Source: Patescibacteria group bacterium
GTDB taxonomy: Bacteria > Patescibacteriota > Minisyncoccia > Phycocordibacterales > JAKFXT01
Direction of reading: 5' to 3'
Length of the DNA: 62,095 nucleotides
Assembly: GCA_021731245.1 (NCBI GenBank)
Contig: JAKFXT010000005.1
Span: 1-62,095 of the forward strand
Position 1 is the stretch's first letter, and each line of letters begins with the position of its first letter. The notes below the pieces were generated by a model. That model made no database searches, had not been told where the DNA came from, and saw only the letters and a program-made list of their open reading frames with translations. The position numbers and the translations under genes were made by a program. Positions 1-62,095 of this stretch are shown here, one piece after another.

Positions 1-8059: not shown

Positions 8060-8070
8060 TAAACAAAAAC

Positions 8071-8105
8071 TCCCGCCGAAATGAGATACAGAGCGGGATT
8101 TTTTG
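8071..8105 (+). terminator. rho-independent terminator after rplS
   Basis: Stem TCCCGC ... GCGGGA followed by a T run. Confidence 0.6.
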
Positions 8106-8153
8106 ATTTTACAATTGGTATACGCTATATACTTGAGGTATAATATACTAAAT

Positions 8154-8840
8154 ATGGTAAGAGTGGGAGTAAAACCGAAAGGGAAGGTAACTATAAAATG
8201 GTCAGCAATTTTTGCTTATGCGATTGGGCTTATAGTTTCGGACGGGAATTTATCTTCTGACGGGCGCCATTTGAATCTTACATCTAAAGATAGAGAAGTG
8301 ATTGAGACTTTTCGTAAATGTCTCAATATTAAGAATAAAATTGGTCGGAAAGCACGCAGCGGGAAAATAGAAAAGAAATATTATGTCTTACAATTTGGTG
8401 ATGTAATTTTTTACAGATTTCTTTTAGGAATAGGATTAACTCCAGCAAAATCAAAAACAATTGGAAAAATTGAAATTCCACAGAGATATTTCTTTGATTT
8501 TTTACGAGGATCATTTGACGGAGACGGCTGTTTTTATTCTTATTGGGATCCTCGCTGGAAATCGAGCCACATGTTTTATCTTGCTTTTAGTTCAGCAAGT
8601 AAAATTCATACAGAATGGATAAGAAGAGAAATAGGAAAATTTCTGTTTGTTAGGGGACATGTTTCGAAATCTAAAAGAAAAGGGTCAATTTATAATCTGC
8701 GATATGCAAAAAAAGAATCATTGGAAATTATTAAGAAAATGTACTACAATCCGAAAGTCACTTGTTTGTCTCGAAAAAGAGCAAAAATAAAAAAAGCTCT
8801 TTTGATTGAGAGTGCACAACAAAAGACATATTTTAAGTAA
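8154..8840 (+). CDS. free-standing double-motif LAGLIDADG homing-endonuclease-like protein
   Basis: Has two LAGLIDADG-type motifs (AIGLIVSDGNL and FLRGSFDGDGCF). The ATG at 8154 is preferred to the listed 8103. The gene ends 5 nt before tRNA-Leu. Confidence 0.7.
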   Translation: MVRVGVKPKGKVTIKWSAIFAYAIGLIVSDGNLSSDGRHLNLTSKDREVIETFRKCLNIKNKIGRKARSGKIEKKYYVLQFGDVIFYRFLLGIGLTPAKSKTIGKIEIPQRYFFDFLRGSFDGDGCFYSYWDPRWKSSHMFYLAFSSASKIHTEWIRREIGKFLFVRGHVSKSKRKGSIYNLRYAKKESLEIIKKMYYNPKVTCLSRKRAKIKKALLIESAQQKTYFK

Positions 8841-8845
8841 ACATT

Positions 8846-8932
8846 GCCCAGGTGTTGAAATTGGTAGACAATTATCCTTGAGGTGGATATGCCCTTACGG
8901 GCGTGGAGGTTCGAGTCCTCTCCTGGGCACCA
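8846..8932 (+). tRNA. tRNA-Leu (anticodon GAG), class II, CCA encoded
   Basis: Acceptor GCCCAGG/CCTGGGC, anticodon arm TATCC-TTGAGGT-GGATA, long variable arm, and T arm GGAGG-TTCGAGT-CCTCT. Ends in ACCA. Confidence 0.85.
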
Positions 8933-8957
8933 GAAATTTTTACCAAAAAGATTGGTG

Positions 8958-8983
8958 AAAATTTCTGGTGCAGAGGACTCGAA
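8958..8983 (+). repeat. inverted copy of the tRNA-Leu 3' half (anti-acceptor 8958..8971 and anti-T-arm 8972..8983)
   Basis: AAAATTTCTGGTGC is the exact complement of 8927..8940. AGAGGACTCGAA is the exact complement of the T-loop plus 3' T-stem at 8910..8921. Confidence 0.8.
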
Positions 8984-9012
8984 AGACGGAGCTAGTAAAA
9001 GCGAGTAATAAT

Positions 9013-9088
9013 GGTGCCTATGGTGTAACGGTTAACACTCGAGCTTGTGGAGCTTGCGATCAGGGTTCGATTCCCTGTAGGCACCCCA
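9013..9088 (+). tRNA. tRNA-His (anticodon GUG) with encoded G-1 and CCA
   Basis: G-1 is opposite C73. Acceptor GTGCCTA/TAGGCAC, anticodon arm CGAGC-TTGTGGA-GCTTG, and T arm CAGGG-TTCGATT-CCCTG. Confidence 0.85.
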
Positions 9089-9089
9089 A

Positions 9090-9270
9090 ACCAGAAAAAT
9101 CTCTAAATTTTTTAGAGGTTTTTCTGTGTTTTCGGAGTGATGTAAGCGAGTAAAAAATTTTGCTCGCGCCAGGGAATCGAAAAGCTTTTCATTATTTGTG
9201 AAGAATTTTGTTCTGAACAAATCGAAAAGGTATACTGCTCCTGTAAGGAGAGATTCTGTAGGCACCCCAA
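9090..9270 (+). repeat. about 167-nt structured insert after tRNA-His, ending in a direct repeat of the tRNA-His 3' end (9257..9270 equals 9076..9089)
   Basis: TGTAGGCACCCCAA occurs twice. The insert carries hairpins at 9092..9126 and 9147..9168. It also carries the anti-T-arm box CAGGGAATCGAA at 9170..9181, the exact complement of 9066..9077. Confidence 0.75.
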
Positions 9271-9278
9271 TATTTTTT

Positions 9279-9854
9279 ATGAATAAAAAAGGAGAATTAG
9301 AAAAACTAAAAATAGAAATGTTGGCGAATAAAGATTTGCCACTAAAAACCAATTTGGTTTTTGGGGAAGGTAACATAGACGCAGAGATTCTTTTTATTGG
9401 AGAAGCACCTGGGGCAGAAGAGGATAAACAAGTACGGCCATTTGTAGGGCGTTCCGGGCAACTTTTGAGAAAAATGATTCGCGAAAATGGATTAAATGAA
9501 GAAGATGTTTATATAACAAATATTGTGAAGCGTCGCCCGCCGGAAAATAGAGACCCCACCCCAAAAGAAATTGAAAGTTATAAACCATATTTAAAAAGAC
9601 AAATAGAAATTATTAATCCTAAGGTTATTGTAACTCTCGGTAGATTTCCAATGAATTATTTTTTACCGGAAGCGAAGATAACGAGAGATCAAGGTAAATT
9701 ATTTGAAGAGAAAAACAGCGGTTACTATCTTGTGCCAATGTTTCACCCAGCAGCTGCCATCCGCGGCGTTGCCCCCATGCCAATTTTTGAGGCAGGGTTT
9801 AGGAACCTTCCTAATATAATCAAAAGAGTGGATAAATTAAAGAAGAAAAAGTAG
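9279..9854 (+). CDS. uracil-DNA glycosylase, family 4
   Basis: GEGNIDAEILFIGEAPGAEEDKQVRPFVGRSGQLL and HPAAA are family-4 UDG motifs. The listed start at 9198 would translate the tRNA-His-derived repeat, so the ATG at 9279 is preferred. Confidence 0.8.
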   Translation: MNKKGELEKLKIEMLANKDLPLKTNLVFGEGNIDAEILFIGEAPGAEEDKQVRPFVGRSGQLLRKMIRENGLNEEDVYITNIVKRRPPENRDPTPKEIESYKPYLKRQIEIINPKVIVTLGRFPMNYFLPEAKITRDQGKLFEEKNSGYYLVPMFHPAAAIRGVAPMPIFEAGFRNLPNIIKRVDKLKKKK

Positions 9855-9862
9855 TATTATTA

Positions 9863-10084
9863 GTGCAAAAGATGATTATGGCTAAAAAACAAAACAGCAG
9901 AGGGTTTACATTAGTTGAAATGATGTTTTGGCTTGCCCTTGTAGTTCTTTTGGTTGGTGGCTTTATATACAAAAATACTAAGGAAATACAAAAAAATCCC
10001 TCAACAAATAATCAAAAGGGAGGAATTTTTGGTGACTTAAAATCAGAAAGAGAAAATAAACAAAAAATAATAGAAGAGAATTAA
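9863..10084 (+). CDS. minimal prepilin-type protein (N-terminal cleavage/methylation motif only)
   Basis: Has SRGFTLVEMMFWLALVVLLVGG, the G/FTLVE class III signal. At 73 aa there is essentially no globular domain. Confidence 0.55.
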   Translation: MQKMIMAKKQNSRGFTLVEMMFWLALVVLLVGGFIYKNTKEIQKNPSTNNQKGGIFGDLKSERENKQKIIEEN

Positions 10085-10086
10085 CT

Positions 10087-11238
10087 TTATTTTTCTGAAG
10101 CGTCCATAACAGCTTTTGCTACAGATTCCATTACTCCCTCGTCAAATGGTCCTGGGATTATTTTTTCTGGATTTGGATTTTTTACAAGATTAGAGAGTGC
10201 CTCTGCAGACGCCAATTTCATTTGGTCTGTAATTTTTGAAACTCTTGCGTCAATTGCCCCCCGAAATATTCCTGGAAAAACTAAAGAATTATTTACTTGA
10301 TTTGGTAAGTCAGAGCGACCTGTTGCAAAAATTGAGGCACCCCCAGATTGCGCTTCTTCAGGTGTTATTTCTGGAGTGGGATTTGCCATAGCAAAAATTA
10401 TTGCTCCCTCCCTCATTCTTTTAACGTCATCGCTATTTATTACATTACCTTTAGAAACACCAATGAATATATCTGCTCCGACAACAGCTTCGCTTAAATT
10501 TCCATTCTTATTATCACTGTTGGTTATTTTTAATATTTCTATTTTCTCTTTTGTTAAATCATCTCTATCTTTATGAATTATTCCTTTAGAATCACACATA
10601 ATAATGTCTATGAATCCATATAGATGAACTAATTTTGTAATAGCGATACCAGCGGCTCCCGCTCCATTTACAACCACTTTTACATTCTCTTTCTTTTTAC
10701 CAGTTACTTTTAAGGCGTTAATAAGTCCAGCCAAGACAACAATGGCTGTGCCATGCTGGTCATCGTGCATTACGGGAATTTCTAATTCTTTTTTTAATCT
10801 TTCTTCAATTTCAAAACAACGAGGAGCCGAAATGTCTTCCAAATTAATTCCTCCAAAGGTTGGAGCAATGGCTTTGATTGCGGAAATTATTTCTTCTGTA
10901 TCTTGTGTTCCCAAAACTATAGGCACTGCATCGAGGTTTGCGAATCGTTTGAAAAGGGCACACTTTCCTTCCATAACAGGAAGGGCGGCAACGGGCCCAA
11001 TATTTCCAAGTCCTAAAACAGACGAGCCGTCAGTAATTACGGCAACGGTGCTTTTCATTGATGTAAGATTTAGAGCCTCCCGCACGTCTTTAACTATTAG
11101 AAGGCAGGGAGCCGCAACTCCTGGGGTGTAAGCGATTGATAGTTCGTCACGATTATTAAGAGGAAATTTACTTATAATTTCTAATTTCCCCTTATTTTTT
11201 CTGTGCTCTTCAATACTTAATTTGGCGTAATCTTTCAT
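10087..11238 (-). CDS. NAD(P)-dependent malic enzyme (short form)
   Basis: Contains SIAYTPGVAAPC, VITDGSSVLGLGNIGPVAALPVMEGKCALFK and VVNGAGAAGIA. Confidence 0.85.
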   Translation of the reverse strand: MKDYAKLSIEEHRKNKGKLEIISKFPLNNRDELSIAYTPGVAAPCLLIVKDVREALNLTSMKSTVAVITDGSSVLGLGNIGPVAALPVMEGKCALFKRFANLDAVPIVLGTQDTEEIISAIKAIAPTFGGINLEDISAPRCFEIEERLKKELEIPVMHDDQHGTAIVVLAGLINALKVTGKKKENVKVVVNGAGAAGIAITKLVHLYGFIDIIMCDSKGIIHKDRDDLTKEKIEILKITNSDNKNGNLSEAVVGADIFIGVSKGNVINSDDVKRMREGAIIFAMANPTPEITPEEAQSGGASIFATGRSDLPNQVNNSLVFPGIFRGAIDARVSKITDQMKLASAEALSNLVKNPNPEKIIPGPFDEGVMESVAKAVMDASEK

Positions 11239-11354
11239 GATTTTTTATATAAGTTTAAGAATAATATCATCAAGGTGGCTTAATTGAAAAAACGTGAGGG
11301 TTTGTTATAGTGATTCTTTTAAGATTAGTTAATTAGCTAAATAAATAAAAAAAT

Positions 11355-12188
11355 ATGCATGAATTTTTAAATTCAAGTGGGGGGACCAAATTAACTAGAG
11401 TACTTGTGTGGCTTGTAGCAGTAGCGGTTCTTTTTATGGCTGTGAAAACTATAAATGAGTTTCGCAAAGGTGCCTATATTGGTCGCGACGTTGCTTCACA
11501 AAATACTATAACAGTGTCCGGTGAAGGAGAGATTTTGATAAAGCCAGACATTGCCACTTTTACGTTTAGTGTTACAGAGGAAGGGAAAACAGTAGGGGAA
11601 GCACAAAAGAAAGCTACAGAAAAAACAAATAAGGCGATGGATTTTCTAGAGAAAAGTGATGTAGATGAGAAGAAAGATACTAAAACTATTTCTTATAACA
11701 TCAATCCAAAGTATGAATACTACTATCAACCACAAATAATGGCGCCATGCAGCATAAACTATTGTCCGCCAACTACCATTAAAGAACCAAAAATAATTGG
11801 TTATGAAGTGTCTCAAACAATTGAAGTTAAAGTTAGAAAACTTGAAGATGCTGGCGATCTTTTGACAGGTATAGGAGATATGGGTGTGCAAAATGTTGGA
11901 AGTCTACAGTTTAAGATAGAAGATGAAGAAAAAGTAAAAAGAGAAGCACAGGAGAAAGCGATTGGCATAGCAAAAGAAAAAGCAGAAAAACTTGCTGATC
12001 AACTTGGAGTTTCTCTTGTACGTATAGTTAATTTCAGTGAAGGGGGAAATTATCCAATTTATTACGATAAAGTAGCAAACATGAGCACAGAAGCTTATGG
12101 TCGCGGAGGAGATGCGATTGCCCCATCTATTCCAAGTGGTGAAAATCAAGTCATTTCAAACGTAACGATTACTTACGAAATAAGATAA
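11355..12188 (+). CDS. SIMPL/DUF541-family periplasmic or membrane-anchored protein
   Basis: N-terminal TM helix followed by ITVSGEGEILIKPDIATFTFSV. The C-terminal GENQVISNVTITYEI is typical of SIMPL proteins. Confidence 0.7.
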   Translation: MHEFLNSSGGTKLTRVLVWLVAVAVLFMAVKTINEFRKGAYIGRDVASQNTITVSGEGEILIKPDIATFTFSVTEEGKTVGEAQKKATEKTNKAMDFLEKSDVDEKKDTKTISYNINPKYEYYYQPQIMAPCSINYCPPTTIKEPKIIGYEVSQTIEVKVRKLEDAGDLLTGIGDMGVQNVGSLQFKIEDEEKVKREAQEKAIGIAKEKAEKLADQLGVSLVRIVNFSEGGNYPIYYDKVANMSTEAYGRGGDAIAPSIPSGENQVISNVTITYEIR

Positions 12189-12216
12189 GGAAAAAAGTTT
12201 AGAAAAAACTAAGATG

Positions 12217-12256
12217 TCCCGCCAGAGTTTTTAAAACTCTGGCGGGATTGTCTTTT
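12217..12256 (+). terminator. rho-independent terminator
   Basis: TCCCGCCAGAGTTTT / AAAACTCTGGCGGGA, a 15-bp stem followed by a T-rich tail. Confidence 0.75.
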
Positions 12257-12312
12257 CCATAAATAAATGTTTTTATCAGAAATGGCAAGTTCGCCAAGAC
12301 CTGGAGGTGATA

Positions 12313-12516
12313 ATGGTTCGAAGAACGAGGGCACGAGGAGGCAACGGTGTTTTTGACCGAATGCTGACGAAAAGAGGTGGTGAGGTGGATACCTCACCCA
12401 TTCACGGTGGAGCTGGGGGTGAAGGCGAAGACTCCAATGTGGATCATCCGCCAAGAACCATTCGCAGACCGCCGGTACGTTCACGAGGAAATTCTGTCGG
12501 AAAAACGTTCCGTTAG
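12313..12516 (+). CDS. hypothetical Arg/Gly-rich 67-aa protein in a GC-rich island (could instead be non-coding)
   Basis: GGAGG lies 5 nt upstream of the ATG, and the ORF ends just before the terminator at 12535..12563. The composition is low-complexity, so coding status is uncertain. Confidence 0.3.
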   Translation: MVRRTRARGGNGVFDRMLTKRGGEVDTSPIHGGAGGEGEDSNVDHPPRTIRRPPVRSRGNSVGKTFR

Positions 12517-12534
12517 GGACTTTCTGGCATAAAA

Positions 12535-12563
12535 AGGGCCCATGCTTTGCGCTGGGCCTTTTT
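12535..12563. terminator. hairpin terminator (GGGCCC ... GGGCC plus T run; A run on the other side)
   Basis: AAAAAGGGCCCatgctttgcgctGGGCCTTTTT. Confidence 0.6.
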
Positions 12564-12630
12564 AATTTGATTTAATTTTTGTTTTGAATTTTAATAAAGA
12601 CAACTGAACATCAAATAGGAGGGCTTTCCA

Positions 12631-12870
12631 ATGTCATTTTCAAAGGGCGATAAAATAAGGACAACAACAAATGTCTACGCGACCAGAAAGGGAGACCTAG
12701 TTGGAAGTAGAGGTAGAAGCCTTAAGCCTTCAACCGAAGGTCGCGTTTTGGGACAAAGCGGTCTGTACTCCTGGGAATGTGAATTTATCCTGGATCTTTC
12801 TGCTGAAGGAGACGAAGAGGGGGTTCTTTTTTTCGCTACCGTTCCAAAATCATTTCTAGACGAGGTTTAA
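12631..12870 (+). CDS. hypothetical 79-aa protein (GC-rich island)
   Basis: AGGAGG lies 9 nt upstream of the ATG. The ORF is followed at once by the terminator AGCGGgggaaactCCGCTTTTC. Confidence 0.45.
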   Translation: MSFSKGDKIRTTTNVYATRKGDLVGSRGRSLKPSTEGRVLGQSGLYSWECEFILDLSAEGDEEGVLFFATVPKSFLDEV

Positions 12871-12910
12871 AAGCGGGGGAAACTCCGCTTTTCTTTATTA
12901 TTCAATAACA

Positions 12911-12939
12911 TTGACAAATAGACAAATTTAGTATATAAT
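12911..12939 (+). promoter_or_regulatory. consensus sigma-70-type promoter
   Basis: TTGACA (12911..12916), a 17-nt spacer, then TATAAT (12934..12939). It lies upstream of ORF 13019..13486. Confidence 0.6.
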
Positions 12940-13018
12940 ACAAAACAGTAAGGTGCCTACACACCTACCTTTAAATCAACCTTGAAATTGTAGGGTTTCT
13001 GGGGAATGAAAGGGAAAA

Positions 13019-13486
13019 ATGAAAAAAGCCTCTTTTACCGAGGGTGAGGACTACAGCACAATGTCCGCCTTTGATTTGGCCAAGGCCGGCTGGCACATTG
13101 GTGTTTCGGAGTTCGGGGACAATTGGATGTTCGCTTTTCGAGAGCCGGTCAAGGGAAGTCCCCGGATCGAGCGCAGGGAAGTTGCGAAAGGATCCAACTT
13201 CCGCCTCGACCACTTCGGGAAGTCCTATTTCCCGGCCTCGGTTCGTGAGATGTCTGATGCCGGCTGGAAATTTCACGTGAAGTGCCGAGGTGGCAATCAG
13301 GGAGCCATCGCAACGGTCATCTTCACTTCTCCGAACGGGAAGCTCACGACGGAGCGTCAAATACCCTTCGCCATGATTCCGCGGCCAGAGCTCAAGCAGG
13401 TGAAGAAAGCCAACTCCACGTGCCGTATCGGCAAAACGGCGCGAGAGCGGGCGGCCAAACGGGAAAGGAGACAGGAAAGAGCGTAA
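13019..13486 (+). CDS. hypothetical 155-aa protein (GC-rich island) with an internal duplicated AGW motif and a basic tail
   Basis: The consensus promoter at 12911 precedes it and a strong terminator (13501..13535) follows. DLAKAGWHIGV and MSDAGWKFHV suggest a two-repeat architecture. Confidence 0.5.
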   Translation: MKKASFTEGEDYSTMSAFDLAKAGWHIGVSEFGDNWMFAFREPVKGSPRIERREVAKGSNFRLDHFGKSYFPASVREMSDAGWKFHVKCRGGNQGAIATVIFTSPNGKLTTERQIPFAMIPRPELKQVKKANSTCRIGKTARERAAKRERRQERA

Positions 13487-13500
13487 TTGCTCGATCCGAA

Positions 13501-13535
13501 GCGCGGGGAGACGAAAGTCCCCCGCGTTTTTATTT
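13501..13535 (+). terminator. rho-independent terminator
   Basis: CGCGGGGAGacgaaagtCCCCCGCG followed by TTTTTATTTT. Confidence 0.75.
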
Positions 13536-13538
13536 TGT

Positions 13539-13566
13539 TTGACAAAGGGGAAGTTTTTGATACTAT
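13539..13566 (+). promoter_or_regulatory. candidate promoter of the secE-nusG-rplK unit
   Basis: TTGACA (13539..13544), a 16-nt spacer, then TACTAT (13561..13566). Confidence 0.5.
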
Positions 13567-13610
13567 CTTAATCAATAGCCCCCGAGAGGGGGTTTTAAAA
13601 TACAAAAATT

Positions 13611-13790
13611 ATGGCAATAGGAGATTATCTAAAAGAGACACGCGAAGAAATGAAGCACGTTTCTTGGCCAACAAAAAAGCAAATTACAGCATATACGATT
13701 ATTGTTATCGCAATTTCTATCGCGACAGCTCTTTATTTGGGCGCTTTTGACTACTTACTCCGTATTTTAATGGAACAGCTTTTGAAATAA
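13611..13790 (+). CDS. secE: preprotein translocase subunit SecE (59 aa, below the ORF-track cutoff)
   Basis: Hand translation: MAIGDYLKETREEMKHVSWPTKKQITAYTIIVIAISIATALYLGAFDYLLRILMEQLLK. It has the E.KKV.WPT motif plus one TM helix, and sits directly upstream of nusG. Confidence 0.8.
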   Translation: MAIGDYLKETREEMKHVSWPTKKQITAYTIIVIAISIATALYLGAFDYLLRILMEQLLK

Positions 13791-13874
13791 ATAATTTATG
13801 TCTAAACAACCCCAGTAGCAAAGACAAGCTTGCTACGGGGCAGGTAAACAAAGAAATTAAAAAATTATAAAAAT

Positions 13875-14420
13875 ATGTCAAAACAACAAACTACAGGTGA
13901 AAGACATTGGTATGCAATTCACACATATGCTGGTTATGAAAATGCTGTGGTCAGAAATTTGAAGCAGCGAATCGACTCTCTTGGAATGGGAGATAAGATT
14001 TTCCAAGTATTGGTTCCTACAGAAAAGAAAATAAAAATAAAAGGCGGAAAGCGTGTAGAGGAAGAAGAAAAGGTTTATCCAGGTTATGTTTTGGTGGATA
14101 TGATTGTAACTGATGACTCTTGGTATGTGGTTCGTAATACTCCTAGAGTTACAGGGTTCGTAGGCTCCGGCGTGCAACCTGTGCCACTTTCTCCAAAAGA
14201 AATTGAAGATCTTTTCAAGAGAATGTCAGTAGATACTGTTAAACACACTATAAATCTTGAAGTTGATGACATAATCACAATTGTAGACGGCCCATTTAAG
14301 GACTTGGAAGGTAAAGTTTCTGAAGTAGATGAAGAAAGGGGCAAGATAAAAGTTCTTGTTTCAATGTTTGGTCGCGAAACACCGGTTGAACTTGATTTCT
14401 TGCAGGTAAAGAAAATATAA
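13875..14420 (+). CDS. nusG: transcription termination/antitermination factor NusG
   Basis: Contains [21 protein letters not shown] and the KOW segment [15 protein letters not shown]. Confidence 0.9.
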
Positions 14421-14456
14421 GCTAGGATTCGAATTCTGAATATAGATTAAATATAT

Positions 14457-14882
14457 ATGGCAAAAAAATTAATTAAAAAAGTAAAAATAAGAGGAATAAT
14501 TGGTGGCCGTGCAACTCCTGCTCCTCCGCTTGGACCAACGCTCGGACAAGCTGGTATAAACATTGGTGATTTTGTAACCAAGTTTAATGATGCGACTAAA
14601 GGAATGATGGGGGAGATTGTGCCAGTTGTTATCTCTGTTTATGAAGATAGAAGTTATGACTTTGTTTTGAAAACCCCTCCTGCAGCAAGTTTGCTTTTAA
14701 AAGCGATAAATAAAGAGAAAGGTTCTGGAAAACCAAATGTAAGTAAAGTTGGTTCAATATCCAAAGCCGATTTGATGGCAATTGCTGAAAAGAAAATGAA
14801 AGATTTGAACGCTCACACTGTGGAGCAGGCAGCAAAGATTCTTGGCGGAAGCGCAAGATCTATGGGGATAGATATTAAATAA
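14457..14882 (+). CDS. rplK: ribosomal protein L11
   Basis: Contains GGRATPAPPLGPTLGQAGINIGDFVTKFN and YEDRSYDFVLKTPPAS. Confidence 0.9.
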   Translation: MAKKLIKKVKIRGIIGGRATPAPPLGPTLGQAGINIGDFVTKFNDATKGMMGEIVPVVISVYEDRSYDFVLKTPPAASLLLKAINKEKGSGKPNVSKVGSISKADLMAIAEKKMKDLNAHTVEQAAKILGGSARSMGIDIK

Positions 14883-14991
14883 TTAATATCTATCGACCTT
14901 TTGAGATATCTTTGCGAATTTTTGAAGCAAAGTATCCAAAAGGTGTACTGTTCCTGTAAGGAATCGACGTGAAATAATTCACGCCGATGAG

Positions 14992-15122
14992 CCGGAGGTC
15001 GACGGACCGAGACGGGTGAGAAACGAATACTTGGAGTTTCGCAAGACCTTGAGCGCCAAAGGGGCGAAAGGTGTTCAGATTCTGTAAGAATCGCGCAAAT
15101 TTTCAGCAGAAAATTATGCGTG
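14992..15122 (+). repeat. GC-rich multi-hairpin element, copy K (expanded)
   Basis: Reads CCGGAG, hairpin GGTC-GACG-GACC, GAGACGGG, extra hairpins, then CGCGCAAATTTTC-AGCA-GAAAATTATGCGTG. See findings for the cross-copy comparison. Confidence 0.65.
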
Positions 15123-15157
15123 AGTTGATATAAAATAATTTACATCTATACAAAAAT

Positions 15158-15195
15158 AAAAAGGCCCAAGATTTAATTTTTGGGCCTTTTTATTT
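15158..15195. terminator. bidirectional terminator between rplK region and folA
   Basis: AAAAAGGCCCAagatttaatttttGGGCCTTTTTATTTTT. Confidence 0.7.
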
Positions 15196-15726
15196 TTCCA
15201 AATTTAGCCAAGTGTATTTGAGGCCGTTATGTTCGCGCAATTCTTCAAAGATTTTTTTGGTGAAAATATGCTCGTAGGGAGGGAAGAAAGAGTCGCTCTT
15301 TTTTTCATCGTCAATAAGGGTTAGGTAAAGATTTGTTACATAGGGAAGAGCCAGAGTATAAATTTGTGCGCCGCCGCCAATAAAAATTTTGTCCGGATTT
15401 ATTTCCTTAGCTTTTTCTAAGGCCTCTTCAAAGGAGTGTGTTATTAAGATGCCTTCATATTTCCACTCTTTGTTTCTAGTAATAACTATGTTTGTTCGTC
15501 CTGGGAGAGGTTTCCCCAAAATTTTTATAATAGACTCAAATGTTTTACGACCCATAATTATTGGGTGACCCAAAGTTAGTTCCTTGAACCTTTTTAAATC
15601 TTCGGGTATATACCAGAGAAGCTCTCCTTCCATACCAATTTCGCGGTTTTTCCCCATGGCGACTACGATACCTATCTCCAAGGTCTTGCCCTCGATATTA
15701 TTTTGTTGTGCCTTTGGGATTTCCAT
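15190..15726 (-). CDS. folA: dihydrofolate reductase
   Basis: IVVAMGKNREIGMEGELLWYIPEDLKRFKELTLGHPIIMGRKTFESI is the DHFR signature. Confidence 0.85.
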   Translation of the reverse strand: MEIPKAQQNNIEGKTLEIGIVVAMGKNREIGMEGELLWYIPEDLKRFKELTLGHPIIMGRKTFESIIKILGKPLPGRTNIVITRNKEWKYEGILITHSFEEALEKAKEINPDKIFIGGGAQIYTLALPYVTNLYLTLIDDEKKSDSFFPPYEHIFTKKIFEELREHNGLKYTWLNLEK

Positions 15727-15762
15727 ATTTACGATTTACTCATAATGATATACTGAGCGAAC

Positions 15763-16326
15763 ATGTCAATCATAGGAATAAAAGAAGTAATAAGAAGAAT
15801 TAAGGAAGAGAAATTAATCACAGGTCTTGGTGGTCGTGATTTTTCAAATCCAGAAGGAACGGGAATAGACCTTCGTCTTGGAGCCGTTCACGAAATTATT
15901 GGAGGGGGCGCATATATAGAGGCAGATGGGGAAGCGGGCTTAGGTAGACGCAAAGGAGTTGAAACAAAAGAAATTTTTGCTTTGAAAGATGGAGAAGTTC
16001 AAGACGAATTAATTATTAAACCAGGTCAATATTATTTAGTGCAAACTGCAGAAACTGTAAATACACCACTTGATCTTATGCCAATGCTTTATCCACGAAG
16101 TTCTCTTTTTCGTGCAGGATTATTGTTGCTCGTCACCAAAACTGACCCAGGATATAAAGGCAAACTTACTTTAGGGATTACAAATCTAGGAGCTTTTGAA
16201 GTTAAGTTACAACTCGGTGCTCGTATTTGTAATATTGTTTTTCATAAAATAGAAGGTGAGGTCATTGGTTATCGTGGACAACATCAAGGTGGTCGCGTTT
16301 CACACGGAGAAGAAACACAAGTTTAA
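15763..16326 (+). CDS. dCTP deaminase/dUTPase-superfamily protein (divergent paralogue)
   Basis: Contains GIDLRLG and DPGYKGKLTLGITNLG, indicating a trimeric dUTPase fold. The exact activity is not determinable here. Confidence 0.6.
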   Translation: MSIIGIKEVIRRIKEEKLITGLGGRDFSNPEGTGIDLRLGAVHEIIGGGAYIEADGEAGLGRRKGVETKEIFALKDGEVQDELIIKPGQYYLVQTAETVNTPLDLMPMLYPRSSLFRAGLLLLVTKTDPGYKGKLTLGITNLGAFEVKLQLGARICNIVFHKIEGEVIGYRGQHQGGRVSHGEETQV

Positions 16327-16338
16327 ATATTTCGTACC

Positions 16339-16893
16339 ATGTTTTTATCAGATACAGACATAAAAAAGGCTGTTAAAAATGGTGAAATCGTCATTAAACC
16401 TTTTAATGAAAAGCAACTTCAGCCTGCAAGTTACGATATAACCTTAGGAAATAAGTTTGTTTTTCCTGTTGATTACAACGTTAGTTTCATAGATCCAGTA
16501 AAAAAGATTTTTCCAGAAACGAGAGAAATTACTATAAAAGAAAATGGTATTTTCGTTTTGCACCCAGGTATAAATGTTCTTGGTTACTCGACTGAATTTT
16601 TTGGTTCTGATGATTTTCTAATTCAACTTGGAGGAAAAAGCAGTCTCGCTCGCATAGGTCTATTGGTCCACAACACTGCTGGAATTATTAACCCAGGACA
16701 TTTTCTAAATGTTACTTTCGAGCTTTCGAATGCGGGGCACATACCAATCGTTCTTCGTCCAAACATGCCTATTGCTCAGATAACATTTTCCAAACTTACT
16801 TCTCCACCAAGCGTTAACTATAAAAAAGTGGGTAGATACGCAGGTAAAAACGACAAACACTTTGCTCCGCCGAAGAAACGTTCCAGTAAATAA
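16339..16893 (+). CDS. dcd: dCTP deaminase
   Basis: Contains MFLSDTDIKKAV..GEIVIKPF...QLQPASYDITLG and GGKSSLARIGLLVH. Confidence 0.8.
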   Translation: MFLSDTDIKKAVKNGEIVIKPFNEKQLQPASYDITLGNKFVFPVDYNVSFIDPVKKIFPETREITIKENGIFVLHPGINVLGYSTEFFGSDDFLIQLGGKSSLARIGLLVHNTAGIINPGHFLNVTFELSNAGHIPIVLRPNMPIAQITFSKLTSPPSVNYKKVGRYAGKNDKHFAPPKKRSSK

Positions 16894-16900
16894 TAAAATT

Positions 16901-17890
16901 ATGAAAAAAGAAAAAAAACATCCAGAATATCAGTATCTAGATCTTCTTAAAGAAATTTTAGAGAATGGTGATAGAAAAGTTGATCAGGGCACTGACGACG
17001 CTTCCTATAGTCTATTTGGCAAACAAATCCGTTTCGACCTCTCCGAAGGATTTCCTCTTTTAACTACGAAAAAAGTTTATTGGAAAGGCGTGCTCCACGA
17101 ACTTTATTGGTTTATGGCAGGAATGACCAATATAAAATATTTGGTAGATAATAATGTTCATATTTGGGATGATTATCCATATAGGATTTATAAAATAAAA
17201 AGCGGATTATCCGGCAAGAAACTTCTAACCAAAGAAGAATTTATAGAAAAAATTCATAATGATAAGAATTTTGCGAAGAAATGGGGAGAGCTTCCTAAGA
17301 TATATGGAGAATTATGGCGAAGTTGGCCAACTCGAACCAAAAGGACTATAGATCAGATTCAATGGGTAGTGGACGAAATAAAAAAGGATTCTAATGCCCA
17401 TAACGCGATAGTAAATTCTTGGAATCCAGAGTATCTCTATACTATGGCAGAGAAAAAAGACACTTCTTATTTTCCAATTTGTCACAACATGTATCAAGTG
17501 AACATTATAAAAGGTAGACTTTGTCTCAATTTATATCAAAGGAGCGCTGATATTTTTCTTGGGGTTCCTTTTAATATTGCCAGCTACGCACTTCTTACTA
17601 TTATTCTCGCTAAAATTTTAGGTTATAAACCGGGAGAATTTATTCACACTTTCGGCGATGTTCATATTTATGAGAAGCACTTAGATCAAGTAAAAGAACA
17701 ATTAAAAAGAAAACCGTTGCCTTTTCCTAAAATCAAAATAAACAAAAAATTAAAAAGCATTGATGACTTCAAGCCAGAGGATGTTATTTTAGAGAATTAT
17801 GAATCACACCCTCCGATAAAAGCAGAACTATCAGTTACGGGAGGATTTGGAACTTTTGATAGTAAAAGAAAAAACAAGAATAAAAAATAG
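16901..17890 (+). CDS. thyA: thymidylate synthase (ThyA) with an internal insertion
   Basis: Contains YLDLLKEIL, FPICHNMYQ and LYQRSADIFLGVPFNIASYALL. The ATG at 16901 is preferred to the listed 16862. Confidence 0.9.
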   Translation: MKKEKKHPEYQYLDLLKEILENGDRKVDQGTDDASYSLFGKQIRFDLSEGFPLLTTKKVYWKGVLHELYWFMAGMTNIKYLVDNNVHIWDDYPYRIYKIKSGLSGKKLLTKEEFIEKIHNDKNFAKKWGELPKIYGELWRSWPTRTKRTIDQIQWVVDEIKKDSNAHNAIVNSWNPEYLYTMAEKKDTSYFPICHNMYQVNIIKGRLCLNLYQRSADIFLGVPFNIASYALLTIILAKILGYKPGEFIHTFGDVHIYEKHLDQVKEQLKRKPLPFPKIKINKKLKSIDDFKPEDVILENYESHPPIKAELSVTGGFGTFDSKRKNKNKK

Positions 17891-17951
17891 ATATGATTTA
17901 ATGAATTTAGATTTAGAGGGGAATTACAAAGATAAATCTAAATTATTTACT

Positions 17952-19223
17952 ATGGCTAAAGAATACGAATATATTAAAAAACAAGACAAGAAGGTGTACG
18001 ATGCAATTTTAGGTGAAGAAAAAAGAGAGGCGGAAGGATTAGAGCTTATTCCATCAGAGAACTATGTCTCTCGTGCGGTGCGTGAAGCTAATGGTTCTAT
18101 TTTTACAAATAAATATTCTGAAGGTTACCCAGGAAAGCGTTATTATGGTGGGCAAACTTACACTGACTTAGTTGAAAGAATTGCAATTGAAAGAGCCTGT
18201 AAACTTTTCAAAGCCAAATTTGCAAATGTGCAAACTCACTCAGGGGCTCCAGCGAACATGGCGGTTTACGCAGGGCTCTTAAATCCAGGGGATACAGTGC
18301 TTGGAATGGATTTAAGTCACGGCGGACACTTAACTCATGGTCACCCCGTTACACTTTCTGCAAAAATATATCGCTTTGTCCGATATAAAATGAAAAATCC
18401 AGAAACTGGAGAAATTGATTATAAAGCGCTTCGCGAAACGGCTATAAAAGAGAAACCAAAAATTATTTTGGCAGGGTTTTCTGCCTATTCTCGCGAACTC
18501 GATTACAAAAAGTTTGTAGAAATTGCAAAAGAAGTGGGCGCAATAACAATGGCAGACATGGCGCATATTGCAGGATTAATTGCAGGAGGCGCCGTGAAAA
18601 ATCCATTCGATTATGGGTTTGATGTAATTACAACGACGACACACAAAACCTTTCGTGGTCCAAGGGGGGGGCTTATATTAATTCGCGACAGTGAAGAAAT
18701 TGCGCAGAAAATAAACAAGGCTGTTTTTCCAGGTCTTCAAGGTGGGCCTCATATGCACATCGTTGCGGCTAAGGCCATTTGTTTTGGAGAAGCTATGAAA
18801 CCATCTTTCAAAAAGTACGCTAAACAGATTTTGAAAAATGCTAAAGCAATGGAAGAAGTTTTCCGCGAAAATAAAATAAGAATGTTGGGTGGGGGAACTT
18901 CTAATCATCTTTTGTTAGTTGATGTGTTTGGTTCCCTCGGTATTACAGGTCGCGAAGCGGAAGTGGCATTGGACGAAGTAGGGCTTACTCTAAATATGAA
19001 TTCTATTGCCGATGACACAAGAAAGCCACTAGACCCTTCAGGAATTAGATTTGGAACACCGGCCATTACTACAAGAGGTCTTAAAGAAAAGGAGTGTAAG
19101 GAGGTTGCAGAAATAATGATTGAGACACTTAAAAATATAAAGGATTCTAAAAAGAAAAAAGAATTACGCGAAAGAGTAAGGAAGATTTGTAAGAAGTTTC
19201 CTATTCCCCAGAGATTTGTTTAG
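17952..19223 (+). CDS. glyA: serine hydroxymethyltransferase
   Basis: Contains LELIPSENYVS, YSEGYPGKRYYGG and TTTTHKTFRGPRGG. The ATG at 17952 (MAKEYEY) is preferred to the listed 17847. Confidence 0.9.
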   Translation: MAKEYEYIKKQDKKVYDAILGEEKREAEGLELIPSENYVSRAVREANGSIFTNKYSEGYPGKRYYGGQTYTDLVERIAIERACKLFKAKFANVQTHSGAPANMAVYAGLLNPGDTVLGMDLSHGGHLTHGHPVTLSAKIYRFVRYKMKNPETGEIDYKALRETAIKEKPKIILAGFSAYSRELDYKKFVEIAKEVGAITMADMAHIAGLIAGGAVKNPFDYGFDVITTTTHKTFRGPRGGLILIRDSEEIAQKINKAVFPGLQGGPHMHIVAAKAICFGEAMKPSFKKYAKQILKNAKAMEEVFRENKIRMLGGGTSNHLLLVDVFGSLGITGREAEVALDEVGLTLNMNSIADDTRKPLDPSGIRFGTPAITTRGLKEKECKEVAEIMIETLKNIKDSKKKKELRERVRKICKKFPIPQRFV

Positions 19224-19240
19224 TTGGTATAATTAAATAC

Positions 19241-19711
19241 ATGATAGAAGATGCGTTGGATGAGGTGCCTATATATCATCCGCTACTAAAAGTTAAACTA
19301 GAACATGTAAAAGTGATTCATTGTATTTTGTCGCATAAGGGCAAAATACTTCTAATACAGCGCAATCAAAGTATGCGTTATTACCCAGGGTATTGGAGTG
19401 GAGTTTGTGGCGTATTGGATGATCATGTGGAGATGCAGGATAAGGTCTTTCAAAAAATTGAAGAAGAAACAGGTCTTGGTAAAAAGGAAGTAAAAATAAT
19501 TAATCAAAAAAAACCAATAGAGTGTAAGGAGAAAATCTATGGAAAGGTTTGGGAAATAAACTCATTCTTAATCGAAGTTAATCCTAAGAATTTGCATTTT
19601 GATTTTAATTGTCAGGATCATGTTTGGGTCTCTCTTGAGGAGGCCCTGGAATACAATCTTCTTCCAGGAATGGGAGAAGTGCTCGAATCACTCTTTCCTG
19701 GTAAGCTCTAA
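19241..19711 (+). CDS. Nudix-like hydrolase (weak motif)
   Basis: GVLDDHVEMQDKVFQKIEEETGL approximates a Nudix box. The match is imperfect. Confidence 0.4.
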   Translation: MIEDALDEVPIYHPLLKVKLEHVKVIHCILSHKGKILLIQRNQSMRYYPGYWSGVCGVLDDHVEMQDKVFQKIEEETGLGKKEVKIINQKKPIECKEKIYGKVWEINSFLIEVNPKNLHFDFNCQDHVWVSLEEALEYNLLPGMGEVLESLFPGKL

Positions 19712-19723
19712 AATTGGGTATCT

Positions 19724-21400
19724 ATGATTAAACAAGAATTACAGAAACAGATTGCGAGAATTCTTAATATTCCTGAACCAGAAATACATCTGGAACATCC
19801 TGAGAATTTTTCTCATGGAGATTTTTCTTGCAATATCGCTTTAGTAAAAGCAAAAGAAGTCGGTGAAAATCCGAATAGTTTGGCGAAAAAATATGTTGAA
19901 AAACTTTCGGCGAGTAAATTAAACGATATTTCAAAAATAGAGGTGGCAGGACCGGGTTTTATAAATTTCCACTTATCTCGAGAATTTTTTGCTGACTCAA
20001 TAAAAGAAATAACTGAAAGCGAAAATTTTGGTGATAATAATTATTTAAACGGCAAAAAAGTGATGGTGGAATATACTGACCCGAATCCTTTTAAAGAATT
20101 TCACATTGGACACTTAATGACTAACACAATAGGGGAATCAATTGCTCGTTTATTTATAAAAAGTGACGCTGAGGTTAAAAAAGTTTGTTATCAAGGAGAT
20201 GTTGGTTTGCATGTTGCAAAAGCAGTTTGGGGGATGCAGAGAAAAAATACTGATAAGTTTTCTATAAAAGATTTAGCTGAAAGCTATGCTTTAGGAAACA
20301 AGGAGTATAAGGATAACGAAACTTCTAAAAATGAAATAGAGGAAGTAAATAAATCTCTATATAAAAGAGACGACAAAAAAACACTCTCTTTATACGAAAA
20401 AGGAAGATCATTGTCTTTGCAATACTTTGAAAAAATTTATCAAAAATTAGGAACTAAGTTTGATTATTATTTTTTTGAGAGTGAAACAGCTATTTTCGGT
20501 AAAAAAATGGTTGAAGAAGGATTGGGTAAGAATGTATTTGAAAAAAGTGAAGGAGCGGTGATTTATCCTGGGGAAAAACACGGACTTCATACTAGAGTTT
20601 TTATAAACAAGTTTGGGATACCAACGTATGAGGCCAAAGATTTGGGGTTGGCTAAATTAAAATATGATACTTTTTCATATGATAAATCAATTTCCGTTAC
20701 AGCGAACGAAATTACAGAATATTTTAAAGTTGTAAAAAGCGCCCTTTCTCAAATTGAATCGAAGCTTTCAGAAAAATTAATGCACATACCACATGGAATG
20801 TTGCGTTTACCAAGCGGGAAAATGTCTTCCAGAACAGGGGATGTTATTACGGCCCTTTCTTTAATTGATGAAGTAAAAGAAAAAGTTTTGGAAAAGATGA
20901 AAGATAGAAATATTAAAGATAAAAGTGAAGTGGCTGAACAAATCGCAATTGGTGCTATAAAGTTTTCAATTTTGAAACAATCACCGGGGAAAGATATTAT
21001 TTTTGATTTTGATAAATCAATTTCTTTTGAAGGGGATTCTGGGCCATATCTTCAGTACACCGCAGTGCGAGCAAATAGTGTTTTAGAAAAAGGGGATAAA
21101 TTTTCTCTAGGTAGATTTTTTGGTTTTAAGAAAGACAAAAGACCAAGTGAAGTCAGTAATATAGAGCGACTCTTATATAGACTGCCAGAAATAGTAGAAA
21201 GAGCTTGTAAGGAATACTCTCCACAGTATGTTGTCACTTACTTGTTAGAAGTGGCGGGAGCATACAATGCCTTTTATGGAAGTAATCAGATAATAGGAAG
21301 TGAGTATGAAAACTACTATTTATCAATTACTAAGGCGACAAAACAAGTGTTGGTTAATGGTCTTCAGGTTTTAGCTATAAAAACCCCGGAAAAGATGTAA
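19724..21400 (+). CDS. argS: arginyl-tRNA synthetase
   Basis: Has PNPFKEFHIGHL (HIGH region) and MSSRTG (KMSK-like). Length and domain order are typical of ArgRS. Confidence 0.9.
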   Translation: MIKQELQKQIARILNIPEPEIHLEHPENFSHGDFSCNIALVKAKEVGENPNSLAKKYVEKLSASKLNDISKIEVAGPGFINFHLSREFFADSIKEITESENFGDNNYLNGKKVMVEYTDPNPFKEFHIGHLMTNTIGESIARLFIKSDAEVKKVCYQGDVGLHVAKAVWGMQRKNTDKFSIKDLAESYALGNKEYKDNETSKNEIEEVNKSLYKRDDKKTLSLYEKGRSLSLQYFEKIYQKLGTKFDYYFFESETAIFGKKMVEEGLGKNVFEKSEGAVIYPGEKHGLHTRVFINKFGIPTYEAKDLGLAKLKYDTFSYDKSISVTANEITEYFKVVKSALSQIESKLSEKLMHIPHGMLRLPSGKMSSRTGDVITALSLIDEVKEKVLEKMKDRNIKDKSEVAEQIAIGAIKFSILKQSPGKDIIFDFDKSISFEGDSGPYLQYTAVRANSVLEKGDKFSLGRFFGFKKDKRPSEVSNIERLLYRLPEIVERACKEYSPQYVVTYLLEVAGAYNAFYGSNQIIGSEYENYYLSITKATKQVLVNGLQVLAIKTPEKM

Positions 21401-21447
21401 ATAAGCCCTTTTTGAGGGCTTAGCTAAACGTGATAGGATTTTTTAAT

Positions 21448-24400
21448 ATGGATGAAAAAGTGGAAAATAAAGGAAAAAGTGAACAAGCTCTGAAGGAAGA
21501 GGAAGTTTTGAAGTTTTGGAAGGAAAACAATATTTTTCAAAAAACACTAGAAAAAGAATCTCCTAAGGGCGAATTTATTTTCTATGAAGGACCACCGACA
21601 GCCAATGGTCGCCCCGGTATTCATCACCTAGAAGCGCGCTCTTTCAAGGATTTAATACCGCGTTTTAAAACTATGCAAGGCTATCATGTGCGCCGAAAAG
21701 CAGGTTGGGATACACATGGGCTTCCAGTGGAGCTTGAAGTTGAGAAAAAATTAGGACTTAAATCAAAAAAAGAAATCGAAAAATATGGAATTGCTGAATT
21801 TAATAAAAAGTGTAAAGAAAGCGTTTGGGAGTATATGGAGGAGTGGCAGAAGTTTACAGACAGGACTGGTTACTGGGTTGATTTGAATGATGCCTATGTA
21901 ACTTATGAGCCTTCATATATAGAGTCACTTTGGAATATAGTTTCTGAAGTTGATAAACAAAAATTACTTTATAAAGATTATAAAGTGGTGCCATGGTGCC
22001 CTAGATGTGGAACAGCACTTTCGTCACATGAACTAGCTCAAGGTTATCAAGATGTAAAAGACTTGTCGGTGTATGTGAAATTCGAATTAGTTGATGAGCC
22101 GGGAACTTTCTTTTTAGCTTGGACAACGACACCATGGACTCTTCCTGGGAATGTTGCGCTTGCCGTTGGTGAAAATATAAAGTACGCAAAATATAATTGG
22201 GCCGGAGAGAATTTTATTATGGCAAAAGAACTTGCCCATAAGTACCCAGGACACATGGTTGAAGAATACCTAGGTAAAGACCTTGTTGGTAAAAAATATA
22301 AACCACTTTATCCATTCTTAGAAAAATTACTTCCAGAAAATCAAAAAGAGAATTTAAAAAATGCTTTCAAAGTTTATGTAGCAGATTTTGTAACCACAGA
22401 AGATGGAACGGGAATTGTGCACACAGCAGTAATGTATGGGCAAGATGACTTTGAACTTGGAACAAAAGTAGGGCTTCCAAAACATCATTTAGTTGATGAA
22501 ACAGGACATTTTGTAAAAGGAACAGGATTTTTGGAAGGGAGATTCGTTAAAGAAGAAGATAAAAGCGGAAAACCAACATTGGCACTAGATATAATAGAGG
22601 ATCTTACAGAGAAAAATTTTTTCTCTAATAAAGAGAATTATTCTCATAGTTACCCATTTTGTTGGCGCTGTAAAACTCCACTCATATATTACGCGCGCGA
22701 CTCTTGGTATATAAAAATGACTGACCTTAAAGAAAAGTTAGTTAAGGAAAACGAAGGAATTAATTGGGAACCAAAACATATAAAAGAAGGGAGATTTGGA
22801 GAGTGGCTGAATGGTATAAGAGATTGGGCTATTTCTCGTGAGCGTTATTGGGGGACACCACTCCCTGTTTGGAAAAGTGAAGATGGGCAAGAACAGCTTG
22901 TTATTGGCTCTGTTAATGATTTAAAAAAATATTCTCCAAAATCGGGTAACGAGTATTTTGTAATGAGACATGGGGAGGCGGAATTTAATGTTAAAGGAAT
23001 ATTAAACGGTAAACAAAATAAAGAAAATAAACTTACTGAAAAAGGTCGTAAAGAAGCAGAAGATTCTGCAAAAAAAATTAAAGATTATAATATAGATTTA
23101 ATTTTTACATCTCCACTTCAAAGAACAAAAGAAACTGCCATTATTGTGGCTAGTAGTATAAATATAAAGGAGGGGGATATTGTTGAAGATAAAAGACTTG
23201 CTGAATTGCAGTTTGGCTTATATGAAGAAAAAACTGTTCAGGAGTATCACTCTTTTTATAAAAATGACGATGAAAGATTTAGTGTGGCGCCCAAAGGAGC
23301 GGAAACACTTTCTGATGTATGGCAACGTGTAGGTGATTTTCTTTATGAAATTGAAAGTAAATATAAAAATAAAAAAATATTAATCGTTACTCACGGAGAT
23401 CCAGCTATGACCATGGAGTCTATTTCTGAAGGGATTTCCCCAAGTTCTACAAGCTATAGTCACATTAATAGTCAAAAATATATAAAAACAGCTGAGGTTC
23501 GTAAAATTGATTTCGTACCTCTTCCTCATAATGAAAATTATGAATTAGATTTGCACCGTCCATATGTAGATGAAGTGGTTTTGGAAAAAGGCGGAAAGAA
23601 ATTATACAGAGTAAAAGAGGTGATGGATGTTTGGTTTGACTCTGGTGGTATGCCGTTTGCAGAGGACCATTATCCTTTTGAAAATAAAGAATGGATTGAT
23701 AAAAAAGGATTTCCCGCAGACTTTATATGTGAAGCGATAGATCAAACTCGTGGTTGGTTTTATACCTTGCATGCAGTTGGGAATTTAATGGGACGAGGAA
23801 AAGCATTTAAAAATGTAATTTGTTTGGGTCACATCCTTGATAAGGAAGGAAAGAAAATGTCTAAGTCTGTGGGTAATGTCATAAGTCCGTGGGAAATGAT
23901 TGACAAATATGGGACTGATGTTTTGCGTTTTTGGATGTATAGCGTGAATGCGGCGGGGGACTCTAAGAACTTTGATGAAAAAACTGTACAAGAAGTTTCT
24001 AATAAAGTATTTAATTTACTTGCGAATACCGCCCGTTTTTATGAAATGTATGCACCTGAATATTCTGGAAATAATAAAATTGAATCTAAAAATGTTTTGG
24101 ATATATGGATAATCTCACTTCTTAATAAATTAATTGCAGATGTTACAAAAGGACTTGAATCATATGATGCGCTTTCCGCTAGTCGCCCCATTAGAGATTT
24201 TATAGCAGAATTTTCTCAATGGTATATACGTCGTTCCAGAGACAGATTCAAAAGTGAAAATATAGAAGATAAAAATTCCGCAATATTAATAACGCGCACA
24301 GTACTAATAACACTTACAAAGTTACTTGCCCCGTTTTCTCCATTTTTTGCTGACGATTTGTATAGAAACTTACGAAATGAAAAAGAAGAGGAAAGCGTCC

Positions 24401-24963
24401 ACCTATCATCTTGGCCCGAAATAATTGAATTAAATTCAACCAATGAAAATTTGATTAGTGAAATGAAAATAGTCAGAGACTTCGTTACCTTAGCCTTAGA
24501 GCAAAGATCCAAGGTAAATATAAAGGTTCGCCAGCCACTTGGAGAATTGAAAATTAAAAATCAAGATTTGAAAGGAAGGGAGGAATTGTTGGTTCTTATA
24601 AAAGATGAAATTAATGTAAAGAAGATTGTTTTTGATGAAAATTTAGAAAAAGATGTTTTGCTTGATTTTAGTATCACACAGGAATTAAAAGAAGAGGGAG
24701 TGGCAAGAGATGTTATCCGTATGATTCAAGATAAACGTAAAGAAGCCAATCTTGTTCCACAAGATGAAATTATAGTTTCTGTAAGTGGTAAAAAATACAT
24801 TGTTGATGCTCTGTTTAAATTTCAAGATGAAATTCTTAAAGTTACAAATTCTAAAAAACTCAATTTGGGAAGCGGAGAGCTTTCTGGAGAAGGGGAATAT
24901 AGTTTAGAAATATCAAAAATTCCACCAAAGGCGGATTCGTCCTCAGGCGAAAAAAATAAATAA
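21448..24963 (+). CDS. ileS: isoleucyl-tRNA synthetase (type 2-like) carrying an internal histidine-phosphatase (PGAM-like) domain
   Basis: Contains PPTANGRPGIHH, WCPRCGT, CWRC, DWAISRERYWGTPLPVW, DLHRPYVD and KMSKS. The insertion spans about aa 506-700 of the listed ORF (nt 22945..23529) and carries RHGE, SPLQRTKETA and VTHGD. Confidence 0.9.
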   Translation: MDEKVENKGKSEQALKEEEVLKFWKENNIFQKTLEKESPKGEFIFYEGPPTANGRPGIHHLEARSFKDLIPRFKTMQGYHVRRKAGWDTHGLPVELEVEKKLGLKSKKEIEKYGIAEFNKKCKESVWEYMEEWQKFTDRTGYWVDLNDAYVTYEPSYIESLWNIVSEVDKQKLLYKDYKVVPWCPRCGTALSSHELAQGYQDVKDLSVYVKFELVDEPGTFFLAWTTTPWTLPGNVALAVGENIKYAKYNWAGENFIMAKELAHKYPGHMVEEYLGKDLVGKKYKPLYPFLEKLLPENQKENLKNAFKVYVADFVTTEDGTGIVHTAVMYGQDDFELGTKVGLPKHHLVDETGHFVKGTGFLEGRFVKEEDKSGKPTLALDIIEDLTEKNFFSNKENYSHSYPFCWRCKTPLIYYARDSWYIKMTDLKEKLVKENEGINWEPKHIKEGRFGEWLNGIRDWAISRERYWGTPLPVWKSEDGQEQLVIGSVNDLKKYSPKSGNEYFVMRHGEAEFNVKGILNGKQNKENKLTEKGRKEAEDSAKKIKDYNIDLIFTSPLQRTKETAIIVASSINIKEGDIVEDKRLAELQFGLYEEKTVQEYHSFYKNDDERFSVAPKGAETLSDVWQRVGDFLYEIESKYKNKKILIVTHGDPAMTMESISEGISPSSTSYSHINSQKYIKTAEVRKIDFVPLPHNENYELDLHRPYVDEVVLEKGGKKLYRVKEVMDVWFDSGGMPFAEDHYPFENKEWIDKKGFPADFICEAIDQTRGWFYTLHAVGNLMGRGKAFKNVICLGHILDKEGKKMSKSVGNVISPWEMIDKYGTDVLRFWMYSVNAAGDSKNFDEKTVQEVSNKVFNLLANTARFYEMYAPEYSGNNKIESKNVLDIWIISLLNKLIADVTKGLESYDALSASRPIRDFIAEFSQWYIRRSRDRFKSENIEDKNSAILITRTVLITLTKLLAPFSPFFADDLYRNLRNEKEEESVHLSSWPEIIELNSTNENLISEMKIVRDFVTLALEQRSKVNIKVRQPLGELKIKNQDLKGREELLVLIKDEINVKKIVFDENLEKDVLLDFSITQELKEEGVARDVIRMIQDKRKEANLVPQDEIIVSVSGKKYIVDALFKFQDEILKVTNSKKLNLGSGELSGEGEYSLEISKIPPKADSSSGEKNK

Positions 24964-25550
24964 TGTCGTATCATCACTACGAAAGCGAGTGTTTCATACT
25001 TTCCTCAATGCCTGAAAAAGAAGCGAATCGCGCTTACATTCTTTTTTCAGAAAAATTAGGATTAATTTACGCTAAAGCCCAAGGTGTTTCTATGCCGTCT
25101 TCAAAACTTAGAGGAAGCCTGGAGCCAATTGCGAAAGCAAGAATCTCTTTGATTAAAGGAAAAGAAGTTTGGAGAATAGTAGGAGCGCAAGAAAGCGTTT
25201 CTCTCTGGCAACAATTAAAGGGAAGCAGGGAAGAACTTTCCATTTTCACTCGTCTTACAACTTTATTAAGGCGTTTGGTGATTTCTGAAGAGTATCACGG
25301 AGAACTCTTTAAAATATTAGAAGAGTGTTTTGAGGCGATATCAGAAAAGAATACATCGGAAAAATTAATAGCAATTGAGTTGGTTGCAGTTTCTCGTATA
25401 TTGCATCACTTAGGCTATTTTACTTTGAAAGATGATTATCAGTCCTTTTTTAATATTCCTTTGTCTAAAATTGAAAGTGATTATGTCATTGGTAAAAAAA
25501 GAAGCTTGGTCGCTGATATTAACCAAGCCCTAAAAGAGAGTCATCTTTAA
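24963..25550 (+). CDS. recO: DNA repair protein RecO
   Basis: The OB-fold N-terminus (ECFILSSMPEKEANRAYILFSEKLGLIYAKAQG) and a length of 195 aa fit RecO. Confidence 0.7.
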   Translation: MSYHHYESECFILSSMPEKEANRAYILFSEKLGLIYAKAQGVSMPSSKLRGSLEPIAKARISLIKGKEVWRIVGAQESVSLWQQLKGSREELSIFTRLTTLLRRLVISEEYHGELFKILEECFEAISEKNTSEKLIAIELVAVSRILHHLGYFTLKDDYQSFFNIPLSKIESDYVIGKKRSLVADINQALKESHL

Positions 25551-25573
25551 TGTGTATAATATAGTGGTTTGAT

Positions 25574-27472
25574 ATGGCCAAAATAGACTTAATAAGACAA
25601 TTACAAGAAAAATTATACTCACGAACTACAAAAGACATCGATCCGATTCGTGAGCATGATTTATCCTCAAAAAATTATGAGGTTAAAGAGGATTGGAATT
25701 ATGAAAAATCTCTTCCAGTAACAGCTGAAAAACTAATGCAAACAAAATCAGGAATGTCTTTTACTTCAATGTTTTTGATTTTTTCCATGTTGTTTTTTGT
25801 TGGCGCCGGAGTTTTTGCTTTTTTTGCAGTTAAGGGTGGCGGAAATACTGTTTCAGCTGACAATATTGATCTTGGTATTTCAGGACCAATTTCAAGTGGA
25901 GGAGGGGAGAAGGTTTCACTAGACATAACTATAACTAATAGAAATAGAGCTCAGCTTCGTACTACTGAATTAAATATAGATTATCCCAAAAACACTAAAA
26001 GAGCAGAAAATCTTGGAGAAGATTTAGCCAATGAAAGAATTTATTTGGGAGATATTGAGCCGGGGCAAACTGTCAGAAAAACTATTTCTGCCGTTTTATT
26101 TGGTGAAGAAAAATCAGTTGGTGATATTAAATTTAGTTTGGAGTATAAAATACCTGGAGCTAACTCAATTTTTTCTAAGGATAATATCTATCAAGTCATA
26201 ATTAGTTCAAATCCAATTTCTCTAAATGTGGTGGGGCCAATAGAAGCAGTTAGCGGACAGGATATTAATTTTACAATCAATGTTCGCTCCAATAGTGCCG
26301 AAGTGATTAAGAATGTTTTATTCCAAACACAATATCCAGCCGGATTTTCATTTAAAAATTCAACACCCAAGCCCTTTTCTGGAAATACATTTTGGCAATT
26401 GGGAGATTTTGCTCCAGGGCAAGAAAAAATAATAACAATTACGGGAAATATTATTGGAGAAAATGAAGAGGCGAGGGTCTTTCGTTTTGATGGAGGAGTT
26501 GGTAGTTCAAATGACAGAACAATACCGACTCTTTTTGCTGGATTTAAACAAGAAGTTTCAATCAAGAAACCATTTATCGGTCTTTCGATTGAAATTGCTG
26601 GAAAAAATTCTCAAGAAGTAACTGTACCAAGGAGTGCCCCAGTGAATGTGGAAATTTCTTATATTAACAATTTAACCACCCCAGTTAATGATGCTGTCAT
26701 AACCCTTAATCTTTCTGGTTTAGCGCTAAATAAAAATGGAATAATAACTGATAGAGGTTTTTATCAATCGCTCAACAATACTGTTACTTGGAACAAGGAA
26801 ACTCTACCAACGCTCTCTGAATTAGCCCCAGGAGAAGGGGGAACTGTTTCTGTCACGATAACTCCGAAACAAGGAGGTGGAATACAGAATCCAGAAATAG
26901 TAATGAAAGGCAGTGTTTCAGGTAAGCGCACAGAAGAAAGTGGGGTGCCAACAGAAATAATAGCTTCCGTTGATAGACGTATTAAATTTGAATCAGATAT
27001 GTCGCTTTCTGCTAGAAGTTCCTACTATTCTTCAGCAATTAAAAATACAGGGTTAATTCCACCTAAGTCAGAAAAAGAAACCACTTACTCCATAACTCTA
27101 AGCATTTCTAACGGATCAAATGACGTTACTGACACAATTGTCGTCACAACTCTGCCTTCCTATGTTCGTTATATTGGCGAAACTTATCCAAGTTCCGAAG
27201 ATGTTTCATATGATGAAGCAAAAAGAGAAGTGAAGTGGAGAGCGGGTGTAGTCCGAGCAGGCTCCATTCAATCTGCAAAACAAATGTCTTTCAAAGTCGG
27301 ATTTACTCCAAGCACATCTCAAATTGGCGCGACCCCCGCTTTGACTGGTGGCTTTACGTTAAGTGGGCAAGATAGATTTACTAATACATCAGTAAATCTG
27401 CAACAGGGGGCAGTAACAATTAAGACAGATGACTTACAGTTTAAGGCGGGAGATGACATCGTTGTTCAATAA
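25574..27472 (+). CDS. membrane-anchored protein with repeated beta-sandwich-like extracellular modules, function unknown
   Basis: One TM helix (FTSMFLIFSMLFFVGAGVFAFFAV) is followed by about 550 aa of repeated PG..GTVSVTITP-type segments. Confidence 0.5.
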   Translation: MAKIDLIRQLQEKLYSRTTKDIDPIREHDLSSKNYEVKEDWNYEKSLPVTAEKLMQTKSGMSFTSMFLIFSMLFFVGAGVFAFFAVKGGGNTVSADNIDLGISGPISSGGGEKVSLDITITNRNRAQLRTTELNIDYPKNTKRAENLGEDLANERIYLGDIEPGQTVRKTISAVLFGEEKSVGDIKFSLEYKIPGANSIFSKDNIYQVIISSNPISLNVVGPIEAVSGQDINFTINVRSNSAEVIKNVLFQTQYPAGFSFKNSTPKPFSGNTFWQLGDFAPGQEKIITITGNIIGENEEARVFRFDGGVGSSNDRTIPTLFAGFKQEVSIKKPFIGLSIEIAGKNSQEVTVPRSAPVNVEISYINNLTTPVNDAVITLNLSGLALNKNGIITDRGFYQSLNNTVTWNKETLPTLSELAPGEGGTVSVTITPKQGGGIQNPEIVMKGSVSGKRTEESGVPTEIIASVDRRIKFESDMSLSARSSYYSSAIKNTGLIPPKSEKETTYSITLSISNGSNDVTDTIVVTTLPSYVRYIGETYPSSEDVSYDEAKREVKWRAGVVRAGSIQSAKQMSFKVGFTPSTSQIGATPALTGGFTLSGQDRFTNTSVNLQQGAVTIKTDDLQFKAGDDIVVQ

Positions 27473-27536
27473 GGAAAAACCTTAAAAAAACTGATAGTAT
27501 AGATAAATTAAGATATTAAAATTGGAGTATTCGGCA

Positions 27537-28850
27537 ATGAAAGAAAAGGAAGATAATTTAATGGAAAAAATAGTATCTCTTTGTAAAAGAAAGGGCTTTA
27601 TTTTTCAGGGTTCAGAAATTTACGGGGGACTTGCCGGCACCTTTGATTACGGGCCTTTGGGACTTGCACTTAAGAAAAATATAGAAAATTTGTGGTGGAA
27701 ACAATTTGTTGATTCCCGAGAAGACATGTATGGCATTGATTCATCAATACTCATGAATCCAAAAGTTTGGGAAGCGTCAGGACATGTTGGTGGATTTTCT
27801 GACCCACTTGTTGAATGTGAAAAGTGCAAAAGACGCTTCCGAGAAGATCATTTGGAAGATAAAGACAAATGTCCTGAATGTACTGGAAAATTGGGAAAGG
27901 CGCGTCAATTTAATATGATGTTTAAGACGCACGTTGGAGCAACAGAAGATGAATCCGCCGTTTCATACCTTCGTCCTGAAACAGCGCAGGGAATGTTTGT
28001 AAATTTTAAAAATATAATTGATTCGTATCATCCAAAGATTCCATTTGGCATTGCGCAAATTGGTAGAGCTTTCCGAAATGAGATTGCACCAAGAGATTTT
28101 ATTTTCCGCGTGAGAGAGCTTGAAATAATGGAATTAGAATATTTTCTAGAAGAAAAAAATTGGGAAGAACAATTTGAATATTGGCTTCGACAATCTCACG
28201 AATGGTTTAAATCACTTGGCTTTGAAAAGGGGGATATTAAAGAAGTTGAAATAGAGGATGGAGACAGAGCACACTACTCAAAACGCACAGTAGATTTTCA
28301 TTTCAATTATCCTGGTGGGTTTGATGAAATTGGAGGTTTAGCTTATAGAACTGATTTTGATTTAAAAAATCATATTGAAAAAAGTGGAGTTGAATTAAGT
28401 TATTTAGATTCAGCAAGTAATGAGAGATTTGTTCCTCATGTATTGGAGCCGACTTTTGGATTAGGGCGTCACGTTTTGGCAGTTATCGCTAAGGCGTATA
28501 CAGAGGACGAGCTCGGAGATGAGAAGAGAGTTTTTTTGAAATTGCCAGCCAATCTTGCTCCTATAAAAGTGGCTGTATTTCCTTTGCTAAAAAATAAGCC
28601 AGAGCTTGTTGCTAAAGCGCGTGAGGTTTTTTCAATGCTTAAAAAAGAAATTCCCCAAATTACATTTGATGATAATGGCAATATTGGTAAGCGCTATAGA
28701 AGACAAGATGAAATAGGGACTCCATATTGCGTAACTATAGATTTTGATACTTTAGAAAATGGGGAAGTGACTGTGAGAGACAGAGATAGTGGCAAACAAA
28801 AACACCTTCCAATTGGTGAATTGACGCAATATTTAAAGGGAAATTTTTAG
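27537..28850 (+). CDS. glyQS: glycyl-tRNA synthetase (alpha2 type)
   Basis: Contains RGFIFQGSEIYGG, YLRPETAQG, FRNEIAPR and the anticodon-binding tail. The ATG at 27537 is preferred to the listed TTG at 27522. Confidence 0.9.
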   Translation: MKEKEDNLMEKIVSLCKRKGFIFQGSEIYGGLAGTFDYGPLGLALKKNIENLWWKQFVDSREDMYGIDSSILMNPKVWEASGHVGGFSDPLVECEKCKRRFREDHLEDKDKCPECTGKLGKARQFNMMFKTHVGATEDESAVSYLRPETAQGMFVNFKNIIDSYHPKIPFGIAQIGRAFRNEIAPRDFIFRVRELEIMELEYFLEEKNWEEQFEYWLRQSHEWFKSLGFEKGDIKEVEIEDGDRAHYSKRTVDFHFNYPGGFDEIGGLAYRTDFDLKNHIEKSGVELSYLDSASNERFVPHVLEPTFGLGRHVLAVIAKAYTEDELGDEKRVFLKLPANLAPIKVAVFPLLKNKPELVAKAREVFSMLKKEIPQITFDDNGNIGKRYRRQDEIGTPYCVTIDFDTLENGEVTVRDRDSGKQKHLPIGELTQYLKGNF

Positions 28851-28917
28851 TCGATTAAAGGAATTAGACAATTAGCGGTCTTCTTGTAAAAGAAATTACG
28901 AGTGTTATAGTAACGAA

Positions 28918-29997
28918 ATGGAAATAAAAGGTTCATCCGTAAGCGTTTCTTCCGGAACTATTGTTCGAGTTATTTTGTTTTTGGTTTTGTTTTGGCTCGT
29001 TTTCTATTTACGCGATCTTGTTTTAATAATTTTGACCGCAATTGTTATCGCATCCTCAATTGAGCCGTTTATAAATTCCTTCCGTAAAATCCATGTTTCC
29101 AGAGTTCTTTCTGTAATGTTTATATATCTTGCAATAGGAATTTTCCTTATGGGCACTATTTATTTTTTGGTTCCGCCACTACTGAACGAAGCTGTAGGTA
29201 TACTTGATAGATTGCCACCTGACTTGAGAGATATAGACCTAAGTAATTTAACTAAAGGCACAGAGTTTCTGACGGGGAACAGCGCCATACAGTTTGCAAA
29301 CGACCTATCTATTTCAGATACTTTTTCTAATACTAAAGATATTATAAATAGTATTTCTGGGAACTTCTTTAAGACGACAGGCATTCTTTTCGGAGGACTT
29401 TTGAGTTTGATTTTGATTACTGTCCTTTCTTTTTATTTTGCAGTGCAAGAAACTGGCATTGATGATTTCCTTAGAGTCATTACTCCAACGCGTCATCAAG
29501 ATTATGTTGTTGGTCTTTGGAAAAGAGCTCAAATAAAAATAGGCCTTTGGATGCAGGGGCAGCTAATACTCGGTGTAATTGTAGGTATTTTGGTTTATCT
29601 AGGCCTTACTATACTGGGCGTGCCATACGCCTTCTTGTTGGCGATTCTTGCTATGGTTTTCGAATTGGTACCAGTATTCGGTCCAATAATTGCCGCAGTT
29701 CCCGCGACTATCATGGGCTTTGTGGATGGTGGGGCAACAACAGGACTTTTTACAATTGGGCTATTCGTCATAATTCAACAATTTGAAAATCATTTGATAT
29801 ATCCTTTGGTTGTACGCAAAGTTGTAGGTATTCCACCAATCTTGGTTATTATTGCTCTTATTGTTGGAGCAAAGCTTGCTGGATTCTTAGGAATAATTTT
29901 ATCTGTCCCAGTTTCTGCTGCCATTAAAGAATTTATTGATGATTTACAGCGCAAAAAAGAAATTGAAAGACAGAATTTGGCACAGCAGAAAAACTAG
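28918..29997 (+). CDS. AI-2E (PerM/UPF0118) family transporter
   Basis: Has about 8 TM segments and a conserved VP.FGP.I...P region (ELVPVFGPIIAAVPA). Confidence 0.75.
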   Translation: MEIKGSSVSVSSGTIVRVILFLVLFWLVFYLRDLVLIILTAIVIASSIEPFINSFRKIHVSRVLSVMFIYLAIGIFLMGTIYFLVPPLLNEAVGILDRLPPDLRDIDLSNLTKGTEFLTGNSAIQFANDLSISDTFSNTKDIINSISGNFFKTTGILFGGLLSLILITVLSFYFAVQETGIDDFLRVITPTRHQDYVVGLWKRAQIKIGLWMQGQLILGVIVGILVYLGLTILGVPYAFLLAILAMVFELVPVFGPIIAAVPATIMGFVDGGATTGLFTIGLFVIIQQFENHLIYPLVVRKVVGIPPILVIIALIVGAKLAGFLGIILSVPVSAAIKEFIDDLQRKKEIERQNLAQQKN

Positions 29998-30005
29998 TAT
30001 TTTTT

Positions 30006-31442
30006 ATGGATAAAAAACCACTTTTTATTTCAACGGCTATTCCCTATGTAAACGCTAAGCCTCATATTGGTTTTGCGCTTGAAGTGGTGCAGGCGGATAT
30101 TGTTGCGAGGTACGCTCGCGTCTCTGGGAGAGATGTATATTTTTTAAGTGGAACTGATGATAATTCAATAAAGAATGTTCAATCTGCTGAAAAGGAAGGA
30201 AAGGAAGTTAATGTTTATGTGGGTGAGATGGCAGAAACTTTCAATAAATTATTGAAAGGACTAAATATTTCCAATGATGATTTTATAAAAACCTCAACTG
30301 ATAAAAGACACTTTGCTGGAGCACGAAAACTTTGGGAATCTTGTAAAAAAGAAGATATATATAAGAAGTCATACAAAGGACTTTATTGTGATGGTTGTGA
30401 GGAGTTTAAAACGGAAAAAGATTTAATTAATGGAGAGTGCCCAGAACATCCTCTGAAAAAACTTGAAGTAGTAGAAGAAGAAAATTACTTCTTCAATTTA
30501 TCAAATTATCAAGAAAAACTGACATCCCTTATTGAAAGTGGGGAATTTCAAATAATTCCAGAAACTAGAAAAAATGAAACACTTTCTTTCATAAAAGGGG
30601 GATTGGAGGACTTTAGTATTTCTCGCTCTAATAAAAGGGCTAAAAATTGGGGAATTTCAGTGCCAAACGATGACACTCAAATGATGTACGTTTGGTTTGA
30701 CGCGCTTTCAAATTATATAAACGCCTTGGGATATAGCGAAAACGCTGAGAACTTTCAAAAGTTTTGGAATAATGCAGAGACAATCCATTGGATTGGAAAA
30801 GGAATAAATAGATTCCACACAGTATATTGGCCGGCAATGCTTTTATCTGCGGGAGTCACTTTGCCTAAAAAAGTAGTAATACATGGTTACATTACAGTTG
30901 GTGGGCAAAAAATGTCTAAATCAATTGGCAATGTAATTGATCCAATGCCATTAATTGAAGAATACGGGACAGATGCTGTGCGATATGTTTTGGCAAAAAT
31001 CCCCGTATTTGAAGATGGAGATATTACACTTGAAAGAATCAAAGATGTTTATAATGCTGATTTGGCTAATGGAATTGGGAATCTTTTAAGCCGCGTTATT
31101 AAAATGTCTTCAATGTATGGAATTAAGAACGTAAGTACAAAAGTGACGCAGGCTGAACTTGTTTTTGAAAAAAGCATTGAAGCTTTTGATATAAAGTTAG
31201 CGATAGATTTGATTTGGCACAGGGTTATGCATACAGATCAATTTATTCAAAGAGAGGAGCCATTTAAAAAGATAAAAATTAATCCAGAAGAGGCAAAAGC
31301 AAATATTTCATTTATTTTAAATGAGTTGTGGAATATTGCTGAACAATTAAAACCTTTTATGCCAAAAACATCAGAAAAAATAATTGAGTGTATTGAAAAA
31401 AACAAAATGCCAGAAGTACCACTTTTTCCACGTAAAGATTAG
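30006..31442 (+). CDS. metG: methionyl-tRNA synthetase, core only (no C-terminal tRNA-binding domain)
   Basis: Contains PYVNAKPHIGF, the zinc knuckle CDGCEEF...CPEH, and KMSKSIGN. It ends after the anticodon-binding helices. Confidence 0.9.
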   Translation: MDKKPLFISTAIPYVNAKPHIGFALEVVQADIVARYARVSGRDVYFLSGTDDNSIKNVQSAEKEGKEVNVYVGEMAETFNKLLKGLNISNDDFIKTSTDKRHFAGARKLWESCKKEDIYKKSYKGLYCDGCEEFKTEKDLINGECPEHPLKKLEVVEEENYFFNLSNYQEKLTSLIESGEFQIIPETRKNETLSFIKGGLEDFSISRSNKRAKNWGISVPNDDTQMMYVWFDALSNYINALGYSENAENFQKFWNNAETIHWIGKGINRFHTVYWPAMLLSAGVTLPKKVVIHGYITVGGQKMSKSIGNVIDPMPLIEEYGTDAVRYVLAKIPVFEDGDITLERIKDVYNADLANGIGNLLSRVIKMSSMYGIKNVSTKVTQAELVFEKSIEAFDIKLAIDLIWHRVMHTDQFIQREEPFKKIKINPEEAKANISFILNELWNIAEQLKPFMPKTSEKIIECIEKNKMPEVPLFPRKD

Positions 31443-31443
31443 T

Positions 31444-32235
31444 ATGAAATATATAGACGCACACGCGCATATTCACGGGAAAGAATTTGATATTGATAGA
31501 GCTGACGTCATTGGAAGAATGAAAGAGTTAGAGCTCGGCTGTATTACAGTGGGCACATCACTGGAGGATTCAAAAAAAGCAGTAGAAGTAGCTACAAATA
31601 ATGATAATGTTTGGGCAACAATCGGAGTGCACCCGACGGATACAAAAGAAACTTTTGAAGAAAAAGATTTTGAAGAATTGGTGAAAAATAAAAAGGTTGT
31701 GGCGATAGGGGAATGTGGTTTGGATTATTTTCGTTTAACAATTCATAATCAACAAGCAGAAAAAGAAAGACAGAAAGAAAGTTTTATAAAACAATTGGAT
31801 TTTGCAGTAAAGTATGACAGATCACTGATGATACATTGTCGCCCCTCTGTTAATGGGGTGATTGACGCTCACGATGACATGCTCCATATTCTTAGTTCGT
31901 ATAAAGACCTCTCTAATCTTCGCGGTAATATTCATTTTTTCACAGGAACAAAGGAAATAGCGGATAAATACTTTTCATTAGGTTTTTCTGTTTCTCTACC
32001 AGGAGTTGTTACTTTTTCTGATGAAGTCGCAAATACTTTTAAAGCTCTACCAATGGAAAGAGTTTTAGCAGAAACGGATTGTCCATATGCAGCGCCTATT
32101 CCGCATAGAGGCAAAAGAAATGAGCCAATTTATGTAATTGAAACAATTAAAAAAATGGCTGAAATTAAGGGTGTTTCTATGGAAATTATAGAAAAACAGC
32201 TAATTCTTAATACTAAAAAAGCATTTCAAATTTAG
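31444..32235 (+). CDS. TatD-family metal-dependent hydrolase
   Basis: Contains YIDAHAHI, IGECGLDY, IHCR and ETDCPY. The ATG at 31444 is preferred to the listed 31384. Confidence 0.85.
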   Translation: MKYIDAHAHIHGKEFDIDRADVIGRMKELELGCITVGTSLEDSKKAVEVATNNDNVWATIGVHPTDTKETFEEKDFEELVKNKKVVAIGECGLDYFRLTIHNQQAEKERQKESFIKQLDFAVKYDRSLMIHCRPSVNGVIDAHDDMLHILSSYKDLSNLRGNIHFFTGTKEIADKYFSLGFSVSLPGVVTFSDEVANTFKALPMERVLAETDCPYAAPIPHRGKRNEPIYVIETIKKMAEIKGVSMEIIEKQLILNTKKAFQI

Positions 32236-32353
32236 TTGCGTTGTATGGGTAATTGTGTTAATTTTACCCCCACGTGTGTTTACTTATCTCGGCTGCTCTC
32301 CACGTTAGTGAAAGCCAAAAATTTAAACAAAAGTTAAATAATCAATAAGAGAA

Positions 32354-32875
32354 ATGGCAAAAAAAGAATCAAAAGGAGAATTAAGCGAAGAAGCAAAAGT
32401 TCTCTTGAGTGAGAATGAAAGTGACGCCAAGCTCTATGAGCTGGGTTTTCACCTTGTGCCAACCATTACTGAAGAAGCTGCTGTCGCTAAATTTGCAGAA
32501 ATTACCGCAAAAATAGAAAAGATTGGAGGGTCTGTTAAATTATCAAAAAACCCAGAATCTCGCCCACTTGCTTATGAAATAAGTAAGTCAGGTGGTGGTA
32601 AAAAAGAGAAATACGAAACTGCTTTTTTTGGTTTCGCTATTTTTGAAATGAAAAGAGACGAAATATCTGCTTTTCAAAAATGGGTCAATATAATACCGGA
32701 AATGCTACGCTCTCTAGTAATAGAGGTTCCTAAGGATATTCTTACCCCTAAAGAAAGACGCATTCCCCAGAGCCATAAAGAGGAGACAAAGAGAACGACA
32801 GATCCTTCAACTGAGGCTAAACCAATTAATGAAGTGGAATTGGACAAGACAATTGAGCAATTAGTAATAGAGTAG
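32354..32875 (+). CDS. rpsF: ribosomal protein S6 with N- and C-terminal extensions
   Basis: Has a YELGFHLVP core and sits in the conserved rpsF-ssb-rpsR order. Confidence 0.65.
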   Translation: MAKKESKGELSEEAKVLLSENESDAKLYELGFHLVPTITEEAAVAKFAEITAKIEKIGGSVKLSKNPESRPLAYEISKSGGGKKEKYETAFFGFAIFEMKRDEISAFQKWVNIIPEMLRSLVIEVPKDILTPKERRIPQSHKEETKRTTDPSTEAKPINEVELDKTIEQLVIE

Positions 32876-32887
32876 TAGGATAATAGA

Positions 32888-33355
32888 ATGTATATAAACA
32901 AAGCTATAGTCTACGGTAATTTAACTAGAGACCCAGAGCTTAGGGCAATTCCCTCAGGTACTCAAGTTGCGACTTTAAGTGTTGCGACAAATAGAGTTTG
33001 GAAAAATGCTGATGGAGTAAAACAGGAATCTGTTGATTATCACAATGTAGTAGTCTTTGGCCGACAAGCAGAAAATGTTGCACAGTACCTTAAAAAGGGA
33101 AGTGGAATATTTGTAGAAGGACGAATGCAAACTAGAAGTTGGGATGCAACTGATGGAACTAAAAAATACAGAACAGAAATAGTGGCTGATAGAGTTCAAT
33201 TTGGTCCAAAGTCTGGTGGAGGTGGTGGAAATTACCAAAAGAATGACGATCAAACAAGTTCTCCAAAAGGAAAGACTAAAGATGATAAAGAAAGTGACGG
33301 GGCAGCTATAGATTACCCAGAAGAGCAAATAAATCCAGAGGACATTCCGTTCTAA
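32888..33355 (+). CDS. ssb: single-stranded DNA-binding protein
   Basis: Contains NKAIVYGNLTRDPELR, a Gly-rich linker and the acidic tail PEDIPF. Confidence 0.9.
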   Translation: MYINKAIVYGNLTRDPELRAIPSGTQVATLSVATNRVWKNADGVKQESVDYHNVVVFGRQAENVAQYLKKGSGIFVEGRMQTRSWDATDGTKKYRTEIVADRVQFGPKSGGGGGNYQKNDDQTSSPKGKTKDDKESDGAAIDYPEEQINPEDIPF

Positions 33356-33374
33356 AAGTAAGTAAAATAAAAAT

Positions 33375-33578
33375 ATGAATAAACAATGTTATTTTTCACA
33401 AAACAATATTAAATATATTGATTATAAGGATACAGAACTTTTGAAAAGGTTTCTTAATCCGCACGCTCGTCTTATGTCAGGAAAGCGTACAGGTGTTTCC
33501 TCAAAGCACCAAAGAAAGCTCGCAGAAGCGGTAAAAAGAGCCAGATTCATGGCGTTACTCCCTTACGTAGCTAGATAA
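33375..33578 (+). CDS. rpsR: ribosomal protein S18
   Basis: Contains IDYKDTELLKRFL, GKRTGVSSKHQRKLAEAVKRARFMALLPY. Confidence 0.85.
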   Translation: MNKQCYFSQNNIKYIDYKDTELLKRFLNPHARLMSGKRTGVSSKHQRKLAEAVKRARFMALLPYVAR

Positions 33579-33594
33579 AACAGTTTCAAGTAAA

Positions 33595-33619
33595 AACCAC
33601 CCCGAAAGGGTGGTTTTTA
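33595..33619 (+). terminator. rho-independent terminator after rpsR
   Basis: ACCACCCcgaaaGGGTGGTTTTT. Confidence 0.75.
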
Positions 33620-33667
33620 CTAAGCTAAGTTGTATACTTTTAAGAGTTATAAATATAATAAAAATAA

Positions 33668-34015
33668 ATGGGATTTGAACAGCAAATGAGCAGTAACCCT
33701 TTGGAAGGAGAGGAAAAGTTGGTCGGGACTTTAAATAGAGGTCCTGAGCGCTCTTCAAATTTTGAAGGAAAACAAATTTTCACCTTTTATAAGAACGGAA
33801 CCCCGATTAAGTATTCTTTAAGTAAAGATGCACAGAATAATTTGGAGGGCAGTAGTTTTATTGTAGTAAGAAAAAATGATTCAGAAGCTAGAGATGAAAG
33901 GACTCCTGACTATGCAGAAAAAACTGACATTACATTAGGGCCCGTCTACCAACTGAACCAGCAGGAACTAAATGCCATTAGTAAAATATTGGAAAGTAAA
34001 GGGATTCAGATATAG
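33668..34015 (+). CDS. hypothetical 115-aa protein
   Basis: ORF only. No motif recognised. Confidence 0.35.
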   Translation: MGFEQQMSSNPLEGEEKLVGTLNRGPERSSNFEGKQIFTFYKNGTPIKYSLSKDAQNNLEGSSFIVVRKNDSEARDERTPDYAEKTDITLGPVYQLNQQELNAISKILESKGIQI

Positions 34016-34021
34016 GACAAA

Positions 34022-34612
34022 CTAATTTTTCTCACTTCGCCCTACATATTCACCAGAATCAGTATTTACCAATACGATGTCTCCTTCGTTTATAAAAAGA
34101 GGGGTTTGTACTACGAGACCGTTTTCTAGTATTACATCTTTGTTTGCTCCTTGGGCAGTATTACCTTTTACGGCAGGAGGGGCCTCTTTTACTTTGTAGT
34201 CTATTTTAATTGGAAGTTTTACACCAATAATCTTTGATTCATCTTCATCATCAGTAAAGATAAGGGCATCCACTAAAATATTACTTTTTAAAAATTTAGT
34301 GCCAGGGCCAATAATAGTTTCTGACAAATTAAATCTTTTTGATGGGTCCGTAACTTCACAAAAAACAAACTCACCCTTGTTTGCGTATACAAATTTGATT
34401 GGCTTTTTATCAATATCAGCTTCGTTGGCTTTGTCTGCGGCATGAAAAGAAACACTTATGACGCGACCTGAAAGCATACTTCTAAGTTTGGTTTGATTTT
34501 GAGGTTTGCGCATTTGAGTACGTGCAACATGGGAGTCAATCACTTCATACGGTTCGCCGTCGTGAACAATGAATTTCCCTGGTTTTATTTCGTTGTATTG
34601 TAGTATTGCCAT
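34022..34612 (-). CDS. efp: elongation factor P
   Basis: MAILQYNEIKPGKFIVHDGEPYEVIDSHVARTQMRKPQNQTKLR. The ATG at 34612 gives 196 aa. The listed 249-aa ORF adds a non-homologous leader. Confidence 0.85.
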   Translation of the reverse strand: MAILQYNEIKPGKFIVHDGEPYEVIDSHVARTQMRKPQNQTKLRSMLSGRVISVSFHAADKANEADIDKKPIKFVYANKGEFVFCEVTDPSKRFNLSETIIGPGTKFLKSNILVDALIFTDDEDESKIIGVKLPIKIDYKVKEAPPAVKGNTAQGANKDVILENGLVVQTPLFINEGDIVLVNTDSGEYVGRSEKN

Positions 34613-34775
34613 AAATGTTATTGAAAACAATTTGGCTATCTTAGCCGAAAAAAAATATTCTGTCGAGTGTAACTTATCATCCGAAACCTTGGTTGCAATA
34701 GGTATAAAAGGTCGGTATAAATGAAGCTGAAGGGGTAAGGAGGGACTTAATTGTCCCTCACTTAAACCCAAAAGT

Positions 34776-35360
34776 ATGACCTTACTTGAAGAAACAGAAG
34801 AATTAGATATATCCCTAATAACGGACGAAGAATTATTTGAGAGGAGTTTAAAACACCCCTCCCTTTTTTCATTAATATTAGATCGTTATCAAGAAGCATT
34901 CCTCCGAAAAGCAAAAACTGTCATGAAGACAGATGAAGCATCAGAAGATGTAACGCAAGAAACTTTTACAAAAATTTATTTAAAAGGAAATAGTTTTGTT
35001 CCCCAAGGAAAAGGGTCATTTAAATCGTGGGCCTATAGAGTTTTAATGAATACTGCTTTTACTCATTATCAAAAACAAAAAAGAGGCAATGTAGTTGAGT
35101 TCAGTGAAGAATTTGCCGAAATGTTTCCTGACATAAAGCAGTTGGATTCGCAGGAGCAGAAAGTATTGGCGGATTACGTCTCGTCTATTTTGGTGCGTAT
35201 ACCAGACAATTTTGCTTCAGTTCTCTCTAAATTTTTCTTAGAAGGGAAGTCACAAGAGGAGATTGCGGAAGAAGAGGGGGTTTCTATTGGGTCCATTAAG
35301 ACTCGCGTTTATAGAGCCAAAGATGCCTTTAGAGAAGCTATGGAGGCGCCCAAGCTATAG
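34776..35360 (+). CDS. ECF-type sigma-70 family RNA polymerase sigma factor
   Basis: Has region 2 (DVTQETFTKIY, FKSWAYRVLMN) and the region 4 HTH (SQEEIAEEEGVSIGSIKTRVYRAK). Confidence 0.75.
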   Translation: MTLLEETEELDISLITDEELFERSLKHPSLFSLILDRYQEAFLRKAKTVMKTDEASEDVTQETFTKIYLKGNSFVPQGKGSFKSWAYRVLMNTAFTHYQKQKRGNVVEFSEEFAEMFPDIKQLDSQEQKVLADYVSSILVRIPDNFASVLSKFFLEGKSQEEIAEEEGVSIGSIKTRVYRAKDAFREAMEAPKL

Positions 35361-35403
35361 AGTGAGTTGTGACTAATTATTAATTTAAGTAGTTTTATTC
35401 ATC

Positions 35404-35733
35404 ATGAAGACACAGCAACAATTAAAGGGGTCAATAATGGGCAGGGTCTATATGGGCTACTTTTTACGTCGTGTTTGGAGTTTTGCTATGTTGCGGTTCG
35501 CAGTTATAGCCGGGGCTCTTACAGGAATTTTGAGTTTTGTTTCTATTAGGCAAGTTTTTATAAATATGCCGAATCCAACCGACATAAACGCTTCTTATAG
35601 TTTTATAAGCGTTGCGGTTAAAAATACTGAAATTTATGTTCAGCTATCTTTACTAGCCATCCTTATGGTGGGTATTTTTACAGTTGTGCAAATACTTAAA
35701 AGTAGAAATGTGCAGAGATCTACCTTTGCGTAG
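35404..35733 (+). CDS. small multi-pass membrane protein downstream of the sigma factor (possible anti-sigma, speculative)
   Basis: 109 aa with three hydrophobic segments. Position is the only argument. Confidence 0.35.
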   Translation: MKTQQQLKGSIMGRVYMGYFLRRVWSFAMLRFAVIAGALTGILSFVSIRQVFINMPNPTDINASYSFISVAVKNTEIYVQLSLLAILMVGIFTVVQILKSRNVQRSTFA

Positions 35734-35760
35734 TCATTCTTGTCATTTTTTATTGAGTTT

Positions 35761-35794
35761 CTTATTCCAATGTTCTTAAGAACATTGGAATAAG
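35761..35794. terminator. perfect 34-nt palindrome, bidirectional terminator between 35404..35733 and recA
   Basis: CTTATTCCAATGTTCTTAAGAACATTGGAATAAG, flanked by T and A runs. Confidence 0.7.
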
Positions 35795-35838
35795 AAAAAA
35801 GGGAATATATTTAGATTTGGTTTTAGGGATAAAATTTT

Positions 35839-36873
35839 TTAACTAGTTTCCTTAAATTTTTGCTTAATGAGTTTAACTATTTCGTTTTCTATTTTGTGAT
35901 TTTCTTTTAGGAATGTTCGTGCCGCATCATAGCCACGGCCGAGCTTCTCTTCACCATATGAGTAAGAGGCACCTGACTTTTGTATAATTCCATATTTTTC
36001 ACCCAATGCTAGTAACTCTCCTTGTTTAGAAATACCTTCACCGTATAGTAGGTCAAACTCAGTGTCCCTAAATGGTGCAGCTACCTTATTCTTAACTACT
36101 TTTACTCTTACGCGTCCGCCCACGGTTTCTTCTCCTTTTTTAATTTGAGCAATGCGACGAATATCTAAGCGAACAGAACAATAAAACTTCAAAGCTTTTC
36201 CACCCGGAGTTGTTTCGGGATTTCCAAACATCACTCCTATCTGCATTCTGATTTGGTTTATAAAAATAACAATTGTTTTACTTCTTGCAACAATCGCTGT
36301 CATCTTGCGAAGTGCCTGTGACATAAGGCGAGCTTGTTTCCCGACATGGTGTGCTCCCATGTCTCCCTCAATTTCGTCTTTGGGTGTGAGCGCAGCAACG
36401 GAATCTATTACAATGACATCAATCTTTCCAGAACGAATTAAGCTCTCTGCGATTTCCAGTCCTTGCTCACCTGTGTCGGGTTGGGAAATTAAGAGTTCAT
36501 CAATTTTTACACCAAGTTTTTTTGCATATTCTGGGTCCATGGCGTGCTCCGCATCAATGTAAGCACAGACACCGCTTTTCTTTTGTGCTTCAGCGATAAC
36601 GTGCAAAGCAAGAGTTGTTTTTCCAGATGATTCTGGACCAAAAATTTCTACAATTCTGCCGCGCGGAAGTCCGCCAATGCCAAGCGCTTCATCTAGCCCC
36701 ATGGAACCAGTTGAAATTGCTTCAACTCCTACTCTTGGCTTTTCGCCCAATTTCATTATTGAATCATCACCGAACTTACTTTTTATGGCAGCAATAGTAT
36801 TGTCTATTGCTCTATTGTCTCGTATGTCGCTTCCGTCTTCGTTTATATTTGCCTTAGCTTTTTTCTTTTGCAT
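35839..36873 (-). CDS. recA: recombinase RecA
   Basis: Contains [24 protein letters not shown]-like [10 protein letters not shown] and [10 protein letters not shown]. Confidence 0.95.
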
Positions 36874-36974
36874 CCCATTGAAAAATTAGGTTTTTAATTA
36901 TCTTAAAATTATATCGTGTCTGGTCTATAGAAAATAGAGTTGATTTATAAGTTTTTTGTTTTCTAGCATGATTG

Positions 36975-37020
36975 GAAAATGAAAAGGACCCACCGGCGAC
37001 GTACTGTCGCGGGTGGGTCC
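36975..37020 (-). terminator. strong rho-independent terminator (minus strand) of the 57-aa peptide gene
   Basis: On the minus strand it reads GGACCCACCCGCGAC-agtac-GTCGCCGGTGGGTCC followed by TTTTCATTTTCC. Confidence 0.75.
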
Positions 37021-37118
37021 CGGTGTGTCGGCCGTCGATGGCCGACGTTGTGGCTCAGGCTGGCCGGCGGAGACCCATTATTGCCCCGGGTACTCCGCTG
37101 CGGTCCCCTCGACCCGGT

Positions 37119-37292
37119 TCAGGAGGTGCGGCGCGCGCCGGTGAGGTTGCCCAAATTGGCGCCGATGCCCTGGCCGATCATGGTCTTGCCCGCGGCGGAC
37201 GCGCCGGCGGCAGTGCTCTTGGCGAAGTTGTCGGTATAAGCGAAAGTTCTCACATTCGGCGGACCTGTGGTGATGCCGTTCAGTTGCTTCAT
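37119..37292 (-). CDS. 57-aa Gly/Ala-rich peptide in a GC-rich cassette (not in the ORF track, below cutoff)
   Basis: Hand translation: MKQLNGITTGPPNVRTFAYTDNFAKSTAAGASAAGKTMIGQGIGANLGNLTGARRTS. A consensus promoter lies upstream and a strong terminator downstream. My hand count gives about 63 percent G+C. Confidence 0.5.
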   Translation of the reverse strand: MKQLNGITTGPPNVRTFAYTDNFAKSTAAGASAAGKTMIGQGIGANLGNLTGARRTS

Positions 37293-37374
37293 GGCTGATG
37301 CCTTTCTGCCCGTTTGGGCGTTGTGGAAGAACGATTTTGAAACTATTCAAACTTCTTTTTGCCTTGCAGACTCC

Positions 37375-37402
37375 ATTATAGCATACCTCCTGTCCTTGTC
37401 AA
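37375..37402 (-). promoter_or_regulatory. consensus sigma-70-type promoter (minus strand)
   Basis: The minus strand reads TTGACA (37402..37397), a 16-nt spacer, then TATAAT (37380..37375). This lies about 80 nt upstream of the peptide ATG. Confidence 0.6.
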
Positions 37403-37593
37403 GTATTCATTTATATTGTCTAAATTTGAGTCCTTTTTCTTCTCTTAGGTCACACTATCCGCCCTTGGCGCACCTTGCGCAGGCCGACTGGGCCGAGCAG
37501 AGAAAATTTTTAGAAAAAAATTATTCGTGTAAGCCAAGGGCGGATAAAAAAGAAATTTTAGGAATATCTTTTTAGATGCGTTTCAAAAAAGTT

Positions 37594-37947
37594 TCATTGT
37601 TTATAAACAATCTCCAGCTTTTTTTCTACTTTTCTTTGAAATCTGTCTACTGCTTTTATTAAAATAATATTATTACCATTTTGTAATAAAAGTTTTTCAG
37701 AAATTTTTCCGTTTTCATCCACAAATATTTGCCTATCATTTAAAGTTATGAAAGAAACACTTTTTGCCACACCTTCTATGTTAAGAAGTGGTTCTGAAAA
37801 AGTGGAGCCATTTATAGGATTAGTTATATAAATAGTTGGACCTTCCAAGTATTCTTTTGATTGAAAAAAAATAAGAACAATAAGAGCGGCAGAAATTATT
37901 CCAACGCCAATTTTTATAAGAAACTTTTTAGCGTTAAACTCTATCAT
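37594..37947 (-). CDS. small membrane-anchored protein, unknown function
   Basis: 117-aa ORF with an N-terminal TM helix. It overlaps the ftsK stop by 14 nt, suggesting translational coupling. Confidence 0.45.
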   Translation of the reverse strand: MIEFNAKKFLIKIGVGIISAALIVLIFFQSKEYLEGPTIYITNPINGSTFSEPLLNIEGVAKSVSFITLNDRQIFVDENGKISEKLLLQNGNNIILIKAVDRFQRKVEKKLEIVYKQ

Positions 37948-40243
37948 TTGTCAGGTCTTCTTCTGGGGAAATGCCAAGCCCTTCATCTTTCATCAAGACT
38001 TCTCTTGGTTTAGCACCTTCTCCTGCTCCTATCACTCCTTTTTCTTCAAGTAAGTCCATAAGACGAGCGGCGCGAGCGTAACCAATTCTAAGTTTTCTTT
38101 GCAAATATGAAGTAGACGCTTTGCCAGCTTTCATTATTGTGTCTCTTGCCTCTTCATAAAGATCATCATCTACGTCAGCGCCATCATCTTCAATTGAACT
38201 TGCAAACATACCACCAGAGCCATCGCCACTATTAGGTGTCAGGTCTATTTCATTTGGTGGGAATTTTTCTCCTTCTTTAATGATGTGTTTAGTAACTTTT
38301 TTAAGTTCATTTTCTGTTATGTATGGAGATTGTAAACGACTTGGTTGTGACATCTCAGCTGAAAGATAAAGCATGTCACCCGCACCGAGCAATTTTTCAG
38401 CACCTCCCATATCTAGAATGGTGCGAGAATCCATTTGAGATGCCACTTGAAGTGCAATGCGACCCGGAACATTGGCTTTAATGAGACCTGTAATAACATT
38501 TACCGATGGTCTCTGTGTTGAAAGAATAAGATGAATTCCAACCGCGCGACTCATTTGGGCAAGGCGTACAACGGCACCCTCCAATTCACGTGGGAAAGTA
38601 CTCATAATGTCTGCAAGCTCATCTATGAAAATACAAATATAGGGCATCATTTCAGGAAGTGGTTCTTTGTTTTCTTCGCCACTTTCGCCTTTACGTTTTA
38701 TTTTCTCAAGCGCCGTAGCCAAAACATTTTTATGATACGAATCTATGTCACGCACTTTTTCTGATTCCAATATTTCATAGCGTCTATCCATTTCTTTGCC
38801 AGCCCAACGCAAAGATGCAATGGCTTTTTTAGGATCAGTTATTACAGGATTTAATAAATGAGGAATGCCGTTGTAAAGCGTGAGCTCCACTCTTTTTGGG
38901 TCAATCATTATGAGGCGAAGATTTTCTGGAGAATTTCTATATAAAAGGGAAGTAATAATACTGTGAATCATTACAGATTTACCAGAACCCGTAGCGCCGG
39001 CAATAAGTAGGTGTGGCATCTTGGCTATGTTACCAAAATGAGATTTACCAGTGATGCCACGGCCGAGACCAACTAAAAGAGGTTTTTCTGATGTTTGGAA
39101 CTCTTCGCTACCTAACAATGAACCTAAACCGATAATTGATTTAGTTGAGTTTGGAACTTCGATTCCGACTAAAGATTTTCCAGGAATTGGCGCTTCAATG
39201 CGAACGGGGTGAGCGGCAAGCGCTAACTCCAAATTTTGTTGCAGGGTTAATATTTTTTGTAGACGCACACCTTCTGCGGGTTTTATTGCATATCGGGTGA
39301 CAGATGAGCCGATTGAAATCTCATCCATTTCAACGGCTATACCAAAGTTTTGTAGCGTACGCTTAATAATATTGGCATTCGCTTTAATGTCTCCAACACC
39401 AGGCTTTCCTCTGTCTATCTCAAGTAATGCTAGTGGGGGAGGAGTATATTCTTCGTTGCGGAAGGGAAATACAGAAGCTTTAATTTTTGAATTATTTTCA
39501 GATTTTTCTGATGCGTAGTTATTTCTTGTTTCGAATTCTTCATTTTCTTCCTCCTCATTTTCTATTTCTTCTGACTCAACTATTTTTTTGCTGATTGGGA
39601 CGCTGGCAACAGCATTTTCTACTAGGGTTTCCAAGGACTCCGTCTCCGTGACTTTTTTACTGAATTTATTTTTTATAGAAGTAAACAGATTTACAAAAGC
39701 TCTCTTTATTATAAAAAGAGGGGATACAAGAGGGAATTCAAATAAAATAAGTAGAGAAATTATTAAAACTGCGATGGAAATAATTACACTAACGTAGACA
39801 TCAAAAAGAGAAAGCAAGAATGTGGCGGAGCTTACTCCTATGATGCCACTCGCTTCTTTTTGGAAAATTGCGAGCAGTGTGAGTGATGAAAGAAAGAAAA
39901 GAAGACTACCTGCAAACCTGTGATCAGTTTCTTCATCCCCATCTTTGTCTTTTAGTAAAGAAACAGAAATTACAAAGGACAGAAGGGGTAAAATAAAGTA
40001 GCCAATGCCAAGAAGATAAGAAAGCCATTTATATATAGTGTTTCCGACCATTCCCGCTTTCTGAAATCCAGCCAAAAGTAATAGTAGGGAAATTGTAAGA
40101 AAAAGGATTGATCCTATAGAGTGACGAGTTTTCTTGCTTAGATTCTTGAGTAAAATTATGTCAAAAAGCTTTTTCAGGGAACTATTCCCATTATTCTTTT
40201 TTCCGTTTCTTTTTTCGCTCATAAACAGCGTTAATAATAACAC
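37934..40243 (-). CDS. ftsK: DNA translocase FtsK/SpoIIIE
   Basis: Has N-terminal TM helices, the Walker A motif GATGSGKS, IFIDELADIM, and a C-terminal gamma winged helix (TSYLQRKLRIGYARAARLMDLLEEKGVIG). Confidence 0.9.
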   Translation of the reverse strand: MLLLTLFMSEKRNGKKNNGNSSLKKLFDIILLKNLSKKTRHSIGSILFLTISLLLLLAGFQKAGMVGNTIYKWLSYLLGIGYFILPLLSFVISVSLLKDKDGDEETDHRFAGSLLFFLSSLTLLAIFQKEASGIIGVSSATFLLSLFDVYVSVIISIAVLIISLLILFEFPLVSPLFIIKRAFVNLFTSIKNKFSKKVTETESLETLVENAVASVPISKKIVESEEIENEEEENEEFETRNNYASEKSENNSKIKASVFPFRNEEYTPPPLALLEIDRGKPGVGDIKANANIIKRTLQNFGIAVEMDEISIGSSVTRYAIKPAEGVRLQKILTLQQNLELALAAHPVRIEAPIPGKSLVGIEVPNSTKSIIGLGSLLGSEEFQTSEKPLLVGLGRGITGKSHFGNIAKMPHLLIAGATGSGKSVMIHSIITSLLYRNSPENLRLIMIDPKRVELTLYNGIPHLLNPVITDPKKAIASLRWAGKEMDRRYEILESEKVRDIDSYHKNVLATALEKIKRKGESGEENKEPLPEMMPYICIFIDELADIMSTFPRELEGAVVRLAQMSRAVGIHLILSTQRPSVNVITGLIKANVPGRIALQVASQMDSRTILDMGGAEKLLGAGDMLYLSAEMSQPSRLQSPYITENELKKVTKHIIKEGEKFPPNEIDLTPNSGDGSGGMFASSIEDDGADVDDDLYEEARDTIMKAGKASTSYLQRKLRIGYARAARLMDLLEEKGVIGAGEGAKPREVLMKDEGLGISPEEDLTNDRV

Positions 40244-40441
40244 GCTTGCTCTCTAAATGACGTAAGGATTTATCTAGCGGATTAATTCTATCAATAGAAT
40301 AGTTAAAACCGGTCAAGTCAATTGTCATTTGGCTTCCCTGTCCTATAATTGGTCCTATAGAAACGAGAAGTTTTTAAAAGACAGGAAAATGTTTTCAAAT
40401 AATTTTTAAGTACTAAAAGACAGCGTATAAGACAAATAAAA

Positions 40442-41302
40442 ATGTCTCTAGATATAGAAAAAATTTCAAATAGTATAGATAACCTAAGCCCTTTTGAAAA
40501 GGACAAAACTTTCTTTTTTTGTTATAAGAAACTCAATAAACTTCTAAAGGCCATAATTATTCTCACCAAGGACAATAAAGATGAGTTTCTAATAAAAGAC
40601 ACTGTAGGAGCCGCTATTTCAATTGTTGATAATAATATTAAGTTTTTTATAGGAGGCAGTGAATTTTATAGAAACTTAGTAATAGAGAAAATGTTAATGA
40701 TATTTTCTCAAATTGAAGCACTTTCCATTAATGATTTTATATCTACAAATAACGCTCAAATACTCATTTCTGAATACGGAAGTGTCGCTAATATTGTAAG
40801 TAAGGCAGATGTTTTATCTCATAAAAATAGCAGAGAAAAAGAGCTTAAAAATGAGTATTTTAATGAAGTTTCTCTTGGTAACTTGGAAAGTAAAATAAAG
40901 GAAAGTTTAGAAAGAAACGAGAGGCCTATAGAGAGCATAAAGGACAGTATAAAAGACATTAATTTGTCCTATAAACATGACTTTAATAATGAATTTAGAA
41001 AAATAAGTCTAAATAAGAGTTACGCAAATAAAAAGGACAAAAATCAGAAGACTTCAGAAAGCTCTAATTCAAGAGTTGTTTCGAAATTAAAAAATCAAAA
41101 TAAAGAAAAAGACACTTCAGAAAGGACAAAATCAATATTAAATATTATAAGAGACAATAAATCAGTTACTATCAAAGATGTTTCAAATATTGTGAGTGAT
41201 ATAAGTGAGAAGACAATTCAAAGAGAGCTCTCCTCGTTGGTAATCTCTGGAGTCTTAAGAAGAGAAGGAGAGCGCCGTTGGAGTAGGTATTCCTTAGCTT
41301 AA
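40442..41302 (+). CDS. hypothetical protein with a C-terminal DeoR-like winged-helix DNA-binding domain
   Basis: The C-terminal ILNIIRDNKSVTIKDVSNIVSDISEKTIQRELSSLVISGVLRREGERRWSRYSL looks like an HTH. The N-terminal 220 aa are unassigned. Confidence 0.5.
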   Translation: MSLDIEKISNSIDNLSPFEKDKTFFFCYKKLNKLLKAIIILTKDNKDEFLIKDTVGAAISIVDNNIKFFIGGSEFYRNLVIEKMLMIFSQIEALSINDFISTNNAQILISEYGSVANIVSKADVLSHKNSREKELKNEYFNEVSLGNLESKIKESLERNERPIESIKDSIKDINLSYKHDFNNEFRKISLNKSYANKKDKNQKTSESSNSRVVSKLKNQNKEKDTSERTKSILNIIRDNKSVTIKDVSNIVSDISEKTIQRELSSLVISGVLRREGERRWSRYSLA

Positions 41303-42127
41303 AAATAGATAAACTCTAGATAAATTAGAGAAATTAGCTTTAACTTAGATAAATAGAGCTAATTTGGGTGTTTTTATCATTATAATGTCACTATAATGTC
41401 ACTTTTTTGAGCTATTTTTGTTATAGGTTTATCTGTGTTTGTTTTTGGCTAATTAATCTAATTTTTATCATTTTTTCTAATAAACCCTTATTTCACAACT
41501 TAGATTGACTTAAGTACGTATTTATGCGAGTATTCCCCCTGTGGGTATTACTCGCAAATAAAGCTTGAAATAGGCCGATTTCTAAGGAGATTGGTTTTTA
41601 GGGCTTTAAAAAGGGGTTATCCACAAAGCTGCTTTTGCAGCTACTTTCTGAAAAACATATAATTCTCCTTATAGGTTTTAGTCGCCGTTTTTTATTGTGA
41701 CTTCTGCCTATATTTTTCCGTAAGGAATTCACTTATGTATCGTCAAGATATATAAGGGGAGGAGGACATACAGAAAGGGAAGGAACTTTGAAAATTTAAT
41801 ACTGGGAATGCCCCAAATACGCGGGGATTCCGGACATACAAAACACAGAAATTCCCTGTCCTGTTATGGCTGATTATTATTACCGAATTACCCACTAAAA
41901 TATTGATACCTAATTTTTAATTTCTTGTGTCGAAAACAAGAGAAATTAAAAAATAGTGTTTGTTTCTCTAAACTTTTTTTTTAAAAAAAGTTCGAGTTAC
42001 ATGGCGGAAAATGTTTTTTGGAAGTCGAAACTAAAAAATATTTTTCGTGTGAGTTATGAATTATTTTTTTCTTGAATAAAATCGAGAAATAAAATTATTA
42101 TTTAGAATTAGAAAGTTAAAATTAATT

Positions 42128-45100
42128 ATGAATTTATTAAAATCAAAAAAGCTTTTGAAAGGCATTGCATCAGCTGCAATTAGTCTTTCAATGGTAGTTG
42201 CCTTTGCAGCTCCAGTTCAAGCTATAACTCAAGCCGAAGCTACGGCTATCATTACAGCTCTTGGATTAAGTGGCTCACAAGCTGCTGTAATACAAGCTCT
42301 TGTTTCTGGTAGTACAAGTGGAGGAACAGTCACTGGTTCACTTTCAATGGATCTCCAAATGGGGATGACGAATGAACAAGTAAGAACACTTCAGATGATT
42401 CTAAACAAGTCTGCTAGCACCCAAGTCTCTTCAAGTGGAGCTGGTGCTCCAGGTTCAGAATCTAACTACTTTGGTGCTAAAACCAAGGCAGCGGTTATGA
42501 AGTTTCAATCTCAAAATGGTATCAGTCCTGTAGCAGGATACGTAGGTCCAAAGACTCGCGCAGTCCTTAATACAATGACTGGTGGAACAGTTACTCCAGG
42601 AACACCAAGTACTCCATCAGGGTCTGGTCTTACTGTGATGTCAGCTTCACAACCAACAGCCTCTCTTGCACCAACAAGCGCTGCACGCGTTCCATTTACA
42701 AAAGTAACTCTTACAGCATCAAATGATGGAGATGTTACAGTAAACGGAATTGTTGTTGAAAGAACAGGTTTGGCACAAGACGCTGTATTTGCTGGAATCG
42801 TTCTTCTTAATGAAGAAGGTATTCAGCTCGGTATAGCAAAGACACTTAACTCAAATCACCAAACAACAGTAGGTGATACATTTGTTGTTAAGGCAGGCAC
42901 ATCAAAAACATATACGATCGCAGGTAACATGGGTTCATCCCTTGAAAACTTCGCAGGTCAAGTCGCAGCCCTTTCAGTTGTTGGTGTTAATACATCAGCT
43001 ACAGTTAACGGCTCGCTTCCTATAACTGGTGCCGCTCACACAATTAACGCATCTCTTACAATCGGTACTGCAGCTATGACTTCATCATCTTTTGATCCAG
43101 CCACTGCAGCTACTAAAGAAATCGGAACCACAGCTTACAAGTTCAGTGGTGTCCGCGTAACAGCAGGTTCTGCTGAAAAGGTTCGCCTATGGTCTGTTCG
43201 CTGGAACCAAACTGGTTCTGCAGGGTCAGGTGACCTTACAAACATTAAGGTCTATGTAGACGGAACAGCTTATGACACAGTAGTGTCATCAGATGGTAAG
43301 TACTACACAGCAACCTTCGGTTCAGGAATTGTCATTGATAAAGGTCTTGCAAAAGACATTTATGTTCAGGGAGATATCGTAGGATCAAGCTCAGCTGCTA
43401 GAACAGTTCAGTTTGATATCTATAAAGCAACAGATATCTACATGACAGGTGAAACTTATGGTTACGGTATTACAGGAACTCAAAGTCAAAACGGTACCGC
43501 TGGTGCAACTGGTTCACAGTTTACTGCAGGCACTCCTTTCTTTGATGGTTCAGCCGTTACTGTTTCAGCTGGTTCTGTAACATCTGTTACTAAAGCTCTC
43601 TCAGTCCCTGCGCAAAACATCGCAGTTAATGTTCCAAATCAAGTACTTGGAGGATATGAAGTTGATCTCAAAGGAGAAGCAATTTCAGTTCAATCTCATG
43701 TATTTACTATCGCTAGTACAACGGGTAGTGGAACTGGCCTCTTAACTAACGTTTCCATCTTCGATGAAAACGGAGCAGTTGTCGCTGGCCCAGTTGACGC
43801 TACTTTCACTAGCGCTTCGGTTCAGACAGTAACATTCACTGACACTATTACTTACCCTGTAGGCAAAAAGGTCTACACTCTTAAAGGAAAGGTAGCTTCA
43901 ACAATAGGAAATGGTGGAACATATATTGTTTCAACTACTCCTTCTTCAGGATGGACAAGTGTTACCGGTCAAACAACTGGCAATACCATTACTATCAGTA
44001 ATGGAGCCTTGTCTATGAACACTATGACAGTAAGAGCCGCTGCTTTGGGTGTAAGTGTTTCAACACAACCTTCAGCTAGAACTGTTATTGCTGGTTCACA
44101 AGGATTCACTTTTGCGAACATCCTCTTGGATGCTTCACAATCAGGTGAAGATGTAAGACTATCTTCAATTCCACTTGAGCTCACTTATGCGACAATGGTG
44201 GTAACTGAAGTGACTTCATGTCAACTCTTTGATGGCACAACTGCTTTGAACACAGGTTCAAATGTGGTTAATCCAACAGGTGCATCAGTTGCATCTGCAA
44301 CATTTACATTTGATCAATCTTTGACAATTCCAAAAGGAACTGTGAAGTCATTGGCCGTTAAGTGTAATCTTGCAAGTTCAGTTTCATCATCCGACACTCT
44401 TTCATGGGGTATTGATGGTTCACCTTCAATGACACCTACAGGAGTTACTTCAGGAAATGAAGTTACAGAAGCTGTTACAGCTTCTGCTGGTCAAACTATG
44501 ACAGTTGCAGGAACTGGTTCATATACTGTTACAGGTGATGAATCACTTCTCTACAAGATGTCTCAAGCTGGTGTAAACAATGTTGAGCTTGCTCGACTAC
44601 GCTTTACAGCAGGAGCATCTGAAGATGTTTCTTTGAGACAAATTGCTCTTCAATTGGGCAATATTGCTTCAAACTCACCTGCAGATCTTCTTAATCAAAG
44701 AGTTACATTGTGGAATGGCACAACTCAGATTGGTACAGCACAATTCGGTGTTGGATCAGCTCCTGATAATGCTACTTCTACTCTATTGTCCCCAGCTCCA
44801 TTAATTGTTGCTGGAGAATCAATACTCATTACTGTTAAAGGAGACCTAACGGCTCAAAACACTAATGATGGAACACCGGGCGCATTCCTTTCTGTTACTT
44901 ACGATGGTGATAACGTCGGAATTAATGGTAACTATGCTCAAGGAGTTTCTTCACAAGCAAACATTAGTTCTGGAACAACCGCTGATGTTACTACTGCTGG
45001 AACAAGAATCTTCAGAACAGTGCCTTCTATTGCTGTAACAAGTAATGGCGGAACACTTTCAGCTGGAGGTGACTTGTACAGATTTGTGGTTACTAACCCA

Positions 45101-45595
45101 AACAGTAGAGATGTAGTATTCCAGAAGTTCTCAATGTCAGTTGCAACCAGTGGTGGAGCAACAAACGGATTCATACTCTTCGGAGATGGAATTGCGTTTA
45201 ACAACTCAACTTCTACAGTAAATAACGAAACTGTTATTGAACTTAGAGCCACAGGTACTTCACAAGCTCAAATTGTTCCTGCTAATAGTTCAAAGACATA
45301 TGTCTTAAGAGCTACAACAGCAGTGGACACAGCTGCAGTTTCTGAACAAATTACATTGGCACTTCTAGCGGACACATCTTACCCAGTTGGAATAGGAGCT
45401 TTGATGGGTTCTGTTGCTCAAGTTGAAACAAATGAGGCCAACATAGATAATATGATTTGGTCACCGTTCTCAACAACAACACCTGTTGCTACAGCAGATA
45501 CCCAAACTGTTCAAGATTGGACAAATGGATATGGTATGCCTGGATTCCCAAGCAATACTTCATTCCCAACCCAGACTTGGACTCGTGCTAACTAA
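42128..45595 (+). CDS. 1155-aa secreted cell-surface (S-layer-like) protein with an N-terminal peptidoglycan-binding domain
   Basis: Has a signal peptide ending AAPVQA and a PG_binding_1-like segment (VRTLQMILN...YFGAKTKAAVMKFQSQNGISPVAGYVGPKT). About 1000 aa of Thr/Ser/Gly/Ala/Val-rich beta-type sequence follow, and a strong terminator ends the gene. Confidence 0.6.
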   Translation: MNLLKSKKLLKGIASAAISLSMVVAFAAPVQAITQAEATAIITALGLSGSQAAVIQALVSGSTSGGTVTGSLSMDLQMGMTNEQVRTLQMILNKSASTQVSSSGAGAPGSESNYFGAKTKAAVMKFQSQNGISPVAGYVGPKTRAVLNTMTGGTVTPGTPSTPSGSGLTVMSASQPTASLAPTSAARVPFTKVTLTASNDGDVTVNGIVVERTGLAQDAVFAGIVLLNEEGIQLGIAKTLNSNHQTTVGDTFVVKAGTSKTYTIAGNMGSSLENFAGQVAALSVVGVNTSATVNGSLPITGAAHTINASLTIGTAAMTSSSFDPATAATKEIGTTAYKFSGVRVTAGSAEKVRLWSVRWNQTGSAGSGDLTNIKVYVDGTAYDTVVSSDGKYYTATFGSGIVIDKGLAKDIYVQGDIVGSSSAARTVQFDIYKATDIYMTGETYGYGITGTQSQNGTAGATGSQFTAGTPFFDGSAVTVSAGSVTSVTKALSVPAQNIAVNVPNQVLGGYEVDLKGEAISVQSHVFTIASTTGSGTGLLTNVSIFDENGAVVAGPVDATFTSASVQTVTFTDTITYPVGKKVYTLKGKVASTIGNGGTYIVSTTPSSGWTSVTGQTTGNTITISNGALSMNTMTVRAAALGVSVSTQPSARTVIAGSQGFTFANILLDASQSGEDVRLSSIPLELTYATMVVTEVTSCQLFDGTTALNTGSNVVNPTGASVASATFTFDQSLTIPKGTVKSLAVKCNLASSVSSSDTLSWGIDGSPSMTPTGVTSGNEVTEAVTASAGQTMTVAGTGSYTVTGDESLLYKMSQAGVNNVELARLRFTAGASEDVSLRQIALQLGNIASNSPADLLNQRVTLWNGTTQIGTAQFGVGSAPDNATSTLLSPAPLIVAGESILITVKGDLTAQNTNDGTPGAFLSVTYDGDNVGINGNYAQGVSSQANISSGTTADVTTAGTRIFRTVPSIAVTSNGGTLSAGGDLYRFVVTNPNSRDVVFQKFSMSVATSGGATNGFILFGDGIAFNNSTSTVNNETVIELRATGTSQAQIVPANSSKTYVLRATTAVDTAAVSEQITLALLADTSYPVGIGALMGSVAQVETNEANIDNMIWSPFSTTTPVATADTQTVQDWTNGYGMPGFPSNTSFPTQTWTRAN

Positions 45596-45635
45596 TAACC
45601 ACTTGTGTCCCGATGAAAATCGGGAGGTTAAGCAA

Positions 45636-45676
45636 AAAACCCCCTACGCCAGTCTGGCGTAGGGGGTTTTTGCTTT
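45636..45676 (+). terminator. rho-independent terminator after the surface-protein gene
   Basis: AACCCCCTACGCCAGtcTGGCGTAGGGGGTTTTT. Confidence 0.8.
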
Positions 45677-45735
45677 TTCCATTTATCTGCTATAAATACT
45701 AATGTTAATTTAGGTTAATTTTTAGCTATAAAACT

Positions 45736-46506
45736 ATGGAACCAGAAAACCAATTCACAAAAAACAAAACACTCATTTTAATTGTCGCTATAATTTTAGT
45801 AGGAGGGGCAACCTTTTTTATTATAAAAGATAAAAGAGAAGACACCTCTTCAAACACTGAAAACGAATCTGGTCTTTCTGATGATTTGATTTATACAATT
45901 GAACCGGTTTCTACAAGTACGAATTCCAATATACAGAAGCCCAGTCTTGATAGGAGAAATAACTTTGAAACGGCGGACGCAAACTCAAAGAAAAAAATAG
46001 AAGAAATATCAAGTGCGTTAAAAACTAATGGTGGCAACCTGTCTTTGTGGGTTGATCTTGGTTCTTGGAGAAAAACAATTGGAGACTATGAAGGGGCGAA
46101 AGTCGCGTGGGAATATGTAGTAAAAGTAAATCCAAATTATATAGTTCCGCTAATAAATCTTGGAGATTTATATCAATATTATCTTAAGGATAATGTAAAA
46201 GCAGAAATGTATTTGAAAAGAGCTATCGCTAAAGACCCATCAAACATAGATAGCTATTACAGATTGGCTTCTCTTTACACCCTTTCTTATAAGGAAAAAG
46301 CGACTGAAGCCTCAAAAGTGCTTTTGCAGGGTTTAAACGCAAACCCTAAGAATGTGGATATGATGATTATGCTCGCTGAGTACTATCGTGATATTGGGGA
46401 TAAAAACAATGCGATAATCTACTATGATAAGGCCATATCCGAGCTTAATAGACTAGGGGATAATGCGAGAATGATTCAGGTGAAAAGTGCCCGCGATGCT
46501 ATATAA
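45736..46506 (+). CDS. membrane-anchored TPR-repeat protein
   Basis: An N-terminal TM helix is followed by TPR-like repeats (YEGAKVAWEYVVKVNPNY, AEMYLKRAIAKDPSN, AIIYYDKAI). Confidence 0.7.
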   Translation: MEPENQFTKNKTLILIVAIILVGGATFFIIKDKREDTSSNTENESGLSDDLIYTIEPVSTSTNSNIQKPSLDRRNNFETADANSKKKIEEISSALKTNGGNLSLWVDLGSWRKTIGDYEGAKVAWEYVVKVNPNYIVPLINLGDLYQYYLKDNVKAEMYLKRAIAKDPSNIDSYYRLASLYTLSYKEKATEASKVLLQGLNANPKNVDMMIMLAEYYRDIGDKNNAIIYYDKAISELNRLGDNARMIQVKSARDAI

Positions 46507-46513
46507 TTAGGGA

Positions 46514-46639
46514 ATGTTTAATCTGTTCACAAAGACATTTTTTAAACAGACAGTATTTTTTCTTGGAGCTATAATTTTGAGTATAGGATTATTTTTAGTT
46601 TTGACTAGAGTTTTAGAAGTTATAAATGTAACAAGCTAA
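46514..46639 (+). CDS. possible 41-aa single-TM peptide (not in ORF track)
   Basis: Hand translation: MFNLFTKTFFKQTVFFLGAIILSIGLFLVLTRVLEVINVTS. The stop lies 1 nt before the next ATG. There is no other support. Confidence 0.25.
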   Translation: MFNLFTKTFFKQTVFFLGAIILSIGLFLVLTRVLEVINVTS

Positions 46640-46640
46640 T

Positions 46641-47129
46641 ATGAATATTACTAAAGATCAGTATAAGTGGAACTTCATTTACTCATTATTTTTTGTTGGT
46701 CTTATTGTTTTTGCGACTTACTTAATAATTAAGAAATTTAATGGACTGCCTACAACTATTGTTCCTTTTGATTTTTTCCTTATAACATTAGCCACTTTTC
46801 GTGTAGTAAGACTTTTTGTTTATGACAAAATAACTCTCTTTATTAGAGAGCCACTTTCCACATTTCAAAGTGGTCCATTTAAAACCATCTATGAACTTCT
46901 CACTTGTCCTTGGTGCTTTGGTGTTTGGGGGGCCTTTTCTCTAGTTTTCTTTTATTACTATTTCTATCAATTTTTCTGGTGGATCATTCTTGCTTTAGCC
47001 ATTTCTGGTTTCGCGACTTTTATTCAACTAACAGTAAATATGATTGGCTGGCGTGCGGAAGGACTGAAACTTGAGGCACAAGTGAAGGGAAGTCCAGAAA
47101 AAACCTCAGGTTCTTGCGGGGTGAATTAG
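46641..47129 (+). CDS. DUF1360-like membrane protein
   Basis: FRVVRLFVYDKIT....CPWCFGVWGA resembles the DUF1360 signature. Confidence 0.5.
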   Translation: MNITKDQYKWNFIYSLFFVGLIVFATYLIIKKFNGLPTTIVPFDFFLITLATFRVVRLFVYDKITLFIREPLSTFQSGPFKTIYELLTCPWCFGVWGAFSLVFFYYYFYQFFWWIILALAISGFATFIQLTVNMIGWRAEGLKLEAQVKGSPEKTSGSCGVN

Positions 47130-47192
47130 CGCTTTCTTTATTTTTGTTTAATATAGTTACAGACTCGATTTTTTTCAAAGGGATACTGTAAA

Positions 47193-47426
47193 ATGAGCAA
47201 AATACTTCTTGACCCCAGTAAAATTGGGGAAGTTACAAATGTTGGAGGTAGCAGCTATGCTGGCGATAGGTCCCCAAAGGACAAGAGGATAGAGAAGAAA
47301 GGCTCTAATGTAAGAACCCTTTCTCCAGAGGAGATTTCTCAAAGGAGGAAAGGAGGAAAAAAGGGGTTTCGCAAACAACCTTTGGGCCTTCTTGGAAAAC
47401 CGAAAAAGCCCAAGTCATGGCAATGA
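47193..47426 (+). CDS. hypothetical 77-aa highly basic protein (GC-rich cassette)
   Basis: The ORF is followed by the terminator CCCCCCCCGAAAG...CTTTCGGGGGG (47434..47465). Its composition is visibly richer in G+C than the neighbouring genes. Confidence 0.4.
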   Translation: MSKILLDPSKIGEVTNVGGSSYAGDRSPKDKRIEKKGSNVRTLSPEEISQRRKGGKKGFRKQPLGLLGKPKKPKSWQ

Positions 47427-47489
47427 ATTTATTCCCCCCCCGAAAGCCACAGTCTTTCGGGGGGAAACTTTTTAATAATTTGACTTTTT

Positions 47490-47653
47490 ACTTAAATAAT
47501 TTAGTATGGCTTTTCATAAGGCCACTGAGACAATAGGTCATTCGCAAGAATGTAAAAAGTACCTATCGAGAGGTCAAACTCCATTTCTAAGGAGGCCTTA
47601 ATAAAAAGGTCGCTAATTTTTTGTTTTTTAAATTAAACAAAAAAATAAACAAT
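47490..47653 (+). promoter_or_regulatory. candidate promoter plus structured leader of rplJ-rplL (possible L10-type autoregulatory leader)
   Basis: TTGACT, 16 nt, then TAGTAT. Nested stems follow: ATAGGT...ACCTAT enclosing CATTCgcaaGAATG. The function is inferred from position only. Confidence 0.3.
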
Positions 47654-48142
47654 ATGCCTATAAGTAAACAAAAGAAAAAGGAAATCATAGACAAAGCGGA
47701 TAAGATTCTAAAAGAGTCACAGTCGCTAGTTTTTGTTGGCTTCAAAGGACTAAAAGTAAATGATGCGACAGTGATGCGTAAAGAACTTAAGAAAAATAAA
47801 GTTGGTTTTGGTATTATCAAAAAAACTTTATTGCAACGTGCATTGGCTACAACCAAAACAACAGGTGAACAACCTGCTCTTTTAGGAGAAGTCGCTGTTG
47901 CATACGGAGAAGATTTGATTGCACCGGCTCGTGAAGTTTATGCTTTTCAGAAAAAATTCAAAGACAGTTTATCAATTGTCGGTGGAATTTTTGAAGGAAG
48001 ATATATGAGCAAAGAAGAAATGTTATCTATTGCAACAATTCCTTCTCTACAAGTGCTTCATGGTCAATTCGTTAATCTAATAAATTCTCCAATACAAGGA
48101 TTGGTTATAGCTCTTAACGCGATTGCAGATAAGGGAAAGTAA
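47654..48142 (+). CDS. rplJ: ribosomal protein L10
   Basis: Begins MPISKQKKKEIIDKADKILKESQSLVFVGFKGLKVNDATVMRKELKK. The ATG at 47654 is preferred to the listed 47621. Confidence 0.85.
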   Translation: MPISKQKKKEIIDKADKILKESQSLVFVGFKGLKVNDATVMRKELKKNKVGFGIIKKTLLQRALATTKTTGEQPALLGEVAVAYGEDLIAPAREVYAFQKKFKDSLSIVGGIFEGRYMSKEEMLSIATIPSLQVLHGQFVNLINSPIQGLVIALNAIADKGK

Positions 48143-48203
48143 TTGGACGCTTACGCATGAGTTATTACTCAGGCATAAATTAACAAAATAACAAATTAAA
48201 AAT

Positions 48204-48596
48204 ATGTCAGAAGAAAATAAAGTCGTCGAGACACCTTCAAAGTTTAAAGATCTTGTTGGCTCAATCGAAAAAATGAGCGTACTTGATTTACACGAACTCG
48301 TTAAGCATTTGGAAGAGAAGTTTGGAGTTTCAGCCGCCGCTGTTGCCGCTGCTCCTGGGGCTGCTGCGCCTGCTGCAGAAGAGAAGAGTACATATGATGT
48401 GGAACTTAAAGATGCTGGAGCAAACAAAATTGCAATTATCAAAGTTGTAAAAGAAGCTCTTGCTCTTGGACTAGGTGAAGCCAAAGCTCTAGTTGATGGA
48501 GTTCCGTCAATGTTAAAGTCTGGTATGAAGAAAGAAGACGCCGAAGCTCTTAAAAAGAAAATCGAAGAAGCAGGAGGGAAGGTTGATCTTAAATAG
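48204..48596 (+). CDS. rplL: ribosomal protein L7/L12
   Basis: Has an Ala-rich hinge and the C-terminal [27 protein letters not shown]...[17 protein letters not shown]. Confidence 0.9.
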
Positions 48597-48608
48597 ATCA
48601 ACCTTCGA

Positions 48609-48668
48609 CCGGAAGCCCGTAGGGGCTGAGGTGGGGTCGCGCAAAATTCCAGCAGGAATTTATGCGTG
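48609..48668 (+). repeat. GC-rich multi-hairpin element, copy L
   Basis: Reads CCGGAA, hairpin GCCC-GTAG-GGGC, TGAGGTGGGG, then CGCGCAAAATTCC-AGCA-GGAATTTATGCGTG. Confidence 0.65.
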
Positions 48669-48710
48669 ACAAGTAGATTTGAAATAATCCTTTAAAAAGA
48701 TTAAACAAAA

Positions 48711-48745
48711 AAGACCCTAAGGTATACCCCTTAGGGTCTTTTTTG
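48711..48745 (+). terminator. rho-independent terminator after rplL
   Basis: AAGACCCTAAGGtatacccCTTAGGGTCTTTTTT. Confidence 0.8.
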
Positions 48746-48814
48746 TTGGCGTAATAAATTATTTTTTGATAGAGTAATTTTTAGCGGGTCTTAACTCAGG
48801 GAGGATATAGAAAT

Positions 48815-49075
48815 ATGAAGGCTACTGCGCTTAGGTCGGTTCCGCTACCCCAAGATAAAGAGAAGGGTAAAAAGAAAGAAGAAGAACCGAATCTCACTAT
48901 CCACTGTCTTAGTTGTGACAAAGGAGGTCGACCATTTTTTGCCTGGGAAAACACCAATCCCCGGTATGCCATTTGCTCCAAGAAATGTCAGAGCGAGTGG
49001 GATGCAAAAGGACTTGCAGAGCGCCAAGCAATAATTGATCGCCTTCGGGCGTGGAGAAACGGAGGGGCCGCTTAG
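48815..49075 (+). CDS. 86-aa protein with a C-x2-C-x19-C-x3-C zinc-ribbon (TRASH/FCS-like spacing), GC-rich cassette
   Basis: Contains HCLSCDKGGRPFFAWENTNPRYAICSKKC. GGGAGGA lies upstream of the ATG and a terminator hairpin follows the stop at once. Confidence 0.5.
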   Translation: MKATALRSVPLPQDKEKGKKKEEEPNLTIHCLSCDKGGRPFFAWENTNPRYAICSKKCQSEWDAKGLAERQAIIDRLRAWRNGGAA

Positions 49076-49163
49076 AGCGGCTCTTTTTTATTTATAAAAA
49101 TATATTTGCGTGGTCTAATTGGACATTTTGTTTCTCTAAGGAAGCTTACTTTGATACTATGAT

Positions 49164-49787
49164 TTGAATATGGAAATTTTAGAAAAACTCTTTGGTGGAG
49201 CAGGGAAAGTGAAGCTTATGCGACTATTTATTTTTAACGAAGAAACATCTTTTACCACAGAAGAAATAGTGAAGAGGACAGGTGTAAATATTAGTTATCT
49301 ACGCAAAGAAATACCATCACTTTTAAAATCTAATTTTATAAAAAAGAAAATATTATTAAGGACTATAAAAATAAAAAAAGGTAAGAAAACAATTTCCGTC
49401 AAAAGGAAATTTAATGGTTTTACTTTTAACACAAGTTTTCTTTTTACTTCTCAATTCAAAACAATGCTTATGAGAAGCACCTCTTTTTATGGCAGTGCTT
49501 TAGTCAGAAAAATTGGTAGGGCAGGGAAGATGAAACTTGTAGTAATCTCGGGAATTTTTATTCAAGAACCTGAAAGCAGATTAGATTTGATGGTGGTGGG
49601 GGATAGATTTAATAAAGGCGTTTTAGAAAGGGCGGTAAAAAGTATAGAAGCAGAAATAGGAAGAGAGCTTCGTTACGCTGCCTTTGAAACACAAGACTTT
49701 AGTTATCGTCTAAGTGTTTATGATCGTCTTGTTCGTGATGTTTTGGATTATCCTCACGAAAAATTGCTAGATAAAATAGGGGTTTAA
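49164..49787 (+). CDS. hypothetical protein with an N-terminal winged-helix-like segment
   Basis: FTTEEIVKRTGVNISYLRKEIPSLLKSNFIKKK is HTH-like. The rest is unassigned. Confidence 0.4.
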   Translation: MNMEILEKLFGGAGKVKLMRLFIFNEETSFTTEEIVKRTGVNISYLRKEIPSLLKSNFIKKKILLRTIKIKKGKKTISVKRKFNGFTFNTSFLFTSQFKTMLMRSTSFYGSALVRKIGRAGKMKLVVISGIFIQEPESRLDLMVVGDRFNKGVLERAVKSIEAEIGRELRYAAFETQDFSYRLSVYDRLVRDVLDYPHEKLLDKIGV

Positions 49788-49921
49788 AGCCCTTTTTGTA
49801 TAGAAGCGGATATCCACATAAGCTTTAGCATATAGGATAGGGCGGTGATATCATTTGTATAGTATTAATAAAAAAATAGGTCGGCGGGGAACCGCTATAT
49901 TATAAGTTTTTAATAGTTTAT

Positions 49922-50662
49922 TTGTTGCCTAAATGGCAACTAAAAAAGTACATGATGTACAATAATCCGTTGCAGACATGGGGTGACACACTAGTTATGA
50001 AGTTCCAACAAGTTGGAGCAGGAGTAATTGGTTTCATTCCTAATCTCATAGTCGCGGTAGTGATATTTCTCGCAGGTTGGGTAGTCGGCTCTCTCCTTGG
50101 AAATGTTGTTGCCCGTGTTATCAAGACTATGAAAATAGACCACGCTCTTGAAGGAGCTGGTATTGGTGCTCTTGTCCACAAAGCAGGTTTTAAATTAGAT
50201 GTAGGAAAATTCTTAGGAATGCTTGTGGAGTGGTTTGTAGTAGTCGTTTTCTTAATAGCAGCACTTGATGTGTTGGGACTTAACTACGTGAATCAATTCT
50301 TGGTTCAAGTAGTTGCAGGATATCTTCCACAAGTGATTGTTGCTGTATTAGTGTTACTCGTTGGAGGTGTTGTAGCTGAAGCTGCTCAAAAAGTTGTTTC
50401 AGGTGGAGCAAAAGCCGCGAGCGTTACATCAGCAAATTTCCTTGGAAATCTATCTCGTTGGGCAATTTGGATTTTCGCATTTATCGTAGCTTTATCTCAA
50501 CTCGGAATTGGAGCAATTTATCTTCAAACTTTATTCACAGGAGTAGTTGTGGCGCTTTCAATCGCACTTGGACTTTCCTTTGGTTTTGGTGGACAAGAAG
50601 CTGCTTCTCAAGTGATTAATAAAGTTCGTCACGAAATCTCAAATCACAGCAATCAAGGTTAA
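49922..50662 (+). CDS. multi-pass membrane protein (repeated TM-helix units), function unknown
   Basis: Several similar hydrophobic helices. A terminator lies at 50682..50714. Confidence 0.45.
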   Translation: MLPKWQLKKYMMYNNPLQTWGDTLVMKFQQVGAGVIGFIPNLIVAVVIFLAGWVVGSLLGNVVARVIKTMKIDHALEGAGIGALVHKAGFKLDVGKFLGMLVEWFVVVVFLIAALDVLGLNYVNQFLVQVVAGYLPQVIVAVLVLLVGGVVAEAAQKVVSGGAKAASVTSANFLGNLSRWAIWIFAFIVALSQLGIGAIYLQTLFTGVVVALSIALGLSFGFGGQEAASQVINKVRHEISNHSNQG

Positions 50663-50715
50663 TTGAGCTTCTAGCTTAAACAAAAAATTCTCCACCTCGG
50701 AGGATTTTTTGTTTT

Positions 50716-50749
50716 GCAAATGAAAAAGCGCCGGTTTGGAGGCGGCGCT
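50716..50749 (-). terminator. rho-independent terminator (minus strand) of 50766..51185
   Basis: On the plus strand AAGCGCCG...CGGCGCTT. On the minus strand it is followed by TTTTTCATTT. Confidence 0.65.
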
Positions 50750-50765
50750 TTGTGTTGTGTGTGTA

Positions 50766-51185
50766 CTACTTCTTGGGAGCAGAGTCGTTCTTGGGTGCGG
50801 CCTCGAAGATCGGTTGCCAAAGTTTGCCAAGGTCAGGCCACATATCCATGGCAATCAGCACTAACTTATCGAGCCCCTCGTGGACGATTTTCACACTCCC
50901 CAAACCTATTTTTCCAGCACCTTGGCTGGTTGAATAAGCGAAAGGAGTATAAGTATCAATTCCCGAGTGATCGAATGCAATTGCATAGGGGTTCTCTGCC
51001 TCGGGCAGGTGGCTCAGCGTCCATGACGCTCGTCGCGCCACATTAAAATCAAAGTGGCGAGAGTATCCTCCAGAACTGCCTCTGATTTTCATGTACCCCA
51101 GGATCGATCCGCAGACTTGGTCAATTTCGCGACGCATCCGGTCGATCTCAGCTTGCCCTGCAATCAGTTGTGTAACTGTATTCAC
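50766..51185 (-). CDS. hypothetical 139-aa protein (GC-rich cassette)
   Basis: A promoter, TTGCTT-17-TATAAT, lies on the minus strand at about 51259..51287. It overlaps the listed upstream ATGs, so I prefer the GTG at 51185, preceded by AGGAGA (51197..51192). Confidence 0.45.
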   Translation of the reverse strand: MNTVTQLIAGQAEIDRMRREIDQVCGSILGYMKIRGSSGGYSRHFDFNVARRASWTLSHLPEAENPYAIAFDHSGIDTYTPFAYSTSQGAGKIGLGSVKIVHEGLDKLVLIAMDMWPDLGKLWQPIFEAAPKNDSAPKK

Positions 51186-51335
51186 GGTCTTTCTCCTATC
51201 ACTAGGAACCCTCACGGGTGGTTGTAAAAGGGTATTTCTACCCGCTCTGTTACTAAAATTCATTATACCATAGTGATATAGAAAAAGCAAGTATTACATA
51301 TATCCTTAAAAACAGGGGTGTTTTGCTTTATTTGA

Positions 51336-51420
51336 CCCCGTAGTGAATTTTGGCATTACATACTGTTTAGCCCATATTTTGCAACGCAAAATATGGGCGA
51401 TGCCAAAATCTACTACAGGG
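51336..51420. repeat. 85-nt nested imperfect palindrome
   Basis: The outer arms are CCCCGTAGTGAATTTTGGCAT (51336..51356) and ATGCCAAAATCTACTACAGGG (51400..51420). The inner perfect hairpin is GCCCATATTTTGC-AAC-GCAAAATATGGGC (51370..51398). Confidence 0.7.
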
Positions 51421-51421
51421 T

Positions 51422-51449
51422 TTGACACATCATAGCCCCTTCATATATA
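51422..51449 (+). promoter_or_regulatory. near-consensus promoter upstream of the rRNA unit
   Basis: TTGACA (51422..51427), a 16-nt spacer, then TATATA (51444..51449). Confidence 0.5.
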
Positions 51450-52519
51450 CTCTTCCAACTGATGTTTACGAAAGACAGAAACCGTAGTTAAAAGGCGATT
51501 GTCCCGGTTTTCCGTGATACCGCCCTAAGGCGGTTTTTTGTTTGTAAAATTTACTGAAAGATTGATATTTGATAAACGAATGCCAGCACACTTTTAAGAC
51601 TTAGGGGTCTTTATTGGATGTGGAGTCTGGAAAAAAGTCCGTTACGCAGGTTTAAAATCGTAGCGGCATTGCTCCGAACTTATTTACAATAAGTTTTGGG
51701 TAACAAGTATCATTGAGTAATATCTCATTCACCCCTCACATGAATTAGTGTTGTTGCCTACAAGATTTTAAAGTTTTGTAATCATCAAACATTTCTTCAG
51801 CAAATTAATATTTTGTAGAGAATTTTTTATAAGCAAACTAGCTTGTAACACTAATTCATGTGAGGGACTCGTTTCTTATGTATCGCCTAGATACATAAAA
51901 AGCAAAAAGTCCTGCATGTAAAAATGCAGGTGACTTCGCAGACGCTTCATTCAATAGGACGTTTGTGGGGTAACGGTTTTTAGATTTCCGCATAGGAAAT
52001 TATAAGAGCGTATGGTGGATGCCTTGGTTTCTAAGAGCGATGAAGGACGTAGCATAACTGCGATAAGCTTCGGGGAGGTGTCGAGCAACCTTTGATCCGG
52101 AGATTTCCGAATGGGGAAACCCCTTTGCATAAAATGCGAAGACTTTCCAACTTGATTGGATTGAGCAGACCCTGTGAAGTGAAACATCTCAGTAACAGGA
52201 GGAAAAGAGAACAATTGTTATTTCGTAAGTAGCGGCGAGCGAACACGAAAAAGCCCAAACCTAACCTTTAATTGAGTCTCCCGTTAAAAGGGGATTCAAT
52301 TAAAGGTTGGGGGTTGTAAGGTGACAACGTGACATTTATGTCAGAAAAGTTAAAAAATTGCATAATAAAAGAATTTGCTGGAAAGCAAAACCCCAGAGGG
52401 TAATAGTCCCGTATTTGAAATTATTGTGATCTTTTTTGTTGTCATTCTTGAGTAACTCAGGACACGAATAGCCTGAGTGAACCCGCCGGAACTAACCGGC
52501 AAGGCTAAATATCTTAGAA

Positions 52520-52565
<46 letters not shown>

Positions 52566-52628
52566 GGTAAAGGGAGTGAAATAGATCTGAAACCATATGT
52601 TTACAAGGAGTCAGCGCCGAGCACCACT

Positions 52629-52910
52629 GTGGGTGTTATATAATTTTAGGCAATAGTATGTTTTATACTTATGTACTTAAAAGTGAAAAAAATTCTTCGC
52701 TCTATATTGGCTTTAGTGCCGATTTAAAAAAGCGGTTAAAAAATCATAACGATGGAAGTGTTGATTCAACAAAACATCAGCGTCCGTGGAAATTGATTTA
52801 TTACGAATCTTTTTTAAATCGAGAACAAGCGCAAAATAGAGAAACAAAACTTAAGCAACGCGGAAGAGCGTGGCAAGAATTGAAGCGAAGAATTTTAATA
52901 TAATATCTAG
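52629..52910 (+). mobile_element. ORF-bearing insertion at the tip of 23S helix 25 (intervening-sequence position)
   Basis: It is bracketed by a perfect 13-bp stem: GCCGAGCACCACT (52616..52628) and AGTGGTGCTCGGC (52911..52923). The flanking sequence aligns with the E. coli region around nt 540-560. Confidence 0.7.
52658..52903 (+). CDS. GIY-YIG (UPF0213/YhbQ-like) nuclease-domain protein encoded inside the 23S insertion
   Basis: MFYTYVLKSEKNSSLYIGFSADLKKRLKNHNDG....RPWKLIYYESF...A..RETKLK is the GIY-YIG signature. Confidence 0.7.
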   Translation: MFYTYVLKSEKNSSLYIGFSADLKKRLKNHNDGSVDSTKHQRPWKLIYYESFLNREQAQNRETKLKQRGRAWQELKRRILI

Positions 52911-54273
52911 AGTGGTGCTCGGCCATGGCGTGCCTATTGAAGAATGAGCCAACGAGTTAATGCAAACTGTTTGACTAAGGGCGCGAGCCTGGAGTCACAG
53001 GGAAACCGAGTGTTAATAGCGCGTCTATAGTATGCATTAGACCCGAAGCCAGGTGAGCTACCCATGAGCAGGGTGAAGTTTGTCGAAAGACAGATGGAGG
53101 CCCGAACCGGTTGGAAGTTCAACCCCATCGGATGACTTGTGGGTAGGAGTGAAAAGCTAATCGAACCTGGTAATAGCTGGTTCTCTCCGAAATATCTTTT
53201 GGGATAGCGTCGTATGGTCCTCTTAGGGGTAGAGCACTGGAAGGATTAAACAGGGAGAAATCTCGTTAATCCTATCAAACTCCGAATACTAAGAGTTATA
53301 GTACGGCAGTAAGACCGTGGGGGCTAAGCTTCACTGGTCTAGAGGGAAAGAGCCCAGATCTCAAGTTAAGGTCCCTAAATTTACGTTAAGTGCGCTTAAG
53401 GAGGTGATTTTTCATTGACAATGAGGATGTTGGCTTAGAAGCAGCCATCATTGAAAGAAAGCGTAACAGCTCACTCATCGAGAGAAGTCGCGCCGCAGAT
53501 AATCGGGGCTAAACGTAGTACCGAAACTGAGGACTTGTTTTGTTTTCGAATGAAACAAGTGGTAGGAGAGCATTCCATTCTGCTATGAAGGAAAAGGGTA
53601 ACCGATTCTGGAGCGTATGGAAGAGAGAATGTTGGCACAAGTAACCACAATGCGGGTGAGAAACCCGCACGCCGTAAGACTAAGGTTTCCTTCGCGATGG
53701 TTATCATCGAAGGGTTAGCCGGGCCTAAGGGGATGGTGAAAACCGAACCCGATGGACATACGATTAATATTTCGTAGCTTTCGCGTGTTTTCGATTGGAG
53801 TGACGGAGGATAAAAGAAAAAGCATCTTATTGGATTGATGTAGAAACCCTTAGCATAGTTTTTGAGGCAAATCCCAAAGACTAGTTTAAATACTAATATG
53901 CGAAAGAATCTAAATGTTTTGGGGCAACCCAAGATTGATTTTTTTGAAGAGCCTTCCCAGAAAAACTTCTAGAGCTAAACATGTGAAATCCGTACCGAAA
54001 ACCGACACAGGTGGTCGAGTCGAGTAGACTAAGGCGAACGAGTGAGATTCCCCCAAGGAACTAGGCAAAAAAGCAGCCGTAAGTTAGCAATAAGGCTTAC
54101 CTCTCGCAAGAGAGGTTTCAACAAAAGTATCTCTGGCGACTGTTTACCAAAAACACAGCTCCCTGCGAACTCGTAAGAGGATGTATAGGGGGTGACGCCT
54201 GACCAATGCCAGAAGGTCAAGTAACGACGTTGTGTGAGTCTTCGGATTTACATGGTGATTGTTATAAGCCCTG

Positions 54274-54308
<35 letters not shown>

Positions 54309-55020
54309 TGGTAACGCTGCCTTAGTAAAATTTAGCTATATGCTGGAATATCTGTGTGTAAAACACTGAAGTATCTGGTACTACTATGGTACAATTATCC
54401 CATAGATAATTATGCCAAGTGAAAAAGTATCCAGTGCAGGCAACCAGCAGGAAAGGCTAGAAATTGAAAATTGGATAGTTGGCTTTGCAGATGGAGAAGG
54501 ATGTTTTACGGTAAGTTTAATAAAAAACAAAACAACCAAATCTGGTTGGCAAGTTTTTCCTGAGTTCGTTGTAACTCAAGGAGCAAAAAGCTTATCGGCA
54601 TTACAACTCATTCAAAAATATTTCCAGATTGGAAATATTTTTATCAATAATCGAAAAGATAATCATAGAGAACCTCTCTATCGTTATTGCGTTCGTTCAA
54701 TTGATGAATTGCAGACAAAAATTATTCCATTTTTTTCTAAAAACAAACTGAGAACAGCAAAAGCAAACGATTTTAAAATTTTTGCTTTTATTGTGAATAT
54801 GCTTGTTAAAAAAGAACATTTTTCTCAAAAAGGAATGCAAAAAATTGCAAAACTTATTGAAACTATGAATCTTAAGAAAAAATCAAGATTTCTAGAATCC
54901 TCAGAGACTACACGCTAGACCTCGCGAAAGCGAGTGAAGATATAGTCCGAACTTTGCAGCGATGCAAAGAATAAAATAGAAATATTTTGTCTCCATTTTA
55001 AGATGGAAGTAACATTTAAG
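54309..55020 (+). mobile_element. group I intron at 23S position 1931 (E. coli numbering)
   Basis: The 5' exon ends ...CGGTCCTAAGGT (U). The intron ends in G, and the 3' exon resumes AGCGAAGTACCTTGTCGGGT. The core-like element GAAGATATAGTCC lies near 54937. The intron contains a LAGLIDADG ORF. Confidence 0.8.
54412..54918 (+). CDS. single-motif LAGLIDADG homing endonuclease (intron-encoded)
   Basis: Has the WIVGFADGEGCF motif. A length of 168 aa is typical of I-CreI-like homodimeric enzymes. Confidence 0.8.
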   Translation: MPSEKVSSAGNQQERLEIENWIVGFADGEGCFTVSLIKNKTTKSGWQVFPEFVVTQGAKSLSALQLIQKYFQIGNIFINNRKDNHREPLYRYCVRSIDELQTKIIPFFSKNKLRTAKANDFKIFAFIVNMLVKKEHFSQKGMQKIAKLIETMNLKKKSRFLESSETTR

Positions 55021-55040
55021 AGCGAAGTACCTTGTCGGGT

Positions 55041-55327
55041 AAGGAATTTGCCCGCTTGCGCCGTAAGGCGCATGAAAAAATCTGCTAAAAACGGTGAAGC
55101 CCAATTTCGGAGTCATAGAAATCAAGGTTTATGATGTTGAAGAAAGGGTAATACCGTGGGAACTATAAAAGTAATTTTATAGACCTGTATCGACTGGAAG
55201 CATTACTTTAAAAAGTAGTGAAGAAGATGGCAAGTACGCAAGAATGTATTGTCATAATACGCAGACATCTTAAAAATCTAAGATGAAGATATAGTCAGTG
55301 CCATTAGTAATAATGGAAGACAACATG
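55041..55327 (+). mobile_element. ORF-less group I intron at 23S position 1951
   Basis: The 5' exon ends ...GTCGGGT (U), the intron ends in G, and the 3' exon resumes AAGTTCCGACGCGCACGAATGGCGTAACGA. GAAGATATAGTC lies at about 55286. The exon between introns 1 and 2 is exactly 20 nt (1932-1951). Confidence 0.75.
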
Positions 55328-55971
55328 AAGTTCCGACGCGCACGAATGGCGTAACGACTGGAGAACTGTCTCGGGGGATGGCTCGGTGAAAATACAATAC
55401 CGGTGAAGATGCCGGTTACCTGCAGCAAGACAGAAAGACCCCAGGAGCTTTACTATAGCTTGAGACTGTACTTACGCGACTGCTGCGTAGCATAGATGGG
55501 AGACTTTGAAGGATTGATTTTGGTTGATCTGGAGTCGTCAGTGAAATACCATTCTGCATTTGTGTAAGTACTAACCATATCGGAAAAAAATGATATGGGA
55601 CACTCTCTGGTGGGTAGTTTGTTTGGGGCGAATCCCTCCTAAAGAGTAACGGAGGGGCTTATTAAGGTCATCTAGGCGCGAATGGAAACCGTGCCGATAG
55701 TGTAATGGCAAAAGATGGCTTGACTGTAAGGGGTGCATCCCGAGCAGGTGCGAAAGCAGAACATAGTGAACCGATGGTCCGCGTTAGATGCGGCCGAAGA
55801 TTAACGGATAAAAGCTACCCTGGGGATAACAGGCTAGTTGTGCCCAAGAGTTCATATCGACGGCACAGTTCGGCACCTCGATGTCGGCTCATCTTATCCT
55901 GGTGGTGGAGAAGCTACCAAGGGTTTGGCTGTTCGCCAATTAAAAAGATACGCGAGCTGGGTTCAAACCGT

Positions 55972-56345
55972 ATAGAAGTTAAAATTTTTAACTTTTTTAC
56001 AGTTTGAATCCGAGGAAAAAGACATTAAATTTAATTTCTGTATTTGAAAAAGTCCCATATTTTGATTTATCAAAATGTGGGTTCTTCCACCAATAAATTT
56101 TGGTGTTAGAAATAGATGAATCAATCAAATCACGGCGGTTGTATAAAGAAATTTATATTAAACCAGTAAACTTATATCGGTGGAATCCAATCTCTTAACA
56201 CGAGAGGATAATACCGAGGGAATTGGCAGCATTAATTTTAATTAATGCGGCACATAGCCCGTAGAGACTAAACGTTTACTACCCACGATGAAAAATATCG
56301 GGGTAATGCTATAGTCCAATGCACGAAGTAATTCGTGGCACCATG
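55972..56345 (+). mobile_element. ORF-less group I intron at 23S position 2593
   Basis: The 5' exon ends ...GAGCTGGGTTCAAACCGT (U), the intron ends in G, and the 3' exon resumes CGTGAGACAGGTTGG. GCTATAGTCC lies at about 56308. Confidence 0.75.
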
Positions 56346-56900
56346 CGTGAGACAGGTTGGTTCTCTATCTGCTGTAGGCGTTGATTCTTGAGAAGACTTG
56401 CTCCTAGTACGAGAGGACCGGAGCGAACTGACCACTGGTCTACCAGTTGTCCTGCCAAGGGCATTGCTGGGTAGCTATGTCGGGAATAGATAACCTCTGA
56501 AAGCATCTAAGAGGGAAGCTAACTTCAAGATTAGGAATCATTATGAGGCTCGTAAGAGATTATTACGTTGATAGGCTTTAGGTGTAAGTGTCGTAAGGCA
56601 TTGAGCCGAGAAGTACTAATTCGCCCAATCCTATGAGGATTTTTGAAAATCGTTTTTACTTTCATACATCGAAATGGTGTATGGAAGATTGAGTGGGATA
56701 TTACTCAATGATACTTGTTAAACCTGCAAAATAATTTAAAGACCCCTAAATTTGTGTGTTTCGTAGAGGGAACTCTCGTCGCCCGTACCTTTCACGGGCC
56801 TTGGCTGTACGGAGAGTAGGCTCGTGCGAGAGAGGGAGGTTTTCATAACTCCCGTTCGCATCTTCTACGAAACACATAAATAAAAAATTCATTTTTTAGT

Positions 56901-57029
56901 GTTGGTGTTTTGACGCAGGGGGCCCGCCTTACAGGCGCAGTACACTTTTCGCATTTTGATTACAAAATGCTCAAAGTTTTGCGAAGCTCCATGTGTTCGC
57001 TTCGCAACCTCTTCCATTCTGACAGAGAA
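56901..57029 (+). pseudogene. 5S rRNA 5'-half relic split by an 82-nt structured insert
   Basis: GTTGGTGTTTTGACGCAGGGGGCC and ACCTCTTCCATTCTGACAGAGAA match the first 55 nt of the intact 5S. They are separated by 56925..57006. No 3' half is present. Confidence 0.6.
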
Positions 57030-57060
57030 TAAAAATGATTATAAAAAATTGAATCTTAAG

Positions 57061-57168
<108 letters not shown>

Positions 57169-57186
57169 TTAATATTCAATTTTTAG

Positions 57187-57312
57187 ATGATACTCTTATG
57201 GGGTGAGGCGCGAACACTTGGAGCGCCGCAAGGCCGGAGCGCGACGGCGCGAGATAGGGCTGAAAGATTTTCTTGCAAGAAAATACTTTTGGCAGTAGGT
57301 AGACGCCAGCAC
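57187..57312 (+). pseudogene. 5S 3'-domain relic carrying element copy S1 (57234..57312)
   Basis: ATGATACTCTTATGGGG and AGTAGGTAGACGCCAGCAC mimic 5S nt 57131..57168. Between them lies about 95 nt containing CCGGAG, hairpin GCGC-GACG-GCGC, GAGATAGGG and an AT-rich hairpin. Confidence 0.65.
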
Positions 57313-57333
57313 TAAGCAATGAATTTTTCTGTA

Positions 57334-57457
57334 AAATACTCTTTAGGGGTTGCCAAGCTGTGGAACAGCTTGGCAAAATCGGAGCGCGACGGCGCGAGAT
57401 AGGGCTGAAAGATTTTTCAGCAGAAAAATACTTTTGGCAGTAGGTAGTCGCCAGAAC
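57334..57457 (+). pseudogene. second 5S 3'-domain relic carrying element copy S2 (57380..57457)
   Basis: ATACTCTTTAGGGG ... AGTAGGTAGTCGCCAGAAC. The core is near-identical to S1, but a different upstream hairpin is present (TTGCCAAGCTG/CAGCTTGGCAA). Confidence 0.65.
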
Positions 57458-57486
57458 ATAGAATTTAATTTTCCGTTCCTTCAATT

Positions 57487-57593
57487 CGGGGTGTAACTCA
57501 GCCTGGTAGAGTTCTCAAACTAGTTTTACCCGGGTGACAACGTCCGGTGCTTAAGTTTGAGGGTTGTCGTGGGTTCAAATCCCACCACCCCGA
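57487..57593 (+). tRNA. tRNA-like gene with a 31-nt insertion in the anticodon arm; isotype uncertain (the loop CTTAAGT would give anticodon UAA)
   Basis: Acceptor CGGGGTG/CACCCCG plus A73, D arm ACTC-AGCCTGGTA-GAGT, and T arm GTGGG-TTCAAAT-CCCAC. The anticodon stem halves CTCAA (57514..57518) and TTGAG (57557..57561) are separated by 38 nt instead of 7. Confidence 0.55.
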
Positions 57594-57596
57594 CCC

Positions 57597-57620
57597 GCCG
57601 GCTTTCGAGCCGGTTTTTTT
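57597..57620 (+). terminator. rho-independent terminator ending the rRNA-tRNA unit
   Basis: CCGGCTttcgAGCCGGTTTTTTT. Confidence 0.75.
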
Positions 57621-57681
57621 ATTTGCTAATAAGAGTTACAGCCCATAAGACAATAAATTATATTTTTGGTATTATTTCTAT

Positions 57682-59544
57682 ATGTCACTTAATAAAAAGT
57701 TCCTACCTTTTATTATTTTAATACTTCTAATACCGTCAATTGCTAGCGCCGTCTGGTGGAATCCATTTACTTGGTTTAAATCTAAAAAAACTGAAATTGA
57801 ATTTGTAGATAAAAAGATCGCAGACGATTTTTTGTCTGATATAAAAATAAATAATCTTCCGCCAAGTGAAAAAATTTTTATAACTGATTTGGCCACGTCC
57901 ACCTCTAGGTCGCCAATTTTGATAAAAGAAAAATCAATCATTAAAAATATGCAGGGATATAAAATTGAAATCCCAGTAGGGTGGTATGTATTTTATAGTG
58001 GGGTAAATTTATCCGGAACTTTTGCTCTATGCTCTTCTCCTACTGTGGCAAACATTGAATTTCTTTCGATAATGAATAGCCCCGAAAGTGTGATTAAAGA
58101 TATGATTTATAATAACAAAAAAAATTGTAGCTCCTATTTTTCAATAGGGGCAATGATAGATGGTGCTGGTCTAGCTCCTAAGGAATATGAAACATACGAA
58201 GGGGCAATTGAGAGTCTTAAAAAAAGAAAAGATTCTTATGAAAAAGAAGAGTCTAGAAATGTTGTAGGTATAAACTACACAGTAGAAGAATTAATAGATC
58301 TTATTCCCAGGGCCAAAGTTATAAAAGAGGAGTTAAATTATGCTCCGTATGGAGCAGAGGTCAGACAGACAAAATATTATATATATTTTGATGAAGTTTT
58401 TCTAAAAGGTAACTATAAGTTTGTGGCTGAATCATATAATTCCCATTCACCCTCTATAGAACAAATACTTTCAACAATAAAAATATTTGATTTAAACGAC
58501 CCAGATGTTAGAGATAGCATAAGGATTAAGAGATTGAATGAACTCCTAATGTTCGCCTTTCCTAGATATTACGAATCTAACCTATATAAAAAAGTTGATT
58601 CAGGATGGTCCAATGACTTTTCTATAGGTCAATATCCAAAAACAATAAAAGAAATAAATTTAAAAATAAAAGAATTTTCTAAAATAGAAACAATACAAGA
58701 CCCACTAGACAATAAAGATATTTCCTATACTCCTCATATTGGCAAAGATTATATTGATGGTTTTAGAATTGGAGTAAGTCTAGAAAATAAAGATAATCCA
58801 TTTCTACGCCTTGATGGTTGCGATTTTTCACAAAATTTGTGTCCAGATGAAAATCTTTATGAAAAAGTATCTTATTTTAATGGAGATGATACAAAAGGTT
58901 GTAATGGAGAAAGTGGGCGTTTTTGTTTCGATATAGTTTGTAGAACAGTCAATTTTGAAAAAGGCAGATATAGCTACACATGCTCATCTGGAAAAGGTGA
59001 CAGAAGCATATTTTATATTGCTGATTGGGAATTATATCTGAGGAGTCCAGAATATATTAAAAACATTAACACCAATAGTGCCAGTAGCACTAAAGAGAAA
59101 GCAGGACAAATAACAGAAGATAAGAATCAAGACACACTCTCTAATGTAAGCCCCGAAACAAAAAAAATAATCGACAAGATCAACGAGACCACTGTTAATG
59201 CCACTATTAAAGCCAATTTAGATGTAATGCGCGCTCAGGCAGAAATACTTTATGATCAGAATGTTAAAGATCGTTATAAAAGCCTCTGTTCCAATGGTTA
59301 CGCTATAAACATAATTGATTCGGCTAAAAAAGTTTCAGGTATTACTAAACCGACCAATATCGATATAAATACCTCAGGAAGTGTTGGCACGGCAACTTGT
59401 CATGTCTCTAGCGATAATAATTCATGGGCTGTAGAAGTACCTTTGAAGTCACCTCCAACCAGCTTTCAATGCATTGATTCTAAGACTGTGGTTGTCACGA
59501 CTTCTAGCACCTTGGGTGTAGGTGATACAAAATGTGGTCTCTAG
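57682..59544 (+). CDS. 620-aa secreted Cys-containing protein; the C-terminal roughly 120 aa resemble a pilin-type globular domain
   Basis: Has a signal peptide ending IASA. The C-terminal ATIKANLDVMRAQAEILYDQN...SLC...ATCHVSSDNNSWAV...FQCIDS resembles the conserved pilin head pattern. This is a by-eye judgement. Confidence 0.45.
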   Translation: MSLNKKFLPFIILILLIPSIASAVWWNPFTWFKSKKTEIEFVDKKIADDFLSDIKINNLPPSEKIFITDLATSTSRSPILIKEKSIIKNMQGYKIEIPVGWYVFYSGVNLSGTFALCSSPTVANIEFLSIMNSPESVIKDMIYNNKKNCSSYFSIGAMIDGAGLAPKEYETYEGAIESLKKRKDSYEKEESRNVVGINYTVEELIDLIPRAKVIKEELNYAPYGAEVRQTKYYIYFDEVFLKGNYKFVAESYNSHSPSIEQILSTIKIFDLNDPDVRDSIRIKRLNELLMFAFPRYYESNLYKKVDSGWSNDFSIGQYPKTIKEINLKIKEFSKIETIQDPLDNKDISYTPHIGKDYIDGFRIGVSLENKDNPFLRLDGCDFSQNLCPDENLYEKVSYFNGDDTKGCNGESGRFCFDIVCRTVNFEKGRYSYTCSSGKGDRSIFYIADWELYLRSPEYIKNINTNSASSTKEKAGQITEDKNQDTLSNVSPETKKIIDKINETTVNATIKANLDVMRAQAEILYDQNVKDRYKSLCSNGYAINIIDSAKKVSGITKPTNIDINTSGSVGTATCHVSSDNNSWAVEVPLKSPPTSFQCIDSKTVVVTTSSTLGVGDTKCGL

Positions 59545-59681
59545 AGTTTTTATTTGTAGGCTATTAGTAATCACGCCGTTTGCTATAATGTGTTTATTCG
59601 AGAGCTTCGGTAGATTTTTAGTAAAATCCACCGAAGTGCTCAATTTTATAATTATTCGTTTTACTCATAAATAAAATTGGC

Positions 59682-60434
59682 ATGACTTGGGCAGGAAAGA
59701 GACAACTTTTAATTTTAGGTTCAATCGCTATAGTTTGTATAATCATTCTTTTTCCTGTGGTGAAACCAGTTGTTGCCCCCGCCCCAACTTGTTCTGATGG
59801 AAAACAAAATCAAGGCGAGCTCGGAGCAGATTGTTCAGGGCCCTGTCAAAGAATTTGTTTAGCAGAAGCCATTTCCATCAAAGTAATTTGGGTACGTTCT
59901 TTCAAAGTTGCCGACGGTGTCTACAGTGTAGTTGCTTATATCAGTAATCCAAATCCAGGGTTTATGGTAAAAAATGCGCAATATATTATGAAGCTTTATG
60001 ATGAAAGAAATATTTTAGTTAGCGAAAGAGAGGGGGTAATAGATATTCCTGCAAAAGAGACAATTCCTATTTTTGAAGGAGGTATTCAAACTGGAGAATC
60101 TAATGTTAAAGAAGCCTTTTTTGATTTCAGAGAGGACCTAGAGTGGTTTAGGGGAAGTGAAATTCCTAAGAAAGTTTCTGTTGGTTCCTACACATTAGAA
60201 AATACAAATTCTCCTAGGGTTTTAGTTCCAATTAAAAACACAACACTGGATATTTTAAAAAATATTCCAGTTGTAGCAATTGTTTTTGATGAAAAAGATA
60301 ATGCAATAGCGTCTTCTCAGACTTTGATTGAAAGATTGGAGAAAAACCAAACTGTGGAAGCAGTATTCACGTGGAGCCTACCTTTTGAAGGTAAGGTGGG
60401 TCCTGTCAGAATTTATCCACGCGTTACCGATTAA
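59682..60434 (+). CDS. membrane-anchored 250-aa protein, unknown function
   Basis: An N-terminal TM helix is followed by a Cys-rich knot (CSDGKQNQGELGADCSGPCQRIC) and a beta-rich domain. Confidence 0.45.
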   Translation: MTWAGKRQLLILGSIAIVCIIILFPVVKPVVAPAPTCSDGKQNQGELGADCSGPCQRICLAEAISIKVIWVRSFKVADGVYSVVAYISNPNPGFMVKNAQYIMKLYDERNILVSEREGVIDIPAKETIPIFEGGIQTGESNVKEAFFDFREDLEWFRGSEIPKKVSVGSYTLENTNSPRVLVPIKNTTLDILKNIPVVAIVFDEKDNAIASSQTLIERLEKNQTVEAVFTWSLPFEGKVGPVRIYPRVTD

Positions 60435-60455
60435 CTGATTAACTAATTAATTAAA

Positions 60456-61604
60456 ATGGAGGGATGGTTTCTAAAAAAAATAGGTCATATTTGGCCGGTA
60501 AAAATAGATTGGCCGCTTTTTTTTGCGGTACTGCTTTTGACGCTTGCTGGGCTTTTTACTATGAGTACTTTTTCGGGAGACAATAGTTTTTTTGAAAAAC
60601 AATCCGTTTGGATATTAATTTGTGTGTCAGCCTTCTTTTTCTTATCCGGAGTGGACTACCACTTCTTAAGAAGAAGTAATGTTTTGATTTCACTTTATTT
60701 GATAATTGTGGGACTTCTAGTCCTTCTTTTCGTTATAGGCTCGGTTTTTCAAGGAGCAAGGAGTTGGTTTAATTTTGGGTTTGCCAGTTTTGAGCCGGTG
60801 GACTTGGCAAAATTAGTTCTGATTTTAATGTTAGCCAAGTATTTTTCTCGTCGTCATATAGAAATTGCGGATATTAAGCACATTGTAGTTTCAGGAATTT
60901 ATGCGAGCATTCTATTTTTACTCGTTTTGTTCCAGCCGGATTTTGGTTCCGCCATTATAATATTTTTTGTTTGGCTCGGAATGGTTTTAGTTGCGGGCAT
61001 TTCCAGAAAACATTTGCTACTAGTTTTTTTGGCCGGAGTTGTTTCCTTTTCTTTACTTTGGTTTTATGTTTTTGAGCCGTATCAAAAACAGCGCATAATG
61101 ACCTTTTTAAATCCTCTGACTGACATTCACGGCTCAGGGTATAACGCATACCAAGCGACAGTTGCAGTTGGTTCGGGTCAAATTTGGGGGAAAGGATTAG
61201 CCCTTGGCACTCAATCAAAATTGGAGTTTTTGCCAGAATACCAAACCGACTTTATATTCGCTGCTTTTGCTGAAGAGTGGGGGTTTGTTGGGGTTATGAT
61301 AATCTTTTCGCTTTTCGGCATTGTGATTTGGCGTATTATCGTTATTGCAACAGAAGCGGAAAGTAATTTCGAAGCTTTGTATGGAGTTGGTTTGGTGATA
61401 CTATTCCTCACTCACTTTATAGTGCACGTCGGTATTAATATTGGACTCTTGCCCGTAACAGGAACGACCATTCCATTTTTAAGTTATGGTGGTTCGCACT
61501 TACTTACAGAATACACCGCACTTGGAATATTGATGGGAATGAGAAAATATTCTCGTGGCATACAGAAAAAGGATGCGCACAATGAAATGGTTGGAATTTC
61601 TTAA
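60456..61604 (+). CDS. SEDS-family peptidoglycan polymerase (FtsW/RodA)
   Basis: Has about 10 TM segments, and contains QPDFGSAIIIF, LPEYQTDFIFAAFAEEWGF and TGTTIPFLSYGGS. Confidence 0.85.
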   Translation: MEGWFLKKIGHIWPVKIDWPLFFAVLLLTLAGLFTMSTFSGDNSFFEKQSVWILICVSAFFFLSGVDYHFLRRSNVLISLYLIIVGLLVLLFVIGSVFQGARSWFNFGFASFEPVDLAKLVLILMLAKYFSRRHIEIADIKHIVVSGIYASILFLLVLFQPDFGSAIIIFFVWLGMVLVAGISRKHLLLVFLAGVVSFSLLWFYVFEPYQKQRIMTFLNPLTDIHGSGYNAYQATVAVGSGQIWGKGLALGTQSKLEFLPEYQTDFIFAAFAEEWGFVGVMIIFSLFGIVIWRIIVIATEAESNFEALYGVGLVILFLTHFIVHVGINIGLLPVTGTTIPFLSYGGSHLLTEYTALGILMGMRKYSRGIQKKDAHNEMVGIS

Positions 61605-61618
61605 TATTTTAAAAACAA

Positions 61619-62095
61619 ATGATTATAGATGGTAAAAAAATAGCATTATCGATAAGAGAGAAAGTGGGGAAGGAAATAAAAAATCTTTCCCGCCCTTTAA
61701 CGATTACGCACTTTATAGGTACAGAGGACCCAGCTGTCCTTTCTTTTGTGCGTATAAAGCAGAAAGTTGGGAGCGAACTTAGAGTAAATATTGAAAAAGT
61801 TGATGTTACTCAATTTGATACCGCGCAATTAATTCAAGAAATAAAGAACAGAGAAAACAAAACAGATGGAATAATTTTGCAATTTCCTTTGCCCAAAGGA
61901 ATTGATGTTAAAGAAGTAAGAAATGCCATACCCACTTTGCTTGATATTGATTCAATATCAGATGTGGCTATGAGTAATTTTGAAAGGGGAGTTTCTGAAA
62001 TTTTGCCTCCTGTTGCAGGCTCCATAAAAGAAATAATTGATGAATATAAAATTGAAGTTAAAGGGAAAAAAGTTTTGATAATTGGAGCGGGTCTT
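61619..62095 (+). CDS. folD: bifunctional methylene-THF dehydrogenase/cyclohydrolase FolD, 3'-truncated by the window edge
   Basis: Hand translation: MIIDGKKIALSIREKVGKEIKNL ... DGIILQFPLPKGID ... LPPVAGSIKEII ... GKKVLIIGAGL. The frame is open to the end of the window. Confidence 0.85.
   Translation, partial: MIIDGKKIALSIREKVGKEIKNLSRPLTITHFIGTEDPAVLSFVRIKQKVGSELRVNIEKVDVTQFDTAQLIQEIKNRENKTDGIILQFPLPKGIDVKEVRNAIPTLLDIDSISDVAMSNFERGVSEILPPVAGSIKEIIDEYKIEVKGKKVLIIGAGL

Follow-up and report, generated by a model that had tools for sequence, protein, structure and literature searches.

Several tRNA genes in a 62,095-nucleotide stretch of Patescibacteria DNA (hereafter the window) are followed by a short structured insert in which the gene's own 3′-end is copied twice, once inverted and once direct. 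These units measure ~115–185 bp, contain no ORF, and are built in the order D (T54 to 3′-end of the tRNA), a hairpin of terminator-like form, I (the inverted copy), and Y, a conserved structured module that comes in two types, A and B, with a second copy of D coming next. The initial annotation had described, downstream of the tRNA, a 12-nt box matching the T-loop and T-stem in inverted orientation, and had taken it as the whole feature; the box turns out to be the best-kept end of I, a longer inverted copy that takes in the acceptor 3′ strand and the trailer, and not a stand-alone signal. In the literature we found no description of such tRNA-end inserts.

Units in the Window

All coordinates of the initial annotation were re-checked against the sequence and its observation was confirmed (Table 1). 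At tRNA-Leu, TTCGAGTCCTCT (8910–8921) is matched in inverted orientation over 12 of 12 positions by AGAGGACTCGAA (8972–8983), and GCACCAGAAATTTT (8927–8940) over 14 of 14 by 8958–8971, the arms being really 20 nt long (8927–8946 and 8952–8971) and the first of them consisting of the acceptor end, CCA, and trailer. The hairpin of roughly 30 bp proposed for this gene is found as 12 + 20 bp with a 5-nt bulge (CCTGG). Folding gave z = −7.5 for the Leu precursor (8846–9013) as RNA and z = −10.5 for the region 8905–8990 as DNA. The Leu box reads AGAGG and not GGAGG, and is therefore not a copy of the T-stem 5′ strand.

At tRNA-His, TTCGATTCCCTG (9066–9077) is matched 12/12 at 9170–9181, and the two hairpins reported between the segment and its box are indeed present, at 9092–9126 and 9145–9167, the former being the center of the D-hairpin-I palindrome of this unit. 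A direct repeat of the tRNA-His 3′-end is present as claimed, its length being 15 nt (9075–9089 = 9256–9270) and not the 14 nt first given; it consists of the P0 3′ strand and a copy of the acceptor 3′ strand, and identity stops one base past CCA. The inverted stretch at 9128–9145 is decayed, reading GTTTTCGGAGTGATGTA where GTTTGGGGTGCCTA is expected, and was read by eye, local alignment having recovered the 12-nt box only. The inverted acceptor/trailer arrangement was likewise read by eye from the sequence at tRNA-His of the related locus L004, and it aligns clearly at Leu and Arg of the window and at the related loci L012 and L257. A hairpin equivalent to P(−1) also lies 5′ of the box in L004, L254, the Arg unit of the window, L224, and L241, and its position relative to the decayed acceptor complement differs between units. 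Module Y of the His unit is laid out as a long hairpin P1 (~9185–9229), GTATACTG (9230–9237), and P2 (9238–9250, CTCC-TGTAA-GGAG).

The like arrangement claimed for tRNA-Arg(GCG) was found as well, with a 12/12 inverted copy (1092–1103 against 1169–1180), a 15/15 inner palindrome (1129–1143 against 1154–1168), hairpin P(−1) at 1104–1128, and a module Y homologous to positions 1506–1601 of L224. Each box had been said to be followed by AAAGAC or AAAAGC; these bases are present but overlap the last two A's of the box, and what truly comes after TCGAA is AGAC (Leu, Arg) or AAGC (His). The tRNA-Val gene had been overlooked. Its 3′-terminal 20 nt (5897–5916) recur exactly at 6014–6033, and two units stand in tandem behind it. 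Unit 1 consists of a hairpin (5917–5934), a decayed inverted copy at ~5935–5951 (GGACGAGAA for an expected GGGACTCGAA), and a B-type module (5953–6013); unit 2 consists of a hairpin (6040–6062), a truncated inverted copy (TGTGCG, 6070–6075), and a B-type module (6076–6160) ending in GTGACCAC.

Table 1. Features of the tRNA-linked units and dispersed modules in the window.
Feature	Position	Strand	Details	Basis
Arg module Y, type A	1019..1091	−	with decayed direct T copy TCGAGATTC	R1, 58.8 bits
Inverted T box of tRNA-Arg(GCG)	1092..1103	−	GCAGGAATCGAA on the minus strand	
Arg unit acceptor/trailer palindrome and P(−1)	1104..1168	−		repeat search, folds
tRNA-Arg(GCG)	1160..1232	−		ARAGORN, Rfam
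tRNA-Val(TAC)	5842..5915	+		ARAGORN, Rfam
Val unit 1	5917..6013	+		sequence, B-module comparison
Direct repeat of tRNA-Val 3′-end	6014..6033	+	exact, 20 nt, C56 to 1 base past the end	repeat search
Val unit 2	6034..6160	+	tandem with unit 1	sequence, B-module comparison
tRNA-Leu(GAG)	8846..8932	+	CCA encoded	ARAGORN, Rfam
D partner of the Leu box	8910..8921	+	tRNA-Leu T54–T65	
Leu unit central palindrome	8927..8971	+	arms 8927–8946 and 8952–8971, 5-nt loop	repeat search, folds
Inverted T box of tRNA-Leu	8972..8983	+	AGAGGACTCGAA	reverse complement of T54–T65
Short B-type module filling the Leu-His spacer	8984..9013	+	AGACGGAGC...AGCGAGT	sequence, B-module comparison
tRNA-His(GTG)	9014..9088	+	CCA encoded; T54–T65 = 9066–9077	ARAGORN, Rfam
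Terminator-like hairpin	9092..9126	+	16 bp, then T tail	terminator scan, repeat search
Decayed reverse complement of tRNA-His trailer and acceptor 3′ strand	9128..9145	+		read from sequence
Hairpin P(−1)	9145..9167	+	AGCGAG...CTCGC, directly 5′ of the His box	fold
Inverted T box of tRNA-His	9170..9181	+	CAGGGAATCGAA, helix P0 5′ strand	
His module Y, type A	9182..9255	+		model R1, 86 bits; covariation
Direct repeat of tRNA-His 3′-end	9256..9270	+	CTGTAGGCACCCCAA	repeat search
Two dispersed type-A Y cores	14896–14963, 15043–15092	+	without helix P0, downstream of L11 gene	R1, 36.7 and 17.5 bits
Dispersed type-A Y core	56924..56980	−	23S-5S spacer, antisense to the rRNA operon	R1, 30.3 bits
Two tandem B-type modules	57235..57465	+	CGGAGCGCGACGGCGCGAGATAGGG..., between 5S rRNA and next tRNA	B-module comparison

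Folding and Origin of the Inverted Copy

Within a unit, I pairs with the second D and thereby closes a conserved three-way junction (P0–P1–P2) that is backed by covariation. Compensatory changes occur in 17 of the 20 pairs of P0, P1, and P2 and 88.5% of cells are paired, these counts being biased toward the model to which the alignment was fitted; none of 500 shuffles was as good, and slid controls reached at most 55%. As single-stranded DNA the D-hairpin-I region is very stable (z ~ −10), and paired positions show no excess of G-U (10) over A-C (7), which fits a palindrome at the DNA level. The inverted copy contains the trailer and is therefore a copy of the genomic locus. Where the T-stem has G-U pairs (window Leu, L254), the box complements the 3′ strand exactly and does not copy the 5′ strand. 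We rejected a box made by direct copying of the T-stem 5′ strand and T-loop, as well as insertion of Y into the T-arm with duplication of TTCGA, because the loop bases and G-U positions fit the reverse complement only (window Leu and His; L254).

In a scan against Rfam 15, the gathering score was reached by tRNA, rRNA, and group I intron only, and a search of the units at E up to 5–10 returned nothing credible, neither Y module appearing in any family. Hammerhead and other ribozyme cores, a k-turn, and a tRNA-like cloverleaf gave no consistent match when judged by eye only.

Enrichment and Controls

Of 75 distinct tRNA contexts from the window and related Patescibacteria, 12 have at least 10 nt of their own T-loop and T-stem repeated exactly in inverted orientation within 300 nt downstream, against 0.22 on average and never more than 3 in shuffles. 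None was found in the upstream flanks of the same 75 contexts or in 30 unrelated control loci, and all 12 copies terminate at T54 or G53. A metagenome scan with UppS alignment and a genome contig scan had given the first hint that the pattern recurs in Patescibacteria; the bacteria that they returned were mostly distant or unrelated, and beyond this hint both scans are used here as background only.

These results bear on the plainest accounts of the boxes, namely chance, fold-back chimeras formed during assembly, or the remains of complete tRNA genes on the opposite strand, which taken together deserve hardly any credence. That chance is not a credible explanation had been asserted from the start and is upheld by an excess of more than 50-fold over shuffles in the 75-context scan, by the fixed endpoint, and by the empty upstream flanks and control loci. 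Inverted chimeras can arise in metagenome and amplified-genome assemblies, but the same architecture is seen in independent assemblies (NCBI, ENA, JGI, Logan), and an independent assembly, L094, reproduces the tRNA-Val arrangement of the window. Among the related loci, L215, L222, and L254 come from assemblies of Hainich H41 groundwater. Oppositely oriented tRNA genes had been raised in the initial annotation as a source that would leave recognizable cloverleaf parts. We found no similarity between Y and the reverse complement of tRNA positions 1–53 (z −1.7 to 2.5) and no match to the units at E ≤ 5 in a tRNA model search, and opposite-strand pseudogenes were rejected, no cloverleaf parts following the boxes.

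Possible Insertion Signature Among Relatives

The direct repeats span the T-loop to the tRNA 3′-end, with 20 nt at Val and 15 nt at His in the window and 21 nt at Ser of L219, 18 nt at Arg of L254, and 22 nt at Gly of L003 among related loci; overall they are 8–22 nt long, and their start positions vary from 54 to 63. They lack CCA unless the gene encodes it and are therefore copies of DNA and not of mature tRNA, so that an origin of the direct copy from mature tRNA or by reverse transcription was rejected.

Not all relatives have the units. In L221 and L222, tRNA-Leu is followed by 39 nt and then by a tRNA-His with one difference from that of the window, without box or repeat; both are likewise absent at Leu and His of L215. 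L257 and L252 differ in the presence of a unit at tRNA-Leu, and L215 and L216, whose L19 proteins are identical, are wholly divergent from the tRNA-Leu 3′-end onward. Tandem units occur at tRNA-Val of the window (two) and at tRNA-His of L219 (~1.5). At Ser of L244 the direct copy, and at His of L219 both the box and the direct copy, match another tRNA allele than that of the resident gene, which, judged from sequence, points to a horizontal origin. The units at Arg(TCT) of L254 and at His of L004 share P(−1), the P1 base, and a GGGGTAC motif (102 of 134 aligned positions), and their boxes each match their own tRNA despite this common scaffold. Between the window and L224, P(−1) and box of the Arg(GCG) unit are ~95% conserved although the L19 proteins are just 67% identical, and the orientation of tRNA-Val varies among relatives.

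A dedicated enzyme was looked for around these loci. No Phage_integrase Pfam match was listed among called genes within ~10 kb of the related loci or among 10 ORFs of the window, the scan covering those 10 out of a larger number; the units themselves contain no recombinase gene, and no IntI or Xer gene was identified near them. BLAST against phage and plasmid collections gave nothing, and no excised or autonomous copy was found. A viral or plasmid origin was rejected after two IMG/VR pattern scans returned chance matches only, R1 matching no locus of the second scan. No unit copies were similar enough to indicate recent movement.

Comparison with Known Systems

Direct repeats of a tRNA 3′-end, the identity blocks of attL and attR in the Campbell model, are the classic mark of integration into tRNA genes, and Williams in 2002 reportedly distinguished a T-loop sublocation class of such sites. 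Like tRNA-borne elements of tyrosine integrases, the units have repeats running from or near the T-loop to the tRNA 3′-end, leave the tRNA intact, are present or absent in relatives, and pile up in tandem at one tRNA; they differ from those elements in their small size (~115–185 bp, without integrase or cargo), and from ordinary att sites in carrying an inverted target copy and a conserved three-way-junction module. The integron attC site is arranged as R″–L″...L′–R′, and the hairpin attP(+) of CTX phage is used by XerCD. The units resemble both in that a variable structured loop of ~60–95 nt stands between an inverted and a direct copy of the target core, that the direct copy is shared with the target, and that an array reads as target core, short insert, and hairpin site, repeated. 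Unlike attC they lack the GTTRRRY/RYYYAAC core, the core of P0 being TTCGAnT and its complement, and unlike both systems their paired sequence is that of the tRNA T-loop and T-stem and varies with the target tRNA.

Mobile elements that bear a guide include IS110 with its bridge RNA, group II introns with EBS/IBS pairing, and IS200/IS605 with guide tetranucleotides. The units are comparable in joining a conserved scaffold to a variable target-complementary segment (Arg of L254 versus His of L004), but they contain no gene for a recombinase, reverse transcriptase, or TnpA, they have direct target repeats of 12–22 nt of a kind that guide-bearing elements are not known to leave, and their complementary segment is one stretch of a longer inverted copy, trailer included. 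Examined as IS110-type bridge RNAs, they show no ORF and have long direct repeats; examined as MITEs or other IS-derived miniature elements, they show inverted repeats that vary with the tRNA and direct repeats of no fixed length.

In Thermococcales, the integrase Int-pTN3 mediates inversion between inverted tRNA att sites (PMC5495485). This system is similar in that inverted tRNA-gene segments serve as DNA recombination substrates and tRNA genes lie at rearrangement breakpoints; it differs in being archaeal, in involving full tRNA genes kb to Mb apart, and in having no local hairpin unit or Y (PMC5495485). The central hairpins of the units resemble intrinsic terminators, and that at 9092–9126, which has a T run, was flagged by the terminator scan; unlike terminators, the box-bearing hairpins have no T tail, their next bases being AGAC or AAGC, and the scan found no terminator-like site in 900–1300. 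Y modules recall REP/BIME palindromes in being short structured intergenic repeats that are also dispersed in the genome, but the palindrome arms of the units copy the neighboring tRNA and not a genome-wide consensus.

Possible Origins of the Units

The reading that we prefer, tentatively and as a possibility that falls short of an even chance, is that the units are members of a family of small insertions directed at the tRNA 3′-end, with a folded recombination site resembling attC or CTX attP. What the sequences show is direct repeats at the bounds of the units, patchy presence among relatives, tandems, and a three-way junction closed by I–D pairing; that the units arose by insertion, and how, is what we infer. 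Insertion would be site-specific, of the Campbell type, into the segment of the tRNA gene from T-loop to 3′-end, with a recombinase supplied in trans, and the tRNA would remain intact because the incoming DNA would bring a replacement 3′-end. The inverted copy would exist because the site by which the element recombines would act as a folded hairpin, like attC and CTX-phage attP(+), and would recreate the target's T-loop/T-stem duplex. The near-palindromic T-loop core (TTCGAA/TCGA) may mark the crossover or junction, which would account for inverted copies ending at T54. Two of the readings put forward initially, the footprint of an element making inverted copies of its target and a DNA-level recombination or cruciform site, come closest to the evidence on the basis of the direct-repeat bounds, patchy presence, tandems, and common scaffold across tRNAs. 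Against insertion it must be said that a duplex circle of 115–185 bp is an awkward recombination substrate, that no recombinase gene was found in the units and no Phage_integrase match among scanned neighboring genes, and that the attC core triplets are absent and Y cores also occur away from tRNAs without P0. Selection for an RNA function could be an equally good reason for the ~95% conservation of P(−1) and box in the window and L224.

Such a function has been considered in the form of a cis-acting RNA, where a co-transcribed anti-T box would clamp the T-loop and T-stem or, as a release, pair with the downstream direct copy, the whole serving as a switch or as a platform for processing or stability. 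The tRNA-linked units share the strand of their tRNA, and P0, P1, and P2 covary strongly. In predicted minimum-energy folds the T region of the tRNA is the partner of the box, and in that of the His precursor the distal direct copy is also paired to the 5′ acceptor strand of the tRNA; the Leu box moreover lies inside a probable Leu-His co-transcript, and P(−1) and the box of Arg(GCG) have stayed near-identical in the window and L224 despite host divergence. We nevertheless consider this account unlikely. Close relatives with a near-identical tRNA-His and a tRNA-Leu have no boxes, which are therefore not needed for maturation; the His box lies beyond a T-tailed terminator-like hairpin that follows tRNA-His; tandems, foreign-allele copies, and repeats that stop exactly where the tRNA does all suggest insertion; one Y core is antisense to the rRNA operon; and there is neither a G-U excess nor a match to an Rfam family. 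The precursor-RNA clamp proposed in the initial annotation is weakened by the boxless relatives, the hairpin before the His box, and the lack of G-U excess, and further by an intact second direct copy that can pair with the box instead of the tRNA, so that it is less likely than insertion units.

Two accounts at the DNA level do without a unit that inserts as such. Replication or repair could have produced the pattern with no dedicated element, nascent strands folding back at the terminator hairpin, copying the tRNA 3′-end backwards (quasi-palindrome template switching), and realigning through the TCGA of the T-loop, with direct copies and tandem units arising by later slippage between repeats. 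This is consistent with an inverted copy that is one arm of a long imperfect palindrome, trailer included, centered on a terminator-like hairpin, with copies that all halt at the palindromic T-loop core, and with the great stability of the palindromes as single-stranded DNA. It seems rather improbable as a whole, since it would take at least 12 independent events with one endpoint and explains neither the conserved, covarying Y between I and the second D, nor the common scaffold at different tRNAs, nor direct copies that stop at the tRNA 3′-end without trailer, nor copies of foreign tRNA alleles. Duplication, inverted triplication, or template-switch duplication as sole cause was rejected, the third copy halting at the tRNA 3′-end and Y lying at the second junction. 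The units might instead be what is left of ordinary integrated elements (prophage, plasmid, or island), their repeats being attL and attR, the body deleted, and the inverted copies made by integrase inversion at the symmetric TTCGAA overlap. Direct repeats of tRNA 3′-ends are the classic integration mark, and the varying orientation of tRNA-Val among relatives agrees with inversion of this kind, of which a tRNA-targeting integrase acting between inverted tRNA att sites is an example (PMC5495485). Decay of this sort appears very doubtful to us, however, since all units are tiny and share one ordered architecture not expected from random deletion, neither relic genes nor integrase fragments are present within or next to them, and an I|D palindrome made by inversion at a symmetric core should have an empty center, where the conserved Y is found instead.

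A bolder reading can also be formulated, which we regard as unlikely. The units would then be integrated copies of an unrecognized class of minimal, gene-less mobile elements, hairpins or dumbbells of ~120–180 nt (D, hairpin, I, Y) whose stem mimics the T-loop-to-3′-end duplex of one tRNA, which would enter through a folded (single-strand or RNA-templated) site and be retargeted to other tRNAs by changes of ~5 nt in the complementary segment.

Significance

tRNA genes are classic landing sites for mobile DNA, and to our knowledge the landing marks described until now consist of direct repeats on either side of elements that carry genes. The mini-inserts of this streamlined bacterial lineage are highly structured and without genes, and each holds its target in an inverted as well as a direct copy. 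If mobile, the units would be among the smallest known target-specific insertion elements, and tRNA genes would join the targets of folded-hairpin recombination or guide-like targeting. Should the units work as RNA, they would form a lineage-specific layer of control over tRNA precursors. Either way, they offer an explanation for the frequent rearrangement of tRNA genes and replacement of tRNA alleles in these genomes, add two conserved non-coding modules that Rfam lacks (Y types A and B), and provide searchable markers for the genome dynamics of uncultured Patescibacteria.

Inverted Copies of tRNA 3′ Ends

All matches listed in the initial annotation for the inverted T-loop/T-stem copies (boxes) behind tRNA-Leu(GAG), tRNA-His and tRNA-Arg(GCG) were recovered at the same positions when the sequence was re-checked. 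Downstream of tRNA-Leu, 8972-8983 is the inverted match of 8910-8921 (12/12), and the acceptor/trailer arms pair over 20 nt (8927-8946 with 8952-8971). At tRNA-His, 9170-9181 matches 9066-9077 in inverted orientation (12/12), and the direct repeat is present with a length of 15 nt, one more than reported (9075-9089 = 9256-9270). tRNA-Arg(GCG) has the same arrangement, 1092-1103 pairing with 1169-1180 (12/12) and 1129-1143 with 1154-1168 (15/15); at tRNA-Val (5842-5915), which had been overlooked, the last 20 nt are repeated exactly at 6014-6033.

Syntenic loci were gathered via UppS and ribosomal protein L19, yielding 75 distinct tRNA-plus-trailer contexts from the window (GC about 36-44%) and its relatives, the nearest of which are labelled Patescibacteria or Parcubacteria. 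In 12 of the 75, the first 300 nt downstream contain an exact inverted copy (10 nt or longer) of the tRNA's own 3′ part, against a mean of 0.22 and a maximum of 3 in shuffled sequences, which bears out the earlier judgment that chance is not the explanation. No inverted copy was found in the upstream flanks of the same contexts (0/75) or in unrelated bacterial and viral control loci (0/30). The box-bearing tRNAs are Arg(GCG), Arg(TCT), Leu(GAG), His, Val and Ser(TGA), from at least eight different genomes, and the inverted copies start at T54 in ten cases and at G53 in two. Where the T stem contains G-U pairs, the box exactly complements the 3′ strand and does not copy the 5′ strand (GGAGG vs. 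box AGAGG at window Leu; GTGGG vs. box GCAGG in the related locus L254).

Positions of tRNA genes, modules and insertions in the window and related loci (L numbers)
Feature	Position	Strand or orientation	Source or remark
tRNA-Arg(GCG)	1160-1232	minus	ARAGORN, Rfam
tRNA-Leu(GAG)	8846-8932		ARAGORN, Rfam
tRNA-His	9014-9088		ARAGORN, Rfam
Type-A Y core without P0	14896-14963	+	R1
Type-A Y core without P0	15043-15092	+	R1
Type-A Y core without P0	56924-56980	minus	R1; antisense, 23S-5S spacer
Y core without P0	L012 9077-9134		R1
Type-B module	5953-6013, 6076-6160, 57235-57320, 57380-57465	+	
Type-B module	L224 from ~6278	+	
Type-B module	L224 from ~1727	minus	
Type-B module	L244 from ~7605		
Type-B module	L215		tRNA-Leu trailer
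Intron/endonuclease ORF insertions	54412-54918, 55031-55317		23S rRNA gene
tRNA-Val(TAC)	L002, L004, L215, L219, L221, L224, L234, L244, L254	opposite to window	
tRNA-Val(TAC)	L252, L257, L260	as in window	

Architecture of the Units

Local alignment revealed that the box is merely the best-preserved end of a longer inverted copy (I), as the stretch separating the box from a central terminator-like hairpin contains the trailer and acceptor 3′ strand in decayed reverse-complement form. This complement aligns clearly at window Leu (with a 5-nt deletion), window Arg, L012 and L257; at L004 His (GGTAGGCTA) and window His (CGGAGTGATGTA) it was read by eye, local alignment giving the box alone. Past the box comes a structured module, Y, followed in many cases by a direct copy of the tRNA, T loop through mature 3′ end (D), without CCA unless CCA is gene-encoded. 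The architecture is thus D - hairpin - I - Y - D. The predicted Leu and Arg hairpins greatly exceed shuffled sequence in stability, with a fold z of -7.5 for the Leu precursor as RNA (8846-9013) and about -10.5 for D-hairpin-I of Leu and of Arg as single-stranded DNA.

Helix P0 arises from pairing of the box with the second D and closes a three-way junction, whose other members are the long hairpin P1, a GTACWG linker and the short hairpin P2; the P2 loop contains GTA in every case. R1, a covariance model built from eight units of this type A, recovers nine tRNA-linked units plus four Y cores without P0. Compensatory changes occur in 17/20 pairs and 88.5% of cells are paired in a 12-sequence alignment, counts that lean towards the model because the alignment was fitted to it; none of 500 shuffles reached the observed level, and slid controls stayed at or below 55%. 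Mismatches at paired positions are about equally G-U (10) and A-C (7), and therefore neither strand, nor RNA over DNA, is favored by the data. Type-A cores remote from tRNAs read P1 - GGTGTACTG - P2 with a TGTAA loop, and each one in the window sits directly 3′ of another hairpin.

In other units Y is of type B (CCGGAGC - hairpin - GCGAG-N-CGGGGTyGCG - hairpin - ATCyGTGACmAC; about 75-95 nt), which may contain tandem G-A pairs. It is also free-standing near tRNA and rRNA genes, beside which it recurs in several Patescibacteria. No Rfam family matches Y of either type.

Evidence for Insertion

Neither box nor repeat accompanies tRNA-Leu and tRNA-His in L221 and L222, in which tRNA-His has one difference from that of the window and tRNA-Leu lies 39 nt upstream, nor are they found in the closest relative, L215 (L19 90% identical). 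L257 and L252 share the same tRNA-Leu with different and differently decayed trailers, and L215 and L216, with identical L19 proteins, diverge completely directly after tRNA-Leu. The direct copy at L244 tRNA-Ser matches an L219-type allele, not the resident gene; likewise L219 has a differing tRNA-His allele followed by a direct copy and box matching the window-type allele, its box-plus-Y stretch being about 85% identical to the window's. Units stand in tandem at window Val (5917-6013 plus D at 6014-6033, then 6034-6160) and, as about 1.5 units, at L219 His. The L254 Arg(TCT) and L004 His units agree at 102/134 aligned positions, sharing P(-1) (the hairpin directly 5′ of the box), the P1 base and a GGGGTAC motif, while each box and direct copy matches its own tRNA. 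Such comparisons show that the units are D-bounded, polymorphic, tandem and of horizontal source, and that they share a conserved junction able to fold. Opposite-strand tRNA pseudogenes were rejected, as the sequence past each box does not resemble tRNA 1-53 in reverse complement.

Relative to the conserved UppS-RluD-rplS block, tRNA-Val(TAC) is oriented differently in different relatives, which suggests that this gene has been inverted locally or re-inserted more than once.

Neighboring Features

Homing endonuclease genes seem to concentrate around these tRNA genes. A free-standing LAGLIDADG ORF (8103-8840, +; LAGLIDADG_3, E = 1e-7, Pfam) between rplS and tRNA-Leu is common to the closest relatives L215-L218 and absent in L219, L221, L224 and others; HNH genes adjoin tRNA-Ser in L219 and L244, and in L244 tRNA-Leu is followed by a NUMOD4/HNH gene. 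Intron and endonuclease insertions are common in Patescibacteria rRNA genes, and within the 4.65-kb window 23S rRNA gene (51989-56639, +) lie both a LAGLIDADG_1 ORF (E = 8e-23) and a group I intron (54 bits). Just upstream, a long inverted repeat (51731-51870; CCCTCACATGAATTAGTG... / ...CACTAATTCATGTGAGGG) runs at its right arm into GAGGGACTCG, which over 10-11 nt matches the T region of tRNA-Val in reverse complement; this could reflect coincidence or an rRNA processing stem. Downstream of 5S rRNA lies a 107-nt tRNA-like gene (57487-57593, +; Rfam tRNA model, 42.6 bits), missed by ARAGORN; about 35 extra nt around its anticodon arm represent either a short intron or an extended arm. In L215 a “23S rRNA intervening sequence protein” gene (PF05635; 9743-10108) is inserted between nusG and rplK, where the window has no ORF; this family also takes in accessory Avd proteins of diversity-generating retroelements.

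Proposed Mechanism and Alternatives

Tentatively, and at somewhat less than an even chance, we read these as site-specific insertion units at tRNA 3′ ends with a folded site. Recombination would insert the unit into the segment from T loop to 3′ end, the incoming DNA bringing a replacement tRNA 3′ end as in classic tRNA att-site logic, and the inverted copy would let the element's site fold as a hairpin rebuilding the target duplex, in the manner of integron attC sites or of the attP(+) hairpin of CTX. The constant T54 end could be due to the self-complementary T-loop core (TTCGAA/TCGA). Weighing against this reading, no recombinase turned up, with no Phage_integrase match listed within about 10 kb at any related locus examined and none among ten scanned window ORFs; nor was there an excised or autonomous unit in IMG/VR, phage and plasmid collections, or a sign of very recent movement among the units compared.

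A cis-acting RNA switch or platform is a doubtful alternative. Units linked to a tRNA share its strand, P(-1) and box of Arg(GCG) are nearly identical between the window and L224 at only 67% L19 identity, and in predicted folds the box pairs with the T region of the tRNA and, in the His precursor, the 5′ acceptor strand with the distal copy; however, close relatives dispense with units, a terminator-like hairpin and T tail (9092-9126) separate tRNA-His from its box, an intact second D offers the box a non-tRNA partner, and one Y core runs antisense to the rRNA operon. We consider fold-back template switching at terminator hairpins unlikely. Relics of ordinary integrated elements combined with integrase-driven inversion are quite improbable; for one tRNA-targeting integrase, inversion of the DNA lying between oppositely oriented tRNA att sites has been described (PMC5495485). 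Artefact or chance is scarcely credible.

Direct repeats, polymorphism and tandem accretion of units resemble tRNA-targeted integration, from which the inverted copy, the constant T54 end, the gene-less size (about 115-185 bp) and the conserved Y junction set the units apart. Their topology resembles that of attC arrays or CTX attP, whose defining core sequences and recombinases were not encountered in them, and they lack at least one defining feature of each of MITEs, IS110 bridge RNAs and tRNA pseudogenes. As to intrinsic terminators, the central hairpin at 9092-9126 has the expected T tail, and the hairpins that include the boxes are followed by AGAC or AAGC. Literature searches and Rfam gave no account of this arrangement of inverted and direct tRNA-end copies, and there is a real chance that the units represent a new class of minimal, target-mimicking element.

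Follow-up and report, generated by a model that had tools for sequence, protein, structure and literature searches.

Genes and structured features downstream of rplK

The window (the whole stretch of DNA analysed, 62,095 nucleotides) encodes ribosomal protein L11 upstream of a 3′ region dense in hairpins. Open reading frames and Pfam assignments bore out the preliminary description of this locus, according to which rplK ends at 14882, the next gene is a convergent folA and no L1 gene (rplA) follows. The features of the locus are as follows.

14457–14882, plus strand: rplK, ribosomal protein L11 (ORF list; Pfam Ribosomal_L11_N and Ribosomal_L11)
Final 15 nt of rplK, plus strand: X′1, gene-end copy 1, ATAGATATTAAATAA (IDIK*)
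14867–14894, plus strand: hairpin H0a, GATAGATATTAA-ATAA-TTAATATCTATC (in the sequence and in the MFE fold)
14895–14963, plus strand: T1 core (model R2, 88.2 bits at 14884–14977; covariation)
14963–14988, plus strand: X′2, second rplK-end copy, ATCGACGTGAAATAA (which would read IDVK*), then its complement TTCACGCCGAT (sequence, fold)
14989–15016, plus strand: 5′ half of a T2 core, linker GAG and then CCGGAG-GTC-GACG-GAC-CGAGACGGG (R1 partial match at 14989–15022/15044)
15017–15091, plus strand: nested insertion within T2, module C and a T1-like body (blastn; weak R2 match at 15035–15105)
15091–15123, plus strand: 3′ half of the T2 core, hairpin B, TCGCGCAAATTTTC-AGCA-GAAAATTATGCGTGA with one bulged A (R1, 37.4 bits, model positions 30–62)
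15124–15138, plus strand: X′3, third rplK-end copy, GTTGATATAAAATAA (which would read VDIK*; sequence)
15158–15195, both strands: bidirectional intrinsic terminator common to rplK and the convergent folA (20-bp stem in folds; T-runs on both strands)
15190–15726, minus strand: folA, downstream and convergent (an identical protein on other contigs has PF00186 DHFR_1)

The terminator lies where it had been placed before, and the earlier statement that the tail after rplK has no credible ORF held for 14883–15138, where the sole ORF encodes 30 aa on the minus strand. That the tail is highly structured was confirmed by folding: the minimum free energy of 14860–15140 was −96.5 kcal/mol versus −63.4 ± 4.7 kcal/mol for 200 dinucleotide shuffles (z = −7.1, 0/200), and the tail and terminator folded together gave z = −9.4. 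Covariation in homologous copies at other sites backs the stems of the tail. No promoter-like site was found within the tail, and because it is bounded by the stop codon and the sole terminator and has no such internal site, it is very probably part of the rplK 3′ UTR. In practice, rplK would carry a structured 3′ UTR of 275 nt with its stop codon held in the first hairpin.

The synteny of rplK and convergent folA is real; in 35 of 78 related species rplK is followed by a convergent folA. The tail had been described as lying where rplA normally sits, which proved irrelevant, given that L1 follows rplK in 0 of 78 related loci; ten L1-sized ORFs scanned at these positions all belonged to other families. 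Loss of L1 in a subgroup of Parcubacteria has been published. The absence of rplA is a lineage trait unrelated to the tail elements, and the rplK tail is no substitute for the missing L1 gene.

The rplK tail comprises T1 and T2 elements

The tail is made of one T1 and one T2 element, the latter split by a nested insertion of module C and a T1-like body, and the pieces are set apart by copies of the 3′-terminal 15 nt of rplK, three in all. Hairpin H0a is a perfect 12-bp stem (14867–14878 with 14883–14894) with the rplK stop codon (14880–14882) in its loop, and its 3′ arm (14883–14894) is segment X of the T1 unit. This stop-codon hairpin is absent from the list of hairpins in the preliminary description.

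The hairpins that were on that list are all present. Within the T1 core, P2 (ACCTTTTG/CAAAAGGT) encloses a variable hairpin at 14905–14936 (listed as GATATCTTTGC/GCAAAGTATC), followed by the junction (U)GUACUG and by P3, TTCCT-GTA-AGGAA, which together with the preceding AAAAGGTGTACTG occupies 14938–14963; T1 is modelled as a three-way junction with a GUA-loop hairpin. Hairpin H0b, formed by X′2 and its complement (10 of 11 bp, loop ATAA), is the 5′ part of the T2 unit, and CGTGAA-ATAA-TTCACG is found at 14968–14983. The 5′ half of T2 is hairpin A with an internal loop and aligns to complete T2 copies, for which the predicted plan is CCGGAG-hairpin-GAGG plus a 16-bp hairpin. In the nested insertion, module C consists of UGAG, the hairpin GAAAC-GAATACTTGGA-GTTTC and GCAAG, and the T1-like body of ACCTTGAG, a hairpin, AAAGGTGTTCAG and ATTCT-GTA-AGAAT, the last two being the second unit of this kind recognized before (15067–15091). 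The element formerly called ‘copy K’ spans 14992–15123. X′3 is probably the oldest, displaced rplK end, judging from its sequence.

One assignment had to be revised. The string AGGAATCGA (14958–14966), previously taken as anti-T-loop-like, combines the 3′ arm of the GUA hairpin with the adjoining ATC GAC, which encodes Ile-Asp in the displaced rplK-end copy. True anti-T-loop segments exist in tRNA-linked copies, e.g., CAGGGAATCGA at 9170–9180.

Copies elsewhere in the window

A blastn comparison of the tail with the window returned copies at 9185, 48637, 56927–57009 (minus strand) and 57201. Covariance model R1 (T2) matched at 5949, 48606, 57231, 57376 and 37474, in addition to the split copy in the tail, and model R2 (T1) at 9171, 14884 and 56911 (minus strand). 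There are thus about ten T1/T2 copies or partial copies per 62 kb, with no ORF in them. The copies outside the rplK tail with an assigned neighbour are listed below.

5949–6033, plus strand: T2 copy after tRNA-Val (R1, 72.6 bits)
9170–9270, plus strand: T1 copy after tRNA-His (R2, 68.5 bits)
48580–48692, plus strand: T2 copy after rplL (R1, 73.2 bits; rplL by Pfam)
56911–57460, no single strand: 5S rRNA (57062–57167) amid element-bearing 5S fragments (sequence, blastn, models)
56911–57009, minus strand: module C and T1 unit in the 5S region
57190–57315, plus strand: T2 core within a 5S 3′ fragment, module C ahead of the core
57335–57460, plus strand: T2 core within a 5S 3′ fragment, a different hairpin ahead of the core

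An exact 19-nt duplicate (6015–6033) of the tRNA-Val 3′ end (5898–5916) follows the first of these copies. In the tRNA-His copy, which includes the related unit reported earlier at 9225–9250, X is CAGGGAATCGA, the complement of the tRNA T-loop and T-stem, and a duplicate of the tRNA 3′ end lies at 9250–9270. The rplL copy has its own stop-codon hairpin, AGGTTGATCT/AGATCAACCT around TAG, and a decayed rplL-end copy 3′ of the core. The composite of module C and T1-like body recurs at 56928–57009 on the minus strand (blastn), and module C at 57201–57252. Scored on the models at the same loci, the plus strand gave 72–84 bits versus 11–14 bits for the minus strand.

Core folds and target-derived flanks

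The structure of T1 and T2 is real and strand-specific. In covariance-model alignments, which were fitted to the models themselves, 97.2% of T2 cells were paired, with compensatory changes in 20 of 22 pairs and a covariation score of 0.545 versus 0.174 for shuffled and ≤0.097 for slid alignments; the corresponding values for T1 were 94.3%, 18 of 20 pairs and 0.556 versus 0.183 (shuffled). One G-U pair of T2 is kept in 98 of 113 sequences.

All units share one order: X′1 (gene end and stop), X (the complement of X′1), a linker, the core and X′2 (a gene-end copy). The linker is short and purine-rich (GA/GAR/GAAAG; CGG in some rplK copies). The T1 core has ~70 nt and the T2 core 64 nt, with cores ranging over 64–95 nt and units over 65–150 nt. 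At tRNAs, X′2 is in many copies an exact repeat of 9–48 nt that begins at C56 in the T-loop and ends with the tRNA 3′ end. The closing stem between X and X′2 contained 373 Watson-Crick pairs, 32 G-U pairs, 2 A-C pairs and 13 other mismatches.

By script, 22 of 23 rplK-linked elements form a near-perfect hairpin of 9–12 bp whose loop contains the stop codon; in the remaining one (L190) the script gave 5 bp only, and a 9-bp stem with a 13-nt loop was visible by eye. The stop-codon hairpins of all 23 together contained 235 Watson-Crick pairs, 2 G-U pairs and 2 mismatches, and their arms covary across species (e.g., GTAGAAGTGC/GCACTTCTAC in L098 and GTGGAAGTGC/GCACTTCCAC in L155). In a hand tally of printed positions, X agreed with the live gene copy and not with X′2 at 17 of the 19 positions where it matched one of them, and it matched neither at ~7 further positions. 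Displaced gene-end copies decay, and X′2 is often far more diverged.

Distribution in relatives and metagenomes

An element follows the rplK stop in 12 of 78 loci of related species (~15%; T1 in seven and T2 in five). These carriers are scattered on the NusG + L11 tree, and the sister species and the closest relatives (L006 and L002) are without elements. In other Paceibacteria, members of the T1 and T2 families were found behind rplK, tRNA and tmRNA genes. An intrinsic terminator lies 3′ of the elements in the relatives inspected. L036 has identical units in tandem, L053 and L161 have two different units each, and L197 has tandem arrays. In L030, L065, L190 and L178, X′2 encodes a different yet plausible L11 C-terminus (e.g., VEVKG*). 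The nested copy in the tail, the stacked units and the divergent X′2 may be read as signs of repeated insertion.

The T2 pattern matched at least 120 metagenome stretches, representing at least 116 distinct contexts; this set was picked by a pattern with several loop bases fixed, so that the conservation of those bases is partly by construction. Among the matches listed, a same-strand tRNA lay ≤300 nt upstream in 46 of 116 T2 contexts (40%), and T2 was 3′ of an L11 gene end in 10 (9%), ahead of a tRNA in 10 and adjoining 5S in 4, with 37 contexts falling into none of the categories. One T2 copy was behind tmRNA. Viral contigs gave no match to the T2 pattern and only two to the T1 pattern, both in coding sequence and by chance, and a phage or plasmid vector was dropped as a candidate.

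Comparison with syntenic regions in relatives gave a divided answer: the cores recur after rplK in 12 of 78, and the closest relatives (L006 and L002) have only a terminator there. It likewise divides the two explanations proposed in the preliminary description. For ‘a graveyard of tRNA-trailer-type modules’, the same families are indeed found in tRNA trailers, but the cores are intact, high-scoring and covariation-backed and do not form a graveyard. For ‘a 3′ UTR or ncRNA of the secE-nusG-rplK operon’, the 3′ UTR part very probably stands, and an ncRNA specific to the operon does not, because L006 and L002 carry just a terminator after rplK, because this site bears one or the other of two unrelated cores depending on the lineage, and because the same cores lie behind tRNA, tmRNA, 5S and rplL genes.

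A chimeric join at repeats, or the loss of rplA through misassembly, would be one way to obtain such a locus. Short-read contigs of the same strain, those with folA, end inside the rplK tail. For a comparison of empty and filled sites within the strain, the NusG contig stops within rplK, and no record of the exact L11 protein was found. Contig breaks in the tail are what a repeat would give. The same architecture was assembled independently in many samples, convergent folA follows rplK in the 35 related species, none of the relatives has L1 behind rplK and published work reports the loss of this gene; we therefore regard an assembly artefact as exceedingly improbable.

A different question is whether T1 and T2 are RNA domains that serve the host, retained for that reason, and not through spread, as 3′-end modules of stable-RNA and ribosomal-protein genes with high expression. 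Such a module might define, protect or process the 3′ end; X may clamp the 3′ end of the gene, and X′2 may be an internal decoy that lets the upstream tRNA still fold. The strong selection on the core folds speaks for this, as does a closing stem that accepts G-U and almost never A-C, an X that remains complementary to the live gene, a stop-codon hairpin that covaries perfectly between species, and an orientation that is always sense at a position always between gene end and terminator. However, only ~15% of related species have elements at rplK and the sister species do without, either of two unrelated cores can fill the same site, displaced gene-end copies decay, and the nested, tandem and antisense copies within 5S fragments look like accumulation and not design. 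On balance we consider a host-serving module unlikely, though not negligibly so.

Comparison with known RNA families

The T1 and T2 cores have no match in Rfam 15. With the whole window scanned at the gathering threshold and four stretches scanned permissively, the tail gave only terminator look-alikes. A literature search returned the published L1 loss and TIGR-Tas systems and no description of T1/T2 elements.

A regulatory 3′ UTR or small RNA specific to rplK, for example an L11-binding mimic taking over autoregulation after the loss of L1, would fit a highly structured tail that lies directly 3′ of rplK in a lineage without L1 and sequesters the stop codon in a hairpin. Yet the same cores lie behind tRNA, tmRNA, 5S and rplL, and 66 of the 78 relatives are without an element after rplK although L1 is missing there too. 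No Rfam ribosomal-protein leader matches: L1, L10 and L11 operon leaders were found neither in the window at gathering cut-offs nor in 14400–15300 at E ≤ 10, and such leaders lie 5′ of the regulated gene, whereas the T1/T2 tail lies 3′ of rplK. A mimic of the L11-binding site was rejected, since blastn of the tail against the window found no similarity, at the sequence level, to its own 23S rRNA (51989–56639). This explanation is close to refuted.

Several resemblances to catalytic or tRNA-like RNAs were considered and dropped. The motif CGAUGAG...GAAAC at 14985–15024 is like a hammerhead by eye, with no model support, and is missing from homologous copies. Permissive Rfam scans (E up to 5–10) of the tail, an intact T2 copy (48560–48720) and the 5S region gave no hammerhead, twister, twister-sister, pistol, hatchet or HDV-like ribozyme. 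CCGGAGC...GCAAGGCC...AUAGGG, which we take to resemble part of E. coli RNase P RNA, was dropped because a permissive Rfam scan of 56860–57620 contained no RNase P match. The CUGUAAG loop of T1 recalls a tRNA-Tyr anticodon loop but closes to a GUA triloop; the remainder is not tRNA-like, and ARAGORN finds no tRNA there.

As in the P1/P10 helices of group I introns, X at the 5′ edge of the insert complements the end of the upstream ‘exon’ and can pair downstream too. A P1-like pairing of 9–12 bp between gene end and X was found by script in 22 of 23 elements and by visual inspection in the other one, which is a resemblance only. The sole match to the group I core P3-P9 (RF00028) in the window, at 55031–55317, is the intron inside the 23S rRNA gene. 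In contrast to group I introns, T1 and T2 are without a catalytic core, have 64–95 nt and duplicated flanks, and would not need splicing since the upstream gene is already complete.

Comparison with known mobile elements

T1 and T2 resemble REP/BIME, Correia (NEMIS) and similar small intergenic repeats of bacteria in being short, ORF-less, multi-copy, hairpin-forming and non-autonomous, and in lying between gene end and terminator, where they are probably co-transcribed with the upstream gene. In those families the terminal sequences or inverted repeats are conserved, and target duplications are either short and of fixed length or missing, whereas the outer stems of T1 and T2 are locus-specific and copied from the target 3′ end, their cores are three-way junctions with RNA-type covariation, and their targets are specifically the ends of tRNA, tmRNA, 5S, rplK and rplL. 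With MITEs they share multiple non-coding copies (~10 per 62 kb) and a patchy distribution (12 of 78 species at rplK); conserved terminal inverted repeats were not found, as the outer stems are the local gene end and its complement and differ per locus, nor was a fixed short target-site duplication, the direct repeats being 9–48 nt. The R″/R′ core sites that integron attC hairpins have at their foot (RYYYAAC ... GTTRRRY) are likewise absent from the stems, which take their sequence from the local gene end (e.g., GATAGATATTAA, CGTAAACGTGGA and CATTGAAGTGAT) and share no consensus. Rickettsia palindromic elements are also small palindromic selfish repeats of a reduced genome that leave essential and RNA genes working, but they insert in frame and are translated, whereas T1 and T2 start at or just before the stop, supply or keep the stop and have target-derived stems.

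In concept only, a structured scaffold between two segments that are jointly complementary to both strands of one DNA site recalls the dual guides of TIGR-Tas and the bridge RNAs of IS110. Bridge RNAs sit inside IS110 next to the recombinase gene, whereas T1/T2 elements stand alone, with no gene associated with them. CPR bacteria are among the hosts of TIGR systems, whose arrays are long, with 36-nt dual-spacer units adjoining a tas (Nop-domain) gene (PMC12045711). T1/T2 units, by comparison, have 64–95 nt and are solitary or in stacks of two or three, and the window contains no repeat array.

There is also a likeness to integrative elements of tRNA and tmRNA genes, which share the flanking direct repeat from T-loop to 3′ end, the intact upstream copy and stacking at the same site. 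T1/T2 units have 65–150 nt and not kilobases, no integrase gene and an extra inverted target copy, and their targets include 5S rRNA and the stop codons of protein genes. The units might nevertheless be scars of site-specific insertion by an integrase, miniature elements flanked by att sites and akin to cis-mobilisable elements, with the recombinase encoded elsewhere, the direct repeats being attL/attR cores in the target 3′ end and the stacking being accretion at one att site. The stretch from T-loop to 3′ end is a classic sublocation of tyrosine-integrase sites, and exact repeats from the fixed point C56 to the tRNA 3′ end were found (in the window, 5898–5916 with 6015–6033). It is consistent with such scars that tmRNA is also a target, that gene-end copies separate the stacked units (the window tail, L036, L053 and L161) and that X′2 is often like another allele, as expected if the element brings its own copy. 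Against them, the units are ORF-less, and the scanned window ORFs contain no integrase domain, giving only RecA, RuvX, FtsK and LAGLIDADG; arm sequences differ at every locus, leaving no conserved recombinase-binding sequence; the inverted copy X and the RNA-type covariation of the cores are left unaccounted for; and double-stranded circles of ~100 bp are physically implausible. We hold this origin to be improbable.

A probable mobile origin of the rplK tail

The repeat-family membership, architecture, covariation and patchy distribution described above are best explained, with a probability of roughly 60%, if mobile structured elements of an undescribed type, non-autonomous and transcribed together with the gene, have stacked up at the rplK 3′ end. 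We infer the transcription of the elements and the order of their insertion, as well as their mobility, which is read from the distribution of the copies. Having no promoter of their own, the elements would be read through from a strongly expressed upstream gene up to its terminator; the fold would be kept in a single-stranded molecule of sense polarity, in the simplest case RNA; and the elements would spread as non-autonomous mobile elements. Each arrival would bring or regenerate the last codons of the gene and its stop, which would leave the host gene intact, and would shift the earlier gene end downstream, which would account for the three rplK-end copies. Strong purifying selection on the fold, the bias for G-U over A-C and the constant sense orientation fit an RNA used by the host equally well.

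Among the window ORFs scanned there was no transposase, integrase or reverse transcriptase, and only free-standing and intron LAGLIDADG genes were present. We know of no mechanism that yields an inverted and a direct target copy around an insert. The direct repeats of 9–48 nt are unlike the target-site duplication of a transposase, and a simple target-site duplication was rejected as a full account on the grounds of this repeat length and because X tracks the live gene while X′2 is more diverged.

A more specific form of mobility, which we put forward tentatively and think rather doubtful, is that T1 and T2 are protein-less, RNA-borne mobile elements of CPR bacteria in which X guides the element to the target 3′ end. 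The element would be carried along in transcripts of the genes with the highest expression, and its 5′ segment X would serve as a guide pairing with the 3′ end of the target gene. A small single-stranded intermediate (RNA or cDNA), possibly circular or snapped back, would be closed by a stem of X and the carried gene-end copy, and the arriving copy would replace the last codons or the tRNA 3′ end and displace the resident one. The perfect covarying hairpin of gene end and X, the divergent coding-like copies downstream and the stacking of units would then be accounted for together.

With the tail recognized as T1 and T2 repeats, an RNA that replaces L1 can be set aside as a false lead, and the breaking of assemblies of such genomes at rplK, tRNA and 5S loci is accounted for. 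T1 and T2 are undescribed, covariation-backed structures, absent from Rfam 15 and present on well over 100 metagenome contigs, and they account for a noticeable share of very small genomes. Their signature is unusual in that the insert lies between inverted and direct copies of the target 3′ end, with the rplK stop always in the loop of a near-perfect hairpin; to our knowledge, none of the known elements leaves inverted and direct target copies with a stop-codon hairpin. If the spread is RNA-mediated or guide-bearing, the mechanism would be new, and if the elements serve the host, they would be a new type of 3′-end module, acting on stable RNAs in organisms that have a reduced set of RNA-processing factors. 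The displaced gene-end copies may, in addition, record alleles of rplK and tRNA 3′ ends that are older or of foreign origin.

The rplK–folA junction

The folded non-coding stretch between the rplK stop codon and a predicted terminator (about 14883–15138) is hereafter the tail.

14457–14882, plus strand: rplK, with both Pfam L11 domains
15158–15195: predicted bidirectional terminator fold, 20-bp stem
15190–15726, minus strand: convergent gene (folA); the identical protein on other contigs is DHFR_1

As the preliminary description had it, the tail holds no credible ORF (the rplK–folA gap contains just one 30-aa minus-strand ORF), and all the hairpins listed there are present. Region 14860–15140 folded at −96.5 kcal/mol, compared with −63.4 ± 4.7 across 200 dinucleotide-shuffled controls (z = −7.1), and the tail and terminator folded together gave z = −9.4. 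Given that no promoter-like site was found within the tail and that a terminator follows at 15158–15195, the tail would most simply be the 3′ UTR of rplK.

Relatives were taken as the best 80 NusG matches, on contigs with one genome per species. They were labelled Paceibacteria, Parcubacteria or Patescibacteria, several as Ca. Taylorbacteria, and many TPA records as Saccharibacteria instead. An L1 gene 3′ of rplK was absent from all 78 of these loci that hold rplK; ten L1-sized same-strand ORFs after rplK belong to other families (Vut_1, F420_ligase, NUDIX, thymidylate kinase and others). The rplJ–rplL pair elsewhere in the window (47621–48596) is likewise without L1, and one subgroup of Parcubacteria has already been reported to have lost L1 (Brown et al. 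2015, as cited in bioRxiv 10.1101/2022.01.07.475337). The position "where rplA normally sits" is thus uninformative about the tail. A convergent folA also follows rplK in 35/78 related loci; the synteny at the junction is therefore real, and misassembly does not account for it.

The tail is assembled from dispersed repeats

A blastn comparison of the tail with the window, together with two covariance models (R1, the 64-nt T2 core; R2, the 94-nt T1 unit), showed that the tail is assembled from dispersed repeat families. T1 is a three-way junction with a GUA-loop hairpin, and T2 a CCGGAG-hairpin followed by a 16-bp hairpin.

14867–14878 / 14883–14894: hairpin H0a, perfect 12 bp, rplK stop codon inside an ATAA loop
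14895–14963: T1 core; P2 ACCTTTTG/CAAAAGGT enclosing a variable hairpin, junction GUACUG, P3 TTCCT-GTA-AGGAA
14963–14977: second rplK-end copy, ATCGACGTGAAATAA
14963–14988: hairpin H0b, the second rplK-end copy with its complement
14989–15016: T2 first half, CCGGAG-hairpin-CGAGACGGG
15017–15091: nested insertion, module C (UGAG-hairpin-GCAAG) then a T1-like body
15091–15123: T2 second half, hairpin B
15124–15138: third rplK-end copy, GTTGATATAAAATAA

In our own reading, rplK-end copies 1, 2 and 3 would encode IDIK*, IDVK* and VDIK*, differing mainly at third-codon or conservative positions. The simplest order of events would start from the third copy as the original end of rplK. A T2 unit would have displaced it and later received the nested insertion, before a T1 unit displaced that T2 unit.

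Further copies occur in the window.

5949–6014: T2, 3′ of tRNA-Val, with the tRNA 3′ end repeated exactly downstream (19 nt)
9171–9264: T1, 3′ of tRNA-His; upstream segment CAGGGAATCGA complements the tRNA T-arm, tRNA 3′-end repeat downstream
37474–37532: variant T2 with a perfect closing stem of 13 bp
48606–48671: T2, 3′ of rplL, stop-codon hairpin present
56911–57009, minus strand: module C and T1, within a 5S 5′ fragment
57231 and 57376: two T2 copies, within duplicated 5S 3′ fragments

The 13-bp stem of the variant is not derived from a neighbouring gene end; in this region (36972–37546) the variant is preceded by a sharply GC-rich island (36972–37330) with a small Gly/Ala-rich minus-strand ORF. 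A free-standing LAGLIDADG_3 ORF (8103–8840), between rplS and tRNA-Leu, lies 5 nt upstream of the tRNA and adjoins the tRNA-Leu/tRNA-His cluster bearing the T1 element.

The 5S gene (57062–57167) is flanked by element-bearing 5S fragments (56898–57460). Upstream, a 5′ pseudo-fragment is interrupted by the antisense C+T1 element, a position also occupied by some metagenome copies (L160). Two ~145-nt units follow downstream; in each, a T2 core splits a 5S 3′ fragment, and module C is ahead of the core in the first only. The neighbouring 23S rRNA gene (51989–56639) measures 4651 nt against a 2925-nt model and therefore carries several insertions, including a group I intron (55031–55317) and a LAGLIDADG_1 ORF (54412–54918). 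It is bracketed, like a processing stem, by a 31-nt inverted repeat (51701–51731 / 56690–56720; 94% complementary). A 107-nt tRNA (57487–57593), detected by Rfam (42.6 bits) and missed by ARAGORN, appears to have a ~32-nt insert in its anticodon arm. Elsewhere, a ~250-nt GC-rich, ORF-poor stretch (12280–12565) ends in a strong terminator (12536–12565) and matches nothing in Rfam, permissive thresholds included, making it a candidate unannotated ncRNA; a neighbouring 155-aa ORF (13019–13486) is without a Pfam match.

Covariation and gene-derived flanks

In alignments fitted to the models, where the T2 search pattern itself fixed several loop bases, 97.2% of T2 cells were paired (121 sequences), with both-side changes in 20/22 pairs and a covariation score of 0.545 (0.174 shuffled, ≤0.097 slid). 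For T1 (21 sequences), 94.3% were paired and 18/20 pairs were compensatory (score 0.556 versus 0.183). One T2 pair is G-U in 98/113 sequences, and the element loci of the window scored 72–84 bits on the plus strand versus 11–14 bits on the minus strand. The conserved G-U pairs and the strand dependence of the scores indicate that it is the sense single strand, most simply RNA, that is constrained. Neither core matched an Rfam 15 family.

The flanks are unusual. Downstream of the core lies a copy of the 3′ end of the upstream gene (X′2), which in tRNA-linked elements runs from T-loop C56 to the 3′ end or beyond (9–48 nt). Upstream lies its complement (X), joined to the core by a short linker rich in purines (GA, GAR or GAAAG, with CGG in some of the rplK-linked copies). 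The closing stems (X:X′2) of 45 copies contain 373 Watson–Crick, 32 G-U, 2 A-C and 13 other mismatched pairs; the stem-extension rule favours G-U at stem ends, and internal positions show the same bias. In rplK-linked elements, X comes immediately 3′ of the stop codon, and the last codons of the gene are its pairing partner. A stop-in-loop hairpin of 9–12 bp was scored by script in 22/23 elements, the exception (L190) being given 5 bp because its 13-nt loop exceeds the script limit, with a 9-bp stem read by eye. By script, the 23 hairpins hold 235 Watson–Crick pairs, 2 G-U pairs and 2 mismatches, and their arms covary between species (for example GTAGAAGTGC/GCACTTCTAC in locus L098 versus GTGGAAGTGC/GCACTTCCAC in L155).

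In a hand tally of printed positions where the gene-end copies differ, X matched one of the two copies at 19 positions, 17 of them in favour of the live gene, and neither copy at ~7 further positions. X′2 is often a different yet plausible L11 C-terminus (VEVKG* in L030 and L190). From these patterns we infer a coupling between X and the functional gene copy, with X′2 behaving as a displaced or fossil gene end. The maintained complementarity of X to the live gene, with the strong selection on the fold, leaves real room for the main rival explanation, that the elements are host RNA modules for 3′-end handling.

Patchy distribution in relatives and metagenomes

Directly 3′ of the rplK stop, T1 occurs in 7/78 species (L012, L020, L023, L036 ×2, L051, L053 ×2, L059) and T2 in 5/78 (L004, L030, L064, L065, L072); three further loci (L021, L046, L058) look like they carry remnants. 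No elements were found elsewhere within ±4 kb of nusG in related loci. Carriers are scattered on the NusG+L11 tree, with sister species lacking the element (L010, L039, L045, L015). Conservation of the tail hairpins by descent, for which the preliminary description had proposed a comparison of syntenic regions, is not borne out: the closest relatives among the best 80 (L006, L002) have no element at rplK. The same families repeatedly occupy this site across related species, which points to gain and loss.

A T2 pattern search of metagenomes returned at least 120 stretches in 116 distinct contexts. Among the matches listed, 46/116 had a same-strand tRNA ≤300 nt upstream, 10 followed an L11 gene end, 10 had a 5′ tRNA fragment, module C and core with an intact tRNA downstream, 4 adjoined 5S, 4 had only an opposite-strand tRNA, 5 were at contig edges and 37 were unclassified. 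One copy followed tmRNA, and viral contigs gave no real match.

In the ~10 contexts with 5′ fragments (L083, L102, L104, L132/L154, L172), the tRNA piece fused to module C and T2 reaches the D-arm or anticodon loop, the intact tRNA is 80–150 nt downstream, and the layout mirrors the 3′-end arrangement. Many tRNA-linked T2 copies (L179, L200, L114, L113, L082, L183) also share a conserved trailer hairpin, here called module D. It has a ~7-bp stem and a GGGA/GGAT-type loop, is often preceded by ATGAT, and is located between the 3′ end of the tRNA and X, about 40–90 nt upstream of the T2 core; the full unit may thus be ~150 nt.

Putative mobile elements at gene 3′ ends

Several observations together fit non-autonomous mobile elements that occupy the read-through zone behind highly transcribed genes and leave the host gene intact: the families are multi-copy, their units are devoid of ORFs and may be nested, tandem or stacked, the phylogenetic distribution is patchy, the repeats are exact, and assemblies break at the site. 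Independent short-read assemblies of the same strain (Logan contigs L204, L205) end 96–99 nt past the folA stop, within the tail's T2 element, and the NusG contig ends inside rplK, so the repeats fragment assemblies at this locus. Plain target-site duplication fails to explain X, the variable repeat length and the coupling of X to the live gene end. Speculatively, mobility could involve a crossover of the integrase type where the gene-end segment has its left edge, an intermediate that is single-stranded and either circular or snapped back, its stem formed by X and the carried gene end, or templated correction of a quasi-palindrome. The window ORFs that were scanned encode no reverse transcriptase, transposase or integrase.

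Small intergenic repeat elements as such are already known. No published description of the T1/T2 family was found in the literature searched, and the family is also absent from Rfam. That these are a new RNA-borne, guide-bearing mobile element seems improbable to us; the new features are the target-derived stems, the fixed stop-codon hairpin and the specificity for gene 3′ ends.

Follow-up and report, generated by a model that had tools for sequence, protein, structure and literature searches.

The closest described relative of the gene analysed here is the isoleucyl-tRNA synthetase (IleRS) of SR1 bacteria. Kantor et al. (2013; PMC3812714) remarked in one sentence that this enzyme contains a NUDIX and two PGM-family inserts. 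That sentence is what is already known; insertion sites, catalytic residues and distribution were not analysed there, and nothing else has been published on such proteins. A second point of reference is the type-2 enzyme IleRS2, for which a G/AXHH version of the class I signature has been described (PMC10485003). The window studied here, a Patescibacteria contig of 62,095 nucleotides, encodes an enzyme with features of both. It shares with the SR1 protein a histidine-phosphatase (PGM) superfamily domain set in frame within a CPR IleRS. Like the G/AXHH enzymes (PMC10485003), it and its whole clade are of type 2, with a GxHH signature (GIHH) and DUF5915.

The ileS gene and its inserted segment

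The open reading frame list of the window contains a single frame of 1177 aa for ileS (21430..24963, + strand), which is unbroken. Because M7 is invariant among the homologues, translation likely starts at the ATG at 21448 rather than at 21430. The features of the locus are as follows; conservation was scored in 118 full-length homologues, and the number 133 refers to phosphatase domains from all hosts and sites.

19724..21400, + strand: argS, conserved upstream partner of ileS (ArgRS upstream in 54 of 80 loci)
21430..24963, + strand: ileS, type-2 IleRS with nested phosphatase (ORF list, Pfam, NCBIfam, PDB alignment)
21430..22935, + strand: N-terminal body of IleRS (aa 1-502), with first Rossmann half, CP1 editing domain and connective peptides to the first knuckle half (8c8w 11-478; ileS model 7-506)
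21616..21627, + strand: GIHH (G63-H66), non-canonical G/AXHH variant of the class I HIGH motif (H65 and H66 invariant in 118 sequences)
22873..22896, + strand: degenerate first zinc-knuckle half, KSEDGQEQ, CxxC in relatives (homologue alignment)
22936..23535, + strand: entire inserted segment (aa 503-702), linkers included, relative to insert-free IleRS2 (alignment)
22945..23508, + strand: histidine phosphatase domain proper (aa 506-693; Pfam match 22957-23445, AF2, Foldseek)
22966..22974, + strand: RHG motif with R513 and the nucleophile H514 (R and H invariant in 118/118, and in 131-132/133 across all host categories)
23122..23124, + strand: R565, second phosphate-pocket arginine, in SPLQRTKETA (118/118)
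23203..23205, + strand: E592, putative general acid (113 E and 5 D of 118)
23392..23394, + strand: H655, second catalytic histidine, in LIVTHGD (118/118)
23512..23532, + strand: conserved C-terminal connector FVPLPHN (F695 115/118, P699 117/118, H700 116/118; pLDDT ~94)
23536..24963, + strand: C-terminal body of IleRS (aa 703-1177), with second Rossmann half, KMSKS, anticodon-binding domain and type-2 C-terminal domain (8c8w 483-869 and beyond)
23584..23601, + strand: degenerate second zinc-knuckle half, EKGGKK (homologue alignment)
23854..23868, + strand: KMSKS signature (K809, M810, S811 and K812 invariant in 118 homologues)
24963..25550, + strand: recO-like gene, conserved downstream partner whose start overlaps the ileS stop (downstream in 61 of 80 loci)

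The host enzyme was identified by several comparisons. The Pfam model tRNA-synt_1 matches with an E-value of 3e-118, broken in two around His_Phos_1, and the NCBIfam ileS equivalog TIGR00392 scores 879.8 bits (cut-off 621.4) in two stretches that flank the insert. The best PDB matches are 8c8w and related structures (P. megaterium IleRS2) and 1ile (T. thermophilus IleRS), while IleRS1 structures score much lower. At the C-terminus Pfam finds Anticodon_1 and PF19302 (DUF5915). This is the type-2 organisation, which has ARD3/DUF5915 and is without a C-terminal zinc-binding domain. A first-pass annotation made from the letters had called the protein a type-2 IleRS, and the equivalog, the PDB matches and DUF5915 agree with it. 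The class I signatures are present as GIHH (aa 63-66) and KMSKS (aa 809-813), and the CP1 editing blocks TTTPWTLP and GTGIVHTA are conserved, with H331 and D340 invariant in the 118 homologues. With signatures and editing blocks intact, the sequence shows the ileS product to be the housekeeping type-2 IleRS of the cell. The mupirocin-resistance enzymes MupB (794 against a cut-off of 1900) and MupA (774 against 1900) were rejected as assignments, as was ileS_w_GNAT (NF040702; 290 bits against 1999).

Alignment with 8c8w locates the insert precisely. Residues 19-502 of the query correspond to 11-478 of IleRS2 and residues 703-1090 to 483-869, so that about 200 residues of insert stand in for about four. 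This agrees with the roughly 195 extra residues that the first-pass annotation had placed at 22945-23529 (aa 506-700), in a continuous frame and nested between the conserved blocks WGTPLPVW and DLHRPYVD. Its view that the domain interrupts the catalytic body has to be refined. The insert emerges from the tip of a degenerate, now zinc-less knuckle hairpin in the final connective-peptide element, ahead of the second Rossmann half; the position corresponds to about residue 480 of PmIleRS2. This is outside the Rossmann core, since the HUP core of that enzyme resumes at residue 513 (PMC10485003). The described IleRS-specific insertion, the INS element, lies elsewhere, in the C-terminal ARD2 domain; this disposes of the proposal that the segment is a known insertion.

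Both CxxC pairs of the knuckle are kept in 29 of the 118 homologues and lost on both sides in 86; one relative, P0008, retains CEKC in the first half. The domain is joined to the body by connectors (KSGN...Y on the N side and F.PLPHN on the C side) that are short, conserved and confidently modelled. FVPLPHN is missing from free-standing phosphatases and from insert-free IleRS2. The connectors are strongly conserved and the full-length model has a pTM of 0.85, so the domain is more likely docked in a fixed geometry than loosely tethered.

We also considered that the arrangement could be an artefact or a removable element, that is, an assembly chimera, a frameshifted gene join, or an intein- or intron-like segment. 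Some database relatives are indeed fragmented. In L091 an apparent natural split of ileS is a single-base frameshift inside the phosphatase, and L001 is similarly fragmented. A split-gene reading of matches of at most 544 aa and of IleRS "C-half" fragments starting at about 630 was discarded as a product of the length filter of the search (1.75 x query). In the window, however, the gene is covered by Logan contigs of four independent drinking-water metagenome runs that show 0 differences from it and contain neither joints nor indels; they cross the left border in 4/4 runs and the right border in 2/4. All 80 GTDB loci examined have the insert at the identical site with identical junctions (N-body end at 498-502, C-body restart at 703-704), and the frame stays open over at least 1050 aa in 70 of them. 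Neither a frameshift nor an assembly join, which the first-pass annotation had named as possible refutations, was found at the borders. Its statement that intein-like junctions are absent holds for the nucleophiles. The N-junction reads K/K/S/G/N, with no nucleophile conserved there, and no Cys, Ser or Thr occupies either splice position. It does not hold for the H-N dipeptide, which is present at the C-junction (PHN followed by E/K/D/A across homologues; PLPHN|E in the window). The fold is that of His_Phos and not Hint. The artefact reading is effectively refuted.

Family, fold and active site of the phosphatase domain

His_Phos_1 (PF00300) matches the whole protein at aa 510-672 with an E-value of 1e-32 and 113.8 bits, far above the gathering threshold of 21.7. 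The segment 22945-23529 on its own scores 118.8 bits (E 3e-34). The domain proper, aa 506-693, has the full length of its free-standing homologues of about 190 aa. AF2 models the insert alone with a pLDDT of 95.9 and a pTM of 0.92; for the full-length protein pLDDT is 91.1 and the connectors are ordered. Foldseek with the insert model retrieves PspA, PhoE, GpgP and CobC at a probability of 1.00 and TM scores of 0.73-0.77. The profile score, the catalytic core and the alpha/beta fold all place the domain in branch 1 of the histidine phosphatase superfamily. The Pfam search and the structure prediction, both suggested at the outset, thus uphold the original call, and the motifs on which it was based (FVMRHGEAEFN, LTEKGRKEA, TSPLQRTKETA and LIVTHGD) were all found at their positions.

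The label "PGAM-like" in the first-pass annotation is appropriate at the level of the superfamily and not beyond it. The dPGM equivalogs are far below their cut-offs (dPGM_arch 91.9 against 225, pgm_1 47.2 against 81.7, GpmB 63 against 261), and dPGM structures are longer and have a lower TMt of 0.60-0.67 to the insert model; the nearest folds are PspA and PhoE. Assignments to PspA (85.1 bits, cut-off 350) and to CobC (TIGR03162; 85 bits, cut-off 162.9) were also rejected, though both are structurally close.

The phosphatase diverges faster than its host: identity to the window protein is 43% in the insert and 60-70% in the body. In spite of this divergence the catalytic residues are preserved in 131-132 of the 133 domains over every host and site, and, judging from these alignments, they are under purifying selection. 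We therefore consider the insert very probably active as a phosphatase. The domains have a mean pI of 6.2-6.8, acidic to neutral, with a net negative charge, more in keeping with an enzyme that acts on small molecules than with an RNA-binding protein.

Distribution, hosts and genomic context

A genome scan with alignment A4 as query found the IleRS insert in at least 396 GTDB species. The survey of CPR genomes that the first-pass annotation had proposed thus recovered the same insertion many times, and its description of an unusual fusion has to be given up: the trait is lineage-wide, and it had been noted once in passing, for SR1 in 2013. Nearly all Paceibacteria carry the insert, and it is stably maintained there. 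By its distribution it is a whole-class trait of ultra-small bacteria that has arisen repeatedly. A scan of viral contigs gave distant giant-virus matches only.

Related His_Phos domains occur at two further IleRS sites (B and C). In ValRS they were found in 71 of 120 matches, at two sites and with up to four copies per protein in diverged tandem arrays. The same phosphatase family is also fused to TsaC; this fusion is known from one 3.7-kb contig, and a metagenome scan with it returned no second fusion and instead recovered the locus L082. Among the 138 representatives (of 150 listed) that came up for the first time in the insert search, the host bodies found were IleRS in 88 cases, ValRS in one, TsaC in one and no others, a list that is possibly biased because the searches were seeded with aaRS-embedded domains. 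There are at least five separate attachment sites, all in ATP-dependent, adenylate-forming enzymes of the tRNA pathway. A rough neighbour-joining tree of the domains, which has no support values, separates the ValRS type from the IleRS and free-standing types.

The ValRS domain is patchy, with at least 21 gains or losses. In the co-occurring strains L095 and L096 the ValRS proteins are 97-99% identical, and the sole difference is a zinc knuckle in one and a phosphatase cassette in the other. The patchiness and the strain polymorphism indicate that aminoacylation does not require the domain, which has the behaviour of an accessory trait.

L082 comes from another CPR lineage and has the operon argS, free-standing His_Phos, insert-free ileS and recO, with an ATGTTAA stop/start overlap between phosphatase and ileS; this neighbour arrangement was met once. 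No adjoining phosphatase gene was found at the insert-free valS and ileS loci inspected. A NUDIX gene in the window (19241..19711) is separate from ileS. We rejected a link between the two: the gene is conserved near ileS in 0 of 80 loci and resembles a pyrimidine dNTP diphosphatase.

Possible functions and comparison with known systems

The intact synthetase and the complete phosphatase would together make a two-enzyme polypeptide, and we judge the chances that the protein is a bifunctional IleRS-phosphomonoesterase to be about even. The phosphatase would be an autonomous module. Its N- and C-termini would be adjacent, so that it could bud out of the loop and leave the synthetase intact, in the manner of CP1. 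The predicted catalytic set (R513, H514, N520, R565, E592 and H655) is complete, and the reaction would most likely be hydrolysis of a phosphomonoester or terminal phosphoanhydride via phospho-His514, with E592 as general acid. The module may derive from a free-standing phosphatase gene, as the L082 cistron between argS and ileS suggests. The dPGM, PspA, CobC, GpmB and SixA models, all under cut-off, count against the bifunctional reading, as do the patchy, strain-polymorphic ValRS domain and the single occurrence of the operon arrangement. Other phosphohydrolases in relatives provide supporting context, namely HD domains (in P0143, P0204 and P0233) and the NUDIX domain of SR1 (PMC3812714).

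Attachment to IleRS at three sites, to ValRS at two and to TsaC, together with the ileS operon, suggests a phosphorylated nucleotide, made or encountered at the charging step, as the kind of substrate. The leading guess would be a free by-product, AMP, PPi or a related nucleotide. We lean slightly towards the phosphatase being functionally tied to the aaRS reaction; that its substrate is a small-molecule nucleotide or PPi we propose tentatively, as a suggestion well short of even chances. AMP hydrolysis beside an aaRS would be of no obvious benefit to a nucleotide scavenger. To our knowledge, PPi hydrolysis is undocumented for branch-1 histidine phosphatases, and the insert-bearing RAAC4 OD1 has a membrane pyrophosphatase. 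We found no useful literature on the absence of pyrophosphatase in Patescibacteria.

The phosphatase could also be a passenger, an ordinary metabolic enzyme (for phosphoserine, a sugar phosphate or a cofactor precursor) that plays no mechanistic part in aminoacylation. Lodged in a tolerant loop of a gene that is essential and constitutively expressed, it would be sure of expression and retention in tiny, regulator-poor genomes. Its nearest neighbours in structure and sequence are metabolic (PspA, PhoE, GpgP, CobC and a riboflavin-pathway HFP), its pI is acidic, tandem diverged copies could be several specificities riding together, and the patchy, strain-polymorphic ValRS domain is not needed by the synthetase. 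Domains of other kinds are also taken up by these loops: GNAT occurs at site B, an IS200-like Y1_Tnp within the editing region, and HD at the C-terminus. A passenger would nevertheless hardly be expected to have only IleRS, ValRS and TsaC as hosts, or a gene overlapping ileS in its operon; five or more attachment sites in adenylate-forming tRNA-pathway enzymes are improbable by chance, and the docking geometry appears fixed. We consider this explanation rather unlikely but serious. Quite improbable, in our opinion, is a role in healing or immunity at the tRNA 3' end, where the domain would strip a blocking 3'(2')-phosphate, or with HD/NUDIX partners a pyrophosphate, from the CCA before charging and so counter toxSAS. 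The biology itself is established, as CCA pyrophosphorylation by toxSAS blocks aminoacylation (bioRxiv 10.1101/2021.04.30.441581; PMC11559606), and the connective-peptide region that houses the insert belongs to an enzyme handling the CCA end (PMC11685878). The additional HD and NUDIX domains of relatives (PMC3812714) would fit, and patchiness, copy-number variation and cassette polymorphism in one population resemble conflict-driven traits. On the other hand, the domains are negatively charged, protection in cis would be limited to tRNA-Ile or tRNA-Val, and tandem copies would be left unexplained. We know of no member of the superfamily that acts on RNA 3' ends. The HD domain was rejected as an alarmone hydrolase, its match being to generic HDIG only, and the stable insert of Paceibacteria is unlike a typical defence trait. 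The more specific version, in which phosphatase and sister-IleRS HD/NUDIX domains form a tRNA-end repair/immunity module, a recombining cassette that swaps with the IleRS/ValRS zinc knuckle among CPR strains, we hold with still less confidence.

Two further roles have even lower probability. As a protein phosphatase, the domain could undo an inhibitory phosphorylation that Hip-like or other Ser/Thr/His kinases place on the aaRS or a partner. Protein phosphatases such as PGAM5 and Sts-1 belong to the superfamily, SixA is a weak match (40 bits, cut-off 74.5), and kinase toxins that inactivate aaRSs exist (HipA on GltX, HipT on TrpS); the accessory, polymorphic behaviour in ValRS would also fit. 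However, no linked kinase was seen in the neighbourhoods examined, and the free-standing homologues and structural neighbours act on small molecules; we regard this role as very unlikely. Hardly credible is a non-catalytic module, a pseudoenzyme or ligand sensor that would replace the zinc knuckle in stabilisation or docking. The loss of zinc ligands alongside the insert in most homologues and the exchange of cassette and intact knuckle as alleles in L095/L096 are in its favour. Against it, 29 of the 118 homologues retain the ligands together with the insert, and about 130 diverged domains keep the nucleophile, the other histidine, the two arginines and the acid, a conservation that a purely structural role would not maintain. 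The exception is ValA2 of P0388, a copy that has clearly degenerated.

Few proteins are as conserved as the aaRSs, and it is rare in bacteria for their cores to contain new catalytic domains. In this case IleRS throughout a class of ultra-small bacteria contains a complete phosphatase that appears to be active; related copies reached ValRS and further IleRS sites independently and are still exchanged between co-existing strains. This recurrence, multiplication and exchange argues that phosphate-ester hydrolysis has a real biochemical connection with tRNA charging in organisms of minimal metabolism. Knowing the substrate could uncover a new step of proofreading or by-product clearance, a role in tRNA repair or against toxins, or a general way for reduced genomes to house enzymes within essential genes. 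Such proteins carry no annotation beyond "class I tRNA ligase family protein" or "histidine phosphatase family protein, partial", so that metabolic reconstructions of CPR genomes can be misled by the PGM-family domain embedded in them.

Compared with known systems, the window enzyme is a CPR class Ia aaRS with an in-frame PF00300 domain and lacks the SR1 combination of NUDIX and two PGM domains. The SR1 protein (PMC3812714) has three inserts; the window IleRS has one His_Phos_1 domain at the zinc-knuckle site, and it belongs to a Paceibacteria-type lineage and not to SR1. The characterised G/AXHH enzymes (D. radiodurans, S. griseus and P. megaterium mutants; PMC10485003) are without a phosphatase insert. 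With PspA (4ij5/4ij6), PhoE/YhfR (1h2e/1ebb), GpgP Rv2419c (4pz9) and CobC (6nru/6e4b) the insert shares the fold, a size of about 190-210 aa and the R-H-R-E-H set, with E-values down to 2e-17 for PspA. Those enzymes, however, are free-standing with defined metabolic substrates, while the insert is nested and far under every equivalog cut-off. The RNase H/acid phosphatase of the Rv2228c type (PRK07238, the second-best NCBIfam match to the insert with 87 bits against a cut-off of 326) likewise joins a CobC/PhoE-like phosphatase to a nucleic-acid enzyme, but as an end-to-end fusion to RNase H and not as a nested insertion in IleRS. ileS_w_GNAT is a precedent for an extra enzyme domain in IleRS, although the domain differs. 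The CP1 editing domain of IleRS, ValRS and LeuRS is the precedent for a complete hydrolytic domain that buds from a connective-peptide loop; unlike the insert, CP1 is universal and acts on the enzyme's own mis-made products.

The reading frame of ileS and its embedded domain

The gene for isoleucyl-tRNA synthetase (IleRS) lies in the window between ArgRS upstream and RecO downstream, the same synteny as in most of its close relatives. Translation probably starts at the ATG at 21448, since homologues share M7 without exception.

21430..24963, + strand: ileS, a single open reading frame of 1177 aa
21616-21627, + strand: GIHH in place of HIGH, the G/AXHH signature of the window IleRS

In a Pfam search with the whole protein the tRNA-synt_1 match (E 3e-118) is split in two by His_Phos_1 (PF00300, E 1e-32, aa 510-672); Anticodon_1 and DUF5915 come after it. 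The score against the NCBIfam ileS equivalog was 880 bits versus a cut-off of 621. The first-pass annotation, made from the sequence alone, had proposed a PGAM-like histidine phosphatase at 22945-23529; this segment by itself also matches His_Phos_1 (E 3e-34), and the two matches exclude the possibility that no such domain would be detected. The same annotation had considered a frameshift or assembly join at the borders. This is excluded by contigs from four independent drinking-water metagenome runs of one study, which contain the organism at a depth of about 3-9x (region 21400-25000): over ileS they match without a single difference, joint or indel, and they span both borders. There is no break in GC content across the insert, and no second IleRS or phosphatase gene was found in the window.

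The closest solved structures are those of P. megaterium IleRS2 (8c8w) and T. thermophilus IleRS. Query residues 19-502 align with 11-478 of 8c8w and query residues 703-1090 with 483-869; because the alignment halts and restarts at these points, ~200 residues stand in place of ~four in 8c8w. The insert is located between WGTPLPVW...GSVNDL and ELDLHRPYVD. Relatives such as the protein P0008, the loci L083-85 and the P. megaterium enzyme have a CxxC in each flank of this site; therefore the insert occupies the tip of a zinc-knuckle hairpin. Both knuckle halves are degenerate in the window protein (KSEDGQEQ and EKGGKK). Among 118 homologues both CxxC pairs are kept in 29 and lost in 86, while three keep the first alone. 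The HUP core of P. megaterium IleRS2 comprises residues 40-168 and 513-632 (PMC10485003); the insert site thus falls outside the Rossmann core, within the connective-peptide region. In the nomenclature of yeast IleRS, which distinguishes CP core, ED/CP1, CP2 and CP3 (PMC11685878), we infer that the site belongs to the last of these elements.

The synthetase itself looks fully functional from its motifs, since the GIHH, KMSKS and CP1 blocks are invariant in the insert-bearing clade. The G/AXHH motif is a non-canonical signature of some IleRS2 enzymes and is linked to mupirocin hyper-resistance (PMC10485003). All 118 insert-bearing homologues have H65 and H66, and conservation at G63 reaches at least 90%; a GxHH-type signature is therefore apparently common to the whole clade.

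Fold, conservation and distribution of the phosphatase in IleRS

The domain proper (aa ~506-693) has the length of genuine free-standing homologues (~190 aa); these begin with Met and stop directly past the AEVRxL strand. Conserved connectors link the domain to the synthetase, KSGN.Y at its N-terminal end and F.PLPHN at its C-terminal end (N507 in 117, F695 in 115, P699 in 117 and H700 in 116 of 118 homologues). AlphaFold2 predicted the insert alone with a pLDDT of 95.9 and a pTM of 0.92. For the whole protein the values were 91.1 and 0.85, with confident connectors and low confidence only at residues ~671-680. The Foldseek neighbours of the insert are PspA, PhoE/YhfR, GpgP and CobC (TM 0.73-0.77); dPGMs were aligned less fully. 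The models for dPGM, PspA, CobC, GpmB and SixA all scored well under their cut-offs, and the insert is thus a histidine phosphatase but not a recognisable mutase.

Compared with the window protein, homologues average 43% identity over the insert and 60-70% over the body; by this measure the insert is the faster-evolving part. R513, H514, R565 and H655 are nevertheless each present in 118/118 sequences, position 592 is always E or D, and 114/118 have N520. In a sample of 133 domains that covers all hosts and sites, 131-132 retain the four core residues; the second phosphatase copy of P0388, a valyl-tRNA synthetase (ValRS), is clearly degenerate and has lost R, R and H. The conservation of the catalytic set despite this divergence indicates selection for catalysis. 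The insert domains are acidic to neutral, a charge that would fit a small-molecule substrate.

The 120 best full-length homologues, at 55-63% identity and 1113-1335 aa in length, all combine PF00133 with PF00300. When one genome was scanned for each GTDB species, at least 396 species had a relative. The best 80 of these bear names such as Nomura-, Kaiser-, Zambryski-, Yonath-, Taylor- and Wolfebacteria, Minisyncoccia and Paceibacterota, and the published RAAC4_OD1_1 genome is among them. The domain is at the identical site in all 80 best loci, and in 70 the frame stays open over 1050 aa or more; 54 have ArgRS upstream, and 61 have RecO downstream. The insert-bearing IleRS is a large, old family.

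Two further regions of the window were recorded:

16339-19711: dTMP-synthesis cluster directly upstream of argS-ileS, with a dCTP-deaminase-like gene, thymidylate synthase, SHMT and a NUDIX gene (pyrimidine dNTP diphosphatase-like)
42128-45595: open reading frame of 1155 aa with a peptidoglycan-binding domain (PG_binding_1) as its only match

Of 80 related loci, 24 have SHMT upstream and none has the NUDIX gene. One related locus, L091 (GCA_018815185.1, JAHIYK010000063.1), has the gene order of the window (IleRS-RecO-DUF11-class II aaRS-AI-2E). Its ileS is called as two genes, with a one-base frameshift at about 1340-1380 within the His_Phos domain. This is probably a sequencing error; it may also reflect a pseudogenised phosphatase or a split enzyme.

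Other insertion sites and other hosts

All retrieved proteins were mapped to the numbering of the window IleRS.

Insertion sites of phosphatase domains in IleRS (window numbering)
Site A, between about 500 and 700: about 280 domains
Site B, between about 754 and 762: P0246, P0338
Site C, between about 875 and 890, in the anticodon-binding domain: P0338

Tandem pairs of phosphatases occur at site A in P0313 (Candidatus Peribacteria) and P0314. P0338, an IleRS of 1419 aa with intact zinc knuckles, carries two His_Phos domains away from site A, one past the DxWFESG block and one within the anticodon-binding domain. This architecture was found on six contigs (up to 1.06 Mb) with the identical length of 1419 aa; one of its domains resembles the ValRS type and the other the IleRS/free type.

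One to four phosphatase domains were present in 71 of the 120 ValRS matches to P0248, a ValRS with four. Domain-bearing ValRS reach 1626 aa (e.g., P0248, P0386, P0417, P0411 and ~70 others); the named ones come from Gracilibacteria and Peregrinibacteria, on contigs of up to 1.37 Mb. Most of the domains are in the loop homologous to site A and some at a second site past PQWF(V/I)M. A third host is TsaC (Sua5/YciO/YrdC, t6A pathway), fused to a C-terminal His_Phos_1 in P0300 (387 aa) on one 3.7-kb contig; a metagenome scan found no second fusion of this kind. Other accessory domains also occur. Three CPR IleRS (P0143, P0204, P0233; 1306-1335 aa) have a generic HDIG-type HD domain at the C terminus. 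The CPR IleRS P0358 (1066 aa) carries, besides His_Phos, a GNAT at site B and, within its editing region, an IS200-like Y1 transposase/REP-associated tyrosine transposase domain.

In a neighbor-joining tree all ValRS-embedded domains form one clade, about 27% identical to the IleRS type, and the IleRS site-A domains are mixed with free-standing proteins. The tree is rough and without support values, so we take it as evidence of no more than acquisition on several occasions and duplication within genes. A possible source is seen on one metagenome contig:

L082, 2441-7805: argS, a free-standing 188-aa His_Phos gene, an insert-free 929-aa ileS, recO

This is the operon of the window with the phosphatase as a separate cistron, a classical Rosetta-stone pattern; the stop codon of the phosphatase gene and the start of ileS overlap (ATGTTAA). 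The order, which was found only once, suggests a source of the insert and a conserved co-expression link.

The phosphatase is patchy in ValRS, where a tree of the bodies requires at least 21 gains or losses. Two contigs from one sample (L095 and L096, ERZ25074195) agree in their neighbouring genes, and the ValRS bodies they encode share 97-99% identity. At 4383-4969 L095 has a 587-nt His_Phos cassette with degenerate knuckle halves on either side; at 4383-4456 L096 has 74 nt with an intact zinc knuckle. Divergence in the replaced region greatly exceeds that of its flanks, from which we infer that the cassette was exchanged through recombination of alleles rather than newly inserted. Judged from these assemblies, the phosphatase is dispensable for valine charging and currently polymorphic. 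The contig names of the pair suggest coverages of about 4.6x and about 20x.

Possible function and relation to known systems

The insert is a nested, well-folded domain that has kept its complete catalytic set under divergence, in an intact synthetase. It is very probably active as a phosphatase, so that the polypeptide would be bifunctional, with catalysis via phospho-His514 and E592 as the presumed general acid. The host bodies IleRS, ValRS and TsaC, and the operon link to ileS, all concern ATP-dependent adenylate-forming enzymes of the tRNA pathway, and no other host body was present among 138 first-time representatives (150 listed) in the search with the insert; therefore a substrate connected with the charging step is favoured. 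On balance we lean towards a functional tie between phosphatase and synthetase. The accessory domains of sister enzymes, HD and, in SR1, NUDIX, are phosphohydrolases of the nucleotide type; free nucleotide or PPi as the substrate is a tentative suggestion.

The main alternative is that a metabolic phosphatase is carried as a passenger in a permissive loop of an essential gene. The polymorphism in ValRS, the tandem arrays and the nearest neighbours, which are metabolic phosphatases, speak for it, and we regard it as rather unlikely. Repair of (pyro)phosphorylated tRNA CCA ends, with a putative RNA substrate, draws on the established modification of these ends by toxSAS toxins (bioRxiv 10.1101/2021.04.30.441581; PMC11559606) and seems improbable.

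A literature search found no paper that analyses the phosphatase-in-aaRS architecture. The kind of feature has been seen before, in a one-sentence remark on an SR1 IleRS with NUDIX and two PGM-family inserts (Kantor et al. 2013, PMC3812714). The OD1 genome of the same study carries the site-A insert (L018), which the accessible part of that paper does not mention. Compared with this remark, the single-domain site-A form with its breadth and catalytic-residue conservation, its counterpart in ValRS, the use of several sites, the tandem arrays, the precursor operon and the strain-level cassette polymorphism appear to be undescribed.
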